Part shown: positions 1-64,000 of the stretch, piece after piece | Layout of the letters: the number at the start of each line of letters is the position of its first letter | How positions within the stretch are numbered: the first letter of the stretch is position 1 | Source of the DNA: a phage | Length of the DNA stretch: 64,000 bases | Strand: one strand, 5' to 3' | NCBI GenBank assembly: GCA_026209155.1 | Contig: GCA_026209155.1_3056.1 | Program-made: the position numbers and the translations under genes | Notes under the pieces: model-generated | Databases searched by the model: none | What the model was told of the DNA's origin: nothing | The model's input: only the letters and a program-made list of their open reading frames with translations

Positions 1-285
1 TACGCCATCAACAGTAATTGAAATGAATTTTTTAGATGCATTCCAAATAATGTCAGATTTAGCAACTGGAGCAATAGCTACATCACTCTTAACTTCAACT
101 GTAATGTCACCGCTAATGGTAACTTTGGAGCGCTCAACTTCTTCAGCATTTTTCAAAACACGACGGATTGTGTCAACCGATACACCTTGCCAATCAGCCA
201 ATTCCTGCTGGGTATAATTACCACTTGAATACAGTTTGACAATTTCAGCTTGTTCGTTTTTGGTCAGGCATTTAATATTGTACAT
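1..285 (-). CDS. rIIB: rIIB protein, N-terminal 95 codons (gene runs off the window start)
   Basis: Minus-strand ATG at 283-285 preceded by AAGGAAA; open frame to position 1 translating MYNIKCLTKNEQAEIVKLYSSGNYTQQELADWQGV..., which matches the T4 rIIB N-terminus as I recall it. Absent from ORF track because no stop lies in the window. Confidence 0.8.
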   Translation of the reverse strand, partial: MYNIKCLTKNEQAEIVKLYSSGNYTQQELADWQGVSVDTIRRVLKNAEEVERSKVTISGDITVEVKSDVAIAPVAKSDIIWNASKKFISITVDGV

Positions 286-296
286 AATTTTCCTTA

Positions 297-2474
297 TTAG
301 GCCGCAAGGGCCTTCATAGTTTTAGCGATTTGGGAAACTTCATCATCACTTAAAGAGTTGCGATAACCGATGAAGTCGGAAACAATACGGAATTTCTTGG
401 TAAACTCAGCAACCATTTTATCACTGTTTTTTGAAGCATTATTTGATAATACATCAAAAAGATTAGTTACTGTCCAGATGTCATGACCGATGGTATCTTT
501 TCCACCGTTGAAATATACACCCTGTAATGAACTAACCATATTAGCGAGTCGTGTATATTCTTCAGAAACTTCATCTACACTGAAGTACTTCATCATAAAA
601 TCTAGTTCAGGATACTTAATAATTTTATCAATATATCGTTTAGCTGAACTTGAATAACCTACATACTTATCATAATCTACATCATCAAAAGCATCTACAT
701 ATAAATCACGCAAAGTTTCAAAAATACATTGGCACTGACCAAGTTCTTTTACCTTTTTCTGCAAAAGCGGACGAATAACATAAAATTCATTAATGCCAAT
801 AAGATTAGCCATACGAATCAAAATATTCGTAGATGGATGACAAAGCGATGTAGTACCATCCATAGAGAAAATATCAGAATGATGCATGTATGCTACATAA
901 CCAGTAATTTCATCTGCTTCTGACGTAAGTGTAAACAATTCCTCTTTTTCCCAGCGCCCGTCTTTAATTTCAAACTTAAATGCGGTGGCAGCTTTAGGAC
1001 GAGGAGCTGTACTTTTTACTGCCTTTGGAATATAACTTTTAACTAAAGCTTCAATTTCTGACAAATAATGAATGTTAACTTCATCACTTTCAAACATTGC
1101 CATAATATCAGGAAGCAAATCAATCTGCGATTCTACTTCCGGATTAATAAACAGAAGACGCTCATTGTGATGAATATTCAAAGTGTTATTAAATTCACTA
1201 TCATCTAATGCACGTGCTAATCCACGGACAATATTAACACGATTTTTAATATTATCAATAACGATATTAATTTTTGTTGTGTTAATACCAAACAGACGAT
1301 AACTTGATGCAACGGCTGAAGTTTCATGACTTTGCTTAATGCGTTTTAGTCGAGGGTCAAGATTTACTTCATACACAACCCCTGCATTGCATAACTTACT
1401 GTCAGGTTCAAACATGCTTTGCATCTTCTTATATGACAGATTTTTAGTCGTGAATTTGACCGAATTACTAATCATATAATCTCGAGCAGAATATCCCATC
1501 TTCATCAATTCACGGTATGTATGACGAGGAGATGTAGATTCTTTAAATCGTTTTACATCTTCATTAAATGCCTTCTCACTGAGCTCTTTAACACGCTCAA
1601 TAATATTTTTACGAGTACGATCATCTAGTGAAAGAGCCTCACGCGATGGAGCAATATCAAGTGAACCCATTGGAAACTTAATGTAATTCACTTCATTACG
1701 AATGCTTAACCAGTTACGGTCTCTAATAACACCGTCGATAGGATAAACAATACCACCATAGATAGCATATAATCCACCACGATCTGGCCAGTATCTTTCT
1801 GGATTTACGCCGTAATAATCATCAAAATCAGGAAAATAATCAATTTCGCGGTCAAGACCATTAATGATAGCCAAATCTTTGAATGGTCGCATGATATAAG
1901 AAACTTCATAAGCAAAGTTTCTAAAGTCTTTTTCTTCAACTGGAACTACGATTTCAATACCAGTTTTATCGTCTGGACCCATTTCTTTTACGAATGTAGG
2001 TTTAATCTGCGGACCGTCACCATCCATGTAAGCTACATAACCACGAATTTCGCCTTTATGATATGAAGTGATACTAAACGTATCAGTATAACTAAACGGA
2101 GATTTAGAACCTAAACCAAATCCACCAATGAAATCATTAGATTCAGCCTTAGATGAACTGAAGTATGAATTATACAACCCAGGAGAATTATCATCACCCT
2201 GAATATCAAAATCGCTCATACCCGGACCAAAATCTCGACAAACAAATCGCGGATCTAATCGTCCTGGAACTTGAATGATAAATTTTTCAGGATTTCCATT
2301 AAGAGCATGGGCATCAATCATGTTGGTAATCAATTCACGGACTACTGCGCGAATCTTGTTTGTATACAAATCAGATGATAGAATTTTAAATACTTTAGGA
2401 GATGCTGTGATGCTAAATGCTTTTGATTTAGAACCATTACCAAGAATTGTTTCTTTTTCAGTGGTGATAATCAT
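297..2474 (-). CDS. rIIA: rIIA membrane-associated protein (GHKL/HATPase-like)
   Basis: 725-aa ORF, N-terminus [20 protein letters not shown]..., same length as T4 rIIA; 11-nt gap to rIIB start as in T-even phages. Confidence 0.9.
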
Positions 2475-2484
2475 AATTTCCTCA

Positions 2485-2688
2485 TTAATTCATATTGCGT
2501 TTAATAACTTCAACAACTTCTAGTAGTTCATCTTTAGTTGCGGTGTCGGATTGAATTTTATCTCTAATATCCTTAAAGCGGTTTTTAAACTCTTCAGCTT
2601 CTCCCATATCGAAAAAGCGTTGAATGATTCTATATTCTCGATGAACTGCTTTATCAAAAAGTTCTAAATTTACTTTATATGATTTCAT
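2485..2688 (-). CDS. small protein at the rIIA.1 position
   Basis: 67-aa ORF immediately upstream of rIIA on same strand; assignment by synteny only. Confidence 0.55.
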
Positions 2689-2711
2689 TTCAATATCCTC
2701 ATTTGCCCAAT

Positions 2712-2745
2712 TAATTATACCACATCCTTGTGGTAAAGTAAACTA
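2712..2745 (-). promoter_or_regulatory. T4-type early promoter (GTTTAC -35, 18-nt spacer, TATAAT -10) upstream of rIIA.1/rIIA
   Basis: Plus strand shows attata (2714-2719) and gtaaac (2738-2743), i.e. minus-strand GTTTAC-N18-TATAAT; spacer contains palindrome ccacatccttgtgg. Confidence 0.55.
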
Positions 2746-4560
2746 TTGGCTCATCCATTCTTTACGAAGGTCAGCATTATCTCCCATGAGCATTTCAAAA
2801 AGCTCTTTCCAGTTCTCAGGAAGTTTAACAACATCATATACTGGGTTTTGAATCATCTCACGATATTCAGATTTTTCCAAAGAGCCAAGTCCTTTAATAT
2901 AACGGATGCTATGTTTAGGTAGAGCATCTTTGGCACTCTCATATTCAGCGACTGTATAAAACCATTCTTGTTTTTTACCGACCTGAGCGATGATTACAGG
3001 AGTTTTGACAAAGCGAATTCTTCCTTGTTCAAACAATTCTGGCCAATTACTAAAAAATCCGAGCAGAGAAGGATAAATGCTTCCTAGACCATCATGGTCA
3101 GCATCAGTCATAATAGCAATATTATGATAATTCAAGTTTTCAGCCTTTTCACCAAGAACTAATCCAGTGATTGCACAAATATCGAACAGTTCTTTGTTTT
3201 TAAGCATATCAGCATATGACATGCCCCAACTGTTAAGAACTTTACCACGCAATGGATAACCACCATGAAGTTCTTTATCACGAACATCAATAAGATATCC
3301 GATAGCAGAATCACCCTCAGTCAAGAAAAGAGTAGTATCAGCATCTTTACCGCAAAGATTCGCTTTGATATGTTTATGAACCTTAGCTTTAGAAGCCTTT
3401 TTAGCTGCTTTAGTTTCTGCTGCTTTTTCTGCCGCCAATTTACGAGCCAAAGCAGCTTCAATAATCGGCATTAGAATTGCTTCATTATTTAGAATAGCGC
3501 GTGAAATCTTTTTAGCATCAAGCTGAATATGACTACGAATTTCGCCAAATGGAGAAGTCAAACGCTCTTTAGTTTGAGAATCAAATCGCATGTTTTTCAT
3601 ATCACGAACAAACATAACGATAGTCAAACATTCTTTAACACGTGCTTTAGTTACATCAATTTTGAACTTACGTTTGATTTGTGGAATAAGGTCTTCACAA
3701 ATATCATCCATAACGCAGTCAATGTGATGGCCACCATTCTTAGTATGAATGTTATTGACGTATGTTAATTGACGAAAACCATCCGGTGAACGACCAACCG
3801 CAATAGAACAATTTTCTTGTTCTTGAACAATAGCATGTTCATCATATTGGCGTGCATATTTCTTAAAATTACCCTGAACCTTTTTACCATTAAAGGTAAA
3901 TTGAATATCAGGATAAACTACTGCAAGTGTCTGGAGACGATCTAGCGTAATGTCAAGATAAACTTGAGATAGTTCATTAGTTTCAAATGACATAAAATCA
4001 GGAATGAAAGTAACACGAGTTCCTTTCCATTTTCCAGGAATAGTTTCCCATGATTTATTTTCCATGCCATTTGAACAACGAACTACAATATTATTTTGAC
4101 CATCGCCAGTTTCACCGACAAACATCACAGAAAAAATGTTAGTTAAACTAGAGCCAACACCGTTCATACCGCCAGTGACGCGTTCTTTATCATCACCAAA
4201 GTTACCACCTGCTTTTGGAATAGTCCAGGCAGCAACAGGACCAGGAATTTCTTCACCAGTAGGTGTTTTAACCATCGCTTGTGGAATACCACGACCGTTA
4301 TCTTCAACTGTTACTTGATTGTTTTTGATAGTAACATTAATTTTATTTGCGAATTTAAACTTAGTACGAATACCTTCATCTACTGAGTTATCGATAATTT
4401 CATCAATAAGCTTAACAAGACCAGGTACATACTGAACACTTTCCCATTTACCAAACAGAAAGCGCTCATGCATTTCATTAGCGGAAGAGCCAATGTACAT
4501 GCCGCTACGCTTTTTGATATGTTCAATATCGCTCAGAATTTTAATTTCATTCTTAATCAT
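2743..4560 (-). CDS. 39: DNA topoisomerase II large subunit, unsplit form (GyrB-like ATPase plus TOPRIM in one ORF)
   Basis: 606-aa track ORF starts with GTG; ATG one codon in gives MIKNEIKILSDIEHIKKRSGMYIGSS... (T4 gp39 N-terminus); TOPRIM motif EGDSA present in the same frame, so no gene-60-type interruption. Confidence 0.9.
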   Translation of the reverse strand: MIKNEIKILSDIEHIKKRSGMYIGSSANEMHERFLFGKWESVQYVPGLVKLIDEIIDNSVDEGIRTKFKFANKINVTIKNNQVTVEDNGRGIPQAMVKTPTGEEIPGPVAAWTIPKAGGNFGDDKERVTGGMNGVGSSLTNIFSVMFVGETGDGQNNIVVRCSNGMENKSWETIPGKWKGTRVTFIPDFMSFETNELSQVYLDITLDRLQTLAVVYPDIQFTFNGKKVQGNFKKYARQYDEHAIVQEQENCSIAVGRSPDGFRQLTYVNNIHTKNGGHHIDCVMDDICEDLIPQIKRKFKIDVTKARVKECLTIVMFVRDMKNMRFDSQTKERLTSPFGEIRSHIQLDAKKISRAILNNEAILMPIIEAALARKLAAEKAAETKAAKKASKAKVHKHIKANLCGKDADTTLFLTEGDSAIGYLIDVRDKELHGGYPLRGKVLNSWGMSYADMLKNKELFDICAITGLVLGEKAENLNYHNIAIMTDADHDGLGSIYPSLLGFFSNWPELFEQGRIRFVKTPVIIAQVGKKQEWFYTVAEYESAKDALPKHSIRYIKGLGSLEKSEYREMIQNPVYDVVKLPENWKELFEMLMGDNADLRKEWMSQ

Positions 4561-4610
4561 CACTTATCCTCGTTTGGTTTCGGGAATATTATACTCCGGT
4601 AATCATAAAG

Positions 4611-4632
4611 CTAAAGGCCCGAAGGCCTTTTA
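4611..4632 (-). terminator. intrinsic terminator-like hairpin (GGCC-UUCG-GGCC stem, U-rich tail) after the 90-aa lipoprotein gene
   Basis: Palindrome aaaggcc cgaa ggccttt at 4613-4630, overlapping the stop codon. Confidence 0.45.
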
Positions 4633-4902
4633 TTTAAAACGGATAGTCGAATCCTTGAAGAATAGACCAGAACACACGGTTCCTTCTACTTTCTGCCCAG
4701 TAGGTCCAATAGCACGAAATCCAGTATGCTGGAAATCATTTTCAGAGCAACCGAACCAATTATATCCAGTGATTTCAATATTAGTAAAACCACTTGAAGA
4801 CAAAACTTTGGTTGCATTATCGGCATCAGTACATCCTACTAAAGATACTGCTAATACTAATGCCGCGATAGAACGATTAACATATTTCATAATTTCACTC
4901 AA
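4630..4902 (-). CDS. putative lipoprotein
   Basis: 90-aa ORF with signal peptide and lipobox (LAVSLVGC). Confidence 0.5.
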   Translation of the reverse strand: MSEIMKYVNRSIAALVLAVSLVGCTDADNATKVLSSSGFTNIEITGYNWFGCSENDFQHTGFRAIGPTGQKVEGTVCSGLFFKDSTIRFK

Positions 4903-5266
4903 ATTTAATGGCTTGAAGAAGACTAATAATTCTCAAGCGACTTCTTTCATCTTTAACTGTAAAAGAAAGAGGGTCACCAGATTTCATAGTGATGGTGCAT
5001 CCAAAATCAAAATCTTCTGTAACTTCTTCGAATAGGTCAAATTCTTCATCATAAATTAGAACATTACTCTGAAAACTGTGAAGAATTTTTCCATCATTTC
5101 CAGATGCTGTACTAATCACTGTAACATTATTACCTTTCATATCTTCAACGATAAATTCGCTTGTAGATATTACATTACTAATAGAACCATTCCTATAAAT
5201 AGCAGAAAATAGATATTTCTTTTCTTCACCTTCGCGAATGCGATATTTCTTACCGATTTTAAACAT
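4895..5266 (-). CDS. hypothetical protein
   Basis: Track ORF 4895..5272 begins with GTG; first ATG gives MFKIGKKYRIREGEEKK... (123 aa); ATGA-type junction with upstream small ORF. Confidence 0.45.
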   Translation of the reverse strand: MFKIGKKYRIREGEEKKYLFSAIYRNGSISNVISTSEFIVEDMKGNNVTVISTASGNDGKILHSFQSNVLIYDEEFDLFEEVTEDFDFGCTITMKSGDPLSFTVKDERSRLRIISLLQAIKFE

Positions 5267-5268
5267 AA

Positions 5269-5445
5269 TCACCCTTTAAGTAAGTCGTAAAAACCGCCAT
5301 TTACATGCTTAGGAGCAGAAGGCCGACGAGTAGACAAACGATGACATTTAGGGCAAACATCATTTTCTCGTTCAGAAATCTTTTTAATTTTTTCATATTC
5401 ATGCCCACAATCTTCGGATTGGCATTTATAATCATACATTGGCAT
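5269..5445 (-). CDS. FmdB-like zinc-ribbon mini-protein (58 aa)
   Basis: Not in ORF track (<60 aa). ATG at 5443-5445 preceded by AAGGAA; translates MPMYDYKCQSEDCGHEYEKIKKISERENDVCPKCHRLSTRRPSAPKHVNGGFYDLLKG with two CxxC pairs; stop overlaps next gene start. Confidence 0.45.
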   Translation of the reverse strand: MPMYDYKCQSEDCGHEYEKIKKISERENDVCPKCHRLSTRRPSAPKHVNGGFYDLLKG

Positions 5446-5447
5446 AA

Positions 5448-5867
5448 TTATTCCTTAAAATGTGCTTTCAACATCTGATACAAAGACCATGCATGTTCAT
5501 TATTTTCAATAGTAACTTTCATTACCGGGAATTCTGTGAAATCTTCTATTTGTTCTTGCTCTTCCTGCTCTTGTTCTTCAGCAGCCTGATATGGATTTTC
5601 AACTTCATCAAAGAACCCAGCTTCACTTTTTGAAAGCCAAATAAAGTCTTCATCCAAAACATCTTTATCAGGAGATAGTACTAAATTTCCAGTAGATGAC
5701 AAAATTTTAATAGGACGCCCAAGAGCGTCCACATCTAAAATTTTAAAAGGATACATACCTAAACGGCGCGCATAAATTCCGTTATTAATATGGTCTTTAA
5801 TAAAATTTTCTTGAGCTTGTTTATTTTTAAATTGATACCATTTATTAACTTCAAATCTAATAGCCAT
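5448..5867 (-). CDS. hypothetical acidic protein
   Basis: 139-aa ORF with [10 protein letters not shown] tract; length and position suggest T4 goF but I cannot verify. Confidence 0.45.
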
Positions 5868-6082
5868 TAATAAATTTCCTTCCAGTAAGTTGTACCGTCT
5901 TCAGTGATTTCACGGAATACACCGTAAATTGGCTGTTTATCACCAACCTTTTCATACACATAAACCGAAGTCAAGTGAGTAAACTTAATGGTGTGTTCCT
6001 TTTGAACCACTACCAAATCTGGATCGAATAATACATCTTCAAATTCGTCATTAGTGCATTTCTGAACAGTTTTACGTTTCAT
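5867..6082 (-). CDS. hypothetical protein (71 aa)
   Basis: ORF with RBS GAGGAAA upstream of ATG at 6080-6082; possibly cef-like by size and position. Confidence 0.45.
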
Positions 6083-6181
6083 TACAATTTCCTCATTAAT
6101 TGAACAGTGGAGCGATGCGTTTCAGAAGAGTAGCAGCACCTTTGGCAAATTTTCCATTTTATTCTCCAAGTTGTTTTCTGT

Positions 6182-6224
6182 ATCAGTAGTTGATATTGAT
6201 ATAATACCATAATCAACTACTGAT
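6182..6224. repeat. 13-bp inverted repeat (atcagtagttgat / atcaactactgat) flanking a promoter -10-like element
   Basis: Arms at 6182-6194 and 6212-6224 separated by 17 nt containing ataata; the conserved early-promoter leader follows on the minus strand. Confidence 0.5.
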
Positions 6225-6253
6225 GTATATAGTTTTATGAAAAAATTTAAACT

Positions 6254-6751
6254 TTATGCACAGCGGGCTTTGCTATAGTGTTTAATCCAACTTTCGGGAA
6301 TGACTTTGTATGTTCCTAAAAATACCGCGTTGTACAACTTAACGCCATCTTCTACCCATTGATCGGTAATGTATGCACACATAGCACGAGTACGGTGTTT
6401 TTGAACAACCCCTTCCTCATCTTCAGTAAATTCGAATTCATAAGGAGCAATGAACTTAATAGCCTGACCGAGTTTCCACTTAAAGTCTACACCTACATGC
6501 GAAGTATCAATCGTTTCAATTCCTTTAGCAGGAACAGCTTTCAAAAACGCAGATTCAAGAAATTTCGCACGAACATAGCCAAACTGAGGTTTAGACTTTC
6601 CATCTTTAGGAATGATACGCACTTTTACTTCAGAATCTTCATCTTTAACGCCATGTTTAAGCTGAATGCTTACAATTTCGACCAATTTTCCTGCTGCTTT
6701 AGAACGGGATTTATCAGATACACGAGCAATTTCACCAATATTAATAATCAT
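6254..6751 (-). CDS. hypothetical protein, paralog of 6828..7370
   Basis: 165-aa ORF; C-terminal motif ITDQWVEDGVKLYNAV shared with next ORF (VTDQWIEDGVELLNVV). Confidence 0.5.
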   Translation of the reverse strand: MIINIGEIARVSDKSRSKAAGKLVEIVSIQLKHGVKDEDSEVKVRIIPKDGKSKPQFGYVRAKFLESAFLKAVPAKGIETIDTSHVGVDFKWKLGQAIKFIAPYEFEFTEDEEGVVQKHRTRAMCAYITDQWVEDGVKLYNAVFLGTYKVIPESWIKHYSKARCA

Positions 6752-6793
6752 AGTTATCTCTCACTTGTTAAAAAGATTTTATACTCCACAGGA

Positions 6794-6827
6794 CCATTAT
6801 ACTCTGGTCCCAAGAGTTTGTAAACTA
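6794..6827 (-). promoter_or_regulatory. T4-type early promoter
   Basis: Plus attata 6796-6801 and gtaaac 6820-6825 (minus GTTTAC-N18-TATAAT); flanked by ggacc/ggtcc inverted repeat. Confidence 0.5.
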
Positions 6828-7370
6828 TTAATTCAAAATAGCTACCACCGCACTACGAGGTACTACACTAAAATCACCTGCATGAACAACGTTCAGAAGT
6901 TCAACACCATCTTCAATCCACTGGTCTGTTACCCAACCGCAGACTGAAATAAATGGAGTCTTGATAGCTACCGCACGAGTTAGAAGGTCTGTAGGGTCTT
7001 GTTCTTCAACTTCTTGGAACAGGATGAACTCTGCTTCATAAACCAGGATTTTCTCTATTTTGTTATTGTCTAAACGACGACCGTGTACAATATAAGATTT
7101 AGTAAACCATTTACTTTTTTCAAAGTCTTCAACAGTAAATTCGCCTTCGCCAAAAACATCAGTCAGAGTTTTATGGCCGGAAATCAAGGCATTAGTTTTA
7201 ATTTCAGGTTCAACCAGTTTGTAGGTTTTGCCGATTTCAATAGCGGTAGTCATAGTAGGTTCCTTAATTTCCAGTGGTTTAACAGGGCATACATAAGTGC
7301 TTACAACATCAAAATCAATCAGTTTAGCTACCGGATTTGGTATGTATTCAGGATTATAATTAAATTTCAT
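6828..7370 (-). CDS. hypothetical protein, paralog of 6254..6751
   Basis: 180-aa ORF sharing the DQWIEDGV C-terminal motif. Confidence 0.5.
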   Translation of the reverse strand: MKFNYNPEYIPNPVAKLIDFDVVSTYVCPVKPLEIKEPTMTTAIEIGKTYKLVEPEIKTNALISGHKTLTDVFGEGEFTVEDFEKSKWFTKSYIVHGRRLDNNKIEKILVYEAEFILFQEVEEQDPTDLLTRAVAIKTPFISVCGWVTDQWIEDGVELLNVVHAGDFSVVPRSAVVAILN

Positions 7371-7372
7371 AA

Positions 7373-7873
7373 TTATCTCATTTCAATAAAATCTATGAGT
7401 TCAGCATGCGATTTGCGGAACATTACTTGGTGCCCGCCAATGATAACTTCATCTTCAGGAACTTCGTATACAGCGAGATAAAATCCTTTAGAAGATAATT
7501 CTTCCCGCTCTTCTCGTGTGAACCATCTCATCATATCATATTCACTAGCGAAAGCAAAATGATAAAGAGCTATAAACCATCCTGGAATATGATATTCTAC
7601 TCCAACATAATCTTTCTTGAACTTAGTATTAATTACTATATTAGCGTTTTTAACTAATAGTTTATCTTCGTGTGGTAAAGGAATTCTTTTATTATTATCG
7701 CTATGATGCATAAAATTAGGTCTGTCATAACCTACGTGTAATAGCCACTCTTCGCTCCATGAATCTATTATACTCCTGTACGGCGTTATTTGAACACAAA
7801 GATTTCGACGTATTGTTATAGCATCTTCATAATCAAGAATACTAAACGATGATTCAACACGATAAATTTTCAT
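7373..7873 (-). CDS. hypothetical protein
   Basis: Track ORF starts with TTG at 7912; ATG at 7871-7873 with GAGGA RBS gives MKIYRVESSF... (166 aa). Confidence 0.5.
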   Translation of the reverse strand: MKIYRVESSFSILDYEDAITIRRNLCVQITPYRSIIDSWSEEWLLHVGYDRPNFMHHSDNNKRIPLPHEDKLLVKNANIVINTKFKKDYVGVEYHIPGWFIALYHFAFASEYDMMRWFTREEREELSSKGFYLAVYEVPEDEVIIGGHQVMFRKSHAELIDFIEMR

Positions 7874-7898
7874 TTTATTATCCTCAGTAGCTATGGTG

Positions 7899-7932
7899 TT
7901 ATAATACCACAACTAACCGAGGAAGTAAACAA
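7899..7932 (-). promoter_or_regulatory. T4-type early promoter
   Basis: Plus ataata 7901-7906 and gtaaac 7925-7930, 18-nt spacer. Confidence 0.5.
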
Positions 7933-7936
7933 CTTT

Positions 7937-8620
7937 TTATCGTTTTGTTGGAAGAGAAAGAGGATCGCACTCTTCTTCTGACGGAGCATCTTCAAGACCC
8001 ATAGCATATCGCAAAGCATACTTCATCATCAGGATGTCTTTCGCACAGTCATGAATAGAATCATGTGCAACGAATCCATCTAAAGTTCCCTTTGGAAGAG
8101 GACACGTGGTCATATCACGAACAAGGAGAAGTGCTTCAATTCTGGTACGAATATCACGCTGATTCCAGAATTTACACGGTTCTAACTTAAATGTGTCAAG
8201 TTCATTCTCAGAAACGCCATTAAGACGTTGAATATCGCGAATGAGATCGACTAAAATTGGAAAATCAAACGACATTCCACGGCACCAGCCTTGAGATTTC
8301 CAAGGATCGATGTTATGTGCATTGATGTAATCATTAAATTTTGCAATACCATCGATAGTGCTTACATCTTCATCTGATGGTGCAATATTTTTTCGAGCTT
8401 CGGGAGACTGATTTTTCCACCATTCGATAGTGCTTTTAGTAAAAAGACGATGTCCTTTTTGGCTTTTTAAATCAAATTTGATTTTAATGCCGCGCGAAAC
8501 TAATTCATCAAATGATTCAACTACTTCTGGATTAGGGTCAAAGGCAATAACAGCCAAATCAATAACAGCTGCCTTTTCACCGCTTCCCATTGTTTCAAAA
8601 TCTATAATAAAATCAAACAT
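7937..8620 (-). CDS. dexA: exonuclease A (DnaQ-like 3'-5' exonuclease)
   Basis: 227-aa ORF, N-terminus MFDFIIDFETMGSG (DEDD exonuclease motif I), length equals T4 DexA. Confidence 0.8.
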   Translation of the reverse strand: MFDFIIDFETMGSGEKAAVIDLAVIAFDPNPEVVESFDELVSRGIKIKFDLKSQKGHRLFTKSTIEWWKNQSPEARKNIAPSDEDVSTIDGIAKFNDYINAHNIDPWKSQGWCRGMSFDFPILVDLIRDIQRLNGVSENELDTFKLEPCKFWNQRDIRTRIEALLLVRDMTTCPLPKGTLDGFVAHDSIHDCAKDILMMKYALRYAMGLEDAPSEEECDPLSLPTKR

Positions 8621-8895
8621 TAAATTTTCCTCGCTAAATCGCGAATTTGACCTACAGTATAATCTTGGATATAAACTTTATTAATGGGCTCATCAATAAA
8701 TTTTGCCATAGATTCAATATCTTTTTGTATCTCTTCAAGACTGTATACTATCTTTAAAGCTTTTTCGCGAATAGTAACATTATCAGGTCCTAGATTTTCC
8801 TCAATGACAGCTTTAACATTTGTCATAAGAGATTTAAATTGATGCAAACTTAATTCAATCATTAATAACCGCCTTATAAAGATGGCTAATTTCAC
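8620..8895 (-). CDS. hypothetical small protein (dexA.1/dexA.2 position)
   Basis: 91-aa ORF; weak similarity to adjacent 86-aa ORF (LEEIxxD...DYxxGxI); start may be internal. Confidence 0.4.
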   Translation of the reverse strand: MKLAIFIRRLLMIELSLHQFKSLMTNVKAVIEENLGPDNVTIREKALKIVYSLEEIQKDIESMAKFIDEPINKVYIQDYTVGQIRDLARKI

Positions 8896-9115
8896 CTAAA
8901 ATGTAATCACTGATTGTGACAGTTTTCACTTCACCACAAAAGAATTCTAACGCAATCAAATCTCGTTCAATTTCTTCCAATTGAAGCATTAACTTGCCTG
9001 ATTCAATTTTCACGTTTTTGCGATTTTTACTATAAGCTATTTCATAAATTTCGTTCACTTTATCTTGAAGTAGATAAAACTGGTCTTTAGTTATTTCCAC
9101 GAATAGCTTCCTCAA
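8855..9115 (-). CDS. hypothetical small protein (dexA.1/dexA.2 position)
   Basis: 86-aa ORF, tandem partner of previous. Confidence 0.4.
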   Translation of the reverse strand: MRKLFVEITKDQFYLLQDKVNEIYEIAYSKNRKNVKIESGKLMLQLEEIERDLIALEFFCGEVKTVTISDYILGEISHLYKAVIND

Positions 9116-9121
9116 ATTTAA

Positions 9122-10441
9122 TCATACATAAAACACATCATAACGACCACGTGTTACACCAACATAAAGAAGCTGCTGAGCTAGTTCAGCATCTGCATAA
9201 TGAATACAAGGCGTATAGATAAAAGCACGGTCTACAGACATGCCCTGAGCTTTATGGAATGTTGATGCGGGAAGTGCTTTCACTTTACTAAACTGTGATT
9301 TAGCATCCCAAAAATCACTCCACGGAGCTTTTCCACCTTTATTCCAATTTTTATAAGTTTCTGCCGTTTTACCTAAAAATAAGTTAAACTTATACAGCTC
9401 TTCATCAGATGAAATTATTTTAATCTTTTCACGATAATATTCATCATCGCCGTAAGTTTCTACTGTTAAATCCCAATGACGAATTAGATATTCTCCAGAA
9501 ACACCACGAGCTTTAACAAATGTTGATGTATACTCTGCTTCTATAATACGAACTAATTGTCCGTTATTAAAAATAATTTCTGACACAGGCTTTCCATCAA
9601 TTTTATATGTTTTAATTAATGGTTCCTGCATTACAATAATTTCACCAACGATAAAATCTTTATCAGTTTCAAAAATCTTTTTGCGAATAATGCTATTCAA
9701 CTTATCAACAGATTTATTCGTAAATGCCATTACGCGATTTTCAAACAAATCATCTAGTGATTTAACGATTGAAAAATAATTTACCATAAAATCGCGTAAA
9801 GCGGTATCACCAGTAAATCCACGTACTCCGTGTCCGTCAACAATTTTATCATAAATCCACTTACCGTTACGAACATCAGTAGCTACATCAATAATAGGAG
9901 CATTACTGCGTTTAACTTCAGTGAGTTCACACTGATAAAAGTCTTTGTGTGTAAAGAATGGACTGATATAAGCAGTGTTTTCTCCTGGGTCAACAGGTCT
10001 AATTTGCTTATTATCGCCTATTCCAATTATAGTACACCACGGCGGAATAGTTGAAAGCAGAATTTTAAATAGCTTTCTATCATACATTGACACTTCGTCG
10101 CAGATTAATACTCTGCATTTAGCCAAATCCGGTACTTCTTTTTGCTCAAAAAGAACGTTTTCTTCGTATGTTACTGGGTTAATTTTAAGAATACTGTGAA
10201 TAGTACTCGCTTCTTTCCCTGATAGTTTTGAAAGAATCTTTTTAGCTGCGTGTGTAGGAGCTGCTAAAATAATTCCAGTTTCGCCTGTAGATATTAAGGC
10301 TTCAATGATGAACTTAGTAAGAGTAGTCTTACCGGTACCAGCAGGTCCATTAATAGTTACATGATGTTTCTTTTCTTTAATAGCCCTCATAACAATGTTA
10401 AAGGCATTTTTCTGGCCTTCGGTCAAATCATCAAATGTCAT
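9122..10441 (-). CDS. dda: Dda DNA helicase (SF1B)
   Basis: 439-aa ORF; Walker A GPAGTGKT, Walker B DEVSM, C-terminal VGVTRGR; length equals T4 Dda. Confidence 0.9.
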   Translation of the reverse strand: MTFDDLTEGQKNAFNIVMRAIKEKKHHVTINGPAGTGKTTLTKFIIEALISTGETGIILAAPTHAAKKILSKLSGKEASTIHSILKINPVTYEENVLFEQKEVPDLAKCRVLICDEVSMYDRKLFKILLSTIPPWCTIIGIGDNKQIRPVDPGENTAYISPFFTHKDFYQCELTEVKRSNAPIIDVATDVRNGKWIYDKIVDGHGVRGFTGDTALRDFMVNYFSIVKSLDDLFENRVMAFTNKSVDKLNSIIRKKIFETDKDFIVGEIIVMQEPLIKTYKIDGKPVSEIIFNNGQLVRIIEAEYTSTFVKARGVSGEYLIRHWDLTVETYGDDEYYREKIKIISSDEELYKFNLFLGKTAETYKNWNKGGKAPWSDFWDAKSQFSKVKALPASTFHKAQGMSVDRAFIYTPCIHYADAELAQQLLYVGVTRGRYDVFYV

Positions 10442-10749
10442 CGTAAATTCCCTGCAATTGGTATACTAACAATACGCCCAGTATCTAAAATTCGCCGATA
10501 TAATCTTTGTGTGTCTACATCAGGCTTAACGTGTTTAACTTCTATTTTATTAAACCAAAACTTGCGTGGAGTCTCAACTAATCTCGGAATTCCCATACCT
10601 AAAGCTAGTTGATACTGCTCTTTAAGAGTTGTAAATACTTTATCAGCAATCTCCCTTTCAAAAAATACAGCAGGGCGATGTTCATCAAGAGGAACAGGCA
10701 CCGCAAATCCATCTTTATCTCTATACACTATCGCATATACATAAAACAT
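10438..10749 (-). CDS. hypothetical protein (dda.1 position)
   Basis: 103-aa ORF overlapping dda start by 4 nt. Confidence 0.45.
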   Translation of the reverse strand: MFYVYAIVYRDKDGFAVPVPLDEHRPAVFFEREIADKVFTTLKEQYQLALGMGIPRLVETPRKFWFNKIEVKHVKPDVDTQRLYRRILDTGRIVSIPIAGNLR

Positions 10750-10750
10750 A

Positions 10751-11497
10751 TTATCCTCGGATAAGTTTAAAAATTGAACAATTTAGCGGGTATCCTCTTT
10801 TCAGTTTAAGTTTATCAATAAAAGACAAGTTTTGATACCGCTCTACACCTTGAATAATTTTATCACACATATCATATTGCATTTCTGCTTCTGACAACTT
10901 TTTCACAGTTTTCCAATCCGAGCCTTTAAGAAGAACGTTCAATTTAACAACTTCAGCGCCTTCTGCTATACGAGAACCATCAATACGAGCTTTAAGTGCT
11001 ATAATCGTTAGCTTAACGTCAGAGGTTTGTTTTGATTTAGAAAGCTGAGAAATGTGCTCAATTCGGTTTTCGCGTTTTTTCTGTATAGCTTTAATTTGAT
11101 TATAAGTCTTTTTGATTTTAGCCCATTTCTTTTCATCTAAATTTAGTTTATGAACTTTTTTCGCAGATGAACGACCAATTCGCAAAGCAAATAAATCACG
11201 CTTTTCAATCAACTCTTCTAAAGTATAATCAGAACGAAATGTATTATACTTTTTCTTTACTGCAATAACATTCCCTTTAATGTATCCAACGTTATTATCA
11301 AAACGTTCTAATGATAATTTCTCTCCTTCAATACGATTATCAAAAGGTTCTCCCGAGTAAGCGCAAACTTTCTGATCTAAAATGTTCTTAATGTAATTGA
11401 AGTCTAAGTTAAAATCTTTAGAACGTCTTTTAGCTGATGCCTGAGTATGCTCTAGACGACGTGTAATTTTACGAATTTGATTTTTAGACAGTTTCAT
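10751..11497 (-). CDS. hypothetical protein at the srd position
   Basis: 248-aa basic protein between dda.1 and modA; synteny with T4 srd, sequence identity not verified. Confidence 0.45.
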   Translation of the reverse strand: MKLSKNQIRKITRRLEHTQASAKRRSKDFNLDFNYIKNILDQKVCAYSGEPFDNRIEGEKLSLERFDNNVGYIKGNVIAVKKKYNTFRSDYTLEELIEKRDLFALRIGRSSAKKVHKLNLDEKKWAKIKKTYNQIKAIQKKRENRIEHISQLSKSKQTSDVKLTIIALKARIDGSRIAEGAEVVKLNVLLKGSDWKTVKKLSEAEMQYDMCDKIIQGVERYQNLSFIDKLKLKRGYPLNCSIFKLIRG

Positions 11498-11524
11498 ATT
11501 TTTCTCACGGACGATTAACTACTT

Positions 11525-11558
11525 ATACTATATCATTTTTACTTCAGCTTGTAAACAA
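11525..11558 (-). promoter_or_regulatory. T4-type early promoter upstream of the srd-position gene
   Basis: Plus actata 11527-11532 and gtaaac 11551-11556 (minus GTTTAC-N18-TATAGT). Confidence 0.5.
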
Positions 11559-11612
11559 CTTTATGAAAAATGCTTTAAAACTTTCATGGTATAATGAATC
11601 TAAGTCCTTCCA

Positions 11613-12215
11613 TTATAGATTAAATCCTTCAAAGTCAAGAGTATAGATAGTGTATGTTGAATACTTTTTATACTCATATCTATCCGCAATTCTAAATACA
11701 CTTCCAGCTGGTATCATTACTTCTTGTTCATCTGAAACTAATTCCATATTACGATAGCGATGACTATCCGGAAACTTAAAACTTGGACTGTATTCTTTAC
11801 AGCGTAGAGCTTTTATAGCATACTCCTGGAAATTAAATACCATAGGAGCTTTGAATTCAAAAATAACTTGTGTGTTATACTCTAAACCGGAAGCAAAATG
11901 TAGAGCTATATTTTTATCATATGAAGCTGATACTACTTTATCAAATGTAATAATATCAATTCCTTGATTTAATGCTTGTTTAGTCTCAGCTGGAACACCT
12001 CTCCAAAGAGGTTTATCGTTTGGAACCAAACGAGATTTGATTATTTCATTTAACCAAGTATGGTCATCTGGTTTATTAGTAATACAATGAATTAAAAGTT
12101 CAATTTCAGATAAATTAAACCCTTCAGAAAGTAATTCTTCACGAATAGAAGCACGCACCGATGCATCCATTGATTTTATTTTAAAATCTTTTAGTTGCAT
12201 TACTGAGTATTTCAT
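11613..12215 (-). CDS. modA: ADP-ribosyltransferase ModA
   Basis: 200-aa ORF, length and position match T4 ModA; adjacent paralog-like ModB. Confidence 0.75.
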   Translation of the reverse strand: MKYSVMQLKDFKIKSMDASVRASIREELLSEGFNLSEIELLIHCITNKPDDHTWLNEIIKSRLVPNDKPLWRGVPAETKQALNQGIDIITFDKVVSASYDKNIALHFASGLEYNTQVIFEFKAPMVFNFQEYAIKALRCKEYSPSFKFPDSHRYRNMELVSDEQEVMIPAGSVFRIADRYEYKKYSTYTIYTLDFEGFNL

Positions 12216-12835
12216 TCAACTACCTCAATATCATAAACTTTAAATGTTCCAAATGAATTGTGTAATTTTTCTTTTGAAATAGAAGTTATTTTATACTTTC
12301 CAATTGGAATCATCCATTCTTGTTCACGCACAATCATCATTAAGTTATCAGTACGCTCTGAATCTAGCCCATCAGTATCTTCATATGTGTACTTAAACTC
12401 AGTATTAGGAGAAGAAAGTATAATATCGCTGATATGGTCAGAATAATTAAAAGCTTTATCAGTTTTTAAGCGAAATATTATTTCAGTGAAATACTCAAAA
12501 TAAGAAAAACCACATGCTGTGTGCAAACTAGTAGTAAATGAATCTACTCTGTTCGTTGAAAACACTTCTCCAACTTGTAAATCTTTAATGAGTTCTTTTG
12601 TCGATTTTGATATACCACGATATAGCTGATAAGGCGATTTAGTTAAATGTTTTTTAACGATTTTATTCAACTGCTGATGAAGAGCTTCATTCTTTTTGGC
12701 TTCCATACATTGCCAAAGAACTGACTGTTCAAAGTCAGTAAATTTTTCACAGACCTTTTTATACATATCATATTGAAAATCAACGCTTTCAGCTTTTATA
12801 GATAACTGTTCAACATCTACAAGATTAATAATCAT
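12212..12835 (-). CDS. modB: ADP-ribosyltransferase ModB
   Basis: ATG at 12833-12835 with GGAGG RBS gives 207 aa (MIINLVDVEQL...), matching T4 ModB length; track ORF extends 4 codons upstream. Confidence 0.7.
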   Translation of the reverse strand: MIINLVDVEQLSIKAESVDFQYDMYKKVCEKFTDFEQSVLWQCMEAKKNEALHQQLNKIVKKHLTKSPYQLYRGISKSTKELIKDLQVGEVFSTNRVDSFTTSLHTACGFSYFEYFTEIIFRLKTDKAFNYSDHISDIILSSPNTEFKYTYEDTDGLDSERTDNLMMIVREQEWMIPIGKYKITSISKEKLHNSFGTFKVYDIEVVE

Positions 12836-12859
12836 GATAGCCTCCATATACTTCAGAAG

Positions 12860-12893
12860 CTATCATATCATTGTTAGGAAGGAAAGTAAACAA
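12860..12893 (-). promoter_or_regulatory. T4-type early promoter upstream of modB
   Basis: Plus atcata 12862-12867 and gtaaac 12886-12891. Confidence 0.5.
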
Positions 12894-12902
12894 CTTTTTG
12901 AA

Positions 12903-13085
12903 TTATTTTGCCCAGGGAGCCCAGGGCGGAGGGTCAAGATGGTATGAAGCTAGTTCTTCTAAAAGAGCATCTGGGGCTTCAATTCCATAATTCTGTAATA
13001 CTATACGGTACTCTTTCTTATAATCACTAGAATCATTCTGGATATTCGTAGAATGATTATCTTCTAACATCTCAAATAAATCCAT
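12903..13085 (-). CDS. hypothetical small protein
   Basis: 60-aa ORF. Confidence 0.35.
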   Translation of the reverse strand: MDLFEMLEDNHSTNIQNDSSDYKKEYRIVLQNYGIEAPDALLEELASYHLDPPPWAPWAK

Positions 13086-13093
13086 ATTAATTC

Positions 13094-13564
13094 CTAGCGA
13101 TAAAAACCAAAATAACGATTAGCTTCAATAATTTTTCTTTCTTCTTCGGACATTCTCCAGCGTAGTCCAACATCAAAATGAGCCCAGACCATCTTAACAA
13201 ATGCATTTATATCTTTAATATCTTCAATAATGAATGTTTTACTTTTAAAAGGTTGACTCGCTAATTTAACTTTATCATCTTCAAACAGGTCAAAAAGACC
13301 ATATTCATGAGCTCTTTTATATCCTTTAATAGTTAAAGCTTCAGAAGAAGAAAATGGTGAATCAGTATTCTGCAAAATATCTTCAGTATGCTTTATAATT
13401 AGAATAACATTTTCTGGATATTTTCTTTCTTTTATATCTTTAATTAAAAGATCCGGATTTTCTGCTAAAGGAATAATTAATGAGCACTTTTTGTCAAGCG
13501 TATTTACTGATTTACCGTCTTTAGACATAAATTCTATTGAATATAGTTTTGCTACTTCAATCAT
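13094..13564 (-). CDS. hypothetical protein
   Basis: 156-aa ORF. Confidence 0.45.
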
Positions 13565-13721
13565 GCGATTTCCTCTTGCCTACTAATGGGCCGTCAGGAA
13601 TTTTGTTTTCCTGGATATATTTCTCATTTTCTTCCATCATTTTACTGCCAATTTTAAGAAGCAAATCCAGTGCTTCATTTGCTTTAGCCTTGGCCTCTTC
13701 TAGCGTCATATCTTTGTTCAT
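13557..13721 (-). CDS. hypothetical small protein (54 aa)
   Basis: Not in ORF track; ATGA overlap with stop of upstream ORF and 8-nt overlap with downstream start; [27 protein letters not shown]... Confidence 0.35.
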
Positions 13722-13921
13722 GATTTATCCCCATAGATGTCTCTCATCAATTTAAGCGCTGAGCGTTCTAATTTCTTTTCTTTCTCAGCGCTAATCATTG
13801 ATTTCATCCATTCTTCTGATTCGTTCTGCATTTCTTTATTTGCCTGTTCAACCCAACCATCGTCAATATACATTGAGTTTGGTCTACTGAACCATTCAAG
13901 CATTTTCTTCAGAACTTTCAT
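13718..13921 (-). CDS. hypothetical small protein
   Basis: 67-aa ORF. Confidence 0.4.
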
Positions 13922-14414
13922 TTACTTTACCCAAAACAACAGTAGGAGCATCATCAAATTCATGAATTTTTAGCAAATTTGGATGTAAACTATTCCATAC
14001 AGAAGAAATAAAGTATGATAAAGCATCTTCACTCGCAATTATAAATTTGTTTCCTTTATCTATTTTCCAGTTATATACTGAATCGTACGAATAAAAAGAT
14101 AAGGGTTTATCATTATATTGTTCTGCGCTAACATTAATGTATTCGGATTTAGTAAATGCTTCAATTGCTCTAAACGGAATATTTGGTACAGTTTCAATAA
14201 TACCAATCTTTTTAAGTTTTATTTCAGCATCTTCTGGAACTGGCATTGAAACGAAATTTTCTACGAGATACATTGGGTCACAATAACCCTTATCAATCAT
14301 TACTGCTACTGTAATTGGAACATCTTTAGCAAACGACATACTATTACTGCTAATATACATTTCAAACAAAATCGCTTCCATAATTTTCCTCAATCGCAAG
14401 ATGTAGATGAACAA
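13896..14414 (-). CDS. hypothetical protein (start possibly internal Met giving 161 aa)
   Basis: 172-aa ORF; position corresponds to the mrh/srh block of T4. Confidence 0.45.
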
Positions 14415-14731
14415 CTAGAATCACAAGAACTTCCACACGAATCGCCCGTCCATACATGAACAGGAACATTAGTGTCATATGAATCAGAACTAGACTGTGT
14501 ATTCTGCGTATTAGATGATGTAGTAGGTGTTGACCAGCGCCAAGGATTTTTATAATATTCTTGGGCTTCTTCATAAGTCATAGTAACTGCTTCTACTGTT
14601 CCATCTCCCATATAAACATATTCAATTACGGTTAAAGGAAGGTAGTCATTTGAAATAGGAACTACACCTTCTCCAGGAGCTGTAGAGAAAAAATCCGTAA
14701 AGAAACTTTTAAACCAATTAAAGATAAACAT
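14390..14731 (-). CDS. hypothetical protein with Cys/Ser-rich C-terminal tail
   Basis: 113-aa ORF ending [18 protein letters not shown]. Confidence 0.4.
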
Positions 14732-14937
14732 TACAAAAAGCCTCTCTTGAATTCAACTTGCTTCTCACCATAATCATATCGAATCTCTGCGTTAAATTCG
14801 ACAGAACCATCTGCGTACATCATAAATGAATGCACAACAACTTCTGTAGACCATGGCTGTAGTTCATATTTCTTCATTACATGCCGTGAAATGATAATAT
14901 CTAAATCTTCATTTGGTTTAATCCAACGATTTAACAT
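14731..14937 (-). CDS. hypothetical small protein
   Basis: 68-aa ORF directly downstream of an early promoter. Confidence 0.45.
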   Translation of the reverse strand: MLNRWIKPNEDLDIIISRHVMKKYELQPWSTEVVVHSFMMYADGSVEFNAEIRYDYGEKQVEFKRGFL

Positions 14938-14961
14938 AGTGCTCTCCTCTATAAGATAATT

Positions 14962-14995
14962 TTATTATACCATACTCATTTTGGAAAGTAAACCA
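14962..14995 (-). promoter_or_regulatory. T4-type early promoter
   Basis: Plus attata 14964-14969 and gtaaac 14988-14993. Confidence 0.55.
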
Positions 14996-15000
14996 GTAAA

Positions 15001-15028
15001 ATAAAAAAGGACTCCCGAAGGAGTCCTT
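15001..15028 (-). terminator. intrinsic terminator after soc
   Basis: Hairpin aggactcc cgaa ggagtcct (15008-15027); minus-strand RNA has a UUUUUUAU tail. Confidence 0.6.
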
Positions 15029-15034
15029 GAATTA

Positions 15035-15280
15035 TTAACCGCCAGTTACTTTCCACAAATCTTCGTTTGCAGCAATCCACGCAGCACGTTGATTTTCTTC
15101 ATATACAGTAGTATATGCTGCTTTTTCTGAAGGGAATGTCTGGTAATGAGCACCAGAAATTTTGTGAACGTCAGAATAAAGAGGGAAAGCTACAGAAATT
15201 TCCTTTCCTTCAATTTTCTTATTTCCATCTAATTTCTGCTCAAATGTTTTGATATTAACATAACCGCGAGTACTAGCCAT
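15035..15280 (-). CDS. soc: small outer capsid protein Soc
   Basis: 81-aa ORF MASTRGYVNIKTFEQKLDGNKKIEGKEISVAFPLYSDVHKISGAHYQTF..., matching T4 Soc. Confidence 0.9.
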   Translation of the reverse strand: MASTRGYVNIKTFEQKLDGNKKIEGKEISVAFPLYSDVHKISGAHYQTFPSEKAAYTTVYEENQRAAWIAANEDLWKVTGG

Positions 15281-15310
15281 GTAATTCTCCTTTTATTTAA
15301 ATTACATGAT

Positions 15311-15318
15311 TATTTATA
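15311..15318 (-). promoter_or_regulatory. late promoter core TATAAATA upstream of soc
   Basis: Plus tatttata at 15311-15318, about 31 nt upstream of the soc ATG. Confidence 0.5.
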
Positions 15319-15364
15319 ATAATAATTCTCGCGGCTTTTAAGTCGTCGTTAAAAAAACGAGCTA

Positions 15365-15883
15365 TTAATAACCTCGGTCTTGACGAGCGAAGTTTTCAGC
15401 ATTTTTCAGATAATAAAGTTTAAAGATTTCTTCAGCCGTAAGACCGAGACCTTGGAACATGTTCAGAACGAAATGAAGAATATCAATCATTTCGAATTTA
15501 ATTTCCAACTGGTCTTGCGGAGACAAATCAGTAATTAGAGTTTCACGACGTTCACCATGTTGAGCTTTCCAAGGCTTCCATACAGCAGATGCATCTTTTT
15601 CGCCATTGCTCATACCGCCAAGAGAAGTTAGAAGTTCACGGAATTCATCGTCAATATAATCTTTCTGATTACGCAGCCAATCAACAACTTCACCTGCAGT
15701 AGCCAAATCATCAGGATGACGGTTATATTCAGGTTTATCTTTAGCTAAACGAACTTGCAGAGATTTCTGCATATCAAGCATAACCTGCAGTGGGTCTTTT
15801 TCATCACCGAGAATATCCCAGTATTCATTTTGAGCTTTATCAGCGCCTTCGATCAGTTGTGAACATTCATTAAAGTATGCCAT
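15365..15883 (-). CDS. 56: dCTP pyrophosphatase (dCTPase-dUTPase)
   Basis: ATG at 15881-15883 with AAGGA RBS gives 172 aa (MAYFNECSQLIEGADKAQNEYW...); the track ORF has a 31-codon upstream extension. Confidence 0.8.
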   Translation of the reverse strand: MAYFNECSQLIEGADKAQNEYWDILGDEKDPLQVMLDMQKSLQVRLAKDKPEYNRHPDDLATAGEVVDWLRNQKDYIDDEFRELLTSLGGMSNGEKDASAVWKPWKAQHGERRETLITDLSPQDQLEIKFEMIDILHFVLNMFQGLGLTAEEIFKLYYLKNAENFARQDRGY

Positions 15884-15915
15884 TATTTTTCCTTTCAATT
15901 CATGGGTTAGTAGAT

Positions 15916-15945
15916 TAATTATACAATAAATATATAAAGCAATAA
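15916..15945 (-). promoter_or_regulatory. MotA-dependent middle promoter for gene 56
   Basis: Minus strand reads ATTGCTTTA (MotA box) - 11 nt - TATAAT; plus-strand coordinates taaagcaat 15935-15943, attata 15918-15923. Confidence 0.5.
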
Positions 15946-15954
15946 GGAGGACAT

Positions 15955-16155
15955 ATGGTGCAAAAATTAATGGCACTTGTTGATGCCATCAAAGGTAATA
16001 AAAAACGTATAGCTTTTACTATTTCTGCTATGATAGGAATTTTACTTTGGAATTTTGTTTTATCGCCAGTTGCTATTGCTCATGGCGTTAGTATTCCAGT
16101 AATTACTCTTGATACATTCGTAGATTTAGCATTTGCTTTAGTTGGGTTAATTTAA
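15955..16155 (+). CDS. candidate small hydrophobic protein on the plus strand (66 aa)
   Basis: ATG at 15955 preceded by AAGGAGG (4-nt spacing); MVQKLMALVDAIKGNKKRIAFTISAMIGILLWNFVLSPVAIAHGVSIPVITLDTFVDLAFALVGLI; exactly fills the 56-61 spacer; convergent with gene 61 (4-nt overlap). Confidence 0.3.
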   Translation: MVQKLMALVDAIKGNKKRIAFTISAMIGILLWNFVLSPVAIAHGVSIPVITLDTFVDLAFALVGLI

Positions 16156-17180
16156 ATCTTAGCATATTTAGATAGCCGCATTTTAGCCATCAACCCCTGC
16201 GCAATATTATTTTTCATATATTCCATAATTTGTTCAGGGGTTGCACCTTCCTTTCTAATCATATCATTGACATCTTTTGATTTCCAGGGAGATTTATCCC
16301 AAAACATAACCCTTTCTCCTGCATCAACTAATTTAGTCATTCGTTTAATAGTGTCAGGGTGACGAGGTTCATTATCTAAAACCCATACACGTCTATCTTT
16401 AAATGGAACAATTTCTAGGTCTAATTGACCACCCGTAATAGCTATACCATTTTCAATAAAAAGTGAATCTATAGGTCCTTCTAGAACATATACATCACCA
16501 TCTTTAACCCGTTCGACTCCATAAATTTTTGTTGCCTCAGGATAAGCTTTGATGGTGATATATTTTTGGGGAGCGTCTTTCTTTAATGCACGTCCTTGAA
16601 AAGACTCAGCTTTTCCATTAGCATTATAAATTGGAATAACAAGACGAGGCTCAGGTATTTCCTTTTTATATGTTCCTGGCGCTATGCTATTAACTAATTT
16701 AGGCCATTCGGTTGTAAACCAAAGATATTTCCATTTATCCTTTGGAATACAGCGAGCTTTTACGTATTTTATAATTGGATGGTCTTCCGTCAGTTTATCT
16801 AATCTAATGCATGACGGAAGAGATTTAATTATTTTCTTCTCGGGTTGTTTAGGAAGTTCTTTAGGTTTTTCTACTGGACGACTTTTACCTTTTTCTTTTC
16901 TTATTTCAAAGATATACTCACGATATAAATCAGGTTCAAACTCCTTTAAATATATTCCGATTGGTGCATGATAGTTACAGTTATAGCAATGAATATTTCC
17001 TTCATTATTATCACCATAATACCATCCACGGGCTTTATTTTGGTCGGTTTTTGAATCTCCACAAACAGGGCATCTAAACCGTAATTTAAAAGTTGAACTA
17101 TTATTTACTTGTGTAAATTTAGGTAAATGAGCTAGCGCACGATATGCAAACTCATTATCAATCCAAGGTATTGATGACAT
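16152..17180 (-). CDS. 61: DNA primase
   Basis: 342-aa ORF, MSSIPWIDNEFAYRALAHLPKF..., zinc ribbon CPVCGD...CYNC and TOPRIM; same length as T4 gp61. Confidence 0.9.
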   Translation of the reverse strand: MSSIPWIDNEFAYRALAHLPKFTQVNNSSTFKLRFRCPVCGDSKTDQNKARGWYYGDNNEGNIHCYNCNYHAPIGIYLKEFEPDLYREYIFEIRKEKGKSRPVEKPKELPKQPEKKIIKSLPSCIRLDKLTEDHPIIKYVKARCIPKDKWKYLWFTTEWPKLVNSIAPGTYKKEIPEPRLVIPIYNANGKAESFQGRALKKDAPQKYITIKAYPEATKIYGVERVKDGDVYVLEGPIDSLFIENGIAITGGQLDLEIVPFKDRRVWVLDNEPRHPDTIKRMTKLVDAGERVMFWDKSPWKSKDVNDMIRKEGATPEQIMEYMKNNIAQGLMAKMRLSKYAKI

Positions 17181-17182
17181 TT

Positions 17183-17347
17183 TTACTCTTCTTTTTCTTT
17201 AGATTCCTCTTTTTTCTTTTTAGGAATCTGTTCAGGGCCTTTATTTACTACAGCACCTGATGTTGTTCCAGTGGAGATATTTTCAGGATTACCACCTGAA
17301 TCTCCAGCGACCATATCTTCTTTGATAAATTCTTTAAACGTTTTCAT
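17183..17347 (-). CDS. hypothetical small protein (54 aa) with MKTFKEFIKE N-terminus
   Basis: Not in ORF track; ATG 17345-17347 with GAGG RBS; MKTFKEFIKEDMVAGDSGGNPENISTGTTSGAVVNKGPEQIPKKKKEESKEKEE; occupies the 61.1 position. Confidence 0.4.
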   Translation of the reverse strand: MKTFKEFIKEDMVAGDSGGNPENISTGTTSGAVVNKGPEQIPKKKKEESKEKEE

Positions 17348-17348
17348 A

Positions 17349-17975
17349 TTAACCTCTATTCATAAAAGCGTTAAAAATTTGGTCATCAATAGAAACATTT
17401 ACTTTAGACTGTTTTTCAGATGGCAATTCATATCCACATATTACAATTTTATGATCAATATCAAAATACACAGAAGCAATATGATTAATGATATTTTCAG
17501 TGAAGTCTAAATCGACATCAATATCTTTTTGACCAAAGCCAAAAGGATAAATAATGCGAGTAATTCGATTATCTTTAACAAAGATTCCACCGACATACTC
17601 TGTACTGCGTTTAAAGTCTACACGCCGACGAAATGAAAAATATTCAGGCTCTTTATGAGCTCGGCTCATAGGACACAACGAATAACTAGAATAAGAGATG
17701 TCAAATCCTACGCCTTCGATATGAGCCAAAGTGTCATGATTAAACCAATTATAATCGTACGCCAAATCCATTAGATTATAATATGTAAAAGGCACCGGAT
17801 TAACATCATTAGTCACAAGCATATAATTAGCAACTGCTATAATTTCATTGTTTTTAACGAATACAAACCGTGATTGATGCGAATGGCCTGAACCCGCGTT
17901 TTCACGATTAATGATATAACACTGGGCACCTTTATATTTGTATGTATCTTTGCACTTGTGCATTTGATAGAGCAT
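17349..17975 (-). CDS. hypothetical protein (61.2 position)
   Basis: 208-aa ORF. Confidence 0.5.
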   Translation of the reverse strand: MLYQMHKCKDTYKYKGAQCYIINRENAGSGHSHQSRFVFVKNNEIIAVANYMLVTNDVNPVPFTYYNLMDLAYDYNWFNHDTLAHIEGVGFDISYSSYSLCPMSRAHKEPEYFSFRRRVDFKRSTEYVGGIFVKDNRITRIIYPFGFGQKDIDVDLDFTENIINHIASVYFDIDHKIVICGYELPSEKQSKVNVSIDDQIFNAFMNRG

Positions 17976-18268
17976 TATTCACCTACCACTTCAGCGATGA
18001 TATTTTTGTTATTAAAGTTTTTATCGCAATACAGAACATAATTATACTGCATTACACCACCAGACTTAAGTTGTTTTTGCACTTCAGCTTTCATTTCAGG
18101 ACGATCGCGCTCAACGATATTCATAATATCCGCTTCAATTTGAGTTTCAACTTCAGTCTGATCCGCAGTCATAGACCATTCGCACAAATCTTTATCATAA
18201 CCTGCCATAGCAGGCTGAGCAGCACAAGAAGCTAAAGCAAAAATTGCGGCAAAGATAAATTTTTTCAT
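17975..18268 (-). CDS. sp: Spackle periplasmic protein
   Basis: 97-aa ORF with signal peptide MKKFIFAAIFALASCAAQPAMA; size and position match T4 sp (61.3). Confidence 0.65.
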   Translation of the reverse strand: MKKFIFAAIFALASCAAQPAMAGYDKDLCEWSMTADQTEVETQIEADIMNIVERDRPEMKAEVQKQLKSGGVMQYNYVLYCDKNFNNKNIIAEVVGE

Positions 18269-18294
18269 GATAATCTCCTCAGTAGTTTATGTTT

Positions 18295-18328
18295 ATATAG
18301 TATCTCAATTTCCAACAAAAGTAAACAG
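18295..18328 (-). promoter_or_regulatory. T4-type early promoter upstream of sp
   Basis: Plus atagta 18297-18302 and gtaaac 18321-18326. Confidence 0.5.
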
Positions 18329-18628
18329 TTATTTTAAAACTTCTGCGTAATCACATGTTACAAACTGTTTCTCTAGCTTGACGATTTTACGAAAGTATCT
18401 TTTACATTGACGAATCTGTCGCTTAGTAGGGCGCACAGCAAACTTAATAAATTCCACTCGACCAAATGGAGGGCTTTCTTCTGATGGAATATCTAACACC
18501 AATTCCCACGTATCTGCAATAAGTGCTTTGAATTGAGTATTTTTCCTAACGTTATACGGAGTAGGTTTAAATAAAACAATATGCATATTATCCTCGGCAA
18601 TCCACTTCACATACTTTCTTGTCATCAA
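18329..18628 (-). CDS. hypothetical protein (61.4 position)
   Basis: 99-aa ORF. Confidence 0.45.
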   Translation of the reverse strand: MMTRKYVKWIAEDNMHIVLFKPTPYNVRKNTQFKALIADTWELVLDIPSEESPPFGRVEFIKFAVRPTKRQIRQCKRYFRKIVKLEKQFVTCDYAEVLK

Positions 18629-18770
18629 TGAAAGCTTTAACTAATGCTTTATTAACTTCAGCATACTGAGTAGTAGCCCATTGAACGTCATCTTTCATCA
18701 TTGTGGTTTCTTTAGTAAACATGCTTTCATTCTTAAACCACCCCATAAAAACTACCTTTACCAATTCCAT
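18588..18770 (-). CDS. dmd: Dmd-like small protein
   Basis: 60-aa ORF MELVKVVFMGWFKNESMFTK... adjacent to gene 41; matches my recollection of T4 Dmd (61.5). Confidence 0.6.
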   Translation of the reverse strand: MELVKVVFMGWFKNESMFTKETTMMKDDVQWATTQYAEVNKALVKAFIDDKKVCEVDCRG

Positions 18771-18797
18771 AACAATCTCCTCATTTAACCAACAAGA

Positions 18798-18831
18798 CTA
18801 CTATACCATAGTCTCGTCAGCTTGTAAACTA
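18798..18831 (-). promoter_or_regulatory. T4-type early promoter upstream of dmd
   Basis: Plus actata 18800-18805 and gtaaac 18824-18829. Confidence 0.5.
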
Positions 18832-20256
18832 AAATTTTAATTCATTCGCCAAAGCATCTAACTGAGCTCGAGTGGATTCATTTCTTTGATAGCGATTCTG
18901 CTCAGCCTGAATCTGTTGTGAACCTGCTACTTCGTTCACTTCAGTTGGAGTAGAATCTTGTTCAATTTCTACCCATTTCTGATTTCCCTTTTGAACACCC
19001 ATCAAAAACTTATTCCACTTATTCTTATCGCCATATCGTGATTTGATTTGCTTAATGAGTTGTTGTTCAGCAGCTGCTAGCTCCTCGGTTTCAATGACCG
19101 CAAGCATAAAATCAGCTGTTGCTGGAAGACCGGCAGATTCTGCGATATCACTCATGTTAACATCAGAAGAATCCCAAGCTTGTTTACCAACCTGTGCTGC
19201 AGTCCAAAGAACAGTTTCGGTTTCAACAGCCAGAGCACGCAATTCCTCTGCAATAGCTTTAACAGTTGTGTAACTATTTTCTGAATAAACTCTAATGCGG
19301 CAAGATTTACAAATACCTAGATAGTCGACAATAATGATTGTTGGAACAAAATTCTTCTTGAGCTTCAATTCGTTTAAAAGTGATCGAAATGTATTAGCAT
19401 CTGCTCCACCGGTAGGATACTGTTTAACGATTAAACGACCGAGAGTAGATTTCTCACGCCATTTTTCCATTTTTCCTTTATACTCAGCGTAAGAAATATG
19501 CCCATCATCAATGTCATCAAGAGAAACATCAAGCATATTAGCATCAATACGCTTAGCACAGACTTCTTCTGCCATTTCCATGGAAATGTAAAGAACGTTA
19601 TGACCAAGCTGCAAATAATCTGCTGCCAATGAACACAATCCTAATGACTTACCAACGTTAACGCCAGCCATTAAAACGTTCAGTGTTCCAGTCTCAGCTC
19701 CGCCTTTAGTAATTTTGTTTAGAATTCTGAGTTTAAATGGAACCTTACGAGCTTTATTCATATAAGATAGCCAACGTGCTTCGTAGTCATCCATCCAGTC
19801 ATGACCAACGTAGCTATCAAATGAAATTGATAATGCTTGCCGCATGATGTCAGGAATAGCACCAACATCCGGCATTTTCTTATTTCGTTTTTCCGGAGGA
19901 AGCTCAGCATTAGTTTGAATTTCGATTATTTTAGACGTAGCATTAAACATCGCCCTTTGCTGAACATATTTTTCTGTTTCTTTTACTAACCAGCTGTGGT
20001 CTTCCGGAGAATCAGCCAGTTTTGAAATAAGTGTTTTTACACCAGAATATTCTGTTTCAGTAAATGAACTATTTTCTAATGCAACATTTAACGCATTAAT
20101 AGATGGAACGCTATGATACTCATTAACATGAGATTTAATTAATTTGAATGTATTTTTAGCTGGACCACTTTCAAAATATTCTGAATCCATATATGGCCAA
20201 ACTTTTGAAAAATAAGCTTGATCAAATATGAGATGAGAAAGAATAATTTCTACCAC
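18829..20256 (-). CDS. 41: replicative DNA helicase (DnaB-like)
   Basis: 475-aa ORF; Walker A GAETGTLNVLMAGVNVGKS; same length as T4 gp41. Confidence 0.9.
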   Translation of the reverse strand: MVEIILSHLIFDQAYFSKVWPYMDSEYFESGPAKNTFKLIKSHVNEYHSVPSINALNVALENSSFTETEYSGVKTLISKLADSPEDHSWLVKETEKYVQQRAMFNATSKIIEIQTNAELPPEKRNKKMPDVGAIPDIMRQALSISFDSYVGHDWMDDYEARWLSYMNKARKVPFKLRILNKITKGGAETGTLNVLMAGVNVGKSLGLCSLAADYLQLGHNVLYISMEMAEEVCAKRIDANMLDVSLDDIDDGHISYAEYKGKMEKWREKSTLGRLIVKQYPTGGADANTFRSLLNELKLKKNFVPTIIIVDYLGICKSCRIRVYSENSYTTVKAIAEELRALAVETETVLWTAAQVGKQAWDSSDVNMSDIAESAGLPATADFMLAVIETEELAAAEQQLIKQIKSRYGDKNKWNKFLMGVQKGNQKWVEIEQDSTPTEVNEVAGSQQIQAEQNRYQRNESTRAQLDALANELKF

Positions 20257-20265
20257 ACTTACTCC

Positions 20266-20616
20266 TTAAAAGAATTTAAATTTTTTCTTTGACCTTTTAT
20301 TAAATGCATCTTGTAGTTGCATTGTAATACATTTTTCTACATGAGGAGCTAACTCAGCTTTTCTTTCTTGGTCAAGAACAGCAAAGTCCATTACAACCTT
20401 TCCATCAACCCAATCCAGTTTAGTTACATACACTATATGTGTAGAACCATCTTCTAGTTTAATGACAATCTCCTGGATAACATTTTCCATAGCGGATTTA
20501 ATTATCTTAAGAGACTCATTAAAAAGACGTTCTTTTCTTTCTTCTTCCCCCTCCGAAGAGGGGGATTCATCGATAATTTCTAGATCTAAATCTAAATCTA
20601 AATCATCTTTATTCAT
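20266..20616 (-). CDS. 40: head-assembly protein gp40-like
   Basis: Track ORF starts with GTG at 20634; first ATG (20614-20616) gives MNKDDLDLDLDLEIIDE...; located between 41 and uvsX as in T4. Confidence 0.55.
   Translation of the reverse strand: MNKDDLDLDLDLEIIDESPSSEGEEERKERLFNESLKIIKSAMENVIQEIVIKLEDGSTHIVYVTKLDWVDGKVVMDFAVLDQERKAELAPHVEKCITMQLQDAFNKRSKKKFKFF
20584..20604. repeat. hexanucleotide microsatellite (ATCTAA) x3.5 encoding a DLDLDL repeat in gene 40
   Basis: atctaaatctaaatctaaatc at 20584-20604; a GC-rich hairpin ccccctc cgaa gaggggg lies just upstream at 20547-20564. Confidence 0.7.
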
Positions 20617-21790
20617 TAAATTCTTCCATATCACTTAACTGTTCGAGGTCAGTTTCTAAATCAGCAGCTGATTTACTTTTACTTTCTGGAGATTTAAATT
20701 TTTCAACCTTTGAGTTAATCAATTCATCAACTTCAGCTTCAACAATTTCATTGCTATCAATAGCACCTAACTGATAAGCACGTTTAATAGCATCTCGGAA
20801 TGGTTGATGCTTAAATAAAGGACCCCAGAATGTAGTGCAGTTGGTATCTTTTGCACGCCAAGATTTTTCTTCGCGAATCATCTCACCGGTTTCTTCATCA
20901 AGAAATTCACGAGCATACCAACCGTTCTTAGGTTTTACCACGAATCCTAATTCTAGAGCCATATCTAACAATCCAGAATAAGGATCGATACCACCATCAA
21001 ATTTAACATCAATAAAGAATTTACTTTTTTCTTTAACGGTACGAGATTTTTCTACATTTAGAACAAATTGATACCCCTGAAGATCAGAACCATCTTTAAT
21101 CTGGCGTTTACCGATAATGAATACGGTATCAGCCGAATACATTACGCCTGTACCACCTGTCATCACGGTTTTACTAAACATTTCAATTGTTTCAATTGTA
21201 TGGTTAACCGCAACACATGGAATATTTTTAATGCTAAAATAAGGAGTAACAATACGGAATAATGACTTCAGTGATTTAGCACGAGTCATATCTGCCACAG
21301 ATTTTTCATTCAAGGCATCTTCCGTTTCTTTCTTAGAAGCCATATTACCAATTGAGTCGATGAATACAATAACTTTTTCACCACGCTCAATAGCTTCAAG
21401 CTGATTCACCATATCAATTTTCAGCTGTTCAACTGACTGGATTGGTGTATGAATTACACGTTCCGGATCAACTCCCATGGATCGCAAATAAGCTGGAGTA
21501 ATACCAAATTCGCTATCATAGAATAGACAAACCGCGTCAGGATATTTGTTCAAATACGCCGCAACCATAGTCAAAGACATATTTGATTTAAAGTGTTTAG
21601 AAGGCCCTGCGAAAATAGTTAAACCAGACTGCATTCCACCATCAATCGCACCAGAAATAGCGATATTGAGCATTGGGATTTTTGTACGGATTACATCCTT
21701 TTCATTAAAGAATTTAGATGTAGTCAGCTCAGCAGTCATTTTAGAAGTGGAAGCTTTAATCAAACGGGATTTTAAATCTGCAATAGACAT
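20609..21790 (-). CDS. uvsX: UvsX recombinase (RecA-like)
   Basis: 393-aa ORF; Walker A GPSKHFKS region and C-terminal acidic tail; high similarity to T4 UvsX as recalled. Confidence 0.9.
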   Translation of the reverse strand: MSIADLKSRLIKASTSKMTAELTTSKFFNEKDVIRTKIPMLNIAISGAIDGGMQSGLTIFAGPSKHFKSNMSLTMVAAYLNKYPDAVCLFYDSEFGITPAYLRSMGVDPERVIHTPIQSVEQLKIDMVNQLEAIERGEKVIVFIDSIGNMASKKETEDALNEKSVADMTRAKSLKSLFRIVTPYFSIKNIPCVAVNHTIETIEMFSKTVMTGGTGVMYSADTVFIIGKRQIKDGSDLQGYQFVLNVEKSRTVKEKSKFFIDVKFDGGIDPYSGLLDMALELGFVVKPKNGWYAREFLDEETGEMIREEKSWRAKDTNCTTFWGPLFKHQPFRDAIKRAYQLGAIDSNEIVEAEVDELINSKVEKFKSPESKSKSAADLETDLEQLSDMEEFNE

Positions 21791-21841
21791 TCATTTTTTC
21801 CATAGGCATCATTATATTTTCCTCACTGGTTAAAGATAGAG

Positions 21842-21871
21842 TAATTATAACACAATAAATTTAGGCATTAA
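21842..21871 (-). promoter_or_regulatory. possible middle promoter for uvsX (MotA-box variant)
   Basis: Minus strand AATGCCTAA - 11 nt - TATAAT (plus attata 21844-21849); one mismatch to the TGCTT core. Confidence 0.3.
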
Positions 21872-22716
21872 TCAACTGCTATTGGATGAATAGCATTAAA
21901 CTTATGAAATGCTTCTGATTTTTCTTTACGAGAAATACACATGCGAAGAACCTTTAATGGCTCGTCTTCTTCACCCAACGATTTTCGTTTTTCAATATTA
22001 GAAGTTTTCCAACGAGCTTGCTCTGGAAACTCTCTATTGATTTGTTCAAGCGCTCTATTATGTTTAGAATTACTACGAATTGAACTGCACCCGCCGGGAG
22101 CGTGTGATTTTCCAGATACAACTAGATATTTGAACAAGGCCAAATGCGGATAACCTTGATTAATTAAATTGAGAAATGCGTACATATCTTCACATAAATC
22201 AATTTTTCCATACCCAATTTGTTCTGTCGTAAGTTTTCCGAGGTCATACCATGTATTCGTGAATCCATATGAGTTTTCACGATAATTACCCCAAGATGAA
22301 GTAATTTTAAAAATAGGTAGACGAGCATGGCCATGATAATACCCACAATCCATGGCATCCTCAACGTATTGAATTAATTCATAGAACTGTTCACGAGTTA
22401 ATTGATTAATTTTATCTACGCGCCGTTTATCGTCTCTCTTTCGTATTGAACTCATACGAATAGTAGTATCATCATCAATCATCCAGATTCGTTGACCTGC
22501 ATACATGTCAGTAATTGCTTTACGAGTACCGGCAATTCCGTTTACATCATCAGGAATAGTTATAATTTTAGCTCTAGACCCATAGGCATCATAATAAGCT
22601 TTTTCTTCGTGTTCACGCACTACAATATGTGGTTCATAATCAGTCGGAAACATATCAAGGGCAGAAACTGCCCCTACACGTTGATAGCTTGGAATTACGA
22701 ATTGAATCATTTCCAC
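21868..22716 (-). CDS. putative GT-A-type glycosyltransferase at the beta-gt locus
   Basis: 282-aa ORF with DXD-like motif IWMIDDDTTIR; unlike T4 beta-gt (351 aa, GT-B fold); position between uvsX and gene 42. Confidence 0.5.
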   Translation of the reverse strand: MEMIQFVIPSYQRVGAVSALDMFPTDYEPHIVVREHEEKAYYDAYGSRAKIITIPDDVNGIAGTRKAITDMYAGQRIWMIDDDTTIRMSSIRKRDDKRRVDKINQLTREQFYELIQYVEDAMDCGYYHGHARLPIFKITSSWGNYRENSYGFTNTWYDLGKLTTEQIGYGKIDLCEDMYAFLNLINQGYPHLALFKYLVVSGKSHAPGGCSSIRSNSKHNRALEQINREFPEQARWKTSNIEKRKSLGEEDEPLKVLRMCISRKEKSEAFHKFNAIHPIAVD

Positions 22717-23447
22717 TCACCGTTATAATCTTTTTTCACAATATGAGTTTCGCCAGTATTCCACCAATGATCAACCAAGTAAAAATGACGAGAATATACA
22801 TGAAGACTTCCAACATTCCATATAATAGAACCTGCTTTATACTGACGAGTTGAATCGCCTGCATTCAAATCAGATACTAATTTATCTAATACGTATTTTT
22901 GCCATGCATAATCATTACGGAATCCGAAGACCACGTCATTTGAGCGCATGCTTACTACTGCATTGACTTTCTTATCACGAATCAGGTACTGTACTGTATT
23001 AGTACACATGAAATCTGACATACCATCTTTATTGTAGTCAAATTGCATGGATGGACGAGTATAAATCATGATACCACGTCGAGAATCAGGATTTTGACCA
23101 AGTTCAGCTAAACACATATCATACTGAGCATAGTTATCTTCTGACCAGATAGCCCAACCGTAATTCGAGTTAATTTCACCTTTAGAAGATGCTACTTGTT
23201 GCCAAATCTTCGGTGTTTCACCCGGAATATCTTTAACGAACAAGCTCTTAGATTTATACCATTCAAGTTCACGCTGAATGTATTCATCATTAAGAGCGCC
23301 AAAAATAAACGGTTCATCTGCTACAAATGATGCGCCAATAATTTCAATAGTTTTAACACCAGTTTTATCAACTACGAAATCTTTTTCTTTTAATGCAAGC
23401 CCCAAATGAAGACGGATTTCTTCAACTGTCATAGAGTCACTAATCAT
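22707..23447 (-). CDS. 42: dCMP hydroxymethylase
   Basis: 246-aa ORF MISDSMTVEEIRLHLG..., thymidylate-synthase-like; same length as T4 gp42. Confidence 0.9.
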   Translation of the reverse strand: MISDSMTVEEIRLHLGLALKEKDFVVDKTGVKTIEIIGASFVADEPFIFGALNDEYIQRELEWYKSKSLFVKDIPGETPKIWQQVASSKGEINSNYGWAIWSEDNYAQYDMCLAELGQNPDSRRGIMIYTRPSMQFDYNKDGMSDFMCTNTVQYLIRDKKVNAVVSMRSNDVVFGFRNDYAWQKYVLDKLVSDLNAGDSTRQYKAGSIIWNVGSLHVYSRHFYLVDHWWNTGETHIVKKDYNGEWK

Positions 23448-23454
23448 TTAAACC

Positions 23455-23604
23455 TCAATTGATACATTCATATTTAACTTGTAACAGTAATAAACTCCAA
23501 CCTAAAATAATAGTTGGAATCATAAGAGGAACCGTTACACTATAGTATATACTTATTATAACCATCAAGATTAAAAGCAACACTGCTATAATTTTGCTTT
23601 TCAT
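23455..23604 (-). CDS. hypothetical membrane mini-protein (49 aa)
   Basis: Not in ORF track; ATGA overlap with imm stop; MKSKIIAVLLLILMVIISIYYSVTVPLMIPTIILGWSLLLLQVKYECIN. Confidence 0.35.
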   Translation of the reverse strand: MKSKIIAVLLLILMVIISIYYSVTVPLMIPTIILGWSLLLLQVKYECIN

Positions 23605-23852
23605 TCTTTCTCTCTGATGATAATTACTTGATTTGGCTGTGCAGACTTTTTGGTTTCACCCGCAATTGACCAAATAAATGTAATAAACCAACCAATAATT
23701 GACCAGTTAAACAGTAAAGATGTGAAAAAGATTCCTACTGTCGATTTTGACCCACGCATCAAAGCAATAAACCATGGAAGCATGTATATAATAATAGCCA
23801 ACACGCCTGAAACTAAAACCATAAAAATTGAACCTGCTACTAAAGTTTCCAT
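23601..23852 (-). CDS. imm: superinfection immunity protein Imm
   Basis: 83-aa two-TM membrane protein METLVAGSIFMVLVSGVLAIIIYMLPWF...; matches T4 Imm. Confidence 0.85.
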   Translation of the reverse strand: METLVAGSIFMVLVSGVLAIIIYMLPWFIALMRGSKSTVGIFFTSLLFNWSIIGWFITFIWSIAGETKKSAQPNQVIIIREKE

Positions 23853-23859
23853 GTTTTCC

Positions 23860-24240
23860 TCACTTAGTCAAATTTTTTACGCATGAATTATAAGAATTCA
23901 CTACATACTCCATCGGAGCATTTTTACCGGTACGCCATTGGTAATTATTAGCCCAATTAGCCCAAATTTCGGCGCAGTAGTTTTCAATTTTTTCTTCGCG
24001 TGTAATTACATCAGAATTACGATATGCTTGAGCAGATTCATCTGGACGAATAGCTTCGTCAAAATTCGCCTGCATTTGTTCGACTGTTTGCTTTGGAGCT
24101 TCTTTATAACACTTGACATTAGGATTATAAAATTTGCTTGAACAGTTTACAATTTTTCCTACATCAGACTGATTTACTACCGGTCCTTGAGCTACACAAC
24201 CAGTAAGACCTAATGCAATAACCAAAATAGCGATTTTCAT
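23860..24240 (-). CDS. putative lipoprotein
   Basis: 126-aa ORF with lipobox LGLTGC. Confidence 0.5.
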   Translation of the reverse strand: MKIAILVIALGLTGCVAQGPVVNQSDVGKIVNCSSKFYNPNVKCYKEAPKQTVEQMQANFDEAIRPDESAQAYRNSDVITREEKIENYCAEIWANWANNYQWRTGKNAPMEYVVNSYNSCVKNLTK

Positions 24241-24250
24241 AATAATTTCC

Positions 24251-24487
24251 TCAAATGCAAGTAGTAATTACTCCAGTAGTGCTTATGCAGGTATTACCCA
24301 TTTGCACACCTAAAGATCCATTTGTATTCACATGAAGATTATCATCAATTTTAACTGATATTTTACCATTAGTGTGAATAACAGTGCTAGATTCAATCAC
24401 AGGTTGAGTATCATTTTCAACACTAACAAATGGAACTGCTGTTAATGCAACTAAACAAACTGCTAAGCATCCCATAACAATTTTCAT
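24251..24487 (-). CDS. secreted small protein
   Basis: Internal ATG (24485-24487) with GGAG RBS gives MKIVMGCLAVCLVALTAVPFVSVEN... (78 aa); track ORF extends upstream through the promoter. Confidence 0.45.
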   Translation of the reverse strand: MKIVMGCLAVCLVALTAVPFVSVENDTQPVIESSTVIHTNGKISVKIDDNLHVNTNGSLGVQMGNTCISTTGVITTCI

Positions 24488-24522
24488 TTTATTCTCCAAA
24501 TCTGTATCAGTAGTTGATAGTT

Positions 24523-24556
24523 GTATAGTACCATGGAAGAACAGTCTTGTAAACAG
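24523..24556 (-). promoter_or_regulatory. T4-type early promoter with conserved leader
   Basis: Plus atagta 24525-24530 and gtaaac 24549-24554; downstream leader ...CAACTATCAACTACTGATACAGATTTGGAGAATAAAATG is repeated at two other loci. Confidence 0.55.
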
Positions 24557-24635
24557 TTTTGTGAAAAAATTTTTTAATGAATCCAAAAGGTCCAGAATCA
24601 TCTGTTTTTCACAAGTATAGATTTATATTACTTGT

Positions 24636-24661
24636 ATGAAAAAGGGACCCGGAGGTCCCTA
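24636..24661 (-). terminator. intrinsic terminator after gene 43
   Basis: Hairpin agggacc cgga ggtccct (24643-24660) followed on minus strand by UUUUUC. Confidence 0.6.
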
Positions 24662-24672
24662 GATTTATTCTA

Positions 24673-27369
24673 TCAGCCAAACAGGAAGTCTAACGAAGCT
24701 TTTTCTTCATAGTCCATACCAGCCGATTCACACATACCCGCAAGCGGTTTAACAAACGATTTTTGGAACAAAGTTGAGTAGTCAATCCAAGACAGTACAT
24801 CAGAACGAATTTCTTTTGGAAGTTCTGTGCCCGACGGCCAAGCAATGCACTTGTCACCAAATGGATTTCCTTCACGCAATGGAAGAACCATTACCTTATT
24901 TCCATCCAAAATTGGAGCTACACCTAAACCGCTAACAGCTCGACGATAAGTTAGCACACCACGAATATGGAACGGGCATTTAAATCCTGGCCAACCTTTA
25001 TCATCATATTTCGCTATATCGTTCGCAGTTTTTACTTCAGCAATAACTTTATAGTCAAGTTGACGATATTCTTTCTCGAAGTTCTTGTAATATTCTTGGA
25101 CAGACTCTTCACCTTCCTGAAGAATACGACGAATACTTTCTTCGAGAGCTTCTTGCACTGCCTTTGGTGTTGAACTCTGCTGAGTTTCCATACCCATGAT
25201 TTTTAGATGCGGTTCAGCAAATCGCTTATCTTCCATATCATAAACGTTCAGAGCATAACGCTTTTTCGCTTTCCAAAATCCACCAACGCCCTTTGAACCA
25301 AGCGGAGGGCAAGAAATAGCTTCACGGTCCATATGCATCAGATGCTCGCGGTTATTCATATAATCACATAACTCACGATATGCAACATCAATCATAGGTT
25401 CCATCTTTTTCTTACCGAACTGATTCATGAATTCAACTAAATCGTTCTGCTCTTTGAATCGGTCAAGACCAACTTTTTCAATAACTTTATCTACACAAAC
25501 ATATACCGAATCAGTATCACCTGCTGCAATGAAATCTTCACCATTAGTTCCGCATACTTTATTCAGATATTCATTAATTTTACGAGCAATCCACTGAATA
25601 CCAACTTGGCCGAAAATTGTGATAGCAGTAGCATTTCGCAAATCATAGTAACGGAAATGAATATTACCAAGAGCACCATAAAGACTGTTAATAAGAATTT
25701 TACGGTTCAGCTGATTTGTGTTAGCAAGTGTAGCCGCTTTTTCGCATTCCTCAATCAGACTATTGAGAACAGATTCAGTATAATTCGATAGTTCATTTAA
25801 GAAATCATCACTGAACTTAACATATCGTTCAACTTCTGGTTTAGTTGAACAGGACCCTGCGCCTTTCATAATAATCTTTTTAATAGCTTCGGCATTCATT
25901 TCTTCAGCGAACATTTTCTTTTTCCAATCTTTACGCTGGAAAAATACTTTAGCGATTTCCTTTGGAATGATACCTTCTTGATGCTTATCATACATCCATC
26001 CATTCGGAGAACAAGAATATTCATCACTCGGTTTAGGAGCTGTTCCTGCGATATATTCATGAATTGGATGAACTTTAAACTGCCCACGAATAGTCTCAGG
26101 ACTAATGTTAACCTGACGAATAATGCTCGGATACAGAGACGTCAAGTCAAAACTCATAATATATCGACGAGCAATTGGTTTAGGTTCAAATACAAATGCA
26201 CCCGGAAAACTTTGTTTAACGTGCGAACCTTGTTGAGGAATAACCTTGTGTTCACCTTTCAATGAGTTAAAAATAATAGCATCCCAAGTTTTAATAGGAC
26301 TCATTACACCAGAAAAAGGCATTTTAGCGTAATAAGACATACTTAAAACTAGATCGATAAACCCGCGAATTTTATCAATTGCTTGAACTGATTCTACGTC
26401 AATGATGTTATAACTAATGTATCGTTGATGATTAGTCTCACGAAGTTTATTAATAGGACCGTCGTATGGTAATTTACCTTTTTTGGTTTCATGTTGAGCA
26501 ACTGATTCCAAAGAGAATGACGGCAAATTAGTAAAAGCGAATTTCTTGTACAAATCTAAATAATCAAGAATAGATACGCCATCAATAGAATAAATTTCTT
26601 TGCTACCGTACATATTTTGAATTAGTTTAGATTTTACTCGACCGATTGGAGAGAAGCGTTTCATACTGCGTTCGCCCAGAACCATTTTAACACGATTCAT
26701 GATATACGGAACGTCAAATCCCTCAATATTCCAGCCGGTAAAAATAGCAGGTCTTTTCTGTTCCCAGAGATTAATATATTCCATGAGCATATCACGCTCA
26801 TTATCAAATGGCATATAAATTACTCGGTCAAGAATTTCTTGAGGAACTTCATCACCACCTTCACAGTCAAGCTTAGCAGCTAACTTTGCATCCCATTTTG
26901 ATACTGAACCATACATTGAATTCAAAAGGTCGAAAACATAAAAACGATCGTCAATTGAATCATAATGAGTGATAGCATCAATTTCATATTCTGCTTTCAT
27001 TGGGTCAGGAAATTTATCACCAGTAACCTCAATGTCACAGTTAGCTACACGAACAAATTTTCGGTCATAAACAATTTCTGAACCATACGTATCACTGATA
27101 TAAGCGAGTTTAAAATCGTTCATACCGAGAGCTTCGAGACCGATGTCTTCCATTCGCTTCATCCAATCTCGAGCATCTTTCATTGATGGAAATTTTTGAG
27201 GAGCGCAGTTTTTACCATAAATGTCTTTGTATTTTGACTCTTCCTTACAATGCCTAAACATAGTTGGAAGATATTCTACTTCACGAGTACGTTCCTTTCC
27301 GTTTTCATCAATATAACGTTCAACAATGTTATTTCCGACTGTTTCAATAGAGATATAAAATTCTTTCAT
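24673..27369 (-). CDS. 43: DNA polymerase (family B)
   Basis: 898-aa ORF with exonuclease and polymerase motifs (YGG, DTDS); same length as T4 gp43. Confidence 0.95.
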   Translation of the reverse strand: MKEFYISIETVGNNIVERYIDENGKERTREVEYLPTMFRHCKEESKYKDIYGKNCAPQKFPSMKDARDWMKRMEDIGLEALGMNDFKLAYISDTYGSEIVYDRKFVRVANCDIEVTGDKFPDPMKAEYEIDAITHYDSIDDRFYVFDLLNSMYGSVSKWDAKLAAKLDCEGGDEVPQEILDRVIYMPFDNERDMLMEYINLWEQKRPAIFTGWNIEGFDVPYIMNRVKMVLGERSMKRFSPIGRVKSKLIQNMYGSKEIYSIDGVSILDYLDLYKKFAFTNLPSFSLESVAQHETKKGKLPYDGPINKLRETNHQRYISYNIIDVESVQAIDKIRGFIDLVLSMSYYAKMPFSGVMSPIKTWDAIIFNSLKGEHKVIPQQGSHVKQSFPGAFVFEPKPIARRYIMSFDLTSLYPSIIRQVNISPETIRGQFKVHPIHEYIAGTAPKPSDEYSCSPNGWMYDKHQEGIIPKEIAKVFFQRKDWKKKMFAEEMNAEAIKKIIMKGAGSCSTKPEVERYVKFSDDFLNELSNYTESVLNSLIEECEKAATLANTNQLNRKILINSLYGALGNIHFRYYDLRNATAITIFGQVGIQWIARKINEYLNKVCGTNGEDFIAAGDTDSVYVCVDKVIEKVGLDRFKEQNDLVEFMNQFGKKKMEPMIDVAYRELCDYMNNREHLMHMDREAISCPPLGSKGVGGFWKAKKRYALNVYDMEDKRFAEPHLKIMGMETQQSSTPKAVQEALEESIRRILQEGEESVQEYYKNFEKEYRQLDYKVIAEVKTANDIAKYDDKGWPGFKCPFHIRGVLTYRRAVSGLGVAPILDGNKVMVLPLREGNPFGDKCIAWPSGTELPKEIRSDVLSWIDYSTLFQKSFVKPLAGMCESAGMDYEEKASLDFLFG

Positions 27370-27420
27370 AGATATTCCTTAGTTTATAGCCCGAGTTATT
27401 AGGCTCTTGATATATTATAC

Positions 27421-27446
27421 TCCAAATAAGGGGCCGAAGCCCCTTG
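27421..27446 (-). terminator. terminator-like hairpin after regA
   Basis: aaggggc cgaa gcccctt at 27428-27445. Confidence 0.5.
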
Positions 27447-27447
27447 C

Positions 27448-27816
27448 TTAATTACCAATCGTATATTTAGGAACGAGTTTCCATTCATGTTTTTGCTTAA
27501 AAGAAATAACTCGGAAGTTATTAGTTAAATCTTTCATAAAAGTTCTTTGACCGGGAGCGATTTCAATCAGTCCCCAATCTTCTAACAGCCATGCAATCGA
27601 ATCACGACGAACTTCATCTTCTTCTGTCATTTCAACCTGGCGACCATCCATACGAAGCATTTCTTTAAAATGAACGATATAGTATAGTCCTTTTTTCTGG
27701 AGAATATGGCAGGATTGATACAGAACTTTATCTTTATTATTAGCAATTCCCATACGAGTCAGAGTTTCTTTAACTTTCAGAAAATCTTCAGGTTTTTTAA
27801 GAGTAATTTCAATCAT
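27448..27816 (-). CDS. regA: translational repressor RegA
   Basis: 122-aa ORF MIEITLKKPEDFLKVKETLTRMGIANNKDKVLYQSCHIL...; matches T4 RegA. Confidence 0.9.
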   Translation of the reverse strand: MIEITLKKPEDFLKVKETLTRMGIANNKDKVLYQSCHILQKKGLYYIVHFKEMLRMDGRQVEMTEEDEVRRDSIAWLLEDWGLIEIAPGQRTFMKDLTNNFRVISFKQKHEWKLVPKYTIGN

Positions 27817-27817
27817 T

Positions 27818-28381
27818 TTACCATTCCAATGCTAGTTTTTTGAGTTGTTTCTGTTCTTTTACATTCTTAGTCACTTCTTTCAAAAAATCATCCGTGACTA
27901 AACCTTTTAGTTCTTTTAATACTAAAGGAAGTTTTCCATTTTTAGTAAGAATTGATTTATAGTTAATTGCATCGTTTGTATTAACTTGATACCGCTTAGC
28001 AAGTAACTTAATAATCAATACTTCAGTAGAATCTTCGACCAGTTTTGCCCATTTACCATATCTTTTACCCCGAGGAACAGCAGCCATCAGATAATTAAAA
28101 TGGGCTTCATCGCTTAAACCTGATCCAATTAAATTCATAGCATATACAGCTGGCATGCACTCAGGAAATTGTGATAATGCATTCTCAACCATGTATTTTG
28201 AATAATCTTTTTGAGCAATAGAGCATTTAGTTTTATTATTGATAGCCCCAATTATTTCAAAAAATTCATTTTCAGCTTTTTCCTTAAAAGAATCAGCAGC
28301 AGATTGGACAGCTGTCCAATCTTTTGAATACCAAGCAACTTGATGCTCGTTTAATTGAATATCATCTTCAAATAAGCTCAT
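27818..28381 (-). CDS. 62: clamp loader small subunit
   Basis: ATG at 28379-28381 gives [22 protein letters not shown]... (187 aa, T4 gp62 length); track ORF has a 7-codon upstream extension. Confidence 0.85.
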
Positions 28382-28382
28382 A

Positions 28383-29342
28383 TCACTTCCACTGCATTTC
28401 ACATGCTAATTGAATGAAAAGATAAGCTAGATGCAATTCAGTATTAGCTGCAATACCATGATACTGATTATTTTCGCCGACAATTTCGTACATACGAATA
28501 ATACTCTGCGGAGTTACACGTGAATAGATTTCTTCGGCAAGTTTACCCACGAACCACGAATAATCAGCTGCATATTTTGGTGCTAAAGCTCTGAGTTGTT
28601 TAACATCTTTATTTTTGAGAGACTCAAGAACATCATCAATAGCACCACGATCGTTAGTAACCAGTGATAAAATACCAGCATCCAAAACACCTTTAGATGA
28701 ATAACTATCGAGCTCGCCAATAGTTTTACGAAAATCAGGAAAATTCTTTTTAACCAAAGCTGCTACAACTTTCATATCAGCTATAGCAATTCCTTCGCGC
28801 TTACAGATTTCAGTCAATCGCCGAATCATCTGCTTCATCATTTCAATTTTATCTTCATCGGTCGGTTGACCGAATGTAATAACTCGACAGCGTGACTGAA
28901 GTGGTTTAATAATACCATCAATATTGTTAGCAGTAATAATAATACTACAGTTTGAACTATAAGCTTCCATAAAGGAACGAAGATGTCGCTGAGACTCTGC
29001 TAACCCTGAGCGGTCAAATTCATCAATAACGATTACTTTTTGACGACCATCAAATGAAGCGGCGCTGGCAAAATTAGTCAAAGGACCACGAACGAAATCA
29101 ATTTTACAATCTGATCCATTCACAAACATCATATCAGCATTTACATCATGACACAATGCTTTTGCCACAGTTGTTTTACCTGTTCCTGGAGAAGGAGAAT
29201 GAAGAATAATATGTGGAATCTTACCTTTACTTGTAATAGATTTAAAGGTTTCTTTATCAAAGGCGGGAAGAATACATTCATCGATAGTAGATGGACGATA
29301 TTTCTGTTCAAGAATGTGTTCTTTTTCATTTACGGTAATCAT
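28383..29342 (-). CDS. 44: clamp loader ATPase subunit (AAA+)
   Basis: ATG at 29340-29342 gives [22 protein letters not shown]... (319 aa); Walker [11 protein letters not shown], Walker B DEFD. Confidence 0.9.
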
Positions 29343-29372
29343 AATTTCCTCATTCAAGTTTTAGTGTAAATT

Positions 29373-29393
29373 ATAAAGGGCCGAAGCCCTCTA
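29373..29393 (-). terminator. terminator-like hairpin after gene 45
   Basis: agggc cgaa gccct at 29377-29390. Confidence 0.45.
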
Positions 29394-30080
29394 TTAAAAA
29401 TCGTGGGTAGAATCAGCTTCAAGAGCTACTACATAATTCGCATGTTCACCTTCAAATTTAGCAGCACCTTGTTTACCTTTTGCCCAGAGCAGAAGTTTAT
29501 AATTTCCTGGTTGCATTTTCATATTTGCCATATTGATAATGAAATTAAATGTATTTTCACCATCATAATCACCAAGAGTCAAAGAATATTTAACACGGGT
29601 TAAAGCAGAATCTTCTACTTTATTAAAACCGTTAATTACGATTTTACCTTCTTTTACCGTGATAGCAATTGTATCAATTTGCAGACCACGGGATACACGC
29701 AACAGTTGTTGAAGGTCTTCAGCTTTAATTTCAGTAACAACAGATGCTACCGGGAATGGAATTGGTTTATTAGGAGCAACTACTGTACTCGGATCGGCTG
29801 CTGGCCAAAAAATTGTTGAACGAGCATCAGCAATTTTAATATTTCCATCTTCTGACTGGGAAATTTCTGCATCATCATTAACTAGAGACAGAATACCGAG
29901 AAAACCGTTCAAATCGTAAATTGCTACATCAAAATCAATAACGTCAGAAATATTTGCTTCCGCATAAGTTGTACCATTAACTGCACGAGTCATAATAAAT
30001 TGACCAGATTTAAGCATAATACCGGAGTTAATAGTAGCGAAATTTTTCAAAATATTCAGTGTGTCTTTAGATAATTTCAT
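29394..30080 (-). CDS. 45: sliding clamp
   Basis: 228-aa [31 protein letters not shown]...; same length as T4 gp45. Confidence 0.9.
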   Translation of the reverse strand: MKLSKDTLNILKNFATINSGIMLKSGQFIMTRAVNGTTYAEANISDVIDFDVAIYDLNGFLGILSLVNDDAEISQSEDGNIKIADARSTIFWPAADPSTVVAPNKPIPFPVASVVTEIKAEDLQQLLRVSRGLQIDTIAITVKEGKIVINGFNKVEDSALTRVKYSLTLGDYDGENTFNFIINMANMKMQPGNYKLLLWAKGKQGAAKFEGEHANYVVALEADSTHDF

Positions 30081-30964
30081 TTCAATTTCCTATTTACATA
30101 ATAGTTAGACCAGGACCGTACAGCACCCTGATAAGATTCGTCGTTAAACCCATTAGCTACTGCAATTTTACGAAATTTATTATAACTCGGTTTTCCGTAA
30201 GCATGCCATAAAGTTTTTAATTCATCTTCATGTTCAATCCAAGTTCCTCTAGCTTTAGATTTTCTAAATTTTGATTTGAATTCCGGTAAATTATTTCTAA
30301 CAGTTGCTTGAATTGAAGCTCTCTGTCTTCTTTCAGCATTATTCCATAACTCTTTTTGAGATTTAGAAATTTTTGATCTTACACTTTCTGAATTCATTAT
30401 ATCACTAAACTTTTTAGCATAACTACAATCAAGATATTTCAATTTCATCTTATTTGAAAGTTTAAGCTTTTTCTCATCGGTCCAGTGATTCTTCATTGAA
30501 TTAGATATTTTATATTTTACGCCAGAACTATGTTTGTAACCTTTACGAATACCAACATAATCGGGCGTAATTTCAGATTGCGAAAGCTTTACAATTTTTC
30601 CAGTTAAAACATTTTTATATGTTCCATATCCTTTAGCGCCAATTAAAGTATTTTCATCTGCGTATGCTTTATTAAAATATTTTATATTGCTTTTTGCTTT
30701 AACTTTTAATTGAAAAAATCTTTCCAATTTTCTTGGATCTAATATAGTTTCAGCTAAAATTTTGACGGTATATTTAGTGGTTTTAATAAGCTCAAAATAT
30801 TCATCACTATAACTCGATGACACGCTTCCAGTATAAATCTTTCCAGCTGAATCAATTATATTTGTTCCATCGAAAATTGCGTTAATTTTTGAACCTATAT
30901 AATAACACGGAAAAATATTTTTAGCTTCCCGCTCTGGAAAGCTAATAAGATATACTAAATTCAT
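30077..30964 (-). CDS. homing-endonuclease-like protein (GIY-YIG-like N-terminus, NUMOD3-like basic repeats)
   Basis: 295-aa ORF between genes 45 and rpbA with 4-nt overlaps on both sides; LVYLISF...CYYIGSK motif and K/R-rich repeats ([16 protein letters not shown]). Confidence 0.5.
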
Positions 30965-31350
30965 TTATTAAACTCGGCCACAATTGTTTCCGCAACAATT
31001 TGAGCAGCAACAATCAGACGTTCATCTGCATTACCGCAATATTCATCTTCAAGGCGTTCACCACATGAAGTCATAATAAATTTAGCACCAGCGTTTAGGG
31101 ATTCTGTAGTATGTTTGCGCATTAGTTCAATCCATTTATTACTTACTTCACGATCGATAGCTTCATAATACGCATGACGAGCAGGTGCAGATTTAATTTT
31201 GTTCTGAATAACTTCCATTGCGTTATCAGAAAGAGACAAAACCCATGCTCGACGAATTTTATTTTGGTTTTGTGGATTTGATTCAGAACGCACGTGTTTT
31301 GGCTGAATATCTTTTACGTCAACAGTATAATTCACAGTAATTTTAGTCAT
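30961..31350 (-). CDS. rpbA: RNA polymerase-binding protein RpbA
   Basis: 129-aa ORF at the expected position upstream of gene 45; same length as T4 RpbA. Confidence 0.65.
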
Positions 31351-31359
31351 AATACACCT

Positions 31360-31548
31360 TTAGTCATAATAATCAGTAACAGTCCAAGCTTCATTTCTAT
31401 TGGACATTATTTTTGTATATTCTGATTTAAATGCATTCCTAAGCATAGATTCAGTAACTATATGCTCTTCATTAGAAAAATTATTTCTCAGAATATATCG
31501 TTTTATTTCAGGAATAGTTAATAGATGCTGTCCAGTTGAATATTCCAT
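31360..31548 (-). CDS. hypothetical small protein (45.2 position)
   Basis: 62-aa ORF. Confidence 0.45.
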   Translation of the reverse strand: MEYSTGQHLLTIPEIKRYILRNNFSNEEHIVTESMLRNAFKSEYTKIMSNRNEAWTVTDYYD

Positions 31549-31603
31549 GTTTTTCCTCCATAGAGATTATACTCTAATAAATTAAAGCATAATCTCTTAT
31601 AAA

Positions 31604-33286
31604 TTAAACCATTACAGTAAATCGACCAACTTTCTTCATTTGAAGATGCTGACCATATTCTTGCGGGTCATGGTCTTTATGCGAAATTATAAAAACATTA
31701 GTATTTTTCATTGAATTTATAATATTAGCTACACCTTTAATACCTTCGGCATCAAATGACCCATCAAACACTTCATCAAGAATTAATGTACTAATACTAA
31801 CACCAGATACGATAGAAGCAATATCACGCCAAGTAAATAAAAGAGCAATATCGATTCGTGCCTTTTCACCTTCACTAAATGAAGCATAACTAAAATCTTC
31901 ACGACCACGGGATTTAATTGTCTCATTAAATTCTTCATCTAATGTAAACACATAATCCGCTTCCATTATTTTAAGATAATGGTTAATCTGCTTATTAAAT
32001 AATGGAATGTACTTTTTAATAATAGCACCTTTAATACCAGAATCTTTGAGCATATTAGTCAAAATTCCTCGGTGGTATTTTTCCATTACTAAATTAGTTT
32101 TTGTCTTAACAATTTTATCAAGTTCTTCTTGAAGCAGTGCTATTTCATCAGCATGGTCAATAAACTCAGAAGATGCTTTTTCTATAGCTGCTTTAACTTT
32201 TTTAGCTTTATCTACTGTCGTGATTAGAGATTGCTTTTTATTGCGAATATCATTTGCCAACGACTGCTGGGTTTTAATATTATCTCGGTATTCATCAACA
32301 AGAACTTTTAAATTATCACGGTGTGTTGAAAGCTGTTCAAACGAATGCGTGCATTCAGAAACTTTATCTTTAATTTTAGAAACAACTTTATCACTGGAAC
32401 TCAATTGTGACAAACAGGTTGGACATAATCCACCTTCGTGATACATATTAATGACTTTATTATACGAGTCAATTTTTGATTTAATTAAAACTGCTTCTTG
32501 ACCGATTTTATTAAATGCATTAGTCGGGTCTTCGTCTAAAACAATATTAACTAATCTTTCATTAGCTTCTTCTATTTCCGATTTTAGCGTTCTAGCTTCT
32601 TTTGCCAAATCATCGTACATATTTTGCAGACGAGTAAGGTTGTCACCCGTTAATTTTTTCTGGCGTTCAACGTTATCATTATATATTTTAATTTGTTGGA
32701 TAATACTATCTTTTTTAACATCAAGCACTTGGTTCTGCGAATTTAATTCACGTATTAGTGCTTTATTAAGCTTATCCATTTCAGCTAATGTTCCTACCTC
32801 AAGCAGGTCTTCCACAAGCTTTCTTCGTGCAGGGGTCGACAAACCCATGAAAGGGGTATACCCTGCTGTACCAAGGACAACAATCTGCTTGAAACTGGCA
32901 TATGACATTCCGATAAGCTGTTCAAATTCTGCTTGGAAATCTTTACTGCTGGCAGATTCATTAAGACGTGTACCGTTAACGGTGATTTCGAAAACGTTTG
33001 GTTTTTGTCCTCTTTTGATATAGTACTTTTTCTCATCATATTCCATCCACAGTTCAACTAAAAGTTCTTTCTTATTTGTGCTGTTTATTAATTGACCTTT
33101 CTTTACATCGCGAAATGGCTTGCCAAAAAGCCCAAATGTGATGGCTTCTAACATAGTAGACTTACCACCGCCATTTCGTCCAGTAATAAGAGTTTTTTGA
33201 ACCTTATCTAATCGAATGTCAATAGGATTTCCACCTACTGACATTATATTTTGATACCTAACTCGGTTTAGTTTAAAATTCTTCAC
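31604..33286 (-). CDS. 46: recombination endonuclease subunit (SbcC/Rad50-like ATPase)
   Basis: 560-aa ORF; Walker A GRNGGGKST, central coiled coil with CPTC hook, signature/Walker B LDEVFDGS. Confidence 0.9.
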   Translation of the reverse strand: MKNFKLNRVRYQNIMSVGGNPIDIRLDKVQKTLITGRNGGGKSTMLEAITFGLFGKPFRDVKKGQLINSTNKKELLVELWMEYDEKKYYIKRGQKPNVFEITVNGTRLNESASSKDFQAEFEQLIGMSYASFKQIVVLGTAGYTPFMGLSTPARRKLVEDLLEVGTLAEMDKLNKALIRELNSQNQVLDVKKDSIIQQIKIYNDNVERQKKLTGDNLTRLQNMYDDLAKEARTLKSEIEEANERLVNIVLDEDPTNAFNKIGQEAVLIKSKIDSYNKVINMYHEGGLCPTCLSQLSSSDKVVSKIKDKVSECTHSFEQLSTHRDNLKVLVDEYRDNIKTQQSLANDIRNKKQSLITTVDKAKKVKAAIEKASSEFIDHADEIALLQEELDKIVKTKTNLVMEKYHRGILTNMLKDSGIKGAIIKKYIPLFNKQINHYLKIMEADYVFTLDEEFNETIKSRGREDFSYASFSEGEKARIDIALLFTWRDIASIVSGVSISTLILDEVFDGSFDAEGIKGVANIINSMKNTNVFIISHKDHDPQEYGQHLQMKKVGRFTVMV

Positions 33287-33546
33287 AAAAGATTCCTTTT
33301 AATGTATCTTTTAGACCATTCTATCATATCATCATAATCTAAAAAGTATTCATCAAATTCAGCCATGCAAACAACACCTTGTGCTGTTTTTGATGTAATA
33401 TAAATTATTCCAACATATCTAGAATCTTCTTCGGTATAATCAATGTTTGCTATGAATTCATCATTAATGTCAAATGTCGAAAACTTCACAGTATGCATCC
33501 TTAATACAAGATACGGCCATATCTCGCAATGATTTAGGTGTGTCAT
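33283..33546 (-). CDS. hypothetical small protein (46.1 position; start uncertain)
   Basis: 87-aa track ORF overlapping upstream ORF by 77 nt; an internal ATG at 33498 would give 71 aa. Confidence 0.35.
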   Translation of the reverse strand: MTHLNHCEIWPYLVLRMHTVKFSTFDINDEFIANIDYTEEDSRYVGIIYITSKTAQGVVCMAEFDEYFLDYDDMIEWSKRYIKRNLL

Positions 33547-33733
33547 TATCTAAAATGTTGAAGTTAAAAGATACAGCCCAGTCAGTGCAGACCGTGACCT
33601 TTTTAATACAATTATCTTCAACCTCTAGCGGTTCAAACCAATATTCAATAATTTCTTTATGCCCAATATCATCTTTTACTTCGCATTCAAAATGCTGACT
33701 CATCATAACATTTTTAAATTCATCAAAAGTCAT
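33470..33733 (-). CDS. hypothetical small protein (46.2 position)
   Basis: 87-aa ORF, 4-nt overlap with gene 47 start. Confidence 0.4.
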   Translation of the reverse strand: MTFDEFKNVMMSQHFECEVKDDIGHKEIIEYWFEPLEVEDNCIKKVTVCTDWAVSFNFNILDNDTPKSLRDMAVSCIKDAYCEVFDI

Positions 33734-34749
33734 TGTGTTGCCTCTACATATAACTGATTTGCATATTGAATAAGTGCTTCACGGTCAGAATCAGTGATGT
33801 CTGGAATTGCATTAATGTATTCTTCCATCAACGTCTGAAGAGATTGAACTTCAACTTCTTCACTGTCATCTGACTCGACAGAGTTATCAATCTTTGACAC
33901 AACTCGTAATGAATGCACAACTTTTTCTAGTTCAGATTCGAACTTCGTCAGATTTTTGTCTACCTCAGTTACTATAACACGTACTGATAGATTTGTAAAA
34001 TCTTTATAGTCAATTTTTCCCTTAAATGGATATTGAATTCGACGATGCCAGGTAGTGTTGTTTGGAATAAATTCCATTCGTTCTGTTTCTGTATCAAACA
34101 TCCAGAACCCACGAGGGTCATTCTCGTCACCTGCAGTTAGTGTCCATGGTGTCCCAATATATTTGACGTTAGCAGCCTCAGAGATAGTATGGAAGTGACC
34201 AGACCACACTTCTTTATAAGTCTTAAGGAAATCAGGTTCAAGACCGTGAGATTTCATTCCTTTATAAAAATAAAATCCATTCAGTTCCCAGTGACCAACA
34301 CAAAAGGAAGCAGATGAAGTTTTAATATGTTCAAGAATTTCACCGGTATTTTCTTCACACATCCAAGGAATTAAATCAATCAAACATCCGTCAAAATCTA
34401 CTGTAGTGGGCTTATCATACACTTTAACATTAGGATATTTAGCCAAAAGCTCAGTAGAGGCATTTGGAGTTAAAGTATTTTTAAAGTGCATATCATGGTT
34501 TCCTACAACAGTATGTAGGGTAATACCAGCATCATCAAGCATTTGAACTATTTCACGAGCGAACTCCATAGTTTTATGCGTGATTGCTTTTCGCACATCA
34601 AAAATATCGCCGTATTGAATCCATGTAGTAATTCCATTTTTCTTAGAATATTCTATTGCTTGTTTAATTCCATCCAACTGAATGGATTGAACCCACTCAT
34701 CATCGGCTTTAACGCCTAAATGCCAATCACCTAAATTTAAAATTTTCAT
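33730..34749 (-). CDS. 47: recombination endonuclease subunit (SbcD/Mre11-like phosphoesterase)
   Basis: 339-aa ORF MKILNLGDWHLG... with calcineurin-like metallophosphatase motifs (GDxxD, GNHD); same length as T4 gp47. Confidence 0.9.
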   Translation of the reverse strand: MKILNLGDWHLGVKADDEWVQSIQLDGIKQAIEYSKKNGITTWIQYGDIFDVRKAITHKTMEFAREIVQMLDDAGITLHTVVGNHDMHFKNTLTPNASTELLAKYPNVKVYDKPTTVDFDGCLIDLIPWMCEENTGEILEHIKTSSASFCVGHWELNGFYFYKGMKSHGLEPDFLKTYKEVWSGHFHTISEAANVKYIGTPWTLTAGDENDPRGFWMFDTETERMEFIPNNTTWHRRIQYPFKGKIDYKDFTNLSVRVIVTEVDKNLTKFESELEKVVHSLRVVSKIDNSVESDDSEEVEVQSLQTLMEEYINAIPDITDSDREALIQYANQLYVEATQ

Positions 34750-34886
34750 ATATCAAGAACCGTCATTGAAATGCAAAATAAAATTATTGAAATAAACCCA
34801 TCTGGTGTGCTAAAGAACCCAATCCAACATGCTCTAGTGAATAGATAAAATGCGAGAAAAAGTATCACATATCCAAGAAATATCAT
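34746..34886 (-). CDS. hypothetical membrane mini-protein (46 aa)
   Basis: Not in ORF track; stop overlaps gene 47 ATG (ATGA); MIFLGYVILFLAFYLFTRACWIGFFSTPDGFISIILFCISMTVLDI. Confidence 0.3.
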   Translation of the reverse strand: MIFLGYVILFLAFYLFTRACWIGFFSTPDGFISIILFCISMTVLDI

Positions 34887-34907
34887 TATATCAAACTCCG
34901 TATAAAG

Positions 34908-34928
34908 CTAAAGGGCCGAAGCCCTTTA
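34908..34928 (-). terminator. terminator-like hairpin at the end of alpha-gt
   Basis: aaagggc cgaa gcccttt at 34910-34927, overlapping the alpha-gt stop codon. Confidence 0.45.
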
Positions 34929-36128
34929 TTTTGTAATAATGTCAAACTGCTCTTTAAAGCAGAAGCTTGAATCTTGATGCTGATACAAAAATTCATAAGC
35001 TTTTTCGCGTTCACGGTCATAAAGAGCTCGGTCAGATGACAGTTCTTTAATACGTTCAAATGTTGATTCCATGTCATTTTCATCAAACCAAACGATACCG
35101 CTATCGTGCGAAATTAATGGAGTATTATCAACACGGAATTTTAAATTTTCGCCAGTAGATTTCCAAAATACTGGAATTGTTCCACATGCACCAAGCTCGA
35201 GATGAGTATATTCTAAAGAACGCTGTAGATATTTTTTATCTAATTTACTCAGCTGATAACCAAATCCGGATTTACTCATGCGTTCAAGCATTTCGCTATT
35301 TACATAACGGTCGAGAATTTGCGTCGGCAAATTAGGAGCAATTTTAATTTGGTCTACTTGATGAAGACGATAATACTCGTATGGAATTCCTTTTTCTTTA
35401 ATATGAATGAACGCTGGAGAACGTTCCAGACCTTCCATAATAGTACTTAGTCCTGCAGGTTTAAGATGTTTTTCGTGAAAATCAAACATCTGATAAAAGC
35501 CTTTCCATGTAGTAGTACGACCAATCCAACGATTGATATTCATGTTAATTTCAGAAACATCTTTCCAGTAGGTTGATCGAACCTTCGCAATATCCATGGG
35601 AGGCTGAAAGTTATATACGGTCGGTGCTTCTTCAATATCATCAAATAGAGAAACAGTTTCCGGATACCATTCTTTCATCAGAACTTTATTAAAATCACCA
35701 TTATCAGAATGGCTAAAAATAACATCAGCTCGACGAACAGTTTCTTCTAATCCCAAATTTCGGCGCAAAGAAAGAGAAGAATGGTCATGTTGATAAACTA
35801 CAACACGAACAGAAGGTTTAATGTTATCAATAATTTTTTTATAGTTATTAATAGTGTCTTCTTCAACCGAAGTAGCAGGAACTGAATTGATAATTAGAAT
35901 ATCACAATCATTTACCAGCTTAAGTGTTTTATCATATTCTTTTGCCAATAAAACCGGAATTGAAAATGATTTATAATCATGCGCGCAATTACGAGTAAAT
36001 GATTTATCTTTAGCATAAACCAAAGTTACTTCATGACCATTCTTAATAAACCAATCACGTTGCTCAAGAGAAAATTTAGTTACACCACAACCTTCAAGAC
36101 CTCGAGCCATAAAAATACATACTTTCAT
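34926..36128 (-). CDS. a-gt: DNA alpha-glucosyltransferase
   Basis: 400-aa ORF M(K)VCIFMARGLEGCGVTKFSLEQRDWFIKNGHEVTLVYAKDKSF...; matches T4 alpha-gt closely as recalled. Confidence 0.9.
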   Translation of the reverse strand: MKVCIFMARGLEGCGVTKFSLEQRDWFIKNGHEVTLVYAKDKSFTRNCAHDYKSFSIPVLLAKEYDKTLKLVNDCDILIINSVPATSVEEDTINNYKKIIDNIKPSVRVVVYQHDHSSLSLRRNLGLEETVRRADVIFSHSDNGDFNKVLMKEWYPETVSLFDDIEEAPTVYNFQPPMDIAKVRSTYWKDVSEINMNINRWIGRTTTWKGFYQMFDFHEKHLKPAGLSTIMEGLERSPAFIHIKEKGIPYEYYRLHQVDQIKIAPNLPTQILDRYVNSEMLERMSKSGFGYQLSKLDKKYLQRSLEYTHLELGACGTIPVFWKSTGENLKFRVDNTPLISHDSGIVWFDENDMESTFERIKELSSDRALYDREREKAYEFLYQHQDSSFCFKEQFDIITK

Positions 36129-36150
36129 TTAATATCCTCTTTGTTTTGGT

Positions 36151-36180
36151 TTATTTTACCAAAAATTTATAAAGCAATAT
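36151..36180 (-). promoter_or_regulatory. MotA-dependent middle promoter for alpha-gt
   Basis: Minus strand ATTGCTTTA - 11 nt - TAAAAT (plus taaagcaat 36170-36178, atttta 36153-36158); preceded by hairpin aggagc cgaa gctcct (36181-36196). Confidence 0.45.
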
Positions 36181-36365
36181 AGGAGCCGAAGCTCCTATCC
36201 ACATAATACGCCATACAGAGGCTCGTTAGAACTTTTAAATTTTATGCGCTTATATTTTATAGTTCCTTCTGCTTTATCATGAGACTCTTTAAAGCGTCTC
36301 ATCATTTCCTCTTTAGAGGAACGAATTTTATTATAATCTATTTCAGAAGTCTGGGTGTTCATCTT

Positions 36366-36572
36366 TCATAATTGCCACCATTTTTTGACTTGATAAGAAT
36401 CAACCCACACTTTCATATTAGGGTCTGCTCTTACAATAGGAGGATTAACTTCTTTAATTGAACTATCATGGTATTCTTTTTCAGAAATTTTCACACAAAG
36501 ATGACCATTCAAAGATTCAGTAAATCCTGCATTAATTTTAAGACGCTTGAATTTTACGTGTGTAAGCATCAA
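36366..36572 (-). CDS. hypothetical small protein
   Basis: 68-aa ORF. Confidence 0.4.
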   Translation of the reverse strand: MMLTHVKFKRLKINAGFTESLNGHLCVKISEKEYHDSSIKEVNPPIVRADPNMKVWVDSYQVKKWWQL

Positions 36573-36855
36573 TCATATCCTCAATTTGCGATCTAGTAGT
36601 CTTCCAAAGAATACTGATGAGTTCATCGTTATATGGCTGTTTTAGAATATCCCGACTTTTCTTGATAGCATATTCGTATTGAGCAAAATTATTGTTTTCA
36701 GCTGCGATCTGAGCGTGCTTATAAAGACGATTCAGTTCGCGTTTGTTTTTAGACAATAACTTATTTGCTTTTCTTTCTGCTTCAAGACGGTTCTTTTCTT
36801 CAATAGAAGAAATAAGCTTTTCCACTTCATCATTAATTTCGGGTTTATCAGTCAT
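36538..36855 (-). CDS. hypothetical protein
   Basis: 105-aa ORF, helical and charged. Confidence 0.4.
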   Translation of the reverse strand: MTDKPEINDEVEKLISSIEEKNRLEAERKANKLLSKNKRELNRLYKHAQIAAENNNFAQYEYAIKKSRDILKQPYNDELISILWKTTRSQIEDMIDAYTRKIQAS

Positions 36856-36856
36856 A

Positions 36857-37075
36857 TTATTTCTCTAATATAAAATAAAAATCATCATCTGTTAAATGAT
36901 ACCGATAGTTTAATTCTACACCATTAGATTTAAAAGCGGTATCATACGGATTTTCTGGATCAATATCAATGTCAAGAGCTAAAACTTCCCTGAGATACAT
37001 TTTAAGTAAATAGGGAATAGCTTCAACTTCAGGTATTTCTTCCAAGAATCCGGAGAGGTTAATCGTTAGCCTCAT
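36857..37075 (-). CDS. hypothetical small protein
   Basis: 72-aa ORF. Confidence 0.4.
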
Positions 37076-37616
37076 ATAAAAAATCCAAACTAGGAGAATC
37101 GTCTACAACACTTTTCTTTTCAGCCCCCGGTGTTCTATAGGTTGATTCTTCGTAATGCGTCATTTTATCGTAGATGTCTTGAATAAAAGTTTCATCTACT
37201 AACGCAACCATATCGTCGTCACGACTGTCATAGACATTGTGAACGAAGTAACTGTATTTCTTTGCAACTTCCTTACGTTCTTTTTTAATACGTTGGACGA
37301 ATGCATTAAAACAAGCTTGAGTTATATATGCATGTGGGTTTTTATATTTCGTTTCATCAAAATTATGAAGCCCCTTAATAGAAGCTTCTATACCATCTGC
37401 AATCATTTCTTGTTTCCAAGATTGGGTGTATCCTGAAAAGTTGAAACGTTTAGATAAGCCTTCTGCAATAAGCATAATGGCTAATCCGATAGTATCATTC
37501 TGACGAACTACTTTATTTGGGTCTTTATTATTTGCTAATTCTGTTTTCCAATCAATAATAGCTTGTAAAAGCTCTTTATTGTTTACGTAATTATATTTAG
37601 GCTTAGTTTCTGACAT
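37059..37616 (-). CDS. 55: late-transcription sigma factor gp55
   Basis: Third codon ATG gives [30 protein letters not shown]... (185 aa), matching T4 gp55; track ORF begins two codons upstream at a GTG. Confidence 0.9.
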
Positions 37617-37698
37617 TTTCACCTCTTAGCTCAATTCATAGATCTATTATATCATAATATTTGAAGATCTATCTTAAAGCATAGAGGATGAATCAATT

Positions 37699-37920
37699 TC
37701 ACGCATTCATTAAATTAGCCGCTTCGAGAGCTGCATCTAGTGAATCAAATTGATCGACATATTCAATTAATTCGCCATAATTAGCATATAACCACCATTG
37801 GCTAAATTCATACTCAAGGATGAATCCGTTTCCTTCAATTTGAGTTAAACCATTACCGTTTGTATTTACTTCATATCCGGCAAGACGCAAATCGTTAATA
37901 AGAGCTTCATTCATATTCAT
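37699..37920 (-). CDS. hypothetical small protein (55.x)
   Basis: 73-aa ORF. Confidence 0.4.
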   Translation of the reverse strand: MNMNEALINDLRLAGYEVNTNGNGLTQIEGNGFILEYEFSQWWLYANYGELIEYVDQFDSLDAALEAANLMNA

Positions 37921-38243
37921 ACCTTAGTAATTTTCAGGTCTGCAAATTTTTTCTTGCGTTGATTTTTCATGCGACGAATAGTTTTATCGGAAATTTCATG
38001 CTTTTGATAAGCTTTAGATTCTACACCAAAAGCTTTAACATCAAATTCTGACAAGATATATTGAACCAACAATTCACGGATAGTATTACGTCCAATCTTC
38101 TGATCATTCTGTTTCATCGTCTGATGAAGCTCTTTTTCCCATTTATCCAAAATTTGAGGAGTTACAATATCGCCTTTTTCTAGCAGAGAAACTACTTTAT
38201 CATATGCATAAGAATTGATGGCGTTTTTAATTTGAATAGTCAT
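37917..38243 (-). CDS. hypothetical protein (55.x)
   Basis: 108-aa ORF. Confidence 0.4.
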   Translation of the reverse strand: MTIQIKNAINSYAYDKVVSLLEKGDIVTPQILDKWEKELHQTMKQNDQKIGRNTIRELLVQYILSEFDVKAFGVESKAYQKHEISDKTIRRMKNQRKKKFADLKITKV

Positions 38244-38281
38244 ACATTATCCTCAATTACGTTAAAATTTTATTATCCAAA

Positions 38282-38297
38282 AAGGGCCGAAGCCCTT
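38282..38297 (-). terminator. terminator-like hairpin
   Basis: aagggc cgaa gccctt at 38282-38297, overlapping the stop of the 66-aa ORF. Confidence 0.4.
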
Positions 38298-38496
38298 AGC
38301 TAAACTGTTTGGCACCCTTCCAGCCTTCATACATCATTGCGGCTGATATTAATATTGCTCCTGCGCATTTTGAATATTTGTGATTCCAAAACCAGTTCAG
38401 AAAAACTTCGTCATCAATACCTTGGGCTATCATATTTTCAAAGAACTGACGACGAGCTTCGGCAATTCGTTGTGATAATTTAGATTCAGGATTCAT
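38296..38496 (-). CDS. hypothetical small protein
   Basis: 66-aa ORF. Confidence 0.4.
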   Translation of the reverse strand: MNPESKLSQRIAEARRQFFENMIAQGIDDEVFLNWFWNHKYSKCAGAILISAAMMYEGWKGAKQFS

Positions 38497-38628
38497 TTAA
38501 ATTTTCCAGTTACCGTTTTCATCAATAAATTTAATCCAGTCATTTACTGACCACTTGGTCGTATCGCCTTTTGGAGCAACATTTAAAGTGTATAATCCTT
38601 GTTTAAAAAGCATGCGTTTGATATTCAT
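38497..38628 (-). CDS. hypothetical mini-protein (43 aa)
   Basis: Internal ATG at 38626-38628 with GAGGAAA RBS (MNIKRMLFKQGLYTLNVAPKGDTTKWSVNDWIKFIDENGNWKI); the 71-aa track ORF extension overlaps the upstream gene. Confidence 0.35.
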   Translation of the reverse strand: MNIKRMLFKQGLYTLNVAPKGDTTKWSVNDWIKFIDENGNWKI

Positions 38629-38635
38629 ATTTTCC

Positions 38636-38929
38636 TCAGCTATAACGATAACACTCGTTTGATTTGCGCTTAGCAACTCGTTGAGAAGTATTGTAATCAA
38701 AATCATCGTCAATGTAAACTGATTTTTTCAACTTTCTTACTTCACTACGTAATTGACGATTTAGCTCATCTTTAACTTCTGAATCAATGCCTTTCATTCT
38801 ACGCCATTTATCAGAGCGAAAAATGTTTTCAACCATATCTTTATGACTTACACCATCAGGAGCTTTACGCTTTCCGAAATAGTCATAATCACGTACTTTT
38901 AAATCTTTACGACGATACGTTTTACCCAT
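38636..38929 (-). CDS. hypothetical basic protein
   Basis: ATG at 38927-38929 with AAGGAAA RBS gives 97 aa (MGKTYRRKDLKVRDYDYFGKRK...). Confidence 0.4.
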   Translation of the reverse strand: MGKTYRRKDLKVRDYDYFGKRKAPDGVSHKDMVENIFRSDKWRRMKGIDSEVKDELNRQLRSEVRKLKKSVYIDDDFDYNTSQRVAKRKSNECYRYS

Positions 38930-39104
38930 GGAGTTTAATTTCCTTAGCAACTGAACTAAATACAGCACGATCACAAATCATCTGTTTATGTAACTTGAGT
39001 ATAAGATAATAAACTTCAAAACCGTTTACATAAGTAACACGAACAACATTACCATTAATAAAATAATATTGTCCCTTTTTAATCTCTTTATCAACCACAA
39101 CCAT
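38922..39104 (-). CDS. hypothetical small protein
   Basis: 60-aa ORF downstream of an early promoter. Confidence 0.4.
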   Translation of the reverse strand: MVVVDKEIKKGQYYFINGNVVRVTYVNGFEVYYLILKLHKQMICDRAVFSSVAKEIKLHG

Positions 39105-39132
39105 ATCAATTCCTCAAAGGCAATTCATATGT

Positions 39133-39166
39133 TAATAATACCACAGTTTGAACTTGTTGTAAACAA
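39133..39166 (-). promoter_or_regulatory. T4-type early promoter
   Basis: Plus ataata 39135-39140 and gtaaac 39159-39164. Confidence 0.5.
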
Positions 39167-39231
39167 CTTTGTGAAAATTATTTTAGGGAATGATAAGAAG
39201 TGAATGATAGTTAGAATGGTAATATACAGAA

Positions 39232-39258
39232 TGTGAGAAAGAAAGGCCCAGAGGGCCC
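39232..39258 (-). terminator. terminator-like hairpin after nrdH
   Basis: ggccc aga gggcc at 39245-39257, U-rich tail on minus strand. Confidence 0.45.
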
Positions 39259-39261
39259 GTC

Positions 39262-39570
39262 TTAGTCTTCTATGATATCTCTATCATATCCAAGTGAAAT
39301 GAGAGTTTCTTTGAAGTGTTTAATGTTCTTTTGTCTGGAATCATTAATGAAAATGACTGGATAACGAATGTTAAGAGATGTGAATCCAGCGCGTTTAGCA
39401 AGAGATACAATCAGTGGACGATCATACTCAATCTTACCATTATTAGTAAGAACTTTATAGAAAGTAAAAGGAGCATTGAGCTCCTTTAGAAGTTTTGTAA
39501 CTGATTGACATCCAGGACAACGACCTACTTCATCTGGAATTCCATAGACTTCAATCTTGTTTTGTTTCAC
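39262..39570 (-). CDS. nrdH: NrdH-type glutaredoxin-like protein
   Basis: 102-aa ORF with CPGC redox motif. Confidence 0.65.
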   Translation of the reverse strand: MKQNKIEVYGIPDEVGRCPGCQSVTKLLKELNAPFTFYKVLTNNGKIEYDRPLIVSLAKRAGFTSLNIRYPVIFINDSRQKNIKHFKETLISLGYDRDIIED

Positions 39571-39572
39571 AA

Positions 39573-39809
39573 CTATTCCTTACTAAGAGCAGCATTCAGC
39601 TTGTTAGTAATTTTATCCAGACGCTCATTGAACTCGCTAGAAGATAAGCCTTTTTCTGGAGAAATTAAGCTAATTACGAAAAATATAGCAATAAAAGGAA
39701 TAAGGAAAATAGCTCCAACTGCCATAAACAAAAAGAATGTTACAGTTGTAAGAAAATCAGCTAAACCTTTACGAAATTTATACATATTTACCCTTAATTG
39801 ATTAACCAA
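39573..39809 (-). CDS. hypothetical membrane protein
   Basis: 78-aa ORF with one long hydrophobic segment. Confidence 0.4.
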   Translation of the reverse strand: MVNQLRVNMYKFRKGLADFLTTVTFFLFMAVGAIFLIPFIAIFFVISLISPEKGLSSSEFNERLDKITNKLNAALSKE

Positions 39810-39899
39810 GCATTGATAAGTACTAAACTATACTGCGAATAAAATTCTGGACCAAAATGAAAAATCATATCATTTATAGTATCAATAATATAATTCAGT

Positions 39900-40370
39900 T
39901 TAATCATGTTTCCACACCCCATCGGTATTTGACCAAAGTCGCTGATTATCTGAACCTCGCCACAGCTTTTTAGTCGGAAGATTTTTCTCATACTTCCCAT
40001 CAATAATAACATCAACATATTTAAGCATTTCTAGTTGTTTAATATCTTCAAACTTGTACCCTGTCCACAACCAAATGCTTTTATTTGGATAAAGATTTTT
40101 TACAGTTTGAACAATGCAATGAACATCATCTCGGTTATCAGGATAAAGAGGGTCACCTCCGGTTATAGTTAATCCTTCTATATAATCATTATTCAAACAT
40201 TCAATCAATTGTTCTAGTGTTTCACCAGTAAATGGAATACCATTTCTAGCATTCCATGTTGATTTATTATAACACCCTTCGCATTTATGCAAACAACCTG
40301 TAACGAAAAGAACGACCCTGCATCCAGGGCCATTCACAAAATCGCAAGGATAAAATCTATCATAATTCAT
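39900..40370 (-). CDS. nrdG: anaerobic ribonucleotide reductase activating protein (radical SAM)
   Basis: Start at internal ATG gives MNYDRFYPCDFVNGPGCRVVLFVTGCLHKCEGC (156 aa) with a CxxxCxxC-type cluster. Confidence 0.8.
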   Translation of the reverse strand: MNYDRFYPCDFVNGPGCRVVLFVTGCLHKCEGCYNKSTWNARNGIPFTGETLEQLIECLNNDYIEGLTITGGDPLYPDNRDDVHCIVQTVKNLYPNKSIWLWTGYKFEDIKQLEMLKYVDVIIDGKYEKNLPTKKLWRGSDNQRLWSNTDGVWKHD

Positions 40371-41197
40371 AATAATATCCAATTTTTCCAAGCTTCATCA
40401 GTAGAATTACAGCGTTTTAGTATAAGATGTCTAGAAACTTTTATGGAATTTGAGCACTTTTTAATTGAATCATATTTAATACCGTCAACTGAAACGGTTT
40501 TGCTAGTTGGAGAAATTTTTCCATACATTGGATTTTTTGAACCAACTTGAAGTCCTTTTAAAGCTTTTGAAAGCTTTTGTCTAGATTCCAATGACATGGG
40601 AGAATTCTTTTTACCTTCAATAATTCGCTTGCGATGAAGTTCGCGTTCTTCTTCACTCAAAGAATTGTAATATTTTTTAACACCGTTTGATATAGATAAT
40701 TTATCTTTCTCAGACCGCTCTCCAGCTAATTTACTTCTAACATCTTTTCGCTTCATAGCTATGCTTACGGCTTTATTTAAATTTGCTTGATGCTCTGGCG
40801 TACGTTTATATTTCTTTAAAGCACGTGAAATAGCTATTTTAGTTTCTTCTGTTCTCTTTTTACCTTTATTTGCTAAACTATTTTTGTGGCGATGTTCAAG
40901 TGTCTGTTCATAGGCAGTTCCACCTTTTCCACCAGGTTTAATATTATATGTATTTTCTTTTAGACAATACTCTTCAGTTACAAGTTCAGCTTCTTTATCA
41001 TACATTTGCTTTTCATTATCAAAAACATATAAAATTTCTTTATAAAAATTTTTTATACCATATTTTAATAAAGCAGCACGAATCAATGTTCCTGATCCCA
41101 TATAACCGTCATTTATATTATCGGTGCTATGCGCACCGATATATTCCTTTGAATTAATTATATTTGTTATTTTATAAATTATATAATACCTATGCAT
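40367..41197 (-). CDS. free-standing GIY-YIG homing endonuclease (Seg-like)
   Basis: 276-aa ORF; N-terminal YYIIYKITNIINSKEYIGAHS motif; NUMOD3-like repeats (KGKKRTEETKIAISRALK, SPMSLESRQKLSKALKG); wedged between nrdD and nrdG with 4-8 nt overlaps. Confidence 0.7.
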   Translation of the reverse strand: MHRYYIIYKITNIINSKEYIGAHSTDNINDGYMGSGTLIRAALLKYGIKNFYKEILYVFDNEKQMYDKEAELVTEEYCLKENTYNIKPGGKGGTAYEQTLEHRHKNSLANKGKKRTEETKIAISRALKKYKRTPEHQANLNKAVSIAMKRKDVRSKLAGERSEKDKLSISNGVKKYYNSLSEEERELHRKRIIEGKKNSPMSLESRQKLSKALKGLQVGSKNPMYGKISPTSKTVSVDGIKYDSIKKCSNSIKVSRHLILKRCNSTDEAWKNWILL

Positions 41198-43007
41198 GTT
41201 TTACTCGTTTTACCATTTCTTTCATTTTACCTAAATTCCATGGAACAACGCTAGGAGTTCCAAGATATCCGCATGTTCTTCTTATTGTGTTCATCTTTTT
41301 AGGATCAGTTTCTCCACAAATAGAACAAACAAATCCGTTTTCAGTAGGAGTCATTTCATGGGTACTTCCACATGTAAAACATTTATCTACTGGCATATTA
41401 ACACCAAAATAATCTAAATGTTGTGCAGCATAATCCCATACAGCCTCAAGACCTTTTAAGTTATTTTTCATATCAGGAAGTTCAACATAAGAAATGTGGC
41501 CGCCTGTCGCAATGAAATGATATGGTGCTTCGCGAGAAATCTTTTCAAACGGAGTAATATTTTCTTCTACTGAAACATGGAAACTGTTAGTGTACCAACC
41601 TTTATCGGTAACATCCTTTACACTTCCATATTTTTCGGTATCAAGTTTACAGAAGCGATAACAAAGGTTTTCAGCAGGAGTAGAATACAAGCTAAAAGCA
41701 AAACCAGTTCTTTCAGTCCACTGCTTAAGACGAGCATTCATTTTAGTTAAAATTTCTTGTCCAATATCACGACCGACAAGAATATTCAATTCGTGAATAC
41801 CAATGTATCCTAAGGACACTGAACTTCTACCGTTTTTAAATAACTCAATTATATCATCATCAGGTTTAAGACGAACCCCGAATGCACCTTCTTGGTAAAG
41901 AATAGGAGCAACAGTCGCTTTAACTCCTTTTAAGGAACTAATTCTACACATCAAAGCTTCAAAACACAGATCCATTCGTTCATTAAATAGCTCAACAAAT
42001 TTCTGCTCATTGAATTGAGTTCCAATATAAGAATCTAATGCAATACGAGGAAGATTCAGTGTTACAACGCCAAGATTATTACGTCCATCAAGAATTTCAT
42101 TACCAGTCGAATCTTTCCATACGCTCAAGAAACTGCGGCAACCCATTGGAGAAACAGGAATAGATGAACCTGTGATAGCTTTATTGTTCTTAGCCGAAAT
42201 GATGTCAGGATACATTCTTTTACTTGCACATTCTAGAGCAAGCTGCTTAATATCATAGTTCGGATCGTCTTTATAAAGATTAACACCTTCTTCAACGAAC
42301 ATAACAAGTTTAGGGAAAATAGGAGTTATCCCATCGCGACCAAGACCTTTGATACGATTTTTCAGAATTGCTTTCTGAATCATTCGTTCAGTCCAGTCAG
42401 TTCCCGTACCAAATGTAATTGTTACAAAAGGCGTTTGTCCGTTTGAACTAAAGAGAGTATTTACTTCATATTCATAAGCTTGGAATGCATCGTATACGTC
42501 TTTTTCTGTTTTAGATTGGGCATAATTCAACGCATCAGCGATTTGCCATTTTTCTGCATCCTCAATATGTTTTGCATAGGTGCGTTTAACATAAGGAGAA
42601 AGTACTTTATCTACATTCGCAAAAGTCGTTCCGCCATATTGGTGGGAAGCAACCTGTGCAGTAATTTGTGCCATAATTGCAGTAGCAACGCCGATTGATT
42701 TAGGAGTTTCAATCTGTGCATTACCGAGCTTAAATCCGTTCTCAAGCATTCCTTTTAAATCTACTAAACAGCAATTAGTAAATGGAAGAGCAGGGGAATA
42801 ATCAATATCATGGAAATGAATAATTCCGCTTTCATGCGCTTTCATAATAAAAGACGGGACCATATTTTTGGCAATGTGTTTAGACACAATACCAGCCATA
42901 AGGTCCCGTTGAGTTGGAAAAACACGAGAATCTTTATTAGCATTCTCGTTCAAAAGGTCTTTATTAGTTTTATGAATCAATCCTTCAATTTCTTTTTCAA
43001 TTGTCAT
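41190..43007 (-). CDS. nrdD: anaerobic ribonucleoside-triphosphate reductase (uninterrupted)
   Basis: 605-aa continuous ORF with C-terminal glycyl-radical motif RRTCGYLG and CxxC zinc site. Confidence 0.9.
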   Translation of the reverse strand: MTIEKEIEGLIHKTNKDLLNENANKDSRVFPTQRDLMAGIVSKHIAKNMVPSFIMKAHESGIIHFHDIDYSPALPFTNCCLVDLKGMLENGFKLGNAQIETPKSIGVATAIMAQITAQVASHQYGGTTFANVDKVLSPYVKRTYAKHIEDAEKWQIADALNYAQSKTEKDVYDAFQAYEYEVNTLFSSNGQTPFVTITFGTGTDWTERMIQKAILKNRIKGLGRDGITPIFPKLVMFVEEGVNLYKDDPNYDIKQLALECASKRMYPDIISAKNNKAITGSSIPVSPMGCRSFLSVWKDSTGNEILDGRNNLGVVTLNLPRIALDSYIGTQFNEQKFVELFNERMDLCFEALMCRISSLKGVKATVAPILYQEGAFGVRLKPDDDIIELFKNGRSSVSLGYIGIHELNILVGRDIGQEILTKMNARLKQWTERTGFAFSLYSTPAENLCYRFCKLDTEKYGSVKDVTDKGWYTNSFHVSVEENITPFEKISREAPYHFIATGGHISYVELPDMKNNLKGLEAVWDYAAQHLDYFGVNMPVDKCFTCGSTHEMTPTENGFVCSICGETDPKKMNTIRRTCGYLGTPSVVPWNLGKMKEMVKRVKHA

Positions 43008-43477
43008 TTTAAACTCTTTCTAAGCTGCTTCTTAAATGAAGCTATTAATTGTGTTTTGGTGTCAGATTCATTATATTCAAATCCTCTTTGAAGCATCTCG
43101 GCCATCATTTCCTCTTTTCCTAAACGAGAAAATTCCTTTGATTTATCTCCAACAAAGTTAGGGTGAATATTATTTTGGGTGTAATCGGATTTTAAATAAG
43201 TAAGTAAATTTTCTAACCATTCAAGATAATCAACACCTTGTCCCTTTAAGCCAGAACGATTAAATTTATGCTTCATTTGACCTTCCGCAGCATTGCAGAG
43301 ATTACAGAGCAATCCACGTACCTTTCCTGCTTTTGGTCCATTTAATTCATGGTCATGGTCAAGGTGATTAGCTTGAACATCAGGATTTAGTTCTCGTTGG
43401 CAAATTAAGCATTTACCGTTTTGTGCATCATAAAATTTCTGTTTTTCTTCTTTGTATAATTTGCCAGTCAATAACAT
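43004..43477 (-). CDS. 49: endonuclease VII (Holliday junction resolvase)
   Basis: 157-aa ORF MLLTGKLYKEEKQKFYDAQNGKCLICQRELNPD...; matches T4 gp49. Confidence 0.9.
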   Translation of the reverse strand: MLLTGKLYKEEKQKFYDAQNGKCLICQRELNPDVQANHLDHDHELNGPKAGKVRGLLCNLCNAAEGQMKHKFNRSGLKGQGVDYLEWLENLLTYLKSDYTQNNIHPNFVGDKSKEFSRLGKEEMMAEMLQRGFEYNESDTKTQLIASFKKQLRKSLK

Positions 43478-43695
43478 AATAAAACCCTTACCTTAAATAG
43501 ATAAGGGTATTTATTATTTTCAAGTATTGTAAAACATTCGATGCAATCGCTTATATTGTCGAATCATCTTTTTAGTAGGACGAGAATAAGTTCCTATACA
43601 AGTGGTCATATTAGGGTCAGTAGGACTTCCTTTAATAAAAAGTTTCCAAACCTTACCACCATTTAACTTTTCAGTATAAATTAATTCGGTTTTCA

Positions 43696-44142
43696 TTAAA
43701 ACGCTCGGTCAGAAAAAGAAATTTGAGTTTCAAGCCATTCAATGTACTCTGCGGCAGCTTGCATCAGGTTACCTTCATAGCCATCGTTATTTTCTTGCGC
43801 AGCTAATTTAGCTAATGCGTATGAAATACGTTCACCTTGAAAAGCGGCTTTAGGCTTCTGAACATCTTGGCTAGTTCTCTCTACAACTTCTTCAATTTCG
43901 CCATTTTCAACGGATTCAGTATTCCACAAACACCAGTATGTAATTGGCTTATCATAGATGTTAATAATCTTTCCGTCGGAAAGTTCAATTTCAATAATTC
44001 CAGTATCAGGTTCTATATCATCTTCGCATTCTTTTGCAAGTTCACGAACTTTAAAGACAGTACCTGCACTAAGTTCCGGCCAGTAATTACATAGCCCTGT
44101 ATCAACACGATTAATTCTAAACCACTTATCTACTGTAATCAT
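43696..44142 (-). CDS. hypothetical protein
   Basis: Track ORF begins with TTG at 44160; first ATG gives MITVDKWFRINRVD... (148 aa). Confidence 0.4.
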   Translation of the reverse strand: MITVDKWFRINRVDTGLCNYWPELSAGTVFKVRELAKECEDDIEPDTGIIEIELSDGKIINIYDKPITYWCLWNTESVENGEIEEVVERTSQDVQKPKAAFQGERISYALAKLAAQENNDGYEGNLMQAAAEYIEWLETQISFSDRAF

Positions 44143-44437
44143 GTCCCATCTCCATATCAATTAAGTCATTTATCGTTGGTTCATTATATACTGTTTCTTC
44201 ATCAGTGTAAACCGGTTCTTCCGGCTCTGGCTCTACAGTTTCCCATCTAGCCGCCCACCAAGGTTTAACCCCGAAGCTTATTAAGTTCTTCATAATCAAT
44301 CCAGGATTCTAATCCTGATGGCAAATCAGATTCAATTTCCCAAAGAAGCTCTTCAATTTTCTGAAGACGATCTAGTTCTTCGGCTGGAATAGTAACCATT
44401 GACGGAGTTCTTGATACATTAATATCGTAAATCATAT

Positions 44438-44653
44438 TTACCCCAATTTAACCATACAATCGCCGTATTTCCACTTAGAAATAGACTTTTCACCATTAGA
44501 ATAATAAACTTCGAGTTTAGCACGATTATTTTTAATTTGAATAACCTTGGCTGTCATCAAAGTTCCATACCCATAATAAACTGCAACTTCATCACCTACA
44601 TATACCGCGCTTCCGCGGTAATCATGAATATAGTCAGTTCCTTCGAGCATCAT
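44438..44653 (-). CDS. hypothetical small protein
   Basis: 71-aa ORF, 4-nt overlap with nrdC. Confidence 0.4.
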   Translation of the reverse strand: MMLEGTDYIHDYRGSAVYVGDEVAVYYGYGTLMTAKVIQIKNNRAKLEVYYSNGEKSISKWKYGDCMVKLG

Positions 44654-44913
44654 TTAAAATATTCTCGCAGTTGGTCAAATCCACCAATATGACTTCCATC
44701 AGGAGCAAATACCTGGGGCATTGTCAAGCCGATTTGAGTATCACGACCTAGTTTAGTCAGAAGCTCAGCAATTTTCTCATCATCAAAAACACCTTTTTCC
44801 GGCATAATGTTGATAAATTCAAACGGCTGTTTCTTCACGGTCAAAAGACGTTTTGCATTATCGCAATACACACATTTATGAATGTTGCTATCATAACCAT
44901 ATACTTTAAACAT
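44650..44913 (-). CDS. nrdC: glutaredoxin (thioredoxin) NrdC
   Basis: 87-aa ORF MFKVYGYDSNIHKCVYCDNAKRLL... with CVYC active site; matches T4 NrdC. Confidence 0.85.
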   Translation of the reverse strand: MFKVYGYDSNIHKCVYCDNAKRLLTVKKQPFEFINIMPEKGVFDDEKIAELLTKLGRDTQIGLTMPQVFAPDGSHIGGFDQLREYFK

Positions 44914-44914
44914 A

Positions 44915-45157
44915 TTATTCCTTAATTCCTAGTACTTGTTTAAAAGTCTCGTCGTAATCAAGACTTTGGCCCGTTTGTTCTTTATGTTTGTATATAATAT
45001 CACTTACTTCTGATAGCATATTTTTATATGAACGAGTTAAAGCAGATTTAAGCACGCTGTATCTATCAGGAAATTTACCATGTTCATTATAATAAGCTAT
45101 TGCTAATTCACGGACTGCCTTTTCAGCAGCCTCCATATATTCTTTACGCTTGGTCAT
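44915..45157 (-). CDS. hypothetical small protein
   Basis: 80-aa ORF. Confidence 0.4.
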
Positions 45158-45159
45158 TT

Positions 45160-45549
45160 TTAATCCAAAATATTATTAGGCATTGGTTGAACACTCACAA
45201 GTTCTTTAAAGAACTCAGTAGAGTCAGGCAATTTAACCATTTCCGGAGCATGCTTACTGAATTTATGTTTACATTGACGGCATTTATATTCAAGCTCTGG
45301 TTTACGCCAGTTAATCAATTGAACTTGTTCAGTACCGCATTCAGGGCAATTAGGAACGTTTTTAGAAGCTCTTTCACGTCGTTCAACCATAGCCATAATA
45401 GCATCCCATGCTGGAGGTTTAAAATCTAAATCGTCGCAGCCGTGAATCTTTCCACGCATTTCCATATCATCTTCCTCACCAGCCATAATAATTTTAATTA
45501 AACTGGAATTACTTGAAGCTGCAATGTCTTCTAATAAACGCTTTTTCAT
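45160..45549 (-). CDS. hypothetical protein with zinc-ribbon-like Cys pairs
   Basis: 129-aa ORF; CPECGTE...CRQCKH. Confidence 0.4.
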
Positions 45550-46472
45550 TTCAATACCTCAATAGCATTACGTAAACCATTTGCTTTGGCGGTTAAAGCC
45601 TTAAGAACTTTAGTATGCTCTTCAATCTGTTTTTCAACTTCAATCAAACGGGCACTGAGATATTCGCGTTCTTCTTTCATAGTATCATTTCCATGATTGG
45701 ATTTTGGTGTAGGTTTAAATTCACTAGGGTCCTTTAATTTAATAACAAATTTAGTTTCAAACAGCGAAAGACCATAATTCGTATTATCATCAAAGGATTT
45801 GACTACATCCATATCAGATAATAACACGCGTAAATTATAAGCCAAAGAACTAATAGTTTCATTGTGTTTATTAGCTTCGCGTGGTTTCATATACGGAAGA
45901 TTTTTATATATCTCGTGCGGAGCACAAATGATAATTGACAATTCAAATTGCCCATTCTGGGACGATGGAGTGAATTTAGCCGTAACCCAGTCTTTTACAT
46001 TCACATTAATAGTACGGTTATCACCATGACAAAACAGTCTACGAGAATGCTTAAAAAGCATATTCACGTTATTATTGAATTCGTGTGAAAATTCACTAGC
46101 AAATTTTTCTTTACTATCTTTAGAAAACCATTCTTCTAAATAAGTTCTTTTCACGTCGTTAATAATATTAAATGTAACAACACTAGCATTTGATACATTA
46201 GTCTCAATGTAGCTTGAATACATAAATTTTTTAACATTATTAACAGCTATCACAGAAGATAGTAATCGGGAACGTTTGAACCACTCGAGCAAAGAACCAA
46301 GAGAATGTGAATACGCATTTTGTGTATCTTTACAAATATGGTTTTCCCATCCAATATAGTCTAAAAAATCACGAAGAATATTATTGATTACTGCTCTGTG
46401 TCCTATCTGATAATTACGATGTTTAGTAATAAGACTGTCAAAATAATCAATATAATGTTTACGAGTTTTCAT
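45546..46472 (-). CDS. coiled-coil paralog family member A
   Basis: 308-aa ORF, N-terminus MKTRKHY, C-terminal heptad helix [42 protein letters not shown]. Confidence 0.5.
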   Translation of the reverse strand: MKTRKHYIDYFDSLITKHRNYQIGHRAVINNILRDFLDYIGWENHICKDTQNAYSHSLGSLLEWFKRSRLLSSVIAVNNVKKFMYSSYIETNVSNASVVTFNIINDVKRTYLEEWFSKDSKEKFASEFSHEFNNNVNMLFKHSRRLFCHGDNRTINVNVKDWVTAKFTPSSQNGQFELSIIICAPHEIYKNLPYMKPREANKHNETISSLAYNLRVLLSDMDVVKSFDDNTNYGLSLFETKFVIKLKDPSEFKPTPKSNHGNDTMKEEREYLSARLIEVEKQIEEHTKVLKALTAKANGLRNAIEVLK

Positions 46473-46524
46473 GTTCTTCTCACTTGGTTAATGATTTATA
46501 CTCCGAGCCATCCTTGGCTTTAAA

Positions 46525-47526
46525 TTACTTAATTAACTGTAAAGCTTGTTCCAGACGATCAAGACGATTAACAGATTCTTCCCAAATCCTTTTAGCCTGC
46601 TCATATTCTTTCTGCGCTTTATTAGAAATTTCTAGAACTTCTTTATAAGCTTTTTCTAGTGCAATAACTTCTGGACGAATTTCTATCGGTTCAGGTGAAT
46701 CATCAAGACATTCCATTAGTTCCTCAAGGGTAGTTTCTTCTTTAGGAGTATTCACAATTTCATCACATTTTTGTTGGTAAATTTCTTTATCAGTAGGTGA
46801 ATAAGCACATTTCACTTCACGAAGGCTAATTACGAGTTTATATCCTTCCCAACCGCATATATTCTTAAAAGGATATGTATGAATATTTTCTACTGTTTCC
46901 ATACAAAGTAATGCGGTCTCTAATTGACGAGTTATAGTGCTAGCAATTGAGAAAAATTTATTAATATTCTTTTGGTTAGTTTCTGGTGTAAAAAATCCAT
47001 AATTCACAAAAATAGATACTTTATTTTTATCAAGTTCATATTCTTTTATGATAATCATATCAGAAGCCAAAGGATGAATTTGACGATAATCGCCATAACA
47101 TAATTTAGAAGCTGATTTTAGAATTTGTTTCTTAAAAAGTCTGAAATTACTGATCCAACGACGAGTAAAAATATTCTCAGGGTCTTCTTTAATATTAAGA
47201 TGATAAGAATTAACATCACCGAACCAATTGTATCCTACTACATCTTTAGTTCGTTTAATTTCTTTCCCAAAATTACCAAGAATATCCCGATTAACCAAAT
47301 ATGAAAGAAGACGAGACTCTTTAAAGGTTTTCTTGATAACATCTTTATCTACACGGCTAGAAATTTTACGAATTTCATGAATAAATTTAGTAGAAGAAAC
47401 AATACTTGCATCAACACTATTGAGCCATTGATTGATAATAGAAAGAACGCTATTTTGGCCAAACATCGGTATAGCTTTATCATCAATAACGCTATTGAAT
47501 GATTTGATATATTCGTTACGAGTCAT
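46525..47526 (-). CDS. coiled-coil paralog family member B
   Basis: ATG at 47524-47526 with GAGGAG RBS gives MTRNEYIKSF... (333 aa); C-terminal EYEQAKRIWEESVNRLDRLEQALQLIK. Confidence 0.5.
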   Translation of the reverse strand: MTRNEYIKSFNSVIDDKAIPMFGQNSVLSIINQWLNSVDASIVSSTKFIHEIRKISSRVDKDVIKKTFKESRLLSYLVNRDILGNFGKEIKRTKDVVGYNWFGDVNSYHLNIKEDPENIFTRRWISNFRLFKKQILKSASKLCYGDYRQIHPLASDMIIIKEYELDKNKVSIFVNYGFFTPETNQKNINKFFSIASTITRQLETALLCMETVENIHTYPFKNICGWEGYKLVISLREVKCAYSPTDKEIYQQKCDEIVNTPKEETTLEELMECLDDSPEPIEIRPEVIALEKAYKEVLEISNKAQKEYEQAKRIWEESVNRLDRLEQALQLIK

Positions 47527-47552
47527 AATAATCTCCTCAGTAGAAAGTAAAA

Positions 47553-47586
47553 ACATTATACCACATCCTTGTGGCAAAGTAAACTA
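47553..47586 (-). promoter_or_regulatory. T4-type early promoter, near-identical copy of the rIIA.1 promoter cassette
   Basis: Plus attataccacatccttgtggcaaagtaaac (47555-47584) versus attataccacatccttgtggtaaagtaaac at 2714-2743. Confidence 0.55.
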
Positions 47587-48612
47587 GTTCAGTGCATTTA
47601 GTGCATTGTTCAGTTTAGAACGTTGCTTTGTCAGATTTTGAACCCTTGACTGAGCTTGTTCTAACGCCTTTTCAGCTTCTAGCACTTCATTGGTCGCTTT
47701 AACGAGTTCATCATCTACTGCCTTAAGAGACTTCTCAATCGCGTCAGCGTGCCATTTTTCTACAGGTTTAAAATTTGAATTTTCAGTAGGAAGAAAACTC
47801 ACTTTATTAAGTTTACATGCATCTATATTGCTTGAGCTATACATCCAAAATTTAGGATCGTTTGATAAGTAATTGGATAAATTTAAATTTAAGGTATCTT
47901 GCACTTCCTGCTTTTTCTCTTGAACAATTTCATCCTTTCTCAAAAATTCATATTTAAATGAAACGATCATATCAAGTTCATATGTTGTTGTATGTTCCCA
48001 ATTTCGCTCAAAACGAGGTAAAATCTTAGATTGAACAGCAGCAACAACATCCATATACTTAAATGCTTCTGTCAGCTGTGATTTAAGACATTCACAAATT
48101 GAAAGAGAATTTTTAGTATTAGGCTTAAAGCTAATTCGTGCAGTTCTATTATTTTCTTTTAACGGTCTTACTTCCATCTGAAGAGTATAACCATCAAATT
48201 TCAGGTTCTTTAAGTTAATATCAGAGCCTTTTAATCGACTAGCAGTAGACAAAATTTGCTTTAATTGTTTACGGAATAGAGCAATAAATCTCCATTCAAT
48301 ACGATAATGATTTGGATTGAAAAATCCAGATGATAAATCGACCTTACTTTGACCAACGCCTTGAACAATCAAAGGATTTTTATAATCAATAGTTTTACAG
48401 AAATCGGTGAGCTGTTCACGAGCAGTCATTTGTGTAATATACCCTGCTTTACTAAAATTACGCACCCATTCACTGCTATTCGTATACTTAAAGTGATGAA
48501 TAACACGATTAACTTTATCAGGGTCTAAATTATTTTCACACAAAAATGTCATAACATCACGAGTATAGCTGGCATTACGAACCATATCTTCAATTTGAGA
48601 ACGAGTTTTCAT
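47584..48612 (-). CDS. coiled-coil paralog family member C
   Basis: 342-aa ORF, N-terminus MKTRSQIEDM, C-terminal EAEKALEQAQSRVQNLTKQRSKLNNALNALN. Confidence 0.5.
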   Translation of the reverse strand: MKTRSQIEDMVRNASYTRDVMTFLCENNLDPDKVNRVIHHFKYTNSSEWVRNFSKAGYITQMTAREQLTDFCKTIDYKNPLIVQGVGQSKVDLSSGFFNPNHYRIEWRFIALFRKQLKQILSTASRLKGSDINLKNLKFDGYTLQMEVRPLKENNRTARISFKPNTKNSLSICECLKSQLTEAFKYMDVVAAVQSKILPRFERNWEHTTTYELDMIVSFKYEFLRKDEIVQEKKQEVQDTLNLNLSNYLSNDPKFWMYSSSNIDACKLNKVSFLPTENSNFKPVEKWHADAIEKSLKAVDDELVKATNEVLEAEKALEQAQSRVQNLTKQRSKLNNALNALN

Positions 48613-48620
48613 GGTGTTCC

Positions 48621-49508
48621 TTAAGATTTAAGTAAATCAACGATTTTAATTAATTTTTCACGCTCAGATTTAGCTTTACTACTCAATCCAGATAGTCTGA
48701 AAATTTCATCATCATATTGCTGAATAGAAATATTTAGCTCTTCAATCTGCTTATTAAAATAAGCAATTTGTTCAGAATGTTTTTCATTACTGCGAACTGG
48801 TACAGGTTTTGTAGGTAATTTAGTTGAACTGGATTCATCTGGGCGATAAATTAAAATGCAATTTGAACCAATCGGACATTTAGCACCAGACACATATTCT
48901 AATGTTCCGGCTTCTTTTAAAACTTCAAAAGCTAAACAGAGATGATGCCCCATATTAACATAATCTGTAGAGCGAGCTCTGATGTAATAATCATCTCCAC
49001 GAGTACTAAATTTAAAGCATTTAAGGTCTTCTGTATTATTGGTCTTAAAAATCATTTGTTTATCTAGACCTTTAGCTAATCGAGCGCCTAATGCTAATAA
49101 TCGTCGTTGATTTTCCCACAAATCCGCAATCATTTGGTCAAATGATAATTTCGGCATTAGTCGACCATAAAGGTCATATCCTTTATTATAATTGCGAAGG
49201 ATTTCACTCGCATTAATACGAGACAACGCTCCAATTTTATTAAGGGCTTTCATGATGCGATTAGATAAACTCATTCCAGATCCGTTTGTTCGCTGTAAAT
49301 GTTTTTCTAATCCAAATCCAATATCAACTTTAAATTTATCTAAAATTTCAGCATGAACATCTCTGTCAATAACATTCAAATCCAAAGTTGGGTTAAATCT
49401 ATGAAAAAATTTATCTGGCTCTCCACGACGAAGTACAGTCCATTCATTCAATTTTTTATTAACTAAAGATTTAATTACTGTATTGACATTATTAATTACT
49501 ACTGACAT
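48621..49508 (-). CDS. coiled-coil paralog family member D
   Basis: ATG at 49506-49508 with GAGGAAA RBS gives MSVVINNVNT... (295 aa); C-terminal IEELNISIQQYDDEIFRL...EREKLIKIVDLLKS. Confidence 0.5.
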   Translation of the reverse strand: MSVVINNVNTVIKSLVNKKLNEWTVLRRGEPDKFFHRFNPTLDLNVIDRDVHAEILDKFKVDIGFGLEKHLQRTNGSGMSLSNRIMKALNKIGALSRINASEILRNYNKGYDLYGRLMPKLSFDQMIADLWENQRRLLALGARLAKGLDKQMIFKTNNTEDLKCFKFSTRGDDYYIRARSTDYVNMGHHLCLAFEVLKEAGTLEYVSGAKCPIGSNCILIYRPDESSSTKLPTKPVPVRSNEKHSEQIAYFNKQIEELNISIQQYDDEIFRLSGLSSKAKSEREKLIKIVDLLKS

Positions 49509-49515
49509 ATTTTCC

Positions 49516-49923
49516 TCACTCAATTTCAATTTTACTAAATACACAGAATATGATGGAAAAGACTATATAAGCACCGCATACAGATTGAACTAATACCATT
49601 CCAAAGAACCAAACGATATTATCAAACAATGTCTGTTTTACGTCGAAAGGACGTAAACTTACAGTAATATTATCACCTTTTTCTATTGAAGAATACATCT
49701 CTGGGGAAATATATTCACTAAATCTATTGCCGTCTTTGAGTTCATATACGGCAATAAACGATAAACTAGACCCCTTTCCTTGAGTTCCTGTGATAGTATT
49801 AACTACAGTAACATCATAATCTTTATAATGCATATAATCATTAATTGCGTAATAACCATATGCAATTATTAAACATAGACAACATATCAATAAATTCAAT
49901 CTTTTAATTATCAACTGTTTCAT
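49516..49923 (-). CDS. hypothetical membrane protein
   Basis: 135-aa ORF with N- and C-terminal hydrophobic segments. Confidence 0.45.
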   Translation of the reverse strand: MKQLIIKRLNLLICCLCLIIAYGYYAINDYMHYKDYDVTVVNTITGTQGKGSSLSFIAVYELKDGNRFSEYISPEMYSSIEKGDNITVSLRPFDVKQTLFDNIVWFFGMVLVQSVCGAYIVFSIIFCVFSKIEIE

Positions 49924-49978
49924 AATAATCTCAATTAAAAGGGCTTAGAACCATTATACCATCCTTGGTATAAAGCGG

Positions 49979-50506
49979 TTATGCGAGTACCGTCTTTAAC
50001 CGTTCTTCAAACTTCCGAAGAGTATTCTGGCGTTCAGCTCTTTGCTTTTTGTAAGTTTCAATACGCTCTGAAATGAGAGTGTATCGTTCATTTACTGATT
50101 CTTTCATAAAATCAGGAATTTCACGAGAAGCTTTAATCTCGTCAAATTTATCAATAACAGCTTGCTCTTCAGCAATTAAGTTATCATACATCAAAATATC
50201 TTTCTCGATGAACTCAATATCTTCTTGAGTTACACGAGATAATTTAGATGCTTTATCCTTTTTGTACTGTTCATTAGTATCACGAGACCAGTGTAATGTA
50301 CGATTTTTATTCGTATTCTTGTAAATTTCTACAATACCAATCTCATCGATAATAACGATCCAATTCCAACGGGATTTGTAAATTTGTCCTCCATCAACCG
50401 TGATTTCACCACCGATTGAGATGTCATTAAAGAACTTGCTTTGTGCTTCAGATTTAAATTTACCATCATTGTAGTTTACCAAGTTGAAAATATCTTTAGC
50501 ATTCAT
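49979..50506 (-). CDS. hypothetical protein with C-terminal coiled coil
   Basis: 175-aa ORF directly downstream of an early promoter. Confidence 0.45.
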   Translation of the reverse strand: MNAKDIFNLVNYNDGKFKSEAQSKFFNDISIGGEITVDGGQIYKSRWNWIVIIDEIGIVEIYKNTNKNRTLHWSRDTNEQYKKDKASKLSRVTQEDIEFIEKDILMYDNLIAEEQAVIDKFDEIKASREIPDFMKESVNERYTLISERIETYKKQRAERQNTLRKFEERLKTVLA

Positions 50507-50531
50507 TTTTGTTCCTCCGTAGTTGATAGTT

Positions 50532-50565
50532 GTATAGTACCACAGAGGAACGGTCTTGTAAACAA
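50532..50565 (-). promoter_or_regulatory. T4-type early promoter
   Basis: Plus atagta 50534-50539 and gtaaac 50558-50563; flanked by gttcctc/gaggaac inverted repeat. Confidence 0.55.
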
Positions 50566-50880
50566 CTAAAAGAAACTTCTTTCACAATTTTTTCCACTGA
50601 ACCAAGCGCTCATTGCTTTCTTAGTCTCAGGAGCAGTGTTATCCATAAACCATTCAAAGGCAGCCTTTTTATGATTCTGGAGGGCTTCTCGGGCTTTAAT
50701 CTGCTCACGGTCTATTAACACTAACATATGAGCCTTTCTTGTCACCATGGGCTTCTTATGATTTTTTGAATACTCCCAGTCATTTGTCCATCGCATTGTC
50801 GTTGCGAATTGAAATACAGCTTCTTTAATTTTAGTTTCGTAAATTTCACGAGCCTTTGAGTATAACATCATTACCTCCAT
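50566..50880 (-). CDS. hypothetical protein
   Basis: 104-aa ORF. Confidence 0.4.
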   Translation of the reverse strand: MEVMMLYSKAREIYETKIKEAVFQFATTMRWTNDWEYSKNHKKPMVTRKAHMLVLIDREQIKAREALQNHKKAAFEWFMDNTAPETKKAMSAWFSGKNCERSFF

Positions 50881-50969
50881 TTACCAGTTTAATTCTAGTC
50901 ATCTTTTTGATGGCAGTCCATATAATCTATTTCTGAACTGCCTTTTTATCTTAGAAGGCCTCTTATGAA

Positions 50970-51938
50970 TTATTTCAGAAGAGTAACCTCAGCGATTTCT
51001 TCCCAACCGTTTTTGTCGGTCATAATAAAGTCAGCAAGATAAAGAGCAGTACGCAGTGAAACATTGCGTAAACGATTAACATTGACTTTCATCCATGATA
51101 ATGCTTTATAAGTTTCTTCATCAGAAAGACCGCGCTTTTGCATCATGTCAGTTGAAAGAATAACATCTTCAACCCTGACCATAATTTCTTCATTAGTGTG
51201 AACACCCAAATCCAAATAAACTGAGCGGGACACTAATGCTTGTAAATGTGGAGCAAGTTTAGTACCACGGTCTAATTCGCGGTCAATGTCAACGTTTGTG
51301 ATAAAAACAATTGTTCCTTTAAATTCAAACTCACGCTCAATGCCTTTTTCTTCTAAGTAAGAAGATGCAGTGCTCCAGCAGACTTTACGGGTCTCTCCAG
51401 TGTCCAGAGCAGCTTTCAGAAGATTAAGAATGTCCATATCAGAGAAAACATCCACATCATCAATCAAAAGGACAGAATTCTCTTCACGATTATTCCAGAG
51501 CTGTTCATAAAGACCGATACCAGAGATTTTACCGTTAATGCTTTTATATTCAATGTATCCAATATCATTTGCTTTATTTAAAGCTTTATCTAAAGAATAC
51601 GTTTTACCAATACCCGCCGCACCAGAGATAATTAATGAACGAATGTTTCCGTTAATAATACCATTCGTCATCATTCCCATAACATTAAATCTTTTATTAA
51701 TGCGGGTTTTCATATCTTCATATGATTCTTTAACTTCTTCAACTTTTACACCATCATATGAAATGTCTGATTTGTAAACCCAAACACCGCGACGTTTACC
51801 GTCAATTTCAACAAAAACTTTACCATCTCCTTGTGCATCTACCGGAGCATTATCCGGGAACCATTCGCCTAAGAGCTCAAAAGTTCCAGAGATTTCTTTA
51901 CCGAAGTAGATACCCTTATTGATAGTTACAGTTTTCAT
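50970..51938 (-). CDS. AAA+-type ATPase (P-loop NTPase)
   Basis: ATG at 51936-51938 with GGAG RBS gives MKTVTINKGIYF... (322 aa); Walker A GAAGIGKTYS, Walker B LLIDDVD, sensor-1-like FITN. Confidence 0.55.
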   Translation of the reverse strand: MKTVTINKGIYFGKEISGTFELLGEWFPDNAPVDAQGDGKVFVEIDGKRRGVWVYKSDISYDGVKVEEVKESYEDMKTRINKRFNVMGMMTNGIINGNIRSLIISGAAGIGKTYSLDKALNKANDIGYIEYKSINGKISGIGLYEQLWNNREENSVLLIDDVDVFSDMDILNLLKAALDTGETRKVCWSTASSYLEEKGIEREFEFKGTIVFITNVDIDRELDRGTKLAPHLQALVSRSVYLDLGVHTNEEIMVRVEDVILSTDMMQKRGLSDEETYKALSWMKVNVNRLRNVSLRTALYLADFIMTDKNGWEEIAEVTLLK

Positions 51939-51970
51939 TTTATTCTCCAAATCCGTATCAGTTGATAGTT

Positions 51971-52004
51971 GTATAGTACCATAAAGCTTTATGCTTGTAA
52001 ACCG
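51971..52004 (-). promoter_or_regulatory. T4-type early promoter with conserved leader, upstream of the ATPase gene
   Basis: Plus atagta 51973-51978 and gtaaac 51997-52002; leader ...CAACTATCAACTGATACGGATTTGGAGAATAAAATG shared with loci at 24480-24556 and 6157-6230. Confidence 0.55.
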
Positions 52005-52021
52005 TTTTGTGAAAAAAATTT

Positions 52022-52051
52022 AAAATAAAAAAGGGAGCCCGAAGGCTCCCT
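52022..52051 (-). terminator. strong intrinsic terminator after the nucleotidyltransferase-like gene
   Basis: Hairpin gggagcc cgaa ggctccc (52033-52050) followed on minus strand by UUUUUUAUUUU. Confidence 0.65.
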
Positions 52052-52052
52052 A

Positions 52053-53066
52053 TCATTTATAATAACTTCGATGGTTTTCAAGATAGACTTTCTCAAGGAA
52101 GTCATCCCAAAAACCCATGTCCACTTTTTGCTGCATACCGTTCTTAGAAGCTTCAGTAGATGCTGCTTCTACTTGATCGACCACATCTTCCAAAAACTCT
52201 TGAACGGTTTTAAATGGATGTTTACCCAACTTCACGTCGAGAATAAATGGAGCGTCTTGAAGTGGATAGACTAAGTCGCCAGTTTTGTAAATTTCCAATA
52301 GTTGAAGTCCACCACGACAGGCATGGCTCAGAGCTTTCCAGTCAATGCCTTCGTTGGCTTCGGCCTTACGAGCGCGTTCACCATATTCAGCATCTAATTT
52401 GTTCAGTGACTGCTTAAGCTCAATAAGAGAAAGCGTTGTCTGATATTTACGACCCAACACAGTGTAGAACGTTTGTGGGCCTGTTTTCTCATGATTATGG
52501 AACACCCATTCACAGAATTCGTTTTCTGGAAGACGATGCTTAATATCTTCAACTTTAGTGCGACGCTGCTTAATAGAACCATCTTCTTGGTAATCAATCC
52601 ACTGCTCAGGGATTTGATTAACTACTTTCAATACATCACGTAATGCAGCCAAACGAGAACCCTTGACACCGTATTTAGAAGCTTGCTTGCGGACATATCC
52701 TAAATAGGATTTCATGTTAGTCGTATAAAAACGAGAACGGTTGTCTTGAATAAACTTCCACACATCAAGCAAATCAGATTTAACCACTAGTTCAGGTGGA
52801 GTGTGAAGCATATCCAATGCTACAGTTTCACCATCTGCTGCTAATTTAAAGAAATATTTAAGACTGTATAGTTCATGGTCAATATCATCTTTAGTGTTTT
52901 TAGATGATGTGTTGTTAGTGTTTTTACTCATGTGCTCTTTGACATTTCCGATAAGAATATCACGAGCAGGAGGAACAAAAATTTCTTTAAAATCTACATC
53001 AGATTCTGGGGTAGAAGTTCCATAAAGATGACTACCAAAATAGCTTTTCATTACTGTTTTCATCAT
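52053..53066 (-). CDS. Pol-beta-superfamily nucleotidyltransferase-like protein
   Basis: 337-aa ORF; N-terminal FGSHLYGTSTPESDVDFKEIFV fits the GS-x(9-13)-DxD nucleotidyltransferase signature; about 230 aa of unassigned C-terminal sequence; start may be an internal Met. Confidence 0.5.
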   Translation of the reverse strand: MMKTVMKSYFGSHLYGTSTPESDVDFKEIFVPPARDILIGNVKEHMSKNTNNTSSKNTKDDIDHELYSLKYFFKLAADGETVALDMLHTPPELVVKSDLLDVWKFIQDNRSRFYTTNMKSYLGYVRKQASKYGVKGSRLAALRDVLKVVNQIPEQWIDYQEDGSIKQRRTKVEDIKHRLPENEFCEWVFHNHEKTGPQTFYTVLGRKYQTTLSLIELKQSLNKLDAEYGERARKAEANEGIDWKALSHACRGGLQLLEIYKTGDLVYPLQDAPFILDVKLGKHPFKTVQEFLEDVVDQVEAASTEASKNGMQQKVDMGFWDDFLEKVYLENHRSYYK

Positions 53067-53524
53067 TCAGCCTTATATTCAATAACAGGACATACTTTAG
53101 CTTTACGAGCTTTTAAAAATTCAACGATAATCGATTTCTTGGGTTGAATAGGAGGTAAACCTTTATACGCCCTATCAATATTTTCTATGTGTAAAGCATA
53201 ATCCTTTTTCCATTTATAATCTTTATATTTTTCATGCAAATGTGCAGGAATAACAAATGAACCGATAATAAGTAAAACAACCAAAAGCGCAAGTATAAAT
53301 GCTGATGGAAGAAGAGTCCATAAACTACCGAAAATAAGCCAACGTTGTAGGCTTTCTGCACAAATAATTGTTAGCCCTACGAGTATAGCACATCCAAAAA
53401 TAGAAACGAAAAATGTAGGAATGGCAATAGACCAAAAATACGCACACAGTGTCTTAGGTCGTTTCCATTCGTCGTTAAACATTTTAAATAATTTATAATG
53501 CCAAGAGTTTTCATTAATAATCAT
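53063..53524 (-). CDS. hypothetical multi-pass membrane protein
   Basis: 153-aa ORF with three to four hydrophobic helices; 4-nt overlap with the nucleotidyltransferase-like gene. Confidence 0.45.
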   Translation of the reverse strand: MIINENSWHYKLFKMFNDEWKRPKTLCAYFWSIAIPTFFVSIFGCAILVGLTIICAESLQRWLIFGSLWTLLPSAFILALLVVLLIIGSFVIPAHLHEKYKDYKWKKDYALHIENIDRAYKGLPPIQPKKSIIVEFLKARKAKVCPVIEYKAE

Positions 53525-53526
53525 AA

Positions 53527-54048
53527 TTATCCTTTCATTGAAGGTGTAACAGTTGTTAAATACTTAATCATAGCTTCAGCTTCTGATTTTGATAATGAAA
53601 TTTCTCCATTGTTTTGACGAATAGAAATAAAATCCGGATGACGGTCACCACCAGCTTTTAAAACACACATATAAGTATCAACTTCATCTTCAATATTTGA
53701 AATGATTGAAGCAGTTCCGCATGAATGTGGTTTTTGATAAATCAATACAGCTTTTCTTCCACCGTTTGACTGTTCATAAACTTTTAACACATCAAACAAA
53801 TCGCTTCTTTTATCAATAGCTAAGATGTTGTTTTCATCTTCAATGTTAAATCCTTCGGATACTTCATAAAGTGTCACCCATAAATCGCCAATATCGATAG
53901 TAGTATTTTCCTTTCCATGACTTTCAAGAGCGTGACAAATTTTCTTAATTTCGTCATAACTCATTTTAACAATATCATCTCCTTGAATAAGGAAGATGTC
54001 ATTTTTAAATTCAACACGAATTAAACCGCTTTCACTTGAAATAAACAT
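53527..54048 (-). CDS. hypothetical protein, paralog of 54055..54600
   Basis: 173-aa ORF; C-terminus ISLSKSEAEAMIKYLTTVTPSMKG resembles VTFTKDEAIALKTYLDSVIPTMISK of neighbour. Confidence 0.45.
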   Translation of the reverse strand: MFISSESGLIRVEFKNDIFLIQGDDIVKMSYDEIKKICHALESHGKENTTIDIGDLWVTLYEVSEGFNIEDENNILAIDKRSDLFDVLKVYEQSNGGRKAVLIYQKPHSCGTASIISNIEDEVDTYMCVLKAGGDRHPDFISIRQNNGEISLSKSEAEAMIKYLTTVTPSMKG

Positions 54049-54054
54049 ATTTCC

Positions 54055-54600
54055 TCACTTTGAAATCATAGTTGGAATGACAGAATCAAGATAAGTCTTT
54101 AGCGCAATAGCTTCATCTTTGGTAAATGTGACAATATGTGCTCGAAAATCATCAATTTGACGAATAGTTAAGACATCTCCATCTTCATAACATTTTGATA
54201 CGTTTAAAACAGTTTCATCATTCTGATTGCAAGCGTTAGTAATAATAGCATTGCAATTTTTAAACCATTTTAAACTATGTTTTCTTTCATTAGAATAATA
54301 AAAATATTTAATCTTATCTATAAAACTATCCCAATGGATAACTGATAAGCATATTGACTCGCTTTCAATATTAAATCCTGGGCATGAAGAATAAAAATGA
54401 ATTTTATGCTCATCATTAATGCTTACAATTTTATCAGTATAAGGATTTTCAATTTTGGTTAAATGAATGATTTCACTAGGCGTAAAATACAGCATATCGT
54501 CTTCTTGTGTCAAACGATACATATTATTTACTTTTTCTATAGCCAATTCACCAAAAAGTGAACTAACTTCTAATACTAATCGTTTCGCCGCTACCGTCAT
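54055..54600 (-). CDS. hypothetical protein, paralog of 53527..54048
   Basis: 181-aa ORF. Confidence 0.45.
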   Translation of the reverse strand: MTVAAKRLVLEVSSLFGELAIEKVNNMYRLTQEDDMLYFTPSEIIHLTKIENPYTDKIVSINDEHKIHFYSSCPGFNIESESICLSVIHWDSFIDKIKYFYYSNERKHSLKWFKNCNAIITNACNQNDETVLNVSKCYEDGDVLTIRQIDDFRAHIVTFTKDEAIALKTYLDSVIPTMISK

Positions 54601-54730
54601 TACATACTCCTCTGAATCATATCAATAATGTTGTTCACCAGATTATAAGTAAACATTGGGTAATTATATTGAATCACCACATACACAACAAACAAAACTT
54701 TCATTCTCTTCTCCTTGGCAGTTGACAAGA

Positions 54731-54764
54731 TTACTATACCATAACCTTGCCAACTTGTAAACCA
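54731..54764 (-). promoter_or_regulatory. T4-type early promoter
   Basis: Plus actata 54733-54738 and gtaaac 54757-54762. Confidence 0.5.
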
Positions 54765-54927
54765 TTAAATGACGTTTTCAATAAAATTCTGAAGCTTTGT
54801 ATGAGCATCAACCATGATTTTCATTTCTTCCTTTGCGAAAGCTGTACCTCTTTCACGAGAAGAACATTCATAGTCAGAAACTGCATTAGCATATTCTTCA
54901 ATTAGCTTCATTAAAAACATCTGCTTT

Positions 54928-55122
54928 TCAGTTTTCATTATTCCACCTAATCATTTCAAGATATTGAACTAACTTAGCTTTGGATTTATCCAAATCCTTT
55001 TTAGCTGCTTCTATACCGTCGTATGAATATCCTTCACAATGCTCAACTGCTAATTGATATGAATCTATTTCAATATCACGTGCTAATTTAATGATTTTTT
55101 CAAACTGTTCACGTGTTAGCAT
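54928..55122 (-). CDS. hypothetical small protein
   Basis: 64-aa ORF. Confidence 0.4.
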   Translation of the reverse strand: MLTREQFEKIIKLARDIEIDSYQLAVEHCEGYSYDGIEAAKKDLDKSKAKLVQYLEMIRWNNEN

Positions 55123-55124
55123 AC

Positions 55125-55328
55125 TTAAACTCTCGTATTATGATCGATAATTTCATCAAGAAACATATCTAACGCTTCTAAAGCATTATCAACTTTAGCT
55201 TCAAGTTCATCAATACCTTTATTTGCAATGCCTGACGAAAACCAAGCAAAGTCACTAAGTTCCTCGTCTGCTTTACGAATTAAAGCTACTAATTCCTTAA
55301 TTTTATCTGCTTGTTCGATACTAATCAT
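55125..55328 (-). CDS. hypothetical small protein
   Basis: Internal ATG at 55326-55328 gives [19 protein letters not shown]... (67 aa). Confidence 0.4.
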   Translation of the reverse strand: MISIEQADKIKELVALIRKADEELSDFAWFSSGIANKGIDELEAKVDNALEALDMFLDEIIDHNTRV

Positions 55329-55516
55329 TATTCCACCACATATGAAAGAGAGAATATTGCACACGCCATGTGAGTTGCAACTTCATCACACATATTATAA
55401 CGTTTCTTAAGAAGTTCTACAAGTTCTTCACTAGTAACTTCATCCATGTCGACGAAAAAATCACCATTAATGATGACGTAGATATTTCCTTCTTGATTGA
55501 GTGCTTCAATTTTCAT
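55328..55516 (-). CDS. hypothetical small protein
   Basis: ATG at 55514-55516 with GAGGAG RBS gives [21 protein letters not shown]... (62 aa). Confidence 0.4.
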
Positions 55517-55542
55517 GATGTTCTCCTCTTTATCTGATAGTT

Positions 55543-55576
55543 GTATAGTACCACAGCTCAAACGGAAAGTAAACCG
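55543..55576 (-). promoter_or_regulatory. T4-type early promoter
   Basis: Plus atagta 55545-55550 and gtaaac 55569-55574. Confidence 0.55.
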
Positions 55577-55582
55577 GTAAAA

Positions 55583-55608
55583 TGAAAAAAGTCTCCCGAA
55601 GGAGACTA
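55583..55608 (-). terminator. intrinsic terminator
   Basis: Hairpin agtctcc cgaa ggagact (55590-55607) followed on minus strand by UUUUUUCAUUUU. Confidence 0.6.
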
Positions 55609-55611
55609 ATG

Positions 55612-55998
55612 TTATTCGAGGGAAAGAAGATACTTACTCTGATAAAACATTCCAGTAATATCATCTATCGTGCTTTGGATGGCTGGAGGCATTTCTTTAT
55701 AAATGCTGTTAGATTGGTCTAGTATGCGATCAATCATTTTAATTGTGTCGGTAGGAAGTTTACTGGCATCTGGAATTGAAGGTGTGTATTTTCTACCAGA
55801 ATACCCCAAATATTGCTCACCAAATTTATCAATCAAATCTGGCAACTCGGAGAAAATAAAATCGTATGCTTTGTGTCTAGCATAATTTTTAGTTTCAAAA
55901 TGTGCAGAATGAAAATAAGCTTGTGCAGCCATTAATAAACCTAAGTATTCATCTGCCTTTGAAGGTTTTCCACTTTGTGAAAAGTCGCTGAATTTCAT
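55612..55998 (-). CDS. hypothetical protein (rI.-1 position)
   Basis: 128-aa ORF. Confidence 0.45.
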
Positions 55999-56288
55999 TC
56001 AGTCTCCAATTTAATGTTCATAATTCTAGCGTATGATTGTGCCATCTCCGCGCCTCGTTCTATACATTCAAAATCAGAAGAGCACGGGTCATTTTTATAG
56101 GTCGTTCTCATAAAACTATAGAATTGTTCAGACGATTCTACGCTTTTATTTTCAAAAAGCATATAAACGTGCCTAATACCAGATTCCATAAATTTATCAA
56201 AATGAGGATCGACATTCGCTTCAATCGATGGAGATAAAACAAATGACAATCCTAGCATGGCAAATAGTGCCGTTGCTTTTAAGGCCAT
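55995..56288 (-). CDS. rI: lysis inhibition regulator RI
   Basis: 97-aa ORF with signal-anchor MALKATALFAMLGLSFVLSPSIEANV; matches T4 RI. Confidence 0.8.
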   Translation of the reverse strand: MALKATALFAMLGLSFVLSPSIEANVDPHFDKFMESGIRHVYMLFENKSVESSEQFYSFMRTTYKNDPCSSDFECIERGAEMAQSYARIMNIKLETE

Positions 56289-56300
56289 AAAGGCCTCCTA

Positions 56301-56513
56301 TCATTTTTGTCCTGTATTTACTTTATGCCGATGCACGGCCTTAACTTTATCAAGGTATTTTTCAAAATTTCGCAATCTAGTATAGTCTGCCGGAGATTGG
56401 TTGAGTGATACTTCTCGACGCAAAGCTGAAATAACATTTCCAACTTCCCTACGAATTTCATCTAATTGAAGCACAGTAAGATTGCGAAGTTGCTTTTCAG
56501 TTAATTGTAGCAT
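56301..56513 (-). CDS. hypothetical small protein (rI.1 position)
   Basis: 70-aa ORF. Confidence 0.4.
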
Positions 56514-56555
56514 ATATACCCCTTTAGTTAGATAAACCTATTTATAACTTTTGCA

Positions 56556-57137
56556 CTAACCGAGCTTTTTAGTTAATTCATTCCAATGTTTTCTACACAA
56601 AGAAACATAAATTTCATCACCAATACAGATTTGATTACCTTCTTTAACTGGTGTTCCATCTTCCATTAATCGAGCTGTCATAATCGCTTTTTTACCGCAA
56701 TGACAAACTGCTTTTAGTTCAATAAGTTTATCTGCAATCGCTAAAAGTTCTTTAGAACCTTCAAACAATTTTCCAGCGAAATCAGTCCTTAATCCATAAG
56801 CCATAACAGGAACATTATATGTATCAACAATTCGGCTCAATTGATGCACTTGTTCAGTTTTTAAAAACTGAGCTTCATCTACAAATACACAATGAATATC
56901 TTTTTGTGCTTCAGCCCATTTATAGAACTCGAAAATATCCATATCATCTGTAATAATATTCGCTTCCTGCTTAATTCCAATGCGAGAAACAACTTCACAG
57001 ACAGAATCGCGAGTATCAATAGCAGGCTTAAGAACTAATACACTCATTCCACGTTCTTTATAATTATGTGCAGCAGTCAAAAGAGAAGCAGATTTTCCAG
57101 CATTCATTGCTGCATAAGTAAAAATTAAACTCGCCAT
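56556..57137 (-). CDS. tk: thymidine kinase
   Basis: 193-aa ORF; P-loop AAMNAGKS, zinc ribbon CHCGKKA...C; same length as T4 Tk. Confidence 0.9.
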   Translation of the reverse strand: MASLIFTYAAMNAGKSASLLTAAHNYKERGMSVLVLKPAIDTRDSVCEVVSRIGIKQEANIITDDMDIFEFYKWAEAQKDIHCVFVDEAQFLKTEQVHQLSRIVDTYNVPVMAYGLRTDFAGKLFEGSKELLAIADKLIELKAVCHCGKKAIMTARLMEDGTPVKEGNQICIGDEIYVSLCRKHWNELTKKLG

Positions 57138-57146
57138 ATCACCTTC

Positions 57147-57332
57147 TTAAAGCGTATTCACATAAGCTATTAATTCATTTTCTTTCTTATCAAACCGATC
57201 AGCAAATTCTTCCTGCTGTTCAGGAGATAGCGGGCCGTATTCATCATAAAAGGTGTTTGCTTCTGTATGCTCATCTAGAAGTTCATGGATAAGCTCAAAC
57301 AATTTATCTTTTTGTTCTTTGCTTAAACTCAT
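57147..57332 (-). CDS. hypothetical small acidic protein
   Basis: 61-aa ORF. Confidence 0.4.
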   Translation of the reverse strand: MSLSKEQKDKLFELIHELLDEHTEANTFYDEYGPLSPEQQEEFADRFDKKENELIAYVNTL

Positions 57333-57502
57333 ATATTAATTTCCAAAAGTTTTAAAATAATTCGTTTCTGATTCATAACCGCTACGATTGAATGACCGTT
57401 GGGGTCTTTTTGACCTGATCCAATTATAAATCCTTTTTGCGCAGAAAGTTTAATCAAAACATCAAGTTCACGTAATAATTGATATTTTAAATCATCATTC
57501 AT
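57329..57502 (-). CDS. hypothetical mini-protein (57 aa)
   Basis: Not in ORF track; ATGA overlaps at both ends. Confidence 0.3.
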   Translation of the reverse strand: MNDDLKYQLLRELDVLIKLSAQKGFIIGSGQKDPNGHSIVAVMNQKRIILKLLEINI

Positions 57503-57726
57503 TTTGGTTTACCTTCTTTAACGAAATCAGGATAAGGATAAAATCCTGAATAAAATCCTTCACCTTTATGATTAATGCATCCTTTATTAGAGCAATAGCA
57601 CCAATAATCGAAATCACAAGCCATTTCATCATTGCATAAAGCAAAAACAACTGGCCATTTACACTTTTCACAATGTGCATTTTTAAGAATGCTAATTTGG
57701 CTCATAACCATGTAACCTTTAAGCAA
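57499..57726 (-). CDS. Cys-rich small protein (probable zinc binding)
   Basis: 75-aa ORF with multiple Cys and His (HCEKCKW...CNDEMACDFDYWCYCSNKGCINH). Confidence 0.4.
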   Translation of the reverse strand: MLKGYMVMSQISILKNAHCEKCKWPVVFALCNDEMACDFDYWCYCSNKGCINHKGEGFYSGFYPYPDFVKEGKPK

Positions 57727-57929
57727 TATTCTTCTACATGCTGTTTACGACCTTTCTTATCAATAAAGGTATATTCAACGAATGTTCCAATATAGTCTTT
57801 ATCTACATCATGTGGACTATTAATTGGGCATTTAGTACGGCAAATGCGTTCCCATTGACGAATAATTACTGCTTTGGTTTTAGGATCAAACGGATGTGGA
57901 TAATGTATATTCATAATAACGGTTCCCAA
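57702..57929 (-). CDS. hypothetical small protein
   Basis: 75-aa ORF. Confidence 0.4.
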   Translation of the reverse strand: MGTVIMNIHYPHPFDPKTKAVIIRQWERICRTKCPINSPHDVDKDYIGTFVEYTFIDKKGRKQHVEEYCLKVTWL

Positions 57930-58378
57930 TCAACAATCACAATTTCTAGTTTAGTAGAATACGTATCTAAAATCCCCTCAATAATATCCCAGTTCCCTTT
58001 ACCTATGCCTGCACCAATCCTAGGCATATAGATTGTAGGTTTAATCAGTTTATTTTCACCAAACTCATTTAATTCTAACATACAATTCATTAAAGCGGAA
58101 TACTCAAAATTTGGCCCTGGTTGAAATTGAGTATAAAGATTGAAGCAGTAAGCTTTATGAGTCCTAAAGTATTTTTCATAGACTGAATAAGAACCAAGTT
58201 TAGTTACATCACCCCATTCAGTCTGTAATTTATCAGCTTCCAAAATTTTAGGGAAAGCTTTGGTTAATTGACCTGCGACTCCAGCTTTCATCGCGTGAAA
58301 ACAATTACATCCATGCGCAATATTTTTACCTTCAGCGAAAAGGGCGACAATATCGCCCTTGATATATTTTACAATCAT
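57911..58378 (-). CDS. macro-domain-like protein (putative ADP-ribose binding or processing)
   Basis: 155-aa ORF; GDIVALFAEGKNIAHGCNCFHAMKAGVAGQL and PRIGAGIGKGNWD resemble macro-domain motifs; assignment from motif pattern only. Confidence 0.4.
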   Translation of the reverse strand: MIVKYIKGDIVALFAEGKNIAHGCNCFHAMKAGVAGQLTKAFPKILEADKLQTEWGDVTKLGSYSVYEKYFRTHKAYCFNLYTQFQPGPNFEYSALMNCMLELNEFGENKLIKPTIYMPRIGAGIGKGNWDIIEGILDTYSTKLEIVIVDWEPLL

Positions 58379-58722
58379 CTAGTACTCAATCCTCGATTAT
58401 AAGAATCTACCAAACGGTCAACCATTGAATGACAAGCGGCTTTATCTTTCTCCTCCGCAACTGAACATTCTAAGGTATTCCACTTTTTAGCATATCGTTT
58501 TAATAATGTATCGTTTTTGTATCTACTTGATTTATCTCTTTCTCCGTCTTTATATGCATATATTAATTTCTGTGCAAATTCAGCTTGACATGCTTTATTT
58601 TTCCCACAATAATCTGCCGCAGTGCGGTTTACATATTCTCTAATTTCAGTATATGATGTATCTGCTAACGCAGAAGCAGAAAATGAAATTAATCCTATAC
58701 ATAAAACCAAAATTTTAGTCAT
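58375..58722 (-). CDS. secreted protein (vs position)
   Basis: 115-aa ORF with signal peptide MTKILVLCIGLISFSASALA. Confidence 0.45.
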   Translation of the reverse strand: MTKILVLCIGLISFSASALADTSYTEIREYVNRTAADYCGKNKACQAEFAQKLIYAYKDGERDKSSRYKNDTLLKRYAKKWNTLECSVAEEKDKAACHSMVDRLVDSYNRGLSTR

Positions 58723-59260
58723 TTACTATTTCCAAAAGTTTATTATTTTTAAGGTAATTAGCCTTTTCTAGGACTTCAGAAGCATATTTAGAACCTGCTT
58801 TAACATTCCATCCCGAATTATAAGAGGATATTGCTTTTCTTATATCGCCCTTATGTATATTTAACCAATAAGAAAGTTCAATGTACGCCCAGAAAGCTGA
58901 ATTGGATCGTTTATTCAACATTCTTTTTATTTCAGCATCGGTCATATTATAACCAAGTTCCTTAACTCTTGCTCGCATAGTAGGCAAATAATTTTGGAAC
59001 ATTCCGTAGGCGTGATGCTTTGGTTTAGATTTTAAATTAACTCCGCCAGAGCTTTCTTGCCATAAAATGGCTGCCATTATATGACCTAATCCGCTCTTGT
59101 GGATATTTTTGTGTGTTTTATATTTTCCATCCTTAGAAAATTGTTCCCCGAATTGATACGCGTAACGCATGTTATCGAGTTGGACATTACTGAAAGTATG
59201 CTCGGAGCTATGTGCCATCATTGAAATGGCCAATAGACCAGCGAGTAGTGCTTTTCTCAT
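58715..59260 (-). CDS. lytic transglycosylase-like protein, exported
   Basis: 181-aa ORF with signal peptide and AAILWQESSGG motif typical of the SLT catalytic site. Confidence 0.5.
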   Translation of the reverse strand: MRKALLAGLLAISMMAHSSEHTFSNVQLDNMRYAYQFGEQFSKDGKYKTHKNIHKSGLGHIMAAILWQESSGGVNLKSKPKHHAYGMFQNYLPTMRARVKELGYNMTDAEIKRMLNKRSNSAFWAYIELSYWLNIHKGDIRKAISSYNSGWNVKAGSKYASEVLEKANYLKNNKLLEIVND

Positions 59261-59267
59261 GCTTACC

Positions 59268-59729
59268 TCATTGAGTTTTAATTACTGCTTTAGAAGCCTT
59301 TCCTGGTAAACGACGACTGTTGATAATTGCCATCCTGCATTGAAGCGACGGGTCTTTGAACTTCGCGTTAGGTTTACAAACTGTAAATCCAAGCCAAAGA
59401 TTTCCATCTGTGATTTCTAAACGTCCAGGACGATATTCAACCCCATCAATAAAATCCTCGTCAATGTCAGGACGCGGAGGCATACTCAGGAATTCATTAA
59501 CTTCTAAAACATGGTCTTTTATTTTATGGAATAATTCAAAAACATATGTCTCGTCAATCTCCCGTTGAATTGCACGATCAAGAAGATGCTGAGAATATTT
59601 TAGATGAAACGATGAGACCCCTGCTGCTTTTGATGCCTCACGAATCTCATTGTTAATTTGACGAAACTCCGACTCAAAGTGACGACGAAGCTTATTTCGA
59701 CGGATAAAAACTTCTGTATTGATAGTCAT
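59268..59729 (-). CDS. regB: RegB endoribonuclease
   Basis: 153-aa ORF MTINTEVFIRRNKLRRHFESEFRQINNEIREASK...; matches T4 RegB. Confidence 0.85.
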   Translation of the reverse strand: MTINTEVFIRRNKLRRHFESEFRQINNEIREASKAAGVSSFHLKYSQHLLDRAIQREIDETYVFELFHKIKDHVLEVNEFLSMPPRPDIDEDFIDGVEYRPGRLEITDGNLWLGFTVCKPNAKFKDPSLQCRMAIINSRRLPGKASKAVIKTQ

Positions 59730-59754
59730 GTTATTCTCCTCTTAACTGATAGAA

Positions 59755-59788
59755 AAATTATACCACAGTCAAGAGGAAAAGTAAACAG
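59755..59788 (-). promoter_or_regulatory. T4-type early promoter upstream of regB
   Basis: Plus attata 59757-59762 and gtaaac 59781-59786. Confidence 0.55.
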
Positions 59789-60109
59789 TTATTCTTTAAA
59801 TCTAATCAATTTATTCATAGACTTTGAAACTTCTGCACGAACCTCATGTAGATTTTTGAGCTGTTCAAGACGCTGCTCATAGTAAGCAATTTCATCTTCT
59901 TCGAGACAGTCCTGTGAATCTTCTTTAAGATAACGTGCATAGTCCTGGAAAGCGTTACGAACTACTTCCTGGAAGTCATCAAGACTTTGAATTTTCTTAG
60001 GAGCAACAGATACACGACGAGGGGCAGTATAATACTCATAACCAAACCCTGCGCTTAATTGAGCCATTAGTATTTTTCCTCTGGTTGGAACACTGCACGA
60101 CAAGCCCAC
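59789..60109 (-). CDS. hypothetical protein (vs.3 position)
   Basis: 106-aa ORF. Confidence 0.4.
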
Positions 60110-60369
60110 ATACTGGCTTCTTTGAGTTTCGTTTTAGCAATAGTTAACTGATCGAGGCTTTCGGCGTAATTCTTCGCGAGTTCATCATCTTCACAGCTAT
60201 CAAATGCTTCCCAAAATTCATCGTATAAAGCATCAAAGATAAGTCCTAAACGAACTTCAGCGTCTTTAATAGCATTTACTTTACCGATTTTTTCGTCGGT
60301 ATGTGGCTTATAACCTTTAATATCTTCAATCATATTTGACTTCCTCACCAGTACATAAATCGTATTCAA
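60067..60369 (-). CDS. hypothetical protein (vs.4 position)
   Basis: 100-aa ORF; start may be internal. Confidence 0.4.
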
Positions 60370-60547
60370 CTAAACGAATAGGTTCATGAATGCCATATCC
60401 TTGAACAGAAATTTCTGTAGTAGGATAAATTCCATTAATATCACCCATGTTCCATGCTTCGTTAAATTGCTGTTCGCCTGAATTACTAAACCATTCGGCG
60501 AAAGCATTTAGCACATCTTTAGAACCTTCAATAATTATCTTTGCCAT
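60326..60547 (-). CDS. hypothetical small protein (vs.5 position)
   Basis: 73-aa ORF. Confidence 0.4.
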   Translation of the reverse strand: MAKIIIEGSKDVLNAFAEWFSNSGEQQFNEAWNMGDINGIYPTTEISVQGYGIHEPIRLVEYDLCTGEEVKYD

Positions 60548-60909
60548 TACAAACTCTCAGTAAAGGTACGAGCGATAACGTCGCGCTGCTGTTCCGGAGT
60601 CAGAGAGTTAAAGCGAACTGCATAACCGGATACACGGATGGTCAGCTGCGGATATTTTTCCGGATGCTTAACTGCATCTTCCAGAGTTTCGCGACGCAGA
60701 ACGTTAACGTTCAGGTGTTGACCACCTTCAATTTTAACTGTAGGCTGTTGCTCAATTTCAATTTCACGGGCATGCAAACCGTAGAAAATTTCTGGGTCTA
60801 CAAAAGAGTCCTCTTTAAAGGTTTTAGAGACAATAATTCGTGCTTGAATACCATCTTCAAAATAAATAGTACCTTTATGTGTGCCTTCAAGAATTTGATA
60901 TGCTTTCAT
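60547..60909 (-). CDS. autonomous glycyl radical cofactor-like protein (GrcA/YfiD-like)
   Basis: 120-aa ORF with C-terminal glycyl radical motif RVSGYAVRF. Confidence 0.65.
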
Positions 60910-60916
60910 ATAAACC

Positions 60917-61225
60917 TCAATTAGAAAATAAATTTATCCAAGATTTTTCTTTAATCAAAAATGGACCGGAATTAAACGCCATTAAACTTTGAGTGATTAA
61001 TCCCTTAAATGGTCCATCAATAAATTCCATTTTGAAATGCGGAATACTAGTCATCAACCGTGCATTAGGAGCAGTACAAAGAACCTGCTGCCCTGCGAAC
61101 GGACCTTTAGTCAAACGATATCGTTTAGGTTTAAAATGGTAAATCTCGTAATTTTCTACAAGGGCCCTTTTATTGCATACTGGGCTGTTATAACAATATT
61201 CAAAAACTTCAATAGTGGTCATCAT
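60917..61225 (-). CDS. hypothetical protein
   Basis: 102-aa ORF. Confidence 0.4.
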
Positions 61226-61761
61226 TGCATTCCAATCACAAAAAATTGAGGACGAGCATTACCGCCGATGCAATATTTGCTTTTGCAACAGTGTTGGACT
61301 GTTTTAATATGTACATTGTAAATCTTATCCATATCAGGAGCTTTAATAGGCTCGTCAATTATATACAGAATACGAGAAAGCGTTAATCCACGAAATTTAG
61401 AACCTTCATTGCCAATAAAACTACGGACAGAATCAGTAAATAAACGGAATCGAATATCATCGCTAGAATAACGAGAAAATTCTTTTTTAATGTTGCCAGC
61501 AGAAATTTTAGCATAAGCTGAAGTATTAGAAAGAACAATAACTGTTCCACCATCATACAGCCAATTAACAGCAAAATTAGTTACTGCGGTCGATTTACCT
61601 GATTGTCGGCCGCCGTCTAAACGAAGTGTACAGTACTGCTTGAGTACGTCTTCAAACGGTGGGACATAACCATTCTTACAAATTTCTTCTACTCTAGCAT
61701 CAGAATGGTGTGTAAAAGCATTCATCAGGGATAGATAAGGTCCAGTTAAAAATGTTCTCAT
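61222..61761 (-). CDS. hypothetical P-loop protein
   Basis: 179-aa ORF with Walker-A-like GGRQSGKST. Confidence 0.45.
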   Translation of the reverse strand: MRTFLTGPYLSLMNAFTHHSDARVEEICKNGYVPPFEDVLKQYCTLRLDGGRQSGKSTAVTNFAVNWLYDGGTVIVLSNTSAYAKISAGNIKKEFSRYSSDDIRFRLFTDSVRSFIGNEGSKFRGLTLSRILYIIDEPIKAPDMDKIYNVHIKTVQHCCKSKYCIGGNARPQFFVIGMQ

Positions 61762-61840
61762 TTAGTTTCTCTTAAGGTTTGGGCCATTCCGTGGCACATG
61801 AATTGTCCATTTCTGTATTTACCCCTCCAAGTAATTATGA

Positions 61841-61874
61841 ATATACTATCACAATTCTAGGAGAAAGTAAACTG
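61841..61874 (-). promoter_or_regulatory. possible early promoter
   Basis: Plus gtaaac 61867-61872 with atacta 18 nt away (minus GTTTAC-N18-TAGTAT). Confidence 0.35.
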
Positions 61875-62177
61875 TTATTTACCTTTAATTACTTTAGCTG
61901 CTTCGATAGCCGCTTGCTGAAGGTCATCCATAGACATACCGAATTTAGAAGCAAAGTTATCAATTTTCTTTTCGACAGCATTCAAAGGCTTGGCCTGTTT
62001 ACCTTCATTAGCGCCAGGAAGAGCGAGAATACGCTCTTTGTCAATATAAAGGCTTACAAGTTTCTTACGGTCTTTATCGGACAAATCATGAAATGAATGG
62101 GCCTTTTTATTTATAGCGGCTTCTAATTTACCTGCACTCACTCGCGCTTCAGTAATAAATTCTTGATACGTTTTCAT
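61875..62177 (-). CDS. ipII: internal protein II-like (capsid-targeted)
   Basis: 100-aa ORF beginning MKTYQEFITEARV (capsid targeting sequence of T4 internal proteins); rest resembles T4 IPII as recalled. Confidence 0.65.
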   Translation of the reverse strand: MKTYQEFITEARVSAGKLEAAINKKAHSFHDLSDKDRKKLVSLYIDKERILALPGANEGKQAKPLNAVEKKIDNFASKFGMSMDDLQQAAIEAAKVIKGK

Positions 62178-62205
62178 TTTTGTTTCCTTGTTTGTTTTGA
62201 TAGAG

Positions 62206-62239
62206 TAATTATATCATATTAATACTTAAGCGTAAACTG
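62206..62239 (-). promoter_or_regulatory. T4-type early promoter upstream of the ipII-like gene
   Basis: Plus attata 62208-62213 and gtaaac 62232-62237. Confidence 0.5.
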
Positions 62240-62240
62240 T

Positions 62241-62501
62241 TTAAGCTTTACCGCCAGAAATAATTCCGAAGTTGTTAAAATCATATCCAATATCGTCAAC
62301 ATCTACTTTAGGGCTTGCTACAACATAAGCAATTTCACTACGTTTTGCATAGGTGTTTATTTCTCTACCATCGCCGCCTAGGAAAGAATACCCATTACGT
62401 TTTAATGAGACAAAATCTTCGGCATCACCAACGAAAGCTTTAACTTTAAATTTAGGGCCTTTGGCATCTGCTTCAGCGATAAATTCTTGATACATTTTCA
62501 T
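62241..62501 (-). CDS. internal-protein-like small protein with capsid targeting sequence
   Basis: 86-aa ORF beginning MKMYQEFIAEADA. Confidence 0.55.
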   Translation of the reverse strand: MKMYQEFIAEADAKGPKFKVKAFVGDAEDFVSLKRNGYSFLGGDGREINTYAKRSEIAYVVASPKVDVDDIGYDFNNFGIISGGKA

Positions 62502-62507
62502 TTTTCC

Positions 62508-62921
62508 TTAGTAAATTGATTTACCATAGTATTTGTACCAAGTAGGGCGTTGAGCAATTTTTTCATCTAAGCGAGCTTGACTTATCGCAATGGACGCTTC
62601 GGACGGGACATAATTATTACGAAATTCGACAGGGATGTCGGAAATATCCTGGACAGTCGTGTCCTTGATTTTGAAACCACGTTTCAAGCATTCAGCGATT
62701 AGCTCGATTTGACGTAAACGTAAAAATTCGAGTTTGTCGTAAAAGAATGTTACGTGACCTGTGCCTAAGATAAATGTTGGAGAGATTTTAAAATCCTTTA
62801 CACGTTTACCGTTTTGAACATGTTTACGGACTGCACCAAATACGCGTGGTAATTCACGATACTCAGCCATAAGATGTTGGTCGGTCAGTTCAGAAACAAG
62901 TGTTAAATTGATACGAGTCAT
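62508..62921 (-). CDS. denV: endonuclease V (pyrimidine dimer DNA glycosylase)
   Basis: ATG at 62919-62921 with GGAGG RBS gives [34 protein letters not shown]... (137 aa); track ORF starts 4 codons upstream at a TTG. Confidence 0.9.
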
Positions 62922-62946
62922 AATTTCCTCCAAGTAGTTGATGAAT

Positions 62947-62979
62947 GTATAGTATCAAAGTCCTTGGAGGAAGTAAACA

Positions 62980-62980
<1 letters not shown>
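62947..62980 (-). promoter_or_regulatory. T4-type early promoter embedded in an SD-containing inverted repeat, upstream of denV
   Basis: Plus atagta 62949-62954 and gtaaac 62973-62978; arms ttcctccaag (62925-62934) and cttggaggaa (62963-62972). Confidence 0.55.
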
Positions 62981-63782
<802 letters not shown>

Positions 63783-64000
63783 TTAAAAGAGGCTGTTCAT
63801 TATTCGATAAAGTGAAGGACCCATCACATATTGCCACTGGGTACGAGGAATAAGAGCAAAAGCATCCATCTCTGGAATCATAACGCCATCTTTATTTTCA
63901 AAATAAGACCCACAATGGCAATTTCTAAACATCTCATGCTCTACTGGAATCGTATAATAAAATAACTGAAGGTCTTTATTACTAGAATATTTAAATACAC
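63783..64000 (-). CDS. hypothetical protein, C-terminal part (gene enters from beyond window end)
   Basis: Open minus-strand frame from 64000 to the TAA at 63783-63785 (...MIPEMDAFALIPRTQWQYVMGPSLYRIMNSLF); sits at the e.1/nudE position of T4 but identity not verified. Confidence 0.35.
   Translation of the reverse strand, partial: VFKYSSNKDLQLFYYTIPVEHEMFRNCHCGSYFENKDGVMIPEMDAFALIPRTQWQYVMGPSLYRIMNSLF

What the first reader, a model, noticed from the sequence alone, without database searches (positions are those of the whole stretch)
57911..58378. Macro-domain-like ORF downstream of tk
The 155-aa product has GDIV...AIAHGCNC...AGVAGQL and IGAGIGKGNW segments resembling the ligand-binding loops of macro domains. 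If real, a phage macro domain could reverse ADP-ribosylation or degrade ADP-ribose-derived signalling molecules. The call rests on motif resemblance only.
Basis: inference. Interest (0 to 1): 0.45.

Follow-up and report, generated by a model that had tools for sequence, protein, structure and literature searches.

The report
T4 tk.4/adfM anti-DarT2 macrodomain gene
This ORF is the T4-like phage gene tk.4 (recently named adfM), a stand-alone macrodomain enzyme that most likely strips host-added ADP-ribose off phage DNA to defeat the DarTG2 defence system; it is real but already described.

Summary
The ORF is real: 57911..58378 on the − strand, 155 aa. The window is a Tequatrovirus (T4-like phage). 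This gene is tk.4, lying between vs and tk.3, and its product is 151/155 identical to T4 Tk.4.

The macro-domain reading is supported:
- Pfam Macro scores just above the gathering cut-off.
- The AlphaFold model is confident (pLDDT 94).

The function is already published. A 2025 preprint showed that T4 tk.4 becomes conditionally essential on DarTG2-expressing hosts and named it adfM.

What I add:
- The protein has an invariant Gln84 where DarG and TARG1 have their catalytic Lys. That makes it an SCO6735/BT1257-type macrodomain. SCO6735 is a proven ADPr-thymidine DNA hydrolase whose Gln is essential.
- The biochemically tested PhiKZ "AdfM" is the Lys type, so the two AdfMs differ in kind.
- Three of the four differences from T4 lie in the first substrate loop (T29A, G31K, S32A).
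- tk.4 is a sharply bounded divergent cassette among otherwise near-identical Tequatrovirus genomes.

Verdict: correct call, ordinary and already known, low interest.

The parts
57911..58378 (-). tk.4 / adfM coding sequence, 155 aa stand-alone macrodomain
   Evidence: ORF list. 151/155 identical to T4 NP_049723 Tk.4. Pfam Macro. AF2 model plus fold searches.
58274..58315 (-). Codons 22-35, first substrate-binding loop H22-G-C-N25-C-F-H-A29-M-K31-A32-G33-V-A35. It holds three of the four differences from T4 (T29A, G31K, S32A).
   Evidence: Family conservation: H22 106/109, G23 108/109, N25 108/109, G33 and A35 109/109. It aligns with SCO6735 H24-V25-C-N27…K34-G35. N25 aligns with PhiKZ AdfM N23, whose N23A mutant has reduced activity.
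58127..58141 (-). Codons 80-84, N-L-Y-T-Q. Gln84 occupies the position of the catalytic Lys of TARG1 (K84) and DarG (K80).
   Evidence: Q84 is invariant in 109/109 homologs. Profile alignment to TARG1 'LITK' and to SCO6735/BT1257 'NMIGQ'. SCO6735 Q85A/E mutants are inactive (PMC9411070).
57989..58024 (-). Codons 119-130, second (diphosphate-binding) loop P-R-I-G-A-G-I-G126-K-G-N-W. G126 sits where TARG1 has catalytic Asp125.
   Evidence: P119, G122 and G124 are invariant or nearly so. Alignment to TARG1 PRIGCGLDRLQW.
58390..58394 (-). GAGGA ribosome-binding site 11 nt upstream of the tk.4 ATG, inside the end of vs
   Evidence: Read directly from the sequence.
58375..58378 (-). ATGA overlap of the vs stop and the tk.4 start. 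The same kind of overlap joins the tk.4 stop and tk.3 start at 57911-57914.
   Evidence: Sequence. Same arrangement in the T4 annotation.
59757..59786 (-). T4 early-type promoter GTTTAC-N17-TGgTATAAT upstream of regB. It is the likely source of the regB-vs.1-vs-tk.4 early transcript (inference).
   Evidence: Consensus scan hit with 10/12 matches plus TG. Sequence read. All three terminator-like sites in 56400-60400 are on the + strand, so none lies on the − strand between this promoter and tk.4. The overall number of promoter-like hits in the region is not above the shuffled expectation.

Best explanation
The ORF is the ortholog of phage T4 tk.4, recently renamed adfM (anti-DarT factor Macrodomain). 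It encodes a 155-aa single-domain macrodomain of the ALC1-like (TARG1/DarG/SCO6735) class. It is probably made early in infection, from the early promoter upstream of regB.

Proposed mechanism:
- The host DarT2 toxin ADP-ribosylates thymidines in TNTC motifs of single-stranded phage DNA and so blocks replication.
- The phage macrodomain binds the ADP-ribose between its two conserved loops (H22-G-C-N25…G33-V-A35 and P119-R-I-G-A-G-I-G-K-G-N-W).
- It hydrolyses the ribose-N3-thymine bond, releasing ADP-ribose and restoring the DNA.
- It lacks the Lys (and Asp) used by DarG and TARG1 and has an invariant Gln84. The chemistry is therefore expected to follow SCO6735, where the Gln positions the distal ribose or transition state and a backbone-held water initiates cleavage.

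What is shown and what is inferred:
- Shown here: the fold, the class, the residue mapping and the orthology.
- Shown in the literature for the T4 ortholog: the genetic anti-DarTG2 phenotype.
- Shown only for the remote relatives SCO6735 and PhiKZ gp104: the hydrolase chemistry.
- Inferred for this protein: the hydrolase chemistry, and early expression.
For: Orthology:
- 97% identity to T4 Tk.4, with the same neighbours vs and tk.3.
- The surrounding 3.3 kb is 98% identical to Tequatrovirus genomes.

Fold:
- Pfam Macro is above its cut-off.
- AF2 gives pLDDT 94.1 and pTM 0.89.
- Profile versus PDB sequences: BT1257 5e-22, SCO6735 7e-18, TARG1 1e-16, DarG 1e-12 to 1e-14.

Active site:
- Q84 aligns with SCO6735 Q85 and TARG1 K84. 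N25 and H22 align with SCO6735 N27 and H24.
- Q84 is invariant in 109/109 homologs and N25 in 108/109.

Function from the literature:
- In a T4 transposon screen, tk.4 was the single significant hit on a DarTG2 host, and a clean knockout became DarTG2-sensitive (10.1101/2025.11.20.689424).
- T4 lacking adfA and adfN stays resistant to DarTG2, so another factor was expected (PMC11825919).
- SCO6735, also Gln-type, hydrolyses ADPr-dT DNA and rescues DarT toxicity (PMC9411070).
- PhiKZ gp104 macrodomain removes DarT2-made ADPr from DNA in vitro (PMC13309987).

Other support:
- DarG models are the only NCBIfam and PADLOC hits.
- tk.4 is a sharply bounded divergent cassette (48-68% nt identity inside 97-100% identical flanks versus PP01), as expected for a gene in an arms race.
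Against: - No biochemical assay exists for any Tk.4-family protein in the papers I could read. The T4 evidence is genetic and comes from a preprint.
- This allele differs from T4 at three positions in the first substrate loop (T29A, G31K, S32A), so equal activity is assumed, not shown.
- Compared with SCO6735, the family lacks the longer 'mobile loop' with its lysines (5-6 residues shorter) and the DNA-positioning K34. The SCO6735 mechanism may therefore not transfer in detail.
- The SCO6735 mechanism itself rests partly on molecular-dynamics simulation.
- Early expression is inferred from a consensus promoter only.
Confidence: 0.75

Rival explanations
1. It neutralises DarT2 mainly by binding the toxin or its DNA substrate (interaction-inhibition or sequestration) rather than by catalytic removal of ADP-ribose.
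For: Catalytically dead SCO6735 Q85A, DarG K80A and TARG1 K84A all inhibit DarT in vitro, and SCO6735 does so most strongly (PMC9411070). The known small anti-DarT factors AdfA and AdfB appear to act by binding the toxin (PMC11825919). The T4 knockout phenotype does not separate the two modes.
Against: Residues needed only for ADPr binding or catalysis are invariant across 109 homologs from very different phages (N25, Q84, both glycine loops). That fits an enzyme acting on a universal product better than a binder of variable toxins. The protein lacks the C-terminal DarT-binding domain of DarG: it matches only positions 2-144 of the 338-position DarG model.
Confidence: 0.1
2. It is an ADP-ribose-1''-phosphate phosphatase (Poa1p-like), clearing by-products of RNA repair or tRNA metabolism. 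This is what the legacy annotation 'phosphatase, A1pp motif' implies.
Against: The 'phosphatase' label is inherited from the old Appr-1-p family name, not from an assay. This role does not explain the specific DarTG2-dependent essentiality of T4 tk.4. Sequence scores are higher to BT1257/SCO6735 than to Poa1p. Gene adjacency in mosaic early regions of T4-like phages is weak evidence.
Confidence: 0.06
3. It reverses protein (Glu/Asp-linked) or RNA ADP-ribosylation, either made by host defence ARTs or made by the phage's own Alt/ModA/ModB enzymes.
For: TARG1 and SCO6735, its structural relatives, also de-modify proteins (PMC9411070). T4-like phages encode their own ARTs (general knowledge; mentioned in PMC9503650).
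Against: No genetic or biochemical link has been reported. To my knowledge the Alt/Mod enzymes mainly modify arginine, which macrodomains are not known to reverse. The one phenotype on record is DarTG2-specific.
Confidence: 0.06
4. It degrades or sponges ADPr-derived immune signals (Thoeris gcADPR/His-ADPR or similar), as the first reader suggested as an alternative.
Confidence: 0.03

Closest known systems
Phage T4 Tk.4 = AdfM (NP_049723; bioRxiv 10.1101/2025.11.20.689424)
   Same: Ortholog: 151/155 identical, same length, same position between vs and tk.3, same start/stop overlaps. It is reported to be required for T4 growth on DarTG2 hosts.
   Different: Four substitutions: T29A, G31K and S32A in the first substrate loop, and S142T. 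K31 is a minority state in the family (8/109, against G in 85/109).
Streptomyces coelicolor SCO6735 (PDB 5E3B) and Bacteroides BT1257 (2FG1/2AFC)
   Same: Best sequence and structure matches. Same N-x-x-x-Q motif, with Gln replacing the catalytic Lys. Same H-x-C-N start of loop 1 and the same G-x-G-[IL]-[AG]-G-G-x-W loop 2. SCO6735 hydrolyses ADPr-thymidine DNA and counteracts DarT.
   Different: Only 25-29% identity. The Tk.4 family lacks the 5-6-residue longer mobile loop with its lysines and has no Lys at the SCO6735 K34 position (A32 here, S32 in T4). SCO6735 and BT1257 are cellular proteins, not phage-borne.
DarG antitoxin macrodomain (T. aquaticus 5M31/5M3E, M. tuberculosis 5M3I, T. africanus 7OMU)
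   Different: DarG uses a catalytic Lys (K80) where Tk.4 has Gln84. DarG has a C-terminal DarT-binding domain and is encoded next to darT. Tk.4 has neither. NCBIfam score is 24.5 bits against a cut-off of 250.
PhiKZ gp104 'AdfM' (PMC13309987)
   Same: A stand-alone phage macrodomain that counters DarTG2. Its conserved Asn (N23) aligns with Tk.4 N25.
   Different: Only remotely related: BLASTP E 0.019 over 23 residues, and 37 bits against the profile. It carries the DarG-type F-P-T-K motif, so it is Lys-type. It is imported into the phage nucleus. The two proteins share a name but are different macrodomain subtypes.
Human TARG1/OARD1 (4J5R/4J5S)
   Same: Top Foldseek match (E 5.6e-10). It also removes thymidine-linked ADPr from DNA.
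   Different: The catalytic dyad K84/D125 is replaced by Q84/G126.
Yeast Poa1p (6LFQ-6LFU)
   Different: About 22% identity. It acts on the small molecule Appr-1''-p. No phosphatase assay of Tk.4 turned up in the annotations or papers I saw.

Membership tests
Macro domain superfamily (Pfam PF01661) | Profile score at or above the curated gathering threshold | tested here: met
   24.3 bits against a cut-off of 22, E 3.2e-5, covering profile positions 2-113 of 118. The margin is narrow, but the profile-versus-PDB search backs it up.
Macro domain superfamily (Pfam PF01661) | Three-layer alpha/beta/alpha macro fold | tested here: met
Macro domain superfamily (Pfam PF01661) | Two conserved glycine-rich ADP-ribose/diphosphate-binding loops | tested here: met
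   H22-G-C-N25…M-x-x-G33-[IV]-A35 and P119-x-I-G-x-G-[IL]-x-G-G-x-W are conserved across 109 homologs.
ALC1-like class, Lys-type hydrolases (TARG1, DarG) | Catalytic lysine (TARG1 K84 / DarG K80) | tested here: not met
   Gln84 occupies this column and is invariant in the family.
ALC1-like class, Lys-type hydrolases (TARG1, DarG) | TARG1 catalytic Asp125 | tested here: not met
   Gly126 here (Ala in 75/109 relatives) aligns with D125.
SCO6735/BT1257 subclass (Gln-type ALC1-like macrodomains) | Gln at the catalytic-Lys position, plus the conserved His and Asn of loop 1 | tested here: met
   Q84, H22 and N25 align with SCO6735 Q85, H24 and N27. Q85A/E mutants are inactive in SCO6735.
SCO6735/BT1257 subclass (Gln-type ALC1-like macrodomains) | Extended mobile loop after the Gln, carrying the DNA-clamping lysines K89 and K94 | tested here: not met
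   BT1257 and SCO6735 carry 5-6 extra residues at this point relative to the Tk.4 profile. The Tk.4 loop is QFQPGPN, with no Lys.
SCO6735/BT1257 subclass (Gln-type ALC1-like macrodomains) | DNA-positioning Lys34 in loop 1 | tested here: inconclusive
   The aligned residue is A32 (S32 in T4). This window's allele has a Lys one position earlier (K31). Whether K31 can substitute is unknown.
SCO6735/BT1257 subclass (Gln-type ALC1-like macrodomains) | Hydrolysis of thymidine-linked ADP-ribose on DNA | not testable with these tools
   Needs an in vitro assay on a DarT2-modified oligonucleotide.
DarG antitoxin (NCBIfam NF048014 equivalog) | Full-length score at or above cut-off, with the C-terminal DarT-binding domain | tested here: not met
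   24.5 bits against a cut-off of 250. Only model positions 2-144 of 338 are matched, and the protein is 155 aa.
DarG antitoxin (NCBIfam NF048014 equivalog) | Encoded next to a darT toxin gene | tested here: not met
   The neighbours are vs and tk.3. Three homologs labelled as bacterial MAG proteins, or with no phage label, turned out to lie on T4-like phage contigs with no DarT nearby.
AdfM of T-even phages (T4 tk.4) | Orthology to T4 tk.4 by sequence and synteny | tested here: met
   97% identity, and the same order regB-vs.1-vs-tk.4-tk.3.
AdfM of T-even phages (T4 tk.4) | Needed for growth on DarTG2-expressing hosts | not testable with these tools
   Reported for T4 only. Needs a knockout of this phage's allele.
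Poa1p-like Appr-1''-p phosphatases | Phosphatase activity on ADP-ribose-1''-phosphate | not testable with these tools

The most novel reading that the evidence does not exclude
The T-even AdfM family is a phage-specific, Gln-type branch of the ALC1-like macrodomains. It has a short mobile loop and may work by a mechanism, or on a substrate range, distinct from both DarG and PhiKZ AdfM. Its sharp allelic turnover may reflect retuning against different DarT2 variants or other nucleic-acid ADP-ribosyltransferases. That turnover takes two forms. One is cassettes of about 55% and 84% identity swapped into otherwise identical genomes. The other is loop-1 changes such as G31K, which in this phage places a Lys next to the SCO6735 K34 position.
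Probability: 0.2. Interest if true: 0.45.

Novelty: already known. Interest (0 to 1): 0.15.

Why it matters
It confirms that a motif-only reading of raw sequence correctly picked out a phage counter-defence gene. Biologically, T-even phages stack several anti-DarT factors: AdfA, the NADAR enzyme AdfN against DarTG1, and this macrodomain against DarTG2. The one point not already in the papers I read is the subtype. The T4-type AdfM is Gln-type (SCO6735-like), whereas the PhiKZ protein of the same name is Lys-type (DarG-like). That matters for anyone designing catalytic-dead controls: use Q84 or N25, not a lysine. It also argues against assuming that one name covers one mechanism.

Tried and rejected
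I re-ran it without that row.
- My first paper search and one later in-paper term search failed because a term was shorter than 3 characters.
- The sigma-70 and terminator scan of 56400-60400 gave no more promoter-like hits than shuffled sequence (12 against 16.1 ± 4.0). Only the regB-proximal site, which matches the T4 early consensus when read by eye, was kept, and it is marked as inference.
- A MotA-box search (WWTGCTTWA) found no − strand box between regB and tk.4. The nearest boxes, at 57637-57645 and 57719-57727, are downstream of tk.4.
- I looked for cellular homologs next to DarT to get guilt-by-association evidence. The three candidates checked (P0054 and P0076, labelled as MAG proteins, and P0061) all lie on T4-like phage contigs (Rnl1, Pnkp, Dda-like helicase, dCMP deaminase, rIIB), so the test gave nothing.
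- I rejected filing the protein as DarG, because of the score, the domain architecture and the catalytic Lys.
- I rejected the 'phosphatase' annotation as evidence of function, because it is an inherited family name.
- I searched for the Poa1p structure paper to map its H23/S30/F152 residues and did not find it in the library.
- I had no access to model coordinates, so I could not measure where K31 points.

Full report
**1. Observation**

The window carries an ATG…TGA ORF of 155 aa at exactly 57911..58378, on the − strand. The quoted motifs are there: KGDIVALF, NIAHGCNCFHAMKAGVAGQL and PRIGAGIGKGNW.

All genes in this region are on the − strand. tk.4 is therefore transcriptionally upstream of tk (56556..57137) and 'downstream' only in + coordinates.

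The tk.4 ATG overlaps the stop of the preceding gene (ATGA, 58375-58378). Its stop overlaps the start of the next gene (ATGA, 57911-57914). A GAGGA lies 11 nt upstream of the ATG.

The ORF is not a chance frame. tblastn finds it in 2,732 of 50,697 phage records, and 110 protein clusters match it in the metagenome-scale database.

**2. Identity of the locus**

The 3.3 kb around the ORF is 97.5-98.4% identical to Tequatrovirus genomes such as PTE-Eco15, AR1 and slur03. Against the T4 reference record, the gene order regB-vs.1-vs-tk.4-tk.3 is the same, and T4 annotates the gene as 'tk.4, phosphatase; contains A1pp phosphatase motif'.

The protein is 151/155 identical to T4 Tk.4. The differences are T29A, G31K, S32A and S142T. 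Several GenBank records already call it 'macro domain protein' or 'Poa1p_like family protein'.

Neighbours:
- vs (PHROG valyl-tRNA synthetase modifier).
- vs.1 (SLT transglycosylase domain).
- tk.3 (DUF7202).
- A phage zinc-binding domain ORF.
- Two small ORFs, one of unknown function and one DUF7438.

**3. Is it a macrodomain?**

Yes.
- Pfam Macro: E 3.2e-5, 24.3 bits against a gathering score of 22, so the margin is narrow.
- A profile of 46 family members hits PDB macrodomains strongly: BT1257 5e-22, SCO6735 7e-18, TARG1 1e-16, Poa1p 3e-15, DarG 1e-12 to 1e-14. Viral nsp3 Mac1 domains reach only about 1e-3.
- An AlphaFold2 model built from a 45-sequence alignment is confident: mean pLDDT 94.1, pTM 0.89.
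- Foldseek's best PDB hits are TARG1, Poa1p, BT1257 and DarG, all at probability 1.0.

**4. What is already known**

A bioRxiv preprint (10.1101/2025.11.20.689424) ran a T4 transposon library on a DarTG2-expressing host. It found tk.4 as the single significant hit, and a clean knockout sensitised T4 to DarTG2. The authors named the gene adfM and noted structural similarity to the M. tuberculosis DarG macrodomain. They inferred, but did not assay, removal of ADP-ribose from DNA.

Earlier work had shown that T4 lacking adfA and adfN is still resistant to DarTG2, so a further factor was predicted (PMC11825919).

Independently, the PhiKZ macrodomain gp104 was also named AdfM. It was shown in vitro to remove DarT2-made ADP-ribose from a TNTC oligonucleotide, with an N23A mutant impaired (PMC13309987).

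**5. Anatomy and likely mechanism**

Profile alignments place Tk.4 T83-Q84 opposite TARG1 T83-K84, and G126 opposite TARG1 D125. The catalytic Lys of DarG/TARG1 and the Asp of TARG1 are therefore absent.

The same columns in SCO6735 and BT1257 read N-M-I-G-Q and G-C-G-L-A-G-G-x-W, which is the Tk.4 pattern. In 109 homologs, Q84 is invariant, N25 is present in 108, H22 in 106, and G33 and A35 in all.

What is known about SCO6735 (PMC9411070):
- It efficiently hydrolyses thymidine-linked ADP-ribose on DNA.
- It rescues cells from DarT.
- It loses all activity as Q85A or Q85E.
- The authors propose that the Gln positions the distal ribose while a water held by the backbone of V25 starts the reaction.
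- K34 and K89 position the DNA.

Tk.4 G23 aligns with V25, which is compatible with a backbone role. Tk.4 has no Lys at the K34 column (A32 here, S32 in T4). Its loop after Q84 is 5-6 residues shorter and lacks lysines. I therefore file it as working like SCO6735, not as a full member of that subclass.

PhiKZ gp104, translated from the construct printed in the paper, has the DarG-type F-P-T-K motif. It is only remotely similar to Tk.4: BLASTP E 0.019 over 23 residues, and 37 bits against the profile. The two 'AdfM' proteins are different macrodomain subtypes that converge on the same opponent.

**6. This allele**

Three of the four differences from T4 fall in the first substrate loop. K31 is a minority state (8/109; Gly in 85/109) and lies next to the column of SCO6735 K34. 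Whether this changes DNA binding or specificity cannot be decided here, because I had no model coordinates and no assay.

**7. Expression context**

Upstream of regB lies GTTTAC-N17-TGgTATAAT (59786..59757, − strand), a good match to the T4 early-promoter consensus. All three terminator-like sites in the scanned region are on the + strand, so none lies on the − strand between this promoter and tk.4. The genes are also linked by ATGA overlaps. Early co-transcription with regB-vs.1-vs is thus plausible and fits a counter-defence role, but it is inferred. The scan as a whole is not enriched over shuffles.

**8. Population pattern**

Compared with phage PP01, the flanking proteins are 98-100% identical (tk.3 92.9%), but Tk.4 is only 54.7% identical. 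Nucleotide identity drops from 97-100% to 48-68% within the ORF boundaries.

A third allele class, about 84% identical, occurs in JK45-like phages. tk.4 is therefore an exchangeable cassette, a pattern common for anti-defence genes. All alleles keep N25 and Q84.

**9. Rivals**

- Toxin binding rather than hydrolysis. This is possible because dead SCO6735 inhibits DarT, but it fits poorly with invariant catalytic and ADPr-binding residues.
- Appr-1''-p phosphatase. This rests on an inherited label and fold similarity to Poa1p.
- Protein or RNA de-ADP-ribosylation.
- Degradation of Thoeris-type signals.

I found no direct evidence for either of the last two. The homologs I checked for genomic association with DarT all turned out to be on T4-like phage contigs, so that test was uninformative.

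**10. Verdict**

The gene is the known T4 tk.4/adfM, so the finding is already known and of low interest.

The residual points worth a specialist's attention are the Gln-type active site (in contrast with PhiKZ AdfM and DarG), the loop-1 substitutions, and the cassette-like allelic turnover.

Noticed in passing
window 57900-58330 compared with L002 (phage PP01): tk.4 is a sharply bounded divergent cassette. Nucleotide identity to PP01 falls from 97-100% in vs and tk.3 to 48-68% inside the ORF, and the protein is 54.7% identical. A third allele class, about 84% identical, exists in JK45-like phages.
   Followed up: partly
window 57140-57700 (− strand ORFs 57147..57332, 57329..57502, 57499..57726): The segment between tk.3 and tk does not match T4's tk.1/tk.2 region, apart from a 181-nt stretch at 70% identity, but it does match PP01. 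It holds three small ORFs: a 75-aa Cys-rich 'phage zinc binding domain' protein (PF23895), a 57-aa PHROG 3452 protein of unknown function, and a 61-aa DUF7438 protein.
   Followed up: partly
window 58375..58722 (−), vs: The valyl-tRNA synthetase modifier Vs begins with what looks by eye like a signal peptide (MTKILVLCIGLISFSASALA), which is odd for a protein said to modify a cytoplasmic synthetase. The HIDEN-SEQ preprint reports vs as the gene most depleted in minimal medium.
   Followed up: no
window 58715..59260 (−), vs.1: Vs.1 carries an SLT lytic-transglycosylase domain (Pfam 24.3 bits against a cut-off of 21.3) and what looks by eye like an N-terminal signal sequence. Most records annotate it as hypothetical, and one (JK45) mislabels it as RegB endoribonuclease.
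   Followed up: no
L004 1927-2397 and L005 5001-5480: Homologs labelled 'macro domain-containing protein' of a Bacilli bacterium MAG and a Culicoidibacterales MAG lie on T4-like phage contigs (Rnl1, Pnkp, Dda-like helicase, dCMP deaminase, spanin). These MAG bins appear to contain phage contigs. In L004 the macro gene sits two genes after RNA ligase 1.
   Followed up: partly
window 57637-57645 and 57719-57727 (− strand): Two MotA-box-like sequences (TTTGCTTTA, ATTGCTTAA) lie inside or just after tk.3. They could be middle promoters for the genes leading to tk. Matches to this pattern are about twice the shuffled expectation across the window (31 against 15.4).
   Followed up: no
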